Assembly: GCA_002269645.1 (NCBI GenBank)
Contig: NIVC01000129.1
Coordinates: 418,755 to 482,754, forward strand
Direction of reading: 5' to 3'
DNA: 64,000 bases
Source: Macrostomum lignano
Taxonomy: Eukaryota
A program made the translations under genes and the position numbers. This document shows positions 1-64,000 of the stretch, one piece after another; position 1 is the first letter of the stretch; the number at the start of each line of letters is the position of its first letter. The notes beneath the pieces were generated by a model, which saw nothing but the letters and a program-made list of their open reading frames with translations, was not told the origin of the DNA and made no database searches.

Positions 1-42
1 AACTACTTTTAGTACTCTATATCAGAGAATAGCATTAAAAAA

Positions 43-244
43 TCAAGAGTCTCTCTCGTTGGCTTGAATAGTGTCCAATATTTTCTGTATGGTTCGAGTC
101 TGCATAGTCAGCAGGCTCTTAGTGTCCTCGCGATAGCTGGCCACGCTGATGCTGCCCTCGCGGACCTGGCTCAACAGTTGGCGCTGGTTTGAGACAATTC
201 GCTCCATCATCTCCACCATGGTGCCGTGAACGTCGATTAGGGCG
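43..244 (-). CDS. Gene A terminal exon (helical or coiled-coil-like C-terminus)
   Basis: Acceptor catcctccttccag|C (phase 2, matches exon 2). Encodes NALIDVHGTMVEMMERIV...QANERDS then TGA at 43-45. Confidence 0.7.
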
Positions 245-381
245 CTGGAAGGAGGATGAGAGTGAGCGAATGCGTGAATGAGTTGATGAAGTTCATGTGA
301 GTATAAGTTCAATGAGTTCATGAGCTCGTGAATGAACTCTCAGTAAGAGACTAAGAGGTAAATTAATTAACGGACACTCAC

Positions 382-638
382 TTATCCCCCAGCTTTGACA
401 GCTGATTTCTCGAGCTCTGCCCCTGCCTGTGATGCGACTTTCTCGATGGCGCACCGTCGTAGGTGAGGATCTCATCGGTGGGGTTGAAGGAGACGGTCTT
501 AGGCGGACTGCTGCCGTACGGAGTGGCCTTGCACGGGCTGGCGTCGCGCGGATGCTGCGGCGCCGGGTTGGAGTCGGAAATCTTGCGGATCGCGCTGGGC
601 TGCCTGATTTTCGGGGCTGTCCTGGACTGGACGGCATC
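382..638 (-). CDS. Gene A coding exon 2
   Basis: Acceptor ccaccTCCTTGCAG|GAT (phase 0, matches exon 1) and donor AA|GTGAGT (phase 2). Encodes DAVQSRT...KTVSFNPTDEILTY... Confidence 0.7.
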
Positions 639-932
639 CTGCAAGGAGGTGGCGAGAGGATCCCGCTTTTTTCACTGCTAAATTCGTTGACTAGCTAAGA
701 AGTTTTCGTTTATCGAGTTTTCAGTTTATTCATTCAGGCCCCGATTTGCTCAATTGCACTCTATGTACTGACGGGCTTTTGTGTTTATACGTAGGGCATG
801 GTGACGTACTTGTGCGCGCGGTTTTAGCCATTGTTTTTCATTGAGTTCTTTAGCAGTCATAGTCCAGTCTCGGCCCTGCCTAGTTCCGACTAATTGGCTT
901 CGCTAGCTGGTTAAGCTTCCCCTCGCGGCGAC

Positions 933-1440
933 AGCCGATTGGCTGGGCCGGGGCAGTCCCTATTTCTCTCTCCCCCGCCTCGCTGTGACCCTAGCCTTCC
1001 CCTTCGCTCCAGCCTAGGTCTTGCGCCCGGCGGAGCCAGCCGATTGGCAGGGCCGAGGCAGCCCCCATTTCTCTATCCCCCTGCCTCGCTGTGACCCTAG
1101 CCTTCCCCTTCGCTCCAGCCTAGGTCTTGCGCCCGGCGGAGCCAGCCGATTGGCAGGGCCGGGGCAGCCCCCATTTCTCTATCCCCCTGCCTCGCTGTGA
1201 CCCTAGCCTTCCCCTTCGCTCCAGCCTAGGTCTTGTGCCCGGCGGAGCCAGCCGATTGGCAGGGCCGGGGCAGCCCCCATTTCTCTATCCCCCTGCCTCG
1301 CTGTGACCCTAGCCTTCCCCTTCGCTCCAGCCTAGGTCTTGTGCCCGGCGGAGCCAGCCGATTGGCAGGGCCGGGGCAGTCCCCATTTCTCTCTCCCCCG
1401 CCTCGCTGTGACCTTGGCCTTCCCCTTCGCTCCAGCTTAT
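933..1440 (+). repeat. GC-rich 106-bp tandem repeat (~4.8 copies) in gene A intron 1
   Basis: Unit cagccgattggcagggccggggcagcc...cccggcggagc. Identical ORF starts lie 106 bp apart (1233, 1339). Confidence 0.9.
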
Positions 1441-2733
1441 TGGCTCTGCTCTGCACGGCCATGCCGATTAGTTCACCGATTAGCACTAAACTATGAAAAT
1501 GAGAGAGTTTCTAATTTACTTATTACAATAGATAGCCTATTATGCTTGACTTAAAAACGTTTTTATGACTCTTTTTCGCGAAAAATAAAGATTTCAGAAT
1601 ATTCGCCGAAATTCTGAAAAAATATCAGGCTCCTTTCTATCTTGACAGTTTACTTTTCGAGTAAAGAAAGATTTAAAAGGTTTTCTTAGAAACAGATTTT
1701 TTAGTACCTCTACCTCTACCTACGTGTTCAATTTCAAGCAAATGTTTTAAGATCTTTTTATTCCTTGTGCCAGCGAATTTAATTTATCACTGCCCTCGAT
1801 CCCTTCTTAGCTGCCCTCGATCCCTTTCTAGCTGGCCTCCGTTACACCTCAGCTTAGACAGCCCCTGCTGCCAATCAATTAGGAATCTGGCTGAGTCTCA
1901 GTGTCTGTACTCTACTTTTGTGCTCATTAGCTAATTAATTTTCTCACGCTCCAGTGACAGTGTGAGCGCTGGGACTTGTATGCTCGAGAGTGCAGCACTT
2001 ACAAGATTGAAAAACTTTGAGCAATATAGCCTTGCTACGTAGATGGTGTTAAATAACTCGTCCATGATATCCATTAGAATCAGTCATATAAGTCGGCGTA
2101 TTCTGCAAATTTCACTCAGAACGTCTTTCACTTAAACAATATTTTTTGTGCTCCGAGTATGTAGCGTCTCGGGGGCCACCGCGAGTGACACTATACTCGG
2201 AGCTTTAAGACGAGCACACAATAGAACTCTTTAAAAACTTGCTTGAACAACACCCATTAGAGCAGTGGAACAGAGTGAGAAGGCAGTGGTTCTCGGACAA
2301 AACCGCGCGACCCGTGGGGGTTCTGCATGCGAGTCCCAGCTACGGTGCAGTGTGTGCTGCAAGTCACATGACTGCGCAACTGACGATGGAGTGAATATTT
2401 AAAGCCTACCTACGCATCATAAAGTGCACTGAAGTGGCGAATTGCATGCAATGAATACCAATTTTATTTTAATGCCCCAAGTGCGCGCTAAAATATGATT
2501 GTTACCTGAGTTCGAATCAGAGCAATGAAGTCAGGCTGGCGAAGTTCCGAGCAATTAAACAAGAGAGAGCAAACTCAACCTAATGACCCTAAACCCGATT
2601 TTATTGATGCTTTCAGGCACCTTTTTCTCACATTGTACATTTCTCAAGAAGCTCATAAAGCAATAACCGAAATGGAGTGCTCAACAGTCAACAACATTTG
2701 AGCATCACAGCAGCAGCTCTGTATGGGTCAAGT

Positions 2734-3581
2734 GGTCCACGACAGTTGACTGCCACAATTTGACTGCGGACAATTTGACTGCGGCAGTTTGACTGCCAAC
2801 AAAATGACTGTCAAAAAACACTCCAGGCTCTGATCGTTTTTATGCAAGGCTAGCAAGGCTTTTTACATGAGCAAAAATGCAAGCTACATTTGGCTTTCAA
2901 CAATTCGTGCATATATATCTACTAGGAAAATAAGCGTCATGTCAAAAAAGAGAAGCGAAGTCATGTCAAACATAAATTGAGTCAAGTAAAACATAAAAGA
3001 ACCTTTATCAAACATAAAAGCAGCGTAAGGTAACACATAGAAGAAACGTAATCTAAAATATAAAGGAAGCGTCAGTTACAAATGTTGACGTCTTGCGATG
3101 TTAAGGCTTACGGGGGCAATTGCTAAGATATCAAGGCTTGCGGGAATTGCTGAGATATCAAGGCTTGCGGGAATTGCTGAGATATCAAGGCTTGCGGGAA
3201 TTGCTGAGATATCAAGGCTTGCGGGAATTGCTAAGATATCAAGGCTTGCGGGAATTGCTGAGATATCAAGGCTTGCGGGAATTGCTAAGATATCAAGGCT
3301 TGAGGGAATTGCTGAGATGTCAAGACAAATAGGATACACATTAATAATTTTCGTCTCTTGCTTATTGGCCGCCCCGAAGGGGGGCGCAAGATTGCTCCTA
3401 ATGTTCAGATGGATATTTTACATGTACATGCAACTGTGTTCAATGAATGCTGTTTCTGTTTATAGAGTTTTCTTTCTCCCATGTCATCTTAATCTCATAC
3501 TTGAATCCTTTTGATTATTTCAGATTTTGTCGGCAGTCAAATTGCCGCAGTCAAATTGTGGCAGTCAATTGTCGTGCACCC
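2734..3581. mobile_element. Non-autonomous DNA transposon (MITE), Mutator-like by its 9-bp TSD
   Basis: ~50-bp TIRs (ggtccacgacagttgactgccacaatttgactgcgg... / ...ccgcagtcaaattgtggcagtcaattgtcgtgcaccc) flanked by direct repeat gggtcaagt at 2725-2733 and 3582-3590. Confidence 0.85.
3113..3322 (+). repeat. 27-bp tandem repeat inside the MITE
   Basis: Unit gggaattgctgagatatcaaggcttgc, ~8 copies. Related sequence at 59350-59520. Confidence 0.9.
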
Positions 3582-3856
3582 GGGTCAAGTTGATAAATTC
3601 TGTTACTTATGCTCAAACTAAACAACAATGCAAAACAGTTTATCTCACATTTAGATTCCCCACCAGTTTATAATGTACAGTAAAATTTTGAAAAAGGGAA
3701 GATGCTCTTTCTCTGGTAGCCCTGTGTTGAAATGTTTTCGTGGTAACCTTTTGTTCACAATGGCAAACGCATGACTACTGGCATTGATTAGCTGTCGAAA
3801 ACTTGCCTAAAGCAGGTAAACTTCAAGCTCAACTTCGAGCGAGTAGTCTTTCTTAC

Positions 3857-5083
3857 CTGCAGAAACTCGAAGCTGCTGGACCGGTGGTGCCCCAGAGCCG
3901 CGGCGCTTCCCTCGTCGACGGGCGAATCGCGACTGCGGCTCTCCTCCGGCTCGGAGCTCTCCTCCGACGGCAGAGGGCGCGGCCGGCCGCTCGGCGGCTT
4001 CATCTTGCGAGCCGAGGCTACGGCGATGATCGACGCGTCGTCTGCGGCGGAGGCGGTGCCGTCCACGAAGGCGGCTGACGTCAGCGAGGCTGTCGATGTT
4101 GTTGAAGTAGGCGGCGGCGGCGGCGCTGGGGCTTTGCGGACGCGAGCCGGGCGCCTTGGAGGACTGCCGCCGTTTGATGAGTCGGCGCTGTCTTGCGAAC
4201 GGTCCCGCTTTCTCAGGACCAGCGAAGTAAGGTTGTTGAGATCTGACGCGGCCGCTGAGCTGCTGCCGGGGCCCAGATTCTCGCTGCTGCTGGCCTTGCT
4301 GATGAGCTTCTTGTCTGGCAGCACTTTCACCACAACTGACGCTACGGAGGTTGTTGCACCATTTTCTGACTGCGCTGCTGCTGCGGTGGCGGAATTTCCG
4401 TTGCGAAGACTGCCTGGACGGCTGCGAGTGATCTGCTGCTGCTGCTGCTGCTGCTCAGAGCCGCCAGCGACACCGCCGGCCTTTCCGTTGGCAAGCTTAG
4501 ATCGAAACCGCTTGATGAGGTCGTCCTTCAGACTGTGGGTTCGCTTGACCACAATCGGACACTCGGCTACAGCAGAATGTTGCTGCTGCGTTGAGGCGGC
4601 CGAGGCAGCGGCTGCGGCAGCGGCGGCTGTGGCGGACGAGGCGGAGTTGGCAGTCACGATGATCGGACCGGAGCTGGACTTGCCGCTGCCACCGTGATGC
4701 TGTTGCTGCTGATTGTCGGGCGACTCAAAGTTGTCCATATCTTGACGGCTAGAAAACTGCGAGGGTTGCGGTGAGTAGAGCATGGTTCTGATTGACATGC
4801 CACCTGCCGGTTTCTGATGCTGCTGCTGTGGCTGCTGCTTCTGCAGGGGCTGCTGCTGTTGCTGCTGCTGCTGCTGCGACTCGAACTCAACACTCTGACG
4901 CACCAGCGACTCGTTAGACGATCCCGTTGACGTTGTTCTCCGACGGTGCCGCGGCGACTGACCCGAACTGCTGGCCTGCGGCACGGCGGGATAAGCCGGT
5001 TCCGCTCCCGGGCTGAGCTGAGGCGGCATCGGATGGCTGGCCGCGGCGGCTACGCTGCCAGCGCTGCCGGAGTCCCAGGGCAT
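3857..5083 (-). CDS. Gene A coding exon 1: uncharacterised low-complexity (Q/S/A/P-rich) protein, ~560 aa in total
   Basis: GC-rich 409-codon frame from ATG 5083 (MPWDS...) to FEFLQ, ending at donor CAG|GTAAGA (phase 0). No domain recognised. Upstream exons cannot be excluded. Confidence 0.75.
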
Positions 5084-6430
5084 TTTGCGTGTCAAGTGAC
5101 AATAACAAACACTAGCAGCGATTTCCGGAGCAAGAAAATAACGGAGAGAAATTAGTCCAAAAACAGAAGCTGCAAAGAACGGTTAAATATACGAGGTATG
5201 TTAGCCAATCTAGTTTCGAATGGCATGCCATAGTTCGGCTAGGGTAGCGAAAACATACAACCAAACAGCCTCAACTCAGGTGTACTCTGCTCCGAGGCCC
5301 ATTCTGCATGTCGCCCCCCCGGCCCCACCACTCCAGCAGTGGTCCGATGGGGTGTGTCGGTGCAAAACACGCAACACGCGCACGGAGAGGCTTGCGCAGT
5401 TGAACCACTCGAGAGAGCAGGCAGATATTAGGCGGGTATAAGGGGGGCATTTGTGTAAGGGGGCACAAATGGAGGGCGGCAGCAGAGGCAAAACTGCTTT
5501 TACAGACTTGTGCGTGCAGTGCAGGCAAGTGAACAACCCCTCCCCCTAGTGACTCGGTGTGCGACCTCAGGCAGCTGAGTCATATATATTATGGTCAATG
5601 CTAAATTTGCTTAAAACTCGTCCAGCTCTAGCACATGTTGCCATGACAGTTAAAAAGCCAAACTTAGGCATTAGCACACAAGCTACCTACTAAACGGCCT
5701 GTTACCAGATTCTAGTAACGTAGAGTAGTTTAATATAGCAGTGAGGCCTAGAGACCTATTGCTTCACAATCTGAAATCAGGTACTAGCTGGTCTACCTGT
5801 ATCTACAAGAAATGAAAGGGCAGAAAGCAAAAAAGATACAAAACTACAAAAGTGTAGCGCTGTTAAAAACTGTTTCTAAGAAAGCAACTTTTATGCTGAC
5901 ATTCGCTTCTTAATATACTTTGTAGCGACCATTGATATCCACAAACCATGAAGAGAAAGAGATTCCCTATTCAACGAAGCACCTGGGACAGTTCACCCTT
6001 AGCATAACTTCATTTTCCATTTTAGGCATTCGCTAATAGCAAGCCGTTTAAACAAGTTTTATTGCCGACAATACAAGTTGAGCAACTCAACAAAAGTGAG
6101 CAAGCCATCAATGGTCTAATAACCCTCGCGTCCCCACACGCTGGAAGAAAAGTTGTAAAAAAAATCTTAAAGAACGCCACGTCAATGGTCTTATTTAAAG
6201 TGAGCACGCAGCACTGCGAACAGCTCGAACTTAATGAGAAAGTAAAAAGACCTGCATCTATCGAGCACACTTCAAATTTACTGCACAGAAAAATGTGTTC
6301 GACTGTTGAGACACAGTGGAAGAAAGAAATGCTTACAAAGTGCAAGCTGTGAGGTCCGGCAAACATAATAAGCAAGTTACCTGGCTAAAGAAGAATAAAG
6401 ACCATTTCATACATACTAAAATTGGGCTTA

Positions 6431-6905
6431 TGTGATGGAGTGAGGTGGGTGTGATGGAGTGAGGTGGGTGTGACGGAGTGAGGTGGGTGTGACGGAGTGA
6501 AGTGGGTGTGATGGAGTGAGGTGGGTGTGACGGAGTGAGGTGGGTGTGACGGAGTGAAGTGGGTGTGATGGAGTGAGGTGGGTGTGACGGAGTGAGGTGG
6601 GTGTGACGGAGTGAAGTGGGTGTGATGGAGTGAGGTGGGTGTGACGGAGTGAGGTGGGTGTGATGGAGTGAGGTGGGTGTGACGGAGTGAGGTGGGTGTG
6701 ACGGAGTGAAGTGGGTGTGATGGAGTGAGGTGGGTGTGACGGAGTGAGGTGGGTGTGACGGAGTGAAGTGGGTGTGATGGAGTGAGGTGGGTGTGACGGA
6801 GTGAGGTGGGTGTGACGGAGTGAAGTGGGTGTGATGGAGTGAGGTGGGTGTGACGGATTGAGGTGTTTGTGACGGAGTGAAGTGGGTGTGACGGAGTGAG
6901 GTGGG
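6431..6905 (+). repeat. 19-bp minisatellite
   Basis: Unit gtgtgacggagtgaggtgg, ~25 copies. Confidence 0.95.
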
Positions 6906-7619
6906 CTAGCTAGAGTGCATTGACCAAATTGTGGAATGGCTGGGAGTCGTTAATGAAAGTAAAAACAACAAATCAAGAAGCAAAGCACTAAAATATTCTG
7001 GCAATATTCCGTCAGTGTTCAGGAGCAGGTGGTGCAAGCATGAATAATGTTAGCACAGGCGATGCAATGAGGTTGATGATTTATTTGTTAATTCAAACAA
7101 ACAGACAAACAATTCTTCGCAATCCATCTGTCGCACGAATTTAAACGTGTAACAAAAGTTAAATAAAGTCAGAATATTCATGTTTAAGAAATAGATGAGC
7201 AATATTTACTCATAGTACTGCCTGCAAGTTTGGAATACATTAAAACATAATAGCTTCAAAATACAATCAGACAAATTCGCAAAAATTCACAAGTAGCAAT
7301 TCCATGCTAGCAGAGAAATCAATGGCGGTAGTGACACAGAAATGGAAGCAAAATATCTGCAAAAGAACCGATTACAATAAAAGTACGAATGAAGAAGGCC
7401 AAAAAAGTGCACACAGCATTTTTGAGGGTTTTGAAATCAGTAGTGAAGGATTTATTGGCTCTGGGGCTGCTGCGACCTGTTGGAGATCAGAATTCTGCAT
7501 GCGGCTGATGCGGCTAGGGAATGGTAATAAACTGATGAGAGCGAATGCCTAATGCAATACATAGATTATAGAGATTATAGAGACAGATGTAGGGGAGAAG
7601 GAGAGGGTAGATAGGAGAG

Positions 7620-8655
7620 TGAAGAGGGAGAGAGTAGAGTGGAGAAGGAGAGAGTAGAGTGTTGAGGGAGAGAGTAGAGTGTTGAGGGAGAGAGTAGAGT
7701 GTTGAGGGAGAGAGTAGAGTGTTGAGGGAGAGAGTAGAGTGTTGAGGGAGAGAGTAGAGTGTTGAGGGAGAGGGTAGAGTGGAGAGGGAGAGGGTAGAGT
7801 GGAGAGGGAGAGGGTAGAGTGGAGAGGGAGAGGGCAGAGTGGAGAGGGAGAGAGTAGAGTGGAGAGGGAGAGGGTAGAGTGGAGAGGGAGAGGGTAGAGT
7901 GGAGAGGGAGAGGGTAGAGTGGAGAGGGAGAGGGTAGAGTGTTGAGGGAGAGAGTAGAGTGGAGAGGGAGAGGGTAGAGTGTTGAGGGAGAGGGTAGAGT
8001 GGAGAGGGAGAGGCTAGAGTGTTGAGGGAGAGAGTAGAGTGTTGAGGGAGAGGGTAGAGTGGAGAGGGAGAGGGTAGAGTGGAGAGGGAGAGGGTAGAGT
8101 GGAGAGGGAGAGAGTAGAGTGTTGAGGGAGAGAGTAGAGTGGAGAGGGAGAGGGTAGAGTGGAGAGGGAGAGGGTAGAGTGGAGAGGGAGAGGCTAGAGT
8201 GGAGAGGGAGAGGCTAGAGTGGAGAGGGAGAGAGTAGAGTGGAGAGGGAGAGGGTAGAGTGGAGAGGGAGAGGGTAGAGTGGAGAGGGAGAGGCTAGAGT
8301 GGAGAGGGAGAGGGTAGAGTGGAGAGGGAGAGGGTAGAGTGGAGAGGGAGAGGGTAGAGTGTTGAGGGAGAGAGTAGAGTGTTGAGGGAGAGAGTAGAGT
8401 GTTGAGGGAGAGGGTAGAGTGGAGAGGGAGAGGGTAGAGTGGAGAGGGAGAGGGTAGAGTGGAGAGGGAGAGGGTAGAGTGGAGAGGGAGAGGCTAGAGT
8501 GGAGAGGGAGAGGGTAGAGTGGAGAGGGAGAGGGTAGAGTGGAGAGGGAGAGGGTAGAGTGGAGAGGGAGAGGGTAGAGTGGAGAGGGAGAGGGTAGAGT
8601 GGAGAGGGAGAGGCTAGAGTGGAGAGGGAGAGGGTAGAGTGGAGAGGGAGATGAA
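7620..8655 (+). repeat. 20-bp polypurine minisatellite
   Basis: Unit ggagagggagagggtagagt, ~50 copies. Confidence 0.95.
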
Positions 8656-9079
8656 AGATAAGAGGGATGGAGAAGACAAAAGCGTGAGGGTGGCAGAGCA
8701 GCTGGGTGAGCAAGCAGGGAGCTCAGAAGCGACACCAGCGCAGCGGTTACGCCGCCCACAAGACTCAATACTCGTAGAGTGAATTGGCTACAGGTAGAAA
8801 TGCGAGGGCAGGCAGATCGATGGACGATCATTTTTGGCAAATTTACAGAAACTGGTTAGGTAATAAAATCCTCAGTAAAATTGAGCGAACCGGAAGTGGA
8901 ATGGTCACACAGCGTGGTTGGCTTGCAGAATGATGTTAAAAAATCCGCTAAATCGGTTAAATAAGCACACATGTAACAGTAGTAAAATAAGTAAAATATT
9001 TTCTTGCGTTACCGTATTTAATAACAGCGATCGCGAAATGCAATAGACATAACAATACCTGGCTGCGAGAAATCTAAAA

Positions 9080-9545
9080 AGGATCGGGATTCCCCGATTC
9101 GAGAGTTGGTGTTCCCCAATTCAAGGATCGGGATTCCCCAGTTCAAGGATCGGGATTCCCCAGTTCAAGGATCGGGATTCCCCAGTTCAAGGATCGGGAT
9201 TCCCAGTTCAAGGATCGGGATTCCCCAGTTCAAGGATCGGGATTCTCCAATTCAAGAATGGTGATTCCCCTATTCAAGGATGGGGATTCCCCAATTCAAG
9301 GATGGGGATTCCCCAATTCAAGGATGGGGATTCCCCAATTCAAAGATCGGGATTTCCCAAATAAAAAATCGCAACTCTTTAGTTCAAATCGGGATTCCCC
9401 AAATCAATGGTAGGGAATCCCTAATTCAATGGTAGGGATTCCCCAATTCAATGGTAGGGATTCCCCAATTTAATGGTAGGGATTCCCTAATTTAATGGTA
9501 GGGATTCCCCCTTTCGAGGGTTGGGGTTTCCCTATCCCGATTGCC
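9080..9545 (+). repeat. ~22-bp minisatellite with a GGGATTCCCC core
   Basis: Unit ggatcgggattccccagttcaa and variants. Confidence 0.9.
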
Positions 9546-9684
9546 AGCTTGTTTGCCAATGAAACCCTGTCGCAAAAGGCAAGCACTAGAATACAGATCG
9601 CAGGTGAGAATAGTGAGAAAGCAGAGAAACTCCATAAAAGTTGTTCAGTCAATTTGTTCCAAGAAAGCTTCGCAATTATTGAGC

Positions 9685-40233
<30,549 letters not shown>

Positions 40234-40614
40234 CGTGAATTCAATAAAAAATTCCTCACGGCATGACTTGTTTCAGCGGGGGGTTCTCTCAGCACCAGGC
40301 CCTAGCAACAGCGGCCAGTCTGAAACAGCAAGATTCAATGTCGATCCTGGTTCTTAAAATTAATTAATACTGCGGTGTATTTGCTTCGGTTACAGAGATT
40401 TGCGAAGCAGGCTTACTAGAGAGCTTTTTGATGAAGCTGCTAAACAGTTAAATAGAAAAAAATGTGGAGGCTGCAATGCCTTGCAATTAACAGCAGTTCG
40501 ACAAAGTCACAGCTAGATAAGAGAGAGAACAAAATAAGAAAAATAGGCGAAGACAGAGGAGAATAGAAAATTGGAATAATAGCCTATTGAAGCACCTAAA
40601 CCCCAGTTTCCAGG

Positions 40615-40630
40615 TCTTACCTGCAAAGCC
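40615..40630 (-). other. Probable donor site of a non-coding plexin 5' exon
   Basis: Strong donor TTGCAG|GTAAGA about 390 bp upstream of the plexin ATG. Confidence 0.4.
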
Positions 40631-41689
40631 TCAGGCTCAGGGGTAATGTCAGTCAGTGTACACACGCGCACACAAAGACAGGGCTGCACAGAGACAAACA
40701 CTGCTCTCACAACTGAGTGGACCGAATAATGAGTACGCCAAGCCAGCTTAAATCTGATAGCCAGCTAGCGAAGGCCCCCACCGATATCAGGACGAGTGGA
40801 AAATTGCTTAGCCAATGAAACGGCGGCACCAGATCTTAGCTAGCTGAGAGAGAAGAGATCAAGAGACGAGTAACAGACCTTCGGCGTAAACCCCTATTAG
40901 CCAAAACCCGAAATCTCTGATAAGAACAGGCTGCTTCTTTTGCATTACTCAAGACTAACCTAAGTGGAAGCGTGGTGGCAAAGTTGAATCAGCATCTAAG
41001 GCATATATTATTAATTAAATAGTGACGATTCAGCTGGCACCAGAGGGTCCCGAACAACAAATATCAAATAGTTATAGTTCGCTAAACAACTATAAAGGCA
41101 AAAAAGAACAAGTCAGTAACAAGCGTACAAACAAACTTCATTTTCTTGATCCTGAAACTTTAAAACAGTAGCTTAATTGCTTTTTTATTACTTAAAGTCT
41201 TCTCAAAACTCGTTTATTAAAATTGTTAAGATTTGAGAAGCAAGGATTTTGACAGAGTTGTAATCTAACATTGATTTAGACCATCGTCAGGCATATTTAC
41301 AGAAATATTTTTATATTAAATATTTATTTCCTGTCAAGAAATTCCCACACGAGAATTGACAGACTATGCTCACTAAATAACACCGGATAGTTAATAACAA
41401 TTATAACGCCATACTAACCACACTACTAAGAGTAACAATAAGCAGTGGTTTGACTACCCAGAAAATTCGCAATAATTAGTAAAACAATTTCAATTCAAGC
41501 TGTTTGTAGAAATTATACTTAATTGAATATTTTGAACGAGCTTTACTATTGATGGAATAATAAATGCCAGCGAATCCCACAGTCATCATCATTCCTATGA
41601 CCATTCACTTCATTCATAAAATCCTTCAGTCACTTACATGACCACTTACTCATATTAATGATCATCCTGTCACTCATATGGCCGTTCAG

Positions 41690-42155
41690 TCACTCTAATG
41701 ATTATTTAGTCACTCCTATGACCATTCAGACACTCTTATGACCATTCGCATCCGGTCACACTTATGACCATTCAGTCACTCTTATGACTATTCAGTCCCT
41801 CTTGTGACTATTCAGTCCCTCTTGTGACTATTCAGTCCCTCTTGTGACTATTCAGTCACTCTTATGACTATTCAGTCACTCTTATGACTATTCAGTCACT
41901 CTTATGACTATTCAGTCACTCTTATGACTATTCAGTCACTCTTATGACTATTCAGTCAATCTTATGACTATTCTGTCTCTATAATGACTATACATTCACT
42001 TTTATGACCATTCACTCGCTCTTATGATTATTCGGTCATTCTTATGACCATTCAGTCACTCTCATGACCATTCACTCGCTCTTACGAGTATGACCATTCA
42101 GTCACTCTCATGACAATTCAGTCACTCTTATGACTATTAAGTGCTCTTATGACCA
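41690..42155 (+). repeat. 20-bp minisatellite
   Basis: Unit cagtcactcttatgactatt, just 3' of the RRM-ZnF stop codon. Confidence 0.9.
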
Positions 42156-42176
42156 TTCAGTCACCCCACCAATCGC

Positions 42177-43496
42177 TCAGTCATTCTTATCGCTATCATC
42201 ATCGTCCTCATCTTCGTCAGTGGCTTCATCGTCTTCCATCTCGCCGCGGCGCCGACTGCCGCCAGCGGGCTCAGGCTCAGTCTCCGAGGCCGCGGCTGAG
42301 GACAGTTCAGCGCCGGCGGCAGCACCAACAGGGCCGTCGCCGCCGCTGCCTTCAACCGTGGCCGCCGCGATTTCGCCGCTGGTGTTGGCACTGCCGCCGA
42401 CAGATGAGGCAGCGGCGGCGGAGGCCGCGGTCTCGCCGCCGCCAATGCCGGCAGCGAAGACGCAGTTGGTGTACACGCCAATCTCATGCTCAGCCTGGCA
42501 GTGGCGCAGCAGCTCCCAGCTGCTGAGAAACTGCTTGCCGCACTTGGCGCAGTCCAGCATCCTGGGTTCACCCTTCAGCTTGCACAGGCAGACAAACCGG
42601 CGTCGGCAGCCGTCCTGCTTGTGCGAACTGAGCCGGTCCAGGTTGTCGAAAACGTCCTTGCAGTTGCCGCAGACCAAGTAGTCCCGGCCGCCGCTGATTC
42701 TATCGCGCGAGGCGCCAACTTGAGACAGCTTGCCGGAGTCGAAACCGCCGCTGTCGTCCTGACTGCCGAGCCGTCGGGGTCCCAGACGCTCCTTCACACT
42801 GAGGCCGCTGCTACCGCCGCCGCCGCCGCCGCTGACAACGCTCGACGCCGACGAGCCGCTGCCGCCGCCGTGTCGGTCTCGCCGATTCTTGGGCTCAGAC
42901 GCGATGTTCACGTCGATGGTCTGGCCGGCGTAGACGCGGCCGTCCTCGCGTTTGCAAGCGGACCGAGCTGCCGGCTCTTCGACAAACTGCACGAAAGCGA
43001 AGCCGTTATGGACGTTGACTTCCGTCAGGCTGCCGTATTTGCTGAATATTCGCTCCAGATCGGCTCGGCCCAGCTCGTTCGTGTTCAGATTGCCAATGAA
43101 CACGCGACCCTTGGGATTCTGGCCGCTTCCACCTCCGCCGCCGCCGCCGCCGCCTCCGTGATGCTGGCGATGATTCTGGGGTCCATGCTGATGATGCAGC
43201 ATTTGCGGAGGCTGCTGCTGTTGCTGCATCATGAACTGCATATCCATAGGGCCTGGGCCTTGCATTTGCATCTGGGGCGGCGGAGGCGGCGGCATCACGG
43301 CAGGCATGGGCGGCCCCGGCTGCGGGTAGGCCATAAACGGCTGCTGCTGCTGCTGCGGCGGCTGCTGGCCATAAGCCATCATTGGCATCTGGCCCGGATG
43401 CGTCATAGGCTGCTGCTGCACCATTGGCATGCTCTGCTGCATACTGCTAACTGGGGCCATTGGCATCATGCCAGGTATGTGCGGATTGACCTGCAT
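42177..43496 (-). CDS. Intronless protein: P/Q/M-rich N-terminus, hnRNP C/RALY/NCOA5-type RRM, BCL11-like CCHC and C2H2 zinc fingers, acidic tail
   Basis: RVFIGNLNTNELGRADLERIFSKYGSLTEVNVHNGFAFVQF...EDGRVYAGQTIDVNIASEPK; DYLVCGNCKDVFDNLDRLSSHKQDGC; CAKCGKQFLSSWELLRHCQAEHEIGVY; one uninterrupted 439-aa ORF. Confidence 0.9.
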   Translation of the reverse strand: MQVNPHIPGMMPMAPVSSMQQSMPMVQQQPMTHPGQMPMMAYGQQPPQQQQQPFMAYPQPGPPMPAVMPPPPPPQMQMQGPGPMDMQFMMQQQQQPPQMLHHQHGPQNHRQHHGGGGGGGGGGSGQNPKGRVFIGNLNTNELGRADLERIFSKYGSLTEVNVHNGFAFVQFVEEPAARSACKREDGRVYAGQTIDVNIASEPKNRRDRHGGGSGSSASSVVSGGGGGGSSGLSVKERLGPRRLGSQDDSGGFDSGKLSQVGASRDRISGGRDYLVCGNCKDVFDNLDRLSSHKQDGCRRRFVCLCKLKGEPRMLDCAKCGKQFLSSWELLRHCQAEHEIGVYTNCVFAAGIGGGETAASAAAASSVGGSANTSGEIAAATVEGSGGDGPVGAAAGAELSSAAASETEPEPAGGSRRRGEMEDDEATDEDEDDDDSDKND

Positions 43497-43643
43497 TGTT
43501 TAATAACTTGTTTCTGCTGCCAACTTAGTTACAGATTGAATCAGGATTGAGTTGCACTAGGATCATGAATCAATAAGTTGTAAATAAGACGTGTTCGTCA
43601 TTAAGACAGATTGTCTGATTAATGTCTAATTAATTAATATAAG

Positions 43644-43813
43644 CATGCTTGGGCGCAACCTAGGGATTCACCCGGCCGTTTCTATTGACAACACACACAT
43701 TTAAGTCGCTATTGGACGGAATAGTAGTCACGTGACTGCTCTCAGCCAATAGCGACTTACGTGTGTGTTGCCAATAGAAACGGCCGAGTGATTCCCAAGG
43801 TTGCGCATGTATG
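43644..43813. mobile_element. Fold-back MITE, hAT-like (8-bp TSD)
   Basis: ~60-bp arms gcgcaacctagggattcacccggccgtttctattg... / ...ccaatagaaacggccgagtgattcccaaggttgcgc; ends CAT...ATG; direct repeat aatataag at 43636-43643 and 43814-43821. Confidence 0.8.
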
Positions 43814-44149
43814 AATATAAGCCTTAAAATTGCATTTCAACAATAATATTTAACCTCTATTTGACTGCAGTTTAGACACTTACACTTATATAACCATTCC
43901 CGACAGATAGGTCCAAAATAGTTTCCGAAGCTACGATCATGAATGCTGCTGCTACCACCACCCTCCGTATAGTCTCACTTAAATTTAGTGTCTGTTTGCT
44001 AATGCTAATATACTTTATTTCTACTGATTGCTTTATACGAGCATCTTACTTCTGACAGCGACGACTAGTTATGGATCTAAACATCGGACTCTGAAAACAA
44101 TTTGCTCACTGACAACGAGGATGGATCCCTTCTATTGTTATAAAAGGCC

Positions 44150-45110
44150 CAGTGAGTAGGATGGTGACAACGTTGAAAGCGCAAGCAGCTCAGATGAGGA
44201 CATCGAAATGGAGGAAGAGCACGTGTGGCACCAAGCTATCAAAGGGATGGACAGGCCCACGGCTGCCCGAGTTCATGGGCTGGTACCAACACAAATCAGC
44301 GAATGGCAGTGAGTCAGCCTTTTTGCACCTAACCGACGAGCTATTTGAAAACATTGCCAGTTGGACGACCGAATGGGCTTGGAGTTTTGCTAAGGAAAGG
44401 TCAGTTGATGAGGTACCAAAGTTTGTGTCTACATGGAAGGATTACAGTGTTGACGAGATGAAAAAGCTGATTGGCATTGATGACTAGCCAGAGATCAGCT
44501 TGTACTAGGCAAAGGATCCTGTGTACCACTGCACATTTTTGGCTCAACCGCATTCAATTTTGTGTAACTGTTTTAAAGCAGATTCTCTCCTGCTTCTACA
44601 GTAGCACTGGTCCCACTCCTCAAAGCTCTGTGGACAAAATCATTCCATTCCTTGCTCTTGTGCAGCATGCCTGTTGGAACAATTACATACCAGATCAGTA
44701 ACTATCAATTGACAAGACTCTGGTCATGTACAAAGGATGGGTACTGTTTAGACAGTACATTCCCTCCAAGAAAAGCAAGTTGAGTATCAAGCTGTACCAA
44801 GCTATACAGTCCACAGCACCTTGATCTTGTACAACTACCATGGCAGCAGCATGTCTTTTCTGCATTTCTTGTGCAAGGTGCTAGATATTCTAGTTGCAGA
44901 AACTGTTATTGCCTGATGCTGAACTAATCCTCCAGCTGCAGCAGCAGTGCCAACTGGCACAGGTGATGGGCCGCCTGCTGCTTCTCAACATTTGCCCACT
45001 AAGGCATCCAAGGAAGGAGCTCTGACCTGATCTTTGTTTGCATCATATGTCTAAGGAGGCTAGCTCTGTGCCTTGGTGCATGCTTTAGTGCCAATTATAC
45101 TTAAAACAAT
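44150..45110 (+). pseudogene. Degenerate piggyBac (PGBD/DDE_Tnp_1_7-type) transposase remnant
   Basis: LTDELFENIA...TWKDYSVDEMKKLIG; Y*AKDP; VDKIIPFL; YIPDQ*LSIDKTLVMYKGWVLFRQYIPSKKSKLSIKLY; C-terminal CIIC...LCLGACF..Y motif near 45035-45105. Stops and deletions throughout. Confidence 0.85.
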
Positions 45111-46559
45111 TGCTTGTATATTGGACATTTCTAATGTGTATATGTAACTATCCCTACCTAGTTTATTAGTTTATATATTTCATTACTTTTGTTGCATTGC
45201 AGACTAACATAGTATCATACTATTATTGTCCAACTTATTTCATACACATAATAACTCCATTCTTTTTCTTCATTAAATTCAATAAAAATATACATTCGTA
45301 CTATTTAGCAACCATAGGAATTTTTCATTTAGAACAATCTCTTAGCATATGTTGCATAGTGGCTATAAATTGATTATAAACCATTTACTTTATATGTACT
45401 TCATTTTTCATTATGACAAAATATCCTAGCCTTATTAATGAGTTATATAGTATACATCGATAAAAGAGAAGTTCTATATTATATACATATATATAGTTAT
45501 ATATAATAATCTATTCTCTAATAGACTTTCTATCTGAGATCTTGGCTTCTAGTTATTAGGAATAGCTATAGTAAGAGATAATAAATCTAGCTCATATAAT
45601 AAAGATATATTTTATGCCATCTAGCTCAAATATAGACAGAGTGAAAAAATACTATTTGTCTGCCTATGGTTAAATATGCATTTAAATAAATAGGCCCTTT
45701 AATAGGTAGATTAGACTTGAAGGCCTCATAACATATATATTAAAACAAACATATGAAACTGCTGCTAACTTGGCTGATAAGGCCACTATAAATTGTGGTA
45801 GACTAGGGATAAATCACAAAAATGCCTATTCAAAAGAATAGACATATTACTAGTTAGATTATAAGGCACTTAGCTATAATAAGACAGTCACAGTTATTCT
45901 TGCAATTTATCTAAAATTGGTCTATTTTTGCATTGAGGGTTTCTTTCCTAGACAAATTTCATAGCTAGTATAAATCAAGGGGATTGTGCATATATATATA
46001 AAAACAATTAATATGCTTTTAATTTTGTCCTTACTAAAGACTATTAGTCCTATTACAACCAAAATTCTTCTATATCTATACCAATAAACATCAATTTCTT
46101 ATATGATTCTTTTATATCTATATGTTTATCTACAGCTACTTATTTTGTAGCTTCTTATAATAAATCCAATGAATCTAATGAATTTAATTTAAAGTTAAAT
46201 ATAATAGAAACATTTTTTTCTTATTTACCATGATATAAATTATAATAAAGTAAAATGATAACAATAGTTTTAGGCCTACTTATTAGGGCCTACTCATTAG
46301 CAAGAATCATCTTATCTTTAGCCTTACCCCAATCATAATATGCATGTTATATTAAAAATTTCTATTGCTAAGTCATGGTATTAAGCTTTAGCTTTAGAGG
46401 CTTAAATGACTTCTGTATTTATCTTAATTATTAGTCTTTTATCTCTACTTATACTATGTACTACTATATGTATTAAGCTTATGACCTAAAACATTGAATT
46501 TTTTGTTGCTTATGACTATAAAAGGACTTAGGTTAAGAGCTTTTCTAGGCCTATTACAT

Positions 46560-46960
46560 TAAAAGCTAATTAAATTAGCTAAAATTCATTTTTACTTTAG
46601 GCCTTTGCCTTTTTAACCAAACACAAACTATCTTTAATTATCAAGCCTTCCAAGATAGTTTTTTAATAATTAGGCCTAATATATACTTAGAAACATGTTA
46701 AAGTTTCTATCTCAAAGCTAGGCTAGTCTAGTGGTCAACTGATGAATTAATCAATTTTTAATATTATCATTGACAATACATTGTCATTAGGCCTAATATT
46801 AGTTTATTTTTCTTCATATTAGCTTAATTACAAAATCAACCCATATAAGCCTACAAATATAGTGTGAATTGTTGCATCACTTGGACAAAGTCACAGCTCA
46901 GATCTAAGGAAAGTTGACCATTGGTTTTGGAGTAGCAACTTTAATATTCTGCTAAATGCT
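46560..46960 (-). mobile_element. Possible heavily decayed RTE-like LINE 3' fragment
   Basis: Faint motifs LYG, MYC..ILKID and KTILEG on the minus strand, with many stops. Weak. Confidence 0.25.
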
Positions 46961-47594
46961 AAGTATAAGCCAAGGTCTAGGCCTACTTTACTAAAATTCA
47001 AAATATTGTTTAACTCAGACTTAACACTTAGGGTTTATTTTCGTGCACAGAATGTGCATGGGCGGCCTATGTAGGCCTATCCTAAATTTTAAAATTGTAG
47101 GCCCCTACCTCAAAATTAAAAAATGGATGCAGTTTAAGTGCAGTCTCATAACCTATTTTTCTAATGAAGCTTTATTTGTATTGTTTTAATTTAAAAAAGA
47201 GAAATTGCACTTTGAAATTGAACATAGAGTGCATTTTGTACTTTGTTTTGGCAAAAAAGAGAACCCTGATTAGACTATAGCCAAAAAGGCCCTAAAGGTT
47301 TTATAAAATTTTAATTTTGATTTTGATTTTCCATAGGCCTATTTCAGAAATTTCTAAATGCAAATTTAGATGTTAGATGATGATTTTTTAAAAATTGGAG
47401 CCCTAGAGGGCAAAAAAACTTTTTTTCTGCATTTGTATTTTGCTTCCACCGCTTCCATTGGAGATGGATTTGTCTCTGCGCCCCCATGGAGATGATGATA
47501 ATGATTTGATAAATGTGGTGATATTCAAAATATTCTTCACATGCAATCAGTTTAAAAATATTTTTACAATTAGGCCCATTAAGTTTAAAATAAG

Positions 47595-47710
47595 GGGTGC
47601 GTTCGAGTGGCTTAAAATGGCTTAAATTGGCTTAAAATGGCGCCGCTGCTTAAAATCATTTTAAGTAATTTTAAGTTATTTTAAGCCATTTAAGCTACTC
47701 GAATGCACCC
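47595..47710. mobile_element. Small MITE, PIF/Harbinger-like (3-bp TSD)
   Basis: TIRs gggtgcgttcgagtggcttaaaatggcttaa / ttaagccatttaagctactcgaatgcaccc, flanked by aag on both sides. Confidence 0.75.
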
Positions 47711-49200
47711 AAGCTATCTTGATAATGAAAAAATGTTGTTAAATCTTCTTTATTCATTTAACAATACTTTTTACTCAAAGAAAATACATATGTTAAAGTA
47801 GTATACCATTTGAGCAATTTAAAAGCAGCATGTATAGGCCTAGCTACTCTTTGTTTTAGTATAACTATTTGAAAGGTTAAGATAATCGTTGTTAATAAAA
47901 TTAAGACAATTAAAAATCAGGTTTAGGCCTACCTCACTATAAGTCCAAAAAGCTATTTTAAGCTTCTCAAATGTACCCTAAGAGTGACGGATTCTCAGAC
48001 AGATTAATTAAAATCACGATTGTTGAACGTGTTTTGTATACACATTTTATATTGGTAGTGGGACCCCAGGGTTTTAGCTAAAAAATCCCCAGGACCGGAG
48101 GACCCCAGGCCCAGGGCCAGGGAGCGATTTTTTTGGTGAAAAAAATTTCTAGGGAATTGACATCCCTAATTAGAACCTCTTGCTTTCCCCAAGCAATGCA
48201 GAACATATCTATAGCACTAGTCATACACTCATACATGTGCAACTCCCCTGGGTCCTGATTTACACTAGCCATGAATTGAAACTTACTTTTTGACCAAAAA
48301 TGCAATTTACCTAGGCTAGGTGGCAGGCGCCTGGTAGGCCTAGGGCGCTAGGCCCCTAGGCTATGCACTAGCCTAGCCCATGTATGAAAGAAAACCTGAA
48401 GCAAAAGTTAATAATATAGGCCTAGTTATGGATAAATGGCAGAACAAGAGTAACTATGACCATAGGCCTACTAAGGCCTATTAAGACTAAATACTTCTTC
48501 ATTTAATTAGTACTAGGGGCCTATAAGCCTATGTCTATAAAATATAGACATAGGCTTATACTATAGGCCTAATCTATATTTTTATTTTTTAGGCCTAGTA
48601 GGCTTTTCTACCTATGTTTTCAATATTTGGCATATTCATATACTAGTAGGCATATCTAAACTTGCTTTTCTTTGACTTTAATGTCTATATCAGTAAAAAT
48701 TTTAAATTTGAATCATCTTTCCCTAGGCTCATGCCTGCTTTGTTCCTTGTCCAGTTGTCTTTAGTCTTCTTTTCTATCTTTTTTTTGTCTTTTCTTTTTT
48801 TTTCTTTTATTTTTCCTTTTCTTTCACTTTTTTCCTTTCTCTTTTGTTGCATGTAGGCCTAATATCAAAAATCTCTAATAATCTTTCAAGATCCCTAAGT
48901 TTAGTCTAGAGAGTCAGACTCAAAAGCTCCTTTGAATTGAAAATAAAAGAATTTATTCTAACTTTAGCCCCTAATATCCTATTTGCATAATTTCAACCTG
49001 CTTTGATGAAGGAATTTTTGGTGAAAGTCAATAATAGCAAAAATACTTTTGCAATAACCATTTTGTTTAAACTTTTAAAGCTGACCATTTTGGCAAATGC
49101 ACCTTAAAATTTAGTGAAGAGTGAAAATTGAGTTCTTGTTGATTTCAAAAGTCAAAATAAAAAAGAAACTTTATAATGACTATTTACAAAGTTGTAAAGA

Positions 49201-49314
49201 CGGCTATCCTGTAGTTTCGCACGTTTAATTATAACCCCCACCCCCCACCACCCTTGAATAGAGGGCGAAATAATTCCGTAAAATAATTTAACGTGCGAAA
49301 CTACAGGATAGCCG
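49201..49314. mobile_element. Small MITE with apparent 6-bp TSD
   Basis: TIRs cggctatcctgtagtttcgcacgtt / aacgtgcgaaactacaggatagccg, flanked by taaaga at 49195-49200 and 49315-49320. Confidence 0.8.
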
Positions 49315-50227
49315 TAAAGACTATTAGGCCTAGGCCTAGTTGTCATTTTTTTATACTTATAGTGGGATTTTAAAGTATGCTTGCCCCTTGCTTGAGATGC
49401 AAAAATAGGTAAAAGTTGCTCAGGTCAAGGTCAAATGAATAAGCAAGGTATGGCAGCTCTTAGAACCCTGCAATGCTGATAGCTGCCTTTGCCTACTAAT
49501 TATCCTTGATTGTCTTATACAGATAGGTGAACAGATTAGCATAGTAGGCACCTATGACTATCTGTTTATATAGAAAAAAGTCTAGTAGTAGTGGGCCTTT
49601 GGCATCCCAAAAGACTGAGCATTATCTTGACTGCACTATATCTAATATGTGCCTTCAGTGATGCAGGTGCACCAACTGGCAGTCACTACTTTGATTCCTC
49701 TTGATTTGTGATTATGGTGGTAGATCTATGTCTCATTACTAGTCATAGTAGAATAAAAAATTGGCATAATCTAGACTATAAGTTTGTAGGACAAGCTTTG
49801 CATATTATAACCATATAGACTTTTAGTTGCTTGTCAAGATTTGCAGGATCCATTAGGCTGAAACCTTTGACAAATGAAAATGCTAGTGTAGGATCTCGAT
49901 GACCTATGGGTCAAAAAGCCCAGTGTTTGCCGCAAGTTCCCTGACCTTTACCTGCCAATCACTATGCAAACCATCAACCAAGGCCTCAATGTGCTAGATT
50001 TTTTTCAGCAGTGACAGCAGCCTGGGGGCATTTGCATTGAGGGTTATCTCCAAGAGTCTTGGCCAAATTTGAACTTGGCTGCCTAACACTTGACAGTGGC
50101 ATATATGGGGGCAGCCCTAGTATATATGCCAGCCATGCAACTTTGGATTTCAGCAGGTTTTGAGCCTTGCAAGGTCAAGAATTTGATCACTGCCCTATAC
50201 TTAAGTTTTAGTCCTTGAGAATTTGCT

Positions 50228-50269
<42 letters not shown>

Positions 50270-50270
50270 T
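50228..50270 (+). repeat. (GATA)n microsatellite
   Basis: Direct reading. Confidence 0.9.
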
Positions 50271-51430
50271 AGCTAAAAATATTAAGGTGCTATGGAACTT
50301 AAGTAATGTCTAGAGAGCTGAAAATTTTGTCAAAGACTATATCATATTATTGTGTTAAAGCTTTGATTTTCACGCTTTGTAACAATGAGATCTTGGTCAG
50401 GCTTGGCTCAGAACTTTTTTAGTGCTTCTTGTATATTGCTTTTTAATATTGTGATCATTTTTATTTAACATAACCAGTTTTTATGCCAAATACATCATTT
50501 TAAGCCTTTTAATCCCTTATTTATTGATAAAAAATCTTATTTAACCAGATTAGCCAAAACCTTAGAGATAATACTTGCAAGAGTCATATGCATCAGTTTT
50601 ACCTTCTAATATACTAGGCTCTATTAGCTTCTTTTTTTGCTCTTAGCTTTTAGCTTATTATATACTAAGATGAAAAAAACTCAATATGATAATTAAAATT
50701 AAATATAAAGGTCTAGTACTATTTATGCAAAAGTAGTATTCATATTCTAATTTTAGTTTAAATTTCAATCTATATATATAAAACAAAAGATTGAATACTT
50801 CCCATGTATAAAATAAAGATACTAATCCTAAAATTTTAGGATTATAGCAAAAATTGGAATCTTGACCCTTTATATTAGAAGGTATATTAGAAGGTAAGGC
50901 TAGCTAATATAATAATATAGAAGGCTAATATAGAAGGTAAGCCTCTATATTAGAAGGTAAGGCTAGCTAAGTAGCTTTGATAAACCTAAAACTAGAGGAA
51001 ATAATAATGTTGATAGTTAAATTTAAACCTGTCTTTACTAAGACTAAGTAGTAAATAAAGCAGGCAGCCTACAAATAGGCTTACCTTTATAAGGCATATC
51101 TATAGGTTGTAGCCAGTCATATTAATATAGTATCTGGCAGTCTCTTAGTCATCATTGTTTTGTAGGCTAGTTTATAGTTTGCTAATCTAAAATTGCAGAG
51201 CTGAGAATTCCACTCAGCTCTGCAATTCTGATATCCAAAGACTATATCTTTAGTACAGAGTTGATATTTTCTTTCATCCAGTAGCGATGTTAATTGATTA
51301 GGGAATTTTAGCCTCTGTCAAAGCTATCATTCAAATTGCTCTCTGCAGAGCGTCAGCCGGGTGGCTTAACCGGGACCGAAGCAGAGAAAGAGAGCCAAAA
51401 GCAGCAAAGAAAGCTGATTACTCAGAATCC

Positions 51431-51784
51431 ATGGGTCGCTACAGTGTCAAGCCAGAGAGCGCTTCAAAGTGCGCCAAAGCGCGCGGCTCCTATCTGCGCG
51501 TGCATTTCAAGAATACGCGCGAGGCTGCTGGCGCGGTGCGCGGCATGCCACTAAAACGGGCGCAGCGCTACCTGAAGAATGTCATCGCCAAGAAGGAAAT
51601 TGTGCCGTTCAGGCGCTTTATGGGCGGCACTGGCCGGCATGCCCAGTCTAAGGTGTGGGGCACAGCCACTGGCCGCTGGCCGAAGAAGTCCTGCGAATTT
51701 CTGCTGCAGTTGCTCAAGAACTGCGAGAGCAACGCTGAGTTCAAGGGATTGGACGCTGATCACCTGGTTATCGATCACATCCAG
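51431..51784 (+). CDS. RPL17: 60S ribosomal protein L17 (uL22), coding exon 1
   Basis: MGRYS...[18 protein letters not shown]...[27 protein letters not shown]...HIQ; donor CAG|GTGTGG. Confidence 0.98.
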
Positions 51785-51804
51785 GTGTGGCTGGCTTAAA
51801 TGTC

Positions 51805-52960
51805 TGCAGAGAGTAGAGAGGCAGATTCTCAACAGCTAAGTGAGAGCAGAGAGGCAGATTCTCAACAGCTGAGTGAGAGCAGAGAGGCAGATTCTCAACA
51901 GCTAAGTGAGAGCAGAGAGGCAGATTCTCAACAGCTGAGTGAGAGCAGAGAGGCAGATTCTCAACAGCTAAGTGAGAGCAGAGAGGCAGATTCTCAACAG
52001 CTAAGTGAGAGCAGAGAGGCAGATTCTCAACAGCTGAGTGAGAGCAGAGAGGCAGATTCTCAACAGCTGAGGGAGAGCAGAAGAGAGGCAGATTCTCAAC
52101 AGCTAAGTGAGAGCAGAGAGGCAGATTCTCAACAGCTGAGTGAGAGCAGAGAGGCAGATTCTCAACAGCTGAGGGAGAGCAGAAGAGAGGCAGATTCTCA
52201 ACAGCTAAGTGAGAGCAGAGAGGCAGATTCTCAACAGCTGAGTGAGAGCAGAGAGGCAGATTCTCAACAGCTGAGTGAGAGCAGAGAGGCAGATTCTCAA
52301 CAGCTAAGTGAGAGCAGAGAGGCAGATTCTCAACATCTGAGTGAGAGCAGAGGCAGATTCTCAACAGCTAAGTGAGAGCAGAGAGGCAGATTCTCAACAG
52401 CTAAGTGAGAGCAGAGAGGCAGATTCTCAACAGCTGAGTGAGAGCAGAGAGGCAGATTCTAAACAGCTGAGTGAGAGCAGAGAGGCAGATTCTCAACAGC
52501 TAAGTGAGAGCAGAGAGGCAGATTCTCAACAGCTGAGTGAGAGCAGAGGCAGATTCTCAACAGCTAAGTGAGAGCAGAGAGGCAGATTCTCAACCAGCTA
52601 AGTGAGAGCAGAGAGGCAGATTCTCAACAGCTGAGTGAGAGCAGAGAGCCAGATTCTCAACAGCTAAGTGAGAGCAGAGAGGCAGATTCTCAACAGCTAA
52701 GTGAGAGCAGAGAGGCAGATTCTCAACAGCTGAGTGAGAGCAGAGGCAGATTCTCAACAGCTGAGTGAGAGCAGAGAGGCAGATTCTCAACAGCTGAGTG
52801 AGAGCAGAGGCAGATTCTCAACAGCTGAGTGAGAGCAGAGAGGCAGATTCTCAACAGCTGAGTGAGAGCAGAGGCAGATTCTCAACAGCTGAGTGAGAGC
52901 AGAGGCAGATTCTCAACAGCTAAGTGAGAGCAGAGAGGCAGATTCTCAACAGCTGAGGGT
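51805..52960 (+). repeat. RPL17 intron: 33-bp minisatellite (~35 copies)
   Basis: Unit gagagcagagaggcagattctcaacagctaagt. Confidence 0.95.
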
Positions 52961-53051
52961 AGAGCGCAAGAGGCAGTTTCTCGGTAGGGGAGCAGAAGAA
53001 AGTTCTCTATTATTAAGGTAAAAAAGCGCGCCCTTTCCGCCTCGGTCTCAG

Positions 53052-53255
53052 GTGAACCGCGCCCCTAAGATGCGCCGGCGCACGTACCGCGCCCACGGCC
53101 GCATCGGGCCCTACATGTCTTCGCCGTGCCACGTTGAAGTGATTCTAAACGAGCACGAACAGGTGGTAGCCCGGGCCGCGGACACCGAGGAGACCACGGC
53201 GAAGAAGAAGGAGAGCAAGAAGAAGCTTAAGAAGGCCAAGCTGCGAGGCGAATAG
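53052..53255 (+). CDS. RPL17: 60S ribosomal protein L17 (uL22), coding exon 2
   Basis: Acceptor tctcag|GTG; [32 protein letters not shown]; 185 aa in total. Confidence 0.98.
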
Positions 53256-53519
53256 ATGGGGTGATAATTGATTTGACTGAACCATCGGTCTATGCTGGCA
53301 GCGTGTGGCTGGGAAATGATTGCTAAATACAAGAATTGTTTAGCCAGGCGTTTCTCTTGAATCGCTGACGCGCTCTGATGCTTTGTTGGAGATGTTTTCC
53401 ACTTGTTCGTTTTTTTGCTTCTCAGTCACGAATTGCTTTATGTGTACTTGGTTATAATTAAGGTTAGATTGATTCTTGAATGCGATACATGGCCTGTGTC
53501 TTCGGGTAGAGGCTGTCAA

Positions 53520-53722
53520 CAGGTGTACTTTGAGATGGTTTATCAGCCCCAGCCCCAGGTGTACCTTCAGATTGGTTCTCAACTGCTAGGTGTGTGTGTC
53601 TTCAGATGGGTTCTCAACCCCTAGGTGTGTGTACCTTCAGATGGGTTCTCAACCGCTAGGTGTACATTCAGATGGGTTCTCAACCGCTATGTGTACATTC
53701 AGATTGTTTCTTAACCGCTTGG
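53520..53722 (+). repeat. Degenerate ~30-34-bp repeat
   Basis: ttcagatgggttctcaaccgctaggtgtac recurs about 6 times. Confidence 0.7.
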
Positions 53723-53792
53723 TAAACGTAGGCAATAATTAAGTCAGTGTCTAATATAAAAAATCCACTGTTAAAAGCTTCAGCAGCACTGA

Positions 53793-54913
53793 ATGTGGTC
53801 TCAGTCACCTCGTAGCTCAGGCCCGCTCAGCCAACTGCTCAGAGAGCTGTCCACAGACGAATCAGATAATAATAATTATAATATTGACCAGAGCTGCTCA
53901 GACCTGATTTCCGTCTACAAAGCTGCCACAACCGCGTCGGAGTTGAGCAGCGACGCCGACCTGTTTGCAGTGAGTCGCAGTCAGAACTGTTTAGCTGGTC
54001 CTGCTGTGTTTCATCGTTTGAAACAGTCAGCCAAAGGCTCAGCGACTGGACTTCAGCGGCATCTGCTGTCACTGGGCCAGCTCAATCCCCTGATGGACTG
54101 CGGGCACTACTGTACTCTGGTGCTGCCGTGCCGCACTCCTGCAGCCGCTGCAGCCCATGCCCTAGCTCGCTTAACATCAATTAGTCCGGAACAGACTCTT
54201 GATGAAGGGTTAGTAACCGTGTTTTATTCTTTCAGTAATATACATTTTGGCCCTGAAAGCTTCCATCCAGTTTGTAATGTTTTACCAGCCAATCAAAGTG
54301 GCCCAACAAGCAAAAGCTGAGGACACGACCCCAGCCTCAGCCAATGAAAGTAGTCCTGTACCATCTAGATTTTCCCCAGTGCGAAAGACTGAAAATGCTA
54401 TCAGCGAATTTGTCTATGGCAAAACCACATTCAGGGTTATGCGTTTCTAAGAAAATCCGAGTGTATGGCATCCCTCTACTTCAGTTGTCTATGGTCCTTA
54501 TCCATCCAAGCCTTTGGTTCCATTTTAATGACACGATCTGCAACTGTTCCAGCGCTATCAAATGCGGTCAAGCAGCAAAAGCAAAAGAAGACAGCAAAGA
54601 AACCAGCGAAAGCAGCAACAATAGTAGCGAGACTCTGAACTTCCAGACTCCGCCGGAAGGGTTCTCTAACGACACGCCGCCAGAAGCCAAGCGCCGCTGT
54701 ACGGCAGATGAAGTCCGGGAGGCAAACGAGTCCGAGTCTGCCTGCCCCAGCTCAACCTCAGTGTCTGCTGCCAGACTTGAGCTGCGCAGGCTGGCGACTC
54801 AGTCGCTGAGCCGGCTTGCTTCCACACCGGAAGCAGATATTGAACTGGCGGAACTGGCCGTCACCGAATGCGATATGGACGCCGATATTGACTATGTGGC
54901 CCGATATAGTTGA
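53793..54913 (+). CDS. Uncharacterised protein (gene B), 2-3 exons, ~300-345 aa
   Basis: Exon 53793-54208 (donor GG|GTTAGT) joins acceptor tttaccag|C at 54289 in a frame open to TGA 54913. A further small intron at ~54444-54550 is possible. Confidence 0.6.
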
Positions 54914-55169
54914 AAAATTTTCCACCTCTGACCGCTATCGATAATTGAAAATATCTGCTTAAAAATTTACTGACTTCCAAATCTTTTTCGCGCATTTTGG
55001 TTAAATGTCTCTTCAACTCACCTGCAGCAATTATAAATATGATACACCTTTTTATTTTTATCGCGTTTAAATTTTTCTAGTTTGTTGAATTAATTTTTAT
55101 CTAAGAATTTTTGCCCTTGTTTCATTGCCAGTTTCGAAAATTCGCCTGCACTAGCAACAGATCACAGTC

Positions 55170-56295
55170 CTTCATCATCAGATCCCAATCCAGCATCATC
55201 AGATCCCAATCCAGCCTCATCAGATCCCAGTCCAGCATCATCAGATCCTAGTCCAGCCTCATCAGATCCCAGTCCAGCATCATCAGATCCTAGTCCAGTA
55301 TCATCAGATTCCAGTCCAGCATCATCAGATCCCAGTCCAGCATCATCATATCAATCCAACATCATCAGATCCCAGTCCAGCATCATCAGATCAGATCCTA
55401 GTCCAGCCTCATCAGATCCCAGTCCAGCATCATCAGATCCTAGTCCAGTATCATCAGATTCCAGTCCAGCATCATCAGATCCCAATCCAGCATCAGCAGA
55501 TCCCAGTCCAGCATCATCATATCAATCCAACATCATCAGATCCCAATCCAGCATCATCAGATCCCAGTCCAGCATCATCATATCCCAGTCCAGCATCATC
55601 ACCAGTCCAGCATCATCAGATCCCAATCCAGCATCAGCAGATCCCAGTCCAGCATCATCATATCAATCCAACATCATCAGATCCCAATCCAGCATCATCA
55701 GATCCCAGTCCAGCATCATCATATCCCAATCCAGCATCATCAGATCCCAGTTCAGCATCATCAAATCCCAAATTAGCATCATCAGATCCCAGTCCAGCAT
55801 CATCAAATCCCAAATTAGCATCATCAGATCCCAGTCCAGCATCATCAGATCCCAATCCAGCATCATCAGATCCCAAATTAGCATCATCAGATCCCAGTCC
55901 AGCATCATCAGATCCCAATCCAGCATCATCAGATCCCAAATTAGCATCATCAGATCCCAAATTAGCATCATCAGATCCTAGTCCAGCATCATCAGATTCC
56001 AATCCAGCATCATCAGATCCCAATCCAGCATCATCAGATCCCAATCCAGCATCATCAGATCCCGAATTAGCATCATCAGATCCCAGTCCAGCATCATCAG
56101 ATCCCAATCCAGCATCATCAGATTCCAATCCAGCATCATCAGATCCCGAATTAGCATCATCAGATCCCAGTCCAGCATCATCAGATCCCAATCCAGCATC
56201 ATCAGATTCCAATCCAGCATCATCAGATCCCAAATTAGCATCATCAGATCCCAGTCCAGCATCATCAGATCCCAATCCAGCTTCATCATCCAAAT
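55170..56295 (+). repeat. 21-bp minisatellite between gene B and the kinase
   Basis: Unit catcatcagatcccagtccag. Confidence 0.95.
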
Positions 56296-56335
56296 CTCCC
56301 CTCCTATCTCAATATTTATCGCAGCCGCAGCAGCC

Positions 56336-56767
56336 ATGCAGCGCAGCCGATTCACCGTGTCCATCGAAGGCAACATCGGGTCGGGCAAGAGCACCCTGCT
56401 TGAGCACTTCAGCTCGTCGCCATTCGTTACGGACATTCGCGAACCCCTTGAGCAGTGGTGCAACCTGTGCGGCACCAACCCTCTGCGCCGGCTGTACGAG
56501 GACCCCAAGCGCTGGTCGCTGTCGTTCAACCTGTACGCCATGCTCACCCGCCTGCGGATGCACCAGGCCGAATCCAGCAGGCCTGTCCGGCTGCTTGAGC
56601 GCTCCCTGCACAGCACCAGGCACTGCTTTGTTGAGAGCTCCTTTGCTGACGGCAGCCTCTGCTCTGCCGAGTATTCAGTGCTAGTGAAGTACTATGAGCA
56701 CTTGCTGCAGTACAGGCCTGCGGATGTGCGGGTTGACCTCTATGTGTACCTGAGAGCGCCGCCTCAG
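56336..56767 (+). CDS. Deoxyribonucleoside kinase (TK2/insect dNK family), exon 1
   Basis: P-loop IEGNIGSGKST, EPLEQW, ERSLHS, LYVYLRAPP; donor CAG|GTTTGT. Confidence 0.95.
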
Positions 56768-56809
56768 GTTTGTGATATTTAGCATTGATTTAACATCCCA
56801 TACTCTCCC

Positions 56810-57312
56810 AGCTCCTCAGTTGCTAGGCCAGCCTCCAGCTTCTCAGATCCTCAGTTGCTAGGCCAGCCTCCCAGAGTGTCAGTTGCTGGGTCAGCCTCCC
56901 AGATCCTCAGTTGCTGGGCCAGCCTCCCAGAGTGTCAGTTGCTGGTCCAGCCTCCCAGAGTGTCAGTTGCTGTGCCAGCCTCCCAGAGTGTCAGTTGCTG
57001 TGCCAGCCTCCCAGAGTGTCAGTTGCTGTGCCAGCCTCCCAGAGTGTCAGTTGCTGGGTCAGCCTCCCAGAGTGTCAGTTGCTGGTCCAGCCTCCCAGAG
57101 TGTCAGTTGCTGGTCCAGCCTCCCAGTGTCAGTTTCTGGGTCAGCCTCCCAGAGTGTCAGTTGCTGGTCCAGCCTCCCAGAGTGTCAGTTGCTGGGCCAG
57201 CCTTCCAGAGTGTCAGTTGCTGGTCCAGCCTCCCAGAGTGTCAGTTGCTGGTCCAGCCTCCCAGAGTGTCAGTTGCTGGTCCAGTCGCTGGGCCAGCCTC
57301 CCAGATCCCAGT
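56810..57312 (+). repeat. Kinase intron: 28-bp minisatellite (same family as plexin intron 11)
   Basis: Units ctcagttgctgggccagcctcccagatc and tcagttgctggtccagcctcccagagtg. Confidence 0.95.
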
Positions 57313-57360
57313 CTGGCCGCACACCTGACGCAGCCAGCGCCGCCCGTCCCCACCTCACAG

Positions 57361-57708
57361 GTGTGCTACGAGCGCATCCTGTCGCGGTCCCGCTCTGAGG
57401 AGAGCTGCCTGCCCATCGGGCTGATCGAGCGGCTGCACGACCTGCACGAGCGCTGGATCACCAGCTCAGACCTGGGCGCCCCGGTGCTCATCCTGGACGC
57501 CGGGCTCGATCTGGCCTCGATGCGTCGAGTTTGGGACGAAAAGCGGGACATGATTCTGTGCGGCTACTCGGACACCTGTCTGGCTGGTGCGCTGTCGCCT
57601 GGCAACAAGAAGCCGCTAGGGCCGATTCAGTTAGCCCCACCGGTTGGGCAGCGGATGCCGGCAAAGGGTAACACTGTTGCTGAGGAAGTCGCTAAATTGC
57701 AAATTTAG
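57361..57708 (+). CDS. Deoxyribonucleoside kinase, exon 2
   Basis: Acceptor cacctcacag|GTG; LID CYERILSRSRSEE, LHDLHERW, VLILDA; 259 aa in total; AATAAA at ~57952. Confidence 0.95.
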   Translation: MCYERILSRSRSEESCLPIGLIERLHDLHERWITSSDLGAPVLILDAGLDLASMRRVWDEKRDMILCGYSDTCLAGALSPGNKKPLGPIQLAPPVGQRMPAKGNTVAEEVAKLQI

Positions 57709-58744
57709 GGACTTATTTAATAGCCATGAAACCATGCGTAATCCAATGTCTTATGGATTCGTCATCATAGCGTGTGTTCTCCAAAATTTTATTCATTTTT
57801 TATTTTTGCTATTTAATTTGTACACCGTTCTAAATATGCCACTTGCTAATTCATTATTTATTAATCTAACATATCCTGTTAATTTAGGCATTTTCTGCTA
57901 TTTTCCAATTTACGCATTTGCATTCATTTTAGCACACTCTGCTGTTTAATCAATAAAAATATGCATTTTCCTTGTGCGTTTAAGTGTGGCTTCTCTATTT
58001 TTAAAATCTGTCTAATTCTTAGTCAAAACATATGCTATCAATATACTAGTAAAGCCAAAATAATTTTTCTATACTTTTGCACGAAAAAATAATTATGATT
58101 CTTTATAATTTAAGTTCTTATTAAATTAATAATTTTATTATCTGTATTCTGATAAGAGAGCGGGTGTAGAATTCCGACAACTTTGGAATAAAGGGGACGT
58201 GAAACTTTCACATGCGAACTACAATTCATGCACAATATCGCTGCTCAAACCTGCTAGACTCTAGGTAGATTTGAGTCGACTTTTAGGAGACTGCAGTCGC
58301 GGTAATGTCTAAAGGTGAAGGTGAGTGTACACCCCACACCCTAGTTACATGATGTACATGTAGGTAGGATATCTTTCATCAGCCTTGTTCATTCCTTAAT
58401 TAATACAGTATTCGCAGGAGGTTCGCTTTCGGCGACATCATCAAGCGTAATAGGAAAAAAGCAACCTTAAAACTAAGAAAACTTTTAACACAAATTCCTC
58501 AATCCGTTAATTCAAGCTACACAACTCTTCAAGTAACTCTTTAATTAAATCACGCATGTGTCTATGGCCGATCCTACTTCTAATCTCCTCTATTGAAATT
58601 CAAACAGTCTCAAGTGAAGACTAAATCCAGCACCGCTTTATTGTGTAGCTTGAAAGTATTTAATCTAATAACTTTCATGCGTTTCATTGGCAGCCATTTT
58701 TTAACCTAAATTAGACTTCGCCACAATCTCGCCCCGCGGTCGCC

Positions 58745-61700
58745 ATGTCATCCACCAACCTCATCGTGCCAGCGGCGCCAGCCTTTCTCGATCCGCTCAT
58801 CGAGATCGAGTCCTGCTATTACTACGCTGTGCCGAGATTCTTCGGCTTCCACCACCCGAACACTCGCTGGTTGATCGCCATGATCAAGGCCAAGGAGGAG
58901 GACCGGGTCAAGCGGAAGATCGAGCTGAATCCAGAGCTGTTCAAAGGTCGCTACTTCCAGATGGTGGACCATCCGAAACTCTACCTGCCCGATGATCCGT
59001 CTGTTACTCCTATGTTTAAGCGGCAGAGTGTGCTCTACCTGACAGCTTTGGGCATATCTATTTATCTTCGTAGCGTGAGTATTTATTTATTTAATTAATA
59101 GGCCTTCAAAAGGTTTGCGTTGGAGATCAATTAGAGAGCTTGCTCACTTAACCGTTAAACTGTTATCAATGATGACCGTGGCATCCGTGCTTGACTAAAT
59201 TTATTTGTTTGGGGCTTATGTACAAAATTTTGTCGTGGGTTGTCGTGCGACAGGAGTCAGCGAAATGAGCACAATTGCCTTGGCGCTGGTAGTGTGGTGA
59301 TGTCTGTGGTGATGCCGACAGCCCTCCTAGAAAGTTTTTTTTAACCTAGTTAAGGGGAATTGCTGAGATGTCAAGGTTTGTTTAGGGGAATTGCTGAAAT
59401 GTCCAGGATAGGTGGGGGGAATTGTTGAGAGGGTCAATGCTTACGGGGGGAATTGCTGAGATGTCAAGGCAAATAGGATTCACATAAAAAATTTTCGTCC
59501 CTCGCTTATTGGCTGCCCAATAATATTGTTAGTTATTTGCCTGTAATTTTATTTTCACTTTTCCAGATGAGAATTATTTAAAAGCATCAAGAAAATATGC
59601 GAAACCGCTGCATGCAAATTTACCCGCTGGCACATTTCAGCTTCCTCTGATCGACCTGATCTTGTTCCACAAAGACCCATACGGCGCAGTCGTTGGCAGC
59701 CCATACGAGCCGCAGTTTGCTTCGCATCTGCAGGATTTGAAATACGGCGACTTTCACGCGTTCCCGCCGTGCGTGATCATGCTGCGCATGTACTGCTTCG
59801 AGTCCACGGTCAGCCTCCAACAGGCCGGCTGGAACCCCACACAGCCGCTGGCGCTGCCCATGCGACGCCGCTTCGAGCGGAGAGCCTTCTACTTCTACGA
59901 CTGGCTGGAGGCGGCACTCGGCCTACTGTCCGAGCGACCGCTCTACCCGCTGCAGTCGCTGATCCTGAATATGACCCGCAACATGACCATCTACAAGTTC
60001 CTGATGCTACCGACCACTAACCTGCTGCCGCCAACGCCCAAGCAGCGCGTTCCCACCGGTCTAATTGACGTAGAAGAGCTGCCAGTCGGTACTAAAATGG
60101 TTGGAGTTCGTTCCCTATTGGAGATGGCCGAGGACTACGATCGCTACCTGCAGATGCGCAGTTGCGCCATTGAAGTGGCCGCCCTGAAGAGAGAGGCTAC
60201 CGCGGTTGGACTCAACCCGGAGATACTCATGATTCAGGTGAGATTGCTAGTCAGAAAATTAGTTAAAAACACTGTTATAGATACATAGATTATGGGTAAA
60301 ATTCTGTTTTTTTTCTGGTGTTTGATTTAAATTTTAATAATCACCCGCGAGCGTTTTAATAGATAGAATAGGCATTTTGTGTCTCAAAAGACGAGCTCAT
60401 TCCTCACGCAAGGCCCAAGACTACGACGGCTACGTAGCTGACAAGGAGGCAGCCGAAGAGAACGAAAACAACGCCGCCACCGCCGCCCTGCGCAACGCCA
60501 GCAACGTTGCCAACTCGGCCGCGTCCATCAGCGGTTGGTGGCGCAGCTGCGGCCTCGGCCGTCCGCGCCTACCGGACAGGCTGTGGGCGGTTGAACCGGA
60601 CACCCGTCAGCAGCGACTGCTAGCTGTCAACGCTAACAACAGCGCCACGAATGCGGGCAGCGCCTCAACGGCTGACGCACAGAGCCAGCAACGGAACGTC
60701 AGCGCGGCCGCTAAGAAGAAGAAAAAGCCGCGCAATTACGTGTCGGAAGCTCTCCGGGTGTTGTACTACGCGTTGGAGAAGGACAAGACTAGCAAGAGGA
60801 TGCAGGTACGCTGGGGGTCTGGTGTAGTTTTGTAGTTTTGTAAGGGATGATGCCGTGCTTGTCATTTCGTCATGAGTCCAGTACACACCCGAGAACCACG
60901 TGCCAAAGACGATCAGATCGCGAGACATTGTTGGGTTGTCGAGTTCTCATAAAATACCAAACTGAATTTCAGGTGTGCCTGGATTCAATTATTGTTCTCA
61001 GCAAGCGCGGCTTCTTTGTAAACGGCGAACGACTGCCAGCGGACTCATCGCGGGCTCGCGACCTACGCAACGTGGTCACTCTAGTGCTCAACATGATCCA
61101 ACGCGAGCAGGAAAAGCTGGACGTCATATTTGCCAAGATCCAGTCTGGCTATAAGAAATTCCAGCACCTCGAGGAGCACAAAATGCTGGAAAACCGGCGC
61201 CTTGCTTCCGTAGCCAACATCTCTAAAATGATAGCCCTGCTCACACGGATTCTGCTCCACTCGAAGGAGCTCGTGTTCTTTGTCAACTCAAACTTTCCAC
61301 CATTCCCAGCAAACACCGTCGACTTCACCGTTAATTATCGACTGCAGACGAAGTTTAACGACATCAAAATTGGAGTTGTCCAGGAATTCAACTCAATCAA
61401 AGACGGCTGGACCTACCTATCCAAGGAGATGCTGGAGGAGGTGGCGAAGATTAAGTCCATGCAGCTGCACTTCCGCGTTGGCAAGCAGCCGTCAGCGGCC
61501 GCCATCATTGAGGCCAAGAAGGCCGCCCGAAAGTCTGCAATGCGCAACAAGCCGAAGAACAAGAGCAACATGAGCAACACCAACAGCTGCTTTGTCACGT
61601 TCCGCAAGGTGCAGCGGATCCGGGCTCAGCAGCGCCAGCAAGACTGCCTAGCAGTCGGCGATGGGACTCGAACGTCCGCTAAAGAAGCGTTGAATTTATT

Positions 61701-62827
61701 GTCTAAAGAAGCGGCACTGCCAGACTGCACCGGTGAAAGCGAAAATCGTTGGTGGGCGTCTCCTTTGCCACAAAGTCAGACAACGGCAACCGCCGTGGCT
61801 GTCGGCACCGACGCGGACGGCACGCCGGCAGCGGACGCAAACGACATTAGCGAGCAAGCAGCTGTTGATGCGAGCGAATGCTATCAAATCGACGCCGCAG
61901 AAACCGGCCTGGACGAGGAGGCGCAATTGTTGCACGATCTCACCGAAGGATGCGACGGACTCTCCGAGACCGGCTTGCTAATGAACAGTCTTTACCGGGA
62001 GGTGCAGGACTTGCTGAAGTCGCAGGGCGATACAGATTCGGCTGCTACTCGTGTGAGTATCGCTTTTATTATAACAAAATTCCTGTCAGACCCGGGTGTA
62101 TATGTAGGACGCCGTACATTGAAGGGTTTTAGGATTGATCGATGGTAACTCTAGCCATAGTTTTATCCTTCGTCCTAACCATTTTTATGTGTTGAGGGGA
62201 GAAAGGTTTCTATTACTTGTTGTCTGAAAAACGGTAGATTCGTTATAAGACACATGATGAAAATATTATCATGCCTCAACGTGGTTTATTGTATTATATT
62301 CTAGATATATCAAATGCATATTAAAAAGAGGATTGTAGCCTAGTGATTAGAGCGTCGGACTCAAGACTTTAAGGTCGGGGATCGATTCCCGATCCCACCG
62401 GAATAATTTGTGTCCTTGAGCAAGACACCTAAATCTGCATTGCTTCAGTTCACCTTGCTGTATAATAGCTAGGTGCCAGCATTAGCTGGGGTAATTGAAG
62501 GTTGTGTGGCGACCCCCCAGTCCTTGGACTGAACAGCCGTGCGCAGCCTTCAGATGAGCTGTCGGTTGCACATCTGCCCATTAGGGGTGTGTGATCAATT
62601 ATATTAATTATTGTTATTAATAGATTAAAATCCGCAAAGCGCTATTAAATTAAAAAAGCCACCACTAAAAATTTATTTTTCAGACACCTCAGTCAAAGAC
62701 AAACAAAGGCGGATGCGACGACACAGCGACCATCGAACCGAAGCCGGGTACAGAAGAGCGAATCAGCTTGAATCAGTCGAGCTACTGCGGTCGCCAAGGC
62801 ACTGGCTCCGAAGTCTTTGACTGGTAG
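58745..62827 (+). CDS. Uncharacterised protein (gene C), 5 exons, ~860 aa
   Basis: Exons ~58745-59027/59074, ~59567-60237, 60413-60805, 60973-62052 and 62684-62827 (TAG). The last three junctions are phase 0 with good splice sites; the first junction is ambiguous. Family not recognised. Confidence 0.7.
59350..59520 (+). repeat. Diverged copy of the 27-bp-unit element seen at 3113-3380
   Basis: Units ggggaattgctgagatgtcaagg followed by caaataggat...aattttcgtc...gcttattggc, as at 3320-3375. Confidence 0.8.
62328..62542 (+). mobile_element. tRNA-derived SINE with CORE-like central domain (copy 2, full head)
   Basis: A-box tagcctagtgattag, B-box ggatcgattcc, core tgtgtccttgagcaagacacctaaatctgcattgcttcagttcacc; shares its 3' part with 20731-20914. 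Confidence 0.85.
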
Positions 62828-64000
62828 ACGGGATTCTCTTTAACTGTGAAACTGGGCTCATGCTCGAGTAAAGAATTGCTTCCAAACATTGGGTAATTTT
62901 CTATACTTTAAAATGTAACCGGCTGCTTCATTTACTTAATACACTCTACCTTCTTGTAAAAGCATTTACCGCGTATATACTCGCCTATGAACCAGCCCCC
63001 GATCTGCAGTGCGCCTATTGTAATGTCGTAATGTCGCAAAGAATGCACAACGAAAAGGCACTGCACCCACCAACAAAACTCGCCAACAAAAGTGCTAAAC
63101 CCGTCGCCAGCTTTCTAAACTGTACGACAAAAACTCTCTTGCAATTGTCGATCACTTGAACCGTCTTGTCTACTTAGGTTTCCCAACTTAGTTTTTCATT
63201 TGCTAACAAAAATTTATTTACTATAACTTTTACACACGGCAGCATATTTTAGCGCACGACCGTTAAACCTCGAAGCTTAGTTGCCTTTCTGTCAGTCAGA
63301 GTCTGCTTTGCTTTTTACCGATTTGCAGTGTTCCAAGAACTTCTAGGTTCCACAGCGACTGCGTGCGCTGATTACATTTTTGTGCTCAAAATTTGAGAGA
63401 GAACGGCTCGGAAACGGCGGTTGATGACGCGCTAAACGAATTTCTCTCCAATTTTTTAACGAGTCCTTAGTCCAGTCAGCAGTACTCTCGTATGCAGCTT
63501 CTGTCTCTGTAAAATCATTCAGCTGTACGCAACTTTACGTTCCACTTTGCATTCTTTTTGCACTTCAAGGCTAAGTTTCTATGTGTGTTTTTTTGTACAC
63601 AGTCACTCAGTGTTTAGATTCACTTTTTTGCATTTATGGTATTTTTGCGTAAGTTTAATTTAATTTCAGCGACGCAACCCCCTTGTCAGTAAAACAGTGT
63701 GACACTGGAAAATCATATTTTTAACTGCTGCCCCCTCTTGCTAAATGCAATAAAAATGAGTTTAAAACGGCTTCAAATAGTTTTACAACCAATTCAGATT
63801 CATTATTTAGTTGAGAAAATACTTTCGGTTGTTTTATGGCTTTTTGATTTAACCATTTTGATTTCTTATTCATATATATTGACAAGGTAGTAGGGGAATT
63901 GAAAGTGCCTGACAGTCCTGCCGTGATCGGGCGTTCGGTCCTCAAACGTCGGTTTCAAAATCGGAACGTCTGTCCACTGATTTACCGTTGGTTTCTCTAT

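Follow-up and report, generated by a model that had tools for sequence, protein, structure and literature searches.

A Macrostomum lignano hnRNP C-type protein with a CCHC and C2H2 zinc finger pair is a predicted divergent member of a family found across Bilateria

INTRODUCTION

The vertebrate proteins hnRNP C, RALY, and RALYL contain a basic-zipper-like motif and a leucine-zipper helix through which they tetramerize, and the yeast protein Nab3 combines its RRM with a Q/P-rich low-complexity region. In Drosophila, CG42458 is treated as the hnRNP C orthologue, its RNAi being described to suppress TDP-43 eye toxicity (PMC5570092). The gene also serves as a marker of the TmY8, T4/T5, and Mt1 neurons (10.1101/243113).

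The second group of proteins relevant here carries zinc fingers with a function in self-association. The BCL11A fingers ZF0 and ZF1 are reported to self-associate and not to bind DNA, where ZF0 tetramerizes and ZF1 is predicted to dimerize (PMC12006351). Bcl11a and Bcl11b are putative paralogs of Zfp296, which may oligomerize as well (PMC5622089). Fingers of the CCHC class are known to bind proteins, and no DNA-binding example is known among them (10.1101/2024.12.10.627839).

Here, we analyze a gene in a 64,000-nucleotide stretch of contig NIVC01000129.1 from the flatworm Macrostomum lignano (the window), whose predicted product carries an hnRNP C-type RRM followed by a CCHC and a C2H2 finger. 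In the searchable literature, we found no paper that describes the finger module of this protein family, and nothing relevant on CG42458 C2H2, invertebrate hnRNP C zinc fingers, or Macrostomum hnRNPs.

RESULTS

Gene and protein layout

The gene is called on NIVC01000129.1 as a single-exon ORF at positions 42177..43496 of the window on the reverse strand, on which all protein features described below are located. The ORF listing gives an ATG start and 439 predicted amino acids, with the stop codon at 42177-42179, and a TAA stands in frame two codons 5' of the ATG. The gene has already been deposited as a "hypothetical protein" of Macrostomum lignano; the window ORF is a near-identical copy of BOX15_Mlig012920g1, and its protein differs from the database entry P0001 at I7M and A66G. 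Three near-identical copies of the 439-codon frame are found in the M. lignano genome, each with the ORF and all zinc ligands intact, and they differ by only 3 in 1320 nt, so a dN/dS comparison between the copies is without power.

The order of parts proposed by the sequence-only reading, namely, a P/Q/M-rich N-terminus, RRM, G/S linker, CCHC finger, C2H2 finger, and acidic tail, was found in full. The N-terminal low-complexity region (aa 1-115; 43152..43496) consists of 24% Q, 23% P, and 19% M and is predicted to be disordered by AlphaFold2, and a glycine run (aa 113-125; 43122..43160) precedes the RRM (aa 129-205; 42882..43112). The disordered linker that follows (aa 206-270; 42687..42881) is 29% G and 23% S, and the disordered C-terminal tail (aa 343-439; 42180..42470) is A/G/S-rich and then strongly acidic, the final 30 residues being 33% D and 17% E. 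In the AlphaFold2 model, order is confined to the RRM (pLDDT about 97) and two beta-beta-alpha fingers (about 89-94); the remainder is predicted to be disordered, with no helix in the window protein outside these three units.

The RRM is matched by Pfam RRM_1 over aa 132-194 (E 2.5e-11) and shows RNP2 as RVFIGNL, within RVFIGNLNT, RNP1 as NGFAFVQF, and the end ...DVNIASEPK. Its best solved structures are those of hnRNP C (PDB ID 1wf2, E 2.4e-24; 2mxy, E 1.2e-23) and RALY (1wf1, E 8e-22), bearing out the proposed likeness to hnRNP C/RALY, and the next RRM, Nab3 (2xnq, E 2.3e-12), is far behind. The likeness to NCOA5 that had also been claimed did not recur, with no NCOA5 in the best 120 of 195 matches.

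The zinc finger pair

Finger 1 (aa 272-297; 42606..42683; DYLVCGNCKDVFDNLDRLSSHKQDGC) is defined by the family alignment, with invariant D, C, G, C, H, and C, and by AlphaFold2; its CCHC core at aa 276-297, CGNCKDVFDNLDRLSSHKQDGC, reads C-x2-C-x12-H-x4-C. Finger 2 (aa 314-342; 42471..42557; LDCAKCGKQFLSSWELLRHCQAEHEIGVY), supported by Pfam, the alignment, and AlphaFold2, is a C2H2 finger with H-x4-H and a family-invariant Trp, where the core at aa 316-337, CAKCGKQFLSSWELLRHCQAEH, is followed by EIGVY. In an alignment of 47 family sequences, the invariant columns are the eight zinc ligands, the Gly between the first two Cys, and the Trp of finger 2. The window protein fits the family patterns of both fingers, D-x-L-x-C-G-x-C-x12-H-K-x3-C and C-x2-C-x7-W-x-L-x2-H-x4-H and then an aromatic residue (IY/VY), and shares the x12 spacing of finger 1 with most of the family (94 of the 96 modules in which both fingers were parsed, window included). 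Because all ten invariant ligand and Trp columns are present in it, a chance ORF is excluded, and the window appears to carry a real, intact gene for an hnRNP C-type protein with two zinc fingers.

Between the fingers lies a CxC motif (C303-L-C305; 42582..42590), identified in the family alignment, in a linker that AlphaFold2 models with a pLDDT of about 67. The motif is common in the family without being invariant, and, given also the low-confidence model, it was rejected as a defining third zinc site. The finger module is modeled with a flexible inter-finger linker (pTM 0.46), and a Foldseek search of this model against the PDB returned nothing but tandem fingers of a generic kind, without any match at E<=1e-3. 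As the sequence-only reading had noted, the DNA-binding C2H2 arrays of BCL11 are missing; one weak C2H2 match and no further fingers were found within the 439 residues.

A family with the same architecture across Bilateria

Pfam has no model for the two-finger module of the family. A word-indexed search gave no match with the finger module alone and only 6 proteins with the 47-sequence profile, and an exhaustive HMMER search was needed, yielding 538 matches at E<=1e-3 and 74 at E<=1e-10. Among the 102 listed representatives with a full-length module, 55 also carry an hnRNP C-type RRM N-terminal to it. Proteins with RRM, CCHC, and C2H2, for which "hnRNP C" is a frequent annotation, occur in flatworms, molluscs, a brachiopod, an annelid, a bryozoan, a priapulid, nematodes, flies, mosquitoes, a hemichordate, and amphioxus. 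The flatworm members come from Echinococcus ("Heterogeneous nuclear ribonucleoprotein C"), Schistosoma, Calicophoron, Paragonimus, and Cichlidogyrus, and the mollusc members from scallops and oysters ("hnRNP C-like 3"); further members are found in Lingula ("hnRNP C"), Owenia, Priapulus, Watersipora, Musca, Eurosta, Aedes, the hemichordate, amphioxus, and nematodes ("hnrpc-prov").

The sequence-only reading knew of no characterized protein with this combination and spoke of a borrowed finger. Since about 55 representatives of protein clusters, drawn from all over Bilateria, have the same architecture, it is already widespread, and the window gene is an ordinary member of this family. Judged by these sequences, an RRM with the finger pair is what hnRNP C-like proteins of invertebrates normally carry and not a new fusion. 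Proteins from Echinococcus granulosus (XP_024349431.1), Crassostrea angulata (XP_052716181.1, "hnRNP C-like 3"), and Lingula anatina (XP_013382175.1), as well as the M. lignano paralogue PAA81510.1, have the invariant residues and the part order of the window protein, an hnRNP C-type RRM, a disordered linker, and the finger pair.

Within this common plan, the window protein has diverged. Its finger module is 35-56% identical to those of the family (44% to Spirometra, 46% to the M. lignano paralogue P0127), and the window protein adds a predicted 115-aa Q/P/M-rich N-terminal extension, the Gly run, and the strongly acidic tail; the N-terminal extension is missing from P0127, whose RRM begins at about aa 20. 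A basic PP.KR.R motif in the linker, accompanied in Spiralia by NLVSLV or RTLV.L, is a feature of the family, though not a universal one. These motifs are not clearly present in the G/S-rich window linker, where KERLGPRRL is the sole trace, a degenerate remnant of PP.KR.R, whereas P0127 keeps IKRARQD and NLVSLV. By these comparisons, the window gene is the divergent paralogue of its family and P0127 the conservative one. With the basic motif lost, localization or function of the window protein may therefore differ, or the gene may be decaying.

Introns and the age of the fusion

A phase-1 intron in the codon preceding "GEP" is common to the Spirometra and Lingula genes, and an inter-finger intron is found in the cestode, brachiopod, and fly genes; in amphioxus, the gene extends over 28 kb. 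Each of the two M. lignano paralogues consists of a single exon. As the orthologues share an intron position and both M. lignano paralogues are without introns, an already fused gene lost its introns in Macrostomum. The lack of introns had been read as a sign of a retro- or shuffling origin, which these orthologues contradict, and the fusion is ancestral and was not made in flatworms. The PP.KR.R motif, being common to the family and vertebrate hnRNP C/RALY, gives a signal of orthology beyond the RRM, and vertebrate hnRNP C and RALY have most likely lost the fingers.

Relation to the BCL11 and ZNF296 fingers

A family-only profile built from the 55 RRM-linked modules gives 61-62 bits over a single full-length domain to two ZNF296-type proteins, one of which bears the name "zinc finger protein 296", whereas generic poly-zinc-finger proteins score at most 23 bits per domain. 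ZNF296/Zfp296 and BCL11A/BCL11B, with ZF0 (CCHC; Pfam ID PF25491; PDB IDs 9BV0 and 9B4P) followed by ZF1, show the same CCHC-then-C2H2 order as the window protein and share with the family the D-x-L-x-C-G-x-C hairpin, HK...C, and F-[ST]-x-W-x-L-x-x-H...H...IY. By profile score, the finger pair thus appears to be specifically related to the N-terminal pair of ZNF296/BCL11-type proteins, the comparison with the BCL11 group being made through the ZNF296-type proteins. The DNA-binding tandem C2H2 arrays of BCL11/ZNF296 have no counterpart in the window protein.

The likeness to BCL11-type fingers is seen at the level of the module, but finger 1 does not match the ZF0 type. BCL11A ZF0 has an x14 spacing with an FPL bulge, in contrast to x12 in the window, and its helix start ILIFI, hydrophobic at 5/5 positions, forms the tetramer core, where the window protein reads LDRLS (2/5); the mean across the family is 3.1/5, and in ZNF296-type proteins all five positions are hydrophobic (5/5). 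The CCHC_BCL-11A family PF25491, with a curated cutoff of 27 bits, matches neither the window protein nor its finger fragment even at E<=10, and RRM-linked relatives score 8-15 bits, compared to 44-53 bits for the ZNF296-type controls. A PDB sequence search with a two-sequence module profile gave only generic C2H2 matches, and a deeper profile that included the two ZNF296-type sequences reached BCL11A Z0 at E about 1.6e-3. When the finger-1 profile was built from the family only, BCL11A Z0 was at E about 0.05 and did not outscore a generic ZNF473 finger; finger 1 by itself is accordingly not taken as evidence. The proposed oligomerization through a BCL11 ZF0-type finger is not supported here, as finger 1 has neither the x14 spacing nor the run of five hydrophobic residues at the helix start, and PF25491 is unmatched.

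DISCUSSION

Function of the finger pair

We consider it probable that the window gene is functional and represents a divergent, lineage-specific paralogue within an old hnRNP C/RALY-type family of Bilateria in which the fusion is ancestral, and that it would act in the following way. The invertebrate form of hnRNP C/RALY consists of an N-terminal hnRNP C-type RRM, a disordered linker, and isolated CCHC and C2H2 fingers, the latter with the invariant Trp. The RRM may bind single-stranded, probably U-rich, RNA in the manner of hnRNP C, and the fingers could provide a surface for protein interaction, with itself or a partner, rather than read DNA, in the place that the basic-zipper/leucine-zipper region has in vertebrates. 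Weak multivalent contacts, as are typical of hnRNP assemblies, might be added by the disordered Q/P/M-rich, G/S-rich, and acidic regions. That the fingers serve protein interaction is suggested by analogy to BCL11A/ZNF296, although the features of BCL11A ZF0 oligomerization are missing here.

A bolder version, to which we would give a small chance, is that the ancestral bilaterian hnRNP C had a finger pair homologous to ZF0-ZF1 that served as the self-association device of invertebrate particles, mainly through the Trp-bearing finger 2, and that vertebrates swapped in the leucine zipper. If true, a major transcription factor family would owe its oligomerization module, and a core hnRNP its assembly module, to one origin. 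The family itself opens a tractable question, the assembly of invertebrate hnRNP C particles, and offers an outgroup for how BCL11A ZF0 and ZF1 gained their self-association surfaces. A by-product of the analysis is that proteins annotated as hnRNP C outside vertebrates carry a conserved two-finger module akin to the N-terminal fingers of ZNF296/BCL11.

Alternatively, the finger pair might be a second nucleic acid-binding unit, for RNA or single- or double-stranded DNA, which tunes the specificity of the RRM, comparable to the basic region of vertebrate hnRNP C that raises RNA affinity. Both fingers are of the classical beta-beta-alpha type, all structural neighbors are nucleic acid-binding tandem fingers (none of them significant), some members show weak matches to the Pfam zf-C2H2_jaz finger, which binds dsRNA, and the module is part of an RNA-binding protein and conserved together with its RRM. 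Nevertheless, there are just two isolated fingers on a long, variable, and flexible linker with no TGEKP-type connection, finger 1 belongs to the CCHC class that has no known DNA-binding example (10.1101/2024.12.10.627839), and finger 2 has the invariant Trp, followed by Asp or Glu in most members, at the helix positions that would contact bases, which makes it unlikely that the fingers read DNA. The nearest relatives, BCL11A ZF0 and ZF1, are also described as non-DNA-binding (PMC12006351), and we regard the nucleic acid-binding role as a whole as unlikely.

Integrity of the window gene

The gene has minisatellites at its flanks and a palindrome upstream. A 20-bp minisatellite of 24 copies (41669..42164, a context feature without strand) begins 13 bp past the stop codon and is probably within or adjoining the 3' UTR. 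On the other side, a 154-bp palindrome (43653..43806, likewise a context feature) has 46-nt arms that are 91% complementary, with nested 23-nt arms; it is located about 160 bp upstream of the ATG and occurs once in the window.

The gene could be a decaying or nonfunctional retrocopy, or its model over-extended, so that the Q/P/M-rich N-terminus is untranslated and an internal Met is the start, or there is no product. The single exon, the minisatellites on the flanks, and the upstream palindrome would fit such a history, as would the loss of the KR.R and NLVSLV linker motifs, the low-complexity N-terminus with many in-frame Met codons and no counterpart in the paralogue, and the GC-rich region with long ORFs in other frames too. 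Yet the 439-codon frame is open, the zinc ligands and RNP motifs are intact, and the genome contains three near-identical copies; intronlessness is no mark of a dead copy, because the conservative paralogue is intronless as well. A retrocopy or over-extended model seems improbable to us.

There is hardly any room left for a new, flatworm-specific fusion in which the BCL11 oligomerizing finger was gained by retroposition or exon shuffling and ZF0-type oligomerization replaced the leucine zipper, a scenario that draws on the intronless window gene, the specific kinship of the pair to the ZNF296/BCL11-type module, the alignment of BCL11A ZF0 to finger 1 over its full length, and the self-association described for ZF0, ZF1 (PMC12006351), and possibly Zfp296 (PMC5622089), and that is largely refuted as to novelty and origin by the pan-bilaterian architecture and a shared orthologue intron position that makes the fusion older than the intron loss in Macrostomum, and is contradicted by the x12 spacing, LDRLS in place of ILIFI, the PF25491 scores below the cutoff, and the generic-level similarity of BCL11A Z0 to finger 1.

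Comparison with hnRNP C, Nab3, and CG42458

Yeast Nab3 has an hnRNP C-like RRM, yet it is a far weaker match to the window than hnRNP C and, unlike the window protein, has no zinc fingers. The RRMs of vertebrate hnRNP C1/C2, RALY, and RALYL are 52-58% identical to the window RRM among the matches listed, where RNP2 RVFIGNL is identical in hnRNP C/RALY and RNP1 is KGFAFVQY in vertebrates versus NGFAFVQF in the window. A basic KR.R motif C-terminal to the RRM is common to vertebrate hnRNP C/RALY and the family, at the family level. The vertebrate proteins in the listed matches cover 17-22% of the window query, corresponding to the RRM only, and have no fingers; conversely, the vertebrate zipper helix is without a counterpart in the window protein, for which AlphaFold2 predicts no long helix.

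The dipteran proteins with RRM and finger pair (Musca XP_061395688.1, Eurosta XP_067613387.1, Aedes XP_062708330.1, and a 718-aa protein of GCA_016746235.2) are, at 517-762 aa, much longer than the window protein, with Q-rich linkers and genes with introns. We infer that D. melanogaster CG42458 is of the same kind, and vertebrate hnRNP C, a leucine-zipper tetramer, may mislead as a guide to the fly CG42458 and flatworm genes.

The hnRNP C-like gene and its surroundings

The gene lies at 42177-43496 on the minus strand as one uninterrupted reading frame of 439 codons, with an in-frame TAA two codons 5' of its ATG. The exact protein is a single-exon gene call on contig NIVC01000129.1 (GCA_002269645.1), a near-identical form of the gene is found on two further contigs, and the deposited Macrostomum lignano "hypothetical protein BOX15_Mlig012920g1" is the same protein except for I7M and A66G. 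The chain starts with a Q/P/M-rich N-terminus (aa 1-115; Q 24%, P 23%, M 19%) and a Gly run (aa 113-125), followed by an RRM (aa 129-205; Pfam RRM_1, E 2.5e-11), a G/S-rich linker (aa 206-270), a CCHC finger (finger 1, aa 276-297, C-x2-C-x12-H-x4-C), a CxC motif (aa 303-305), a C2H2 finger (finger 2, aa 316-337, ...FLSSWELLRHCQAEH, then EIGVY) and an A/G/S-rich tail ending in a D/E-rich stretch.

Among solved structures, the RRM best matches hnRNP C (1wf2, E 2.4e-24) and RALY (1wf1, E 8e-22), which lead all other RRMs by at least 10 orders of magnitude. The full-length AlphaFold2 model, based on an alignment of 36 full-length sequences, is ordered only in the RRM (pLDDT ~97) and the two fingers (~89-94); with the remainder below 65 and a pTM of 0.34, no packing between domains is predicted. 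Modelled alone, the finger module folds into two beta-beta-alpha fingers, joined by a linker of low confidence (pTM 0.46). Domain matches, composition and predicted order thus agree with the sequence-only reading, which had correctly described the sequence of a real gene.

Minisatellites saturate the window (1-64000), with 45 TRF rows scoring at least 200, where overlapping rows may describe one array, and periods of 4-129 bp. One of the arrays repeats a 43-bp unit over 8.7 kb; example regions are 26446-35196, 7600-8651, 21808-22898, 51809-52982, and 55158-56288. Purine-rich arrays account for the strong GC/AT skew of two blocks, at 6-10 kb and at 22-24 kb. A 20-bp tandem array (41669-42164; 24 copies, 81% matches) starts 13 bp after the hnRNP C-like stop codon and is therefore probably within or adjoining the 3' UTR. 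A nested palindrome (43653-43806), some 160 bp 5' of the ATG, has 46-nt arms, 91% complementary, and inner 23-nt arms; as the arm sequence was not found elsewhere within the 64-kb window, a multi-copy MITE seems unlikely here. The downstream neighbor, below about 40230 on the minus strand (genomic locus L007, 5845-7320), is a plexin-like gene with PSI, Plexin_cytopl, and Plexin_RBD matches, whose model on the contig of the window is questionable because it passes through several tandem arrays. Two ORFs of 433 and 435 aa, at 60847-62148 (+) and 3788-5095 (-), gave no Pfam match at E<=0.01; they may be uncharacterized genes or frames open by chance in repeat-rich DNA.

A widespread bilaterian family

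In the whole-protein search, vertebrate hnRNP C and RALY dominate, matching the RRM only (17-22% of the query), and are outscored by the cestode Spirometra orthologue P0002, since its similarity extends to the finger module (45% identity over 75 aa, E 2e-22). An exhaustive HMMER search with a two-flatworm module profile against 1.84 billion cluster representatives gave 538 matches at E<=1e-3, 74 of them at E<=1e-10. Among the 150 matches listed, 102 carry the full-length module, and in 55 of these an hnRNP C-type RRM lies N-terminal to it. Named members come from trematodes, cestodes, one monogenean, shorter M. lignano paralogues, scallops and oysters ("hnRNP C-like 3"), Diptera including Aedes, a hemichordate, amphioxus, nematodes ("hnrpc-prov"), the brachiopod Lingula ("hnRNP C"), the annelid Owenia, Priapulus, and a bryozoan. 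The combination of RRM and fingers, previously taken as unusual, instead spans many bilaterian phyla, and the window protein belongs, as a divergent member, to a family that is widespread and already annotated in databases; our literature searches found no description of this family.

The invariant columns of a 47-sequence module alignment are precisely the CCHC ligands, the Gly between the first two Cys, the C2H2 ligands, and one Trp. Many members lie on 1-3.5 kb contigs built from sequencing runs; since related genomic genes have introns, this suggests transcript assemblies covering both domains. The dipteran members P0217 (Eurosta) and P0223 (Musca) are labelled "transcription factor mef2A" in RefSeq, presumably a mis-annotation caused by their Q-rich linkers. 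For Aedes albopictus LOC109622194 (P0323 and P0324), isoform X1 (517 aa) is described as RRM-containing and X2 (449 aa) as C2H2-containing only, so that RRM-less isoforms may exist and could account for many insect finger-only matches.

Intron loss and origin

The cestode P0002 gene has at least 6 coding exons over 8.4 kb. Between its fingers, the codon immediately preceding the conserved "GEP" is interrupted by a phase-1 intron, and a phase-1 intron occupies this position in Lingula too. The two fingers are also on separate exons in a 718-aa fly protein (GCA_016746235.2, which we take to be a Drosophila species), and the gene of amphioxus extends over 28 kb. In M. lignano, no intron interrupts the window gene or its 303-aa conservative paralogue P0127. 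M. lignano genes of this region are not generally intronless, since the upstream neighbor, a Ribosomal_L22-domain gene at about 51350-53255 (locus L006, 242-2147; 212 aa), has introns. Introns were therefore lost from an already-fused gene in the Macrostomum lineage, possibly by retroposition, and this happened before the two paralogues diverged. Intronlessness had been read as a sign that the fusion arose by retroposition or shuffling, but given the introns of the orthologues it is uninformative on this point; nor is the fusion new, or the finger borrowed, in flatworms.

Compared with P0127, the window gene is the divergent paralogue: it has gained the Q/P/M-rich N-terminus and has lost the clear KR.R and NLVSLV motifs, both still present in P0127. 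In Spirometra sp. Aus1 (CM118282.1, locus L001, 5962-6159), the annotated P0002 start truncates the RRM; as "RSRVFVGNLNT" directly precedes the annotated Met in frame, the true 5' end is missing from the deposited model.

Proposed mode of action

Both isolated fingers and the hnRNP C-type RRM are intact in the window protein, which also has long stretches of disorder. The RRM would bind single-stranded RNA, probably U-rich. The fingers probably make contact with proteins and do not read DNA, as suggested by the CCHC class, a linker that is both long and variable, the Trp and acidic residue at base-contact positions, and nearest relatives that are self-association fingers. The low-complexity regions could add weak multivalent contacts.

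Comparison with hnRNP C/RALY and BCL11 fingers

A basic PP.KR.R motif occurs both in the family and in vertebrate hnRNP C (VPSKRQRVS) and RALY (VPVKRPRVT), so that the family members appear to be the hnRNP C/RALY orthologues of invertebrates; most simply, the vertebrate lineage would have lost the fingers. Functional data are limited to CG42458, the presumed fly orthologue, whose RNAi suppresses TDP-43 toxicity in the eye (PMC5570092) and whose expression is neuron-type specific (10.1101/243113).

Two RRM-less module matches, one of them named "zinc finger protein 296", are of ZNF296 type, with the first finger reading "LLTCGxC..FPL..IL.F..HK...C" and the second "F[ST].AW.LL.H.Q..H..SIYQ"; PF25491 (CCHC_BCL-11A) matches both at 44-53 bits. 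Bcl11a and Bcl11b have been called putative paralogs of Zfp296 (PMC5622089). A family-only profile, built from only the 55 RRM-linked modules, scores the two proteins at 61-62 bits, each in one full-length domain, against at most 23 bits per domain for generic poly-zinc-finger proteins, so that the proposed relationship to the BCL11 group is real at module level.

Finger 1 itself does not belong to the BCL11A ZF0 type. Even with the threshold relaxed to E<=10, PF25491 does not match the window protein, and its relatives score just 8-15 bits (cutoff 27), mostly over the first 11 profile positions. With the family-only finger-1 profile, the matches to the BCL11A Z0 chains (9BV0, 9B4P) have E ~0.05 and a gap of two residues, and are no stronger than that to a generic ZNF473 finger. 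The x12 spacing is found in 94 of 96 parseable modules, x14 only in the two ZNF296-type proteins. Finger 2 is still partly hydrophobic (SWELL in the window protein, usually AW[DE]L[LMV] in the family); of the interfaces through which the fingers might self-associate, as proposed earlier, the ZF0-type one is absent and a ZF1-like one is kept in part. ZF0 is defined by 14 rather than 12 residues between Cys2 and His and by the five-residue hydrophobic helix start ILIFI, its tetramer core (10.1101/2024.12.10.627839; PMC12006351), whereas finger 1 of the window protein has x12 spacing and LDRLS.
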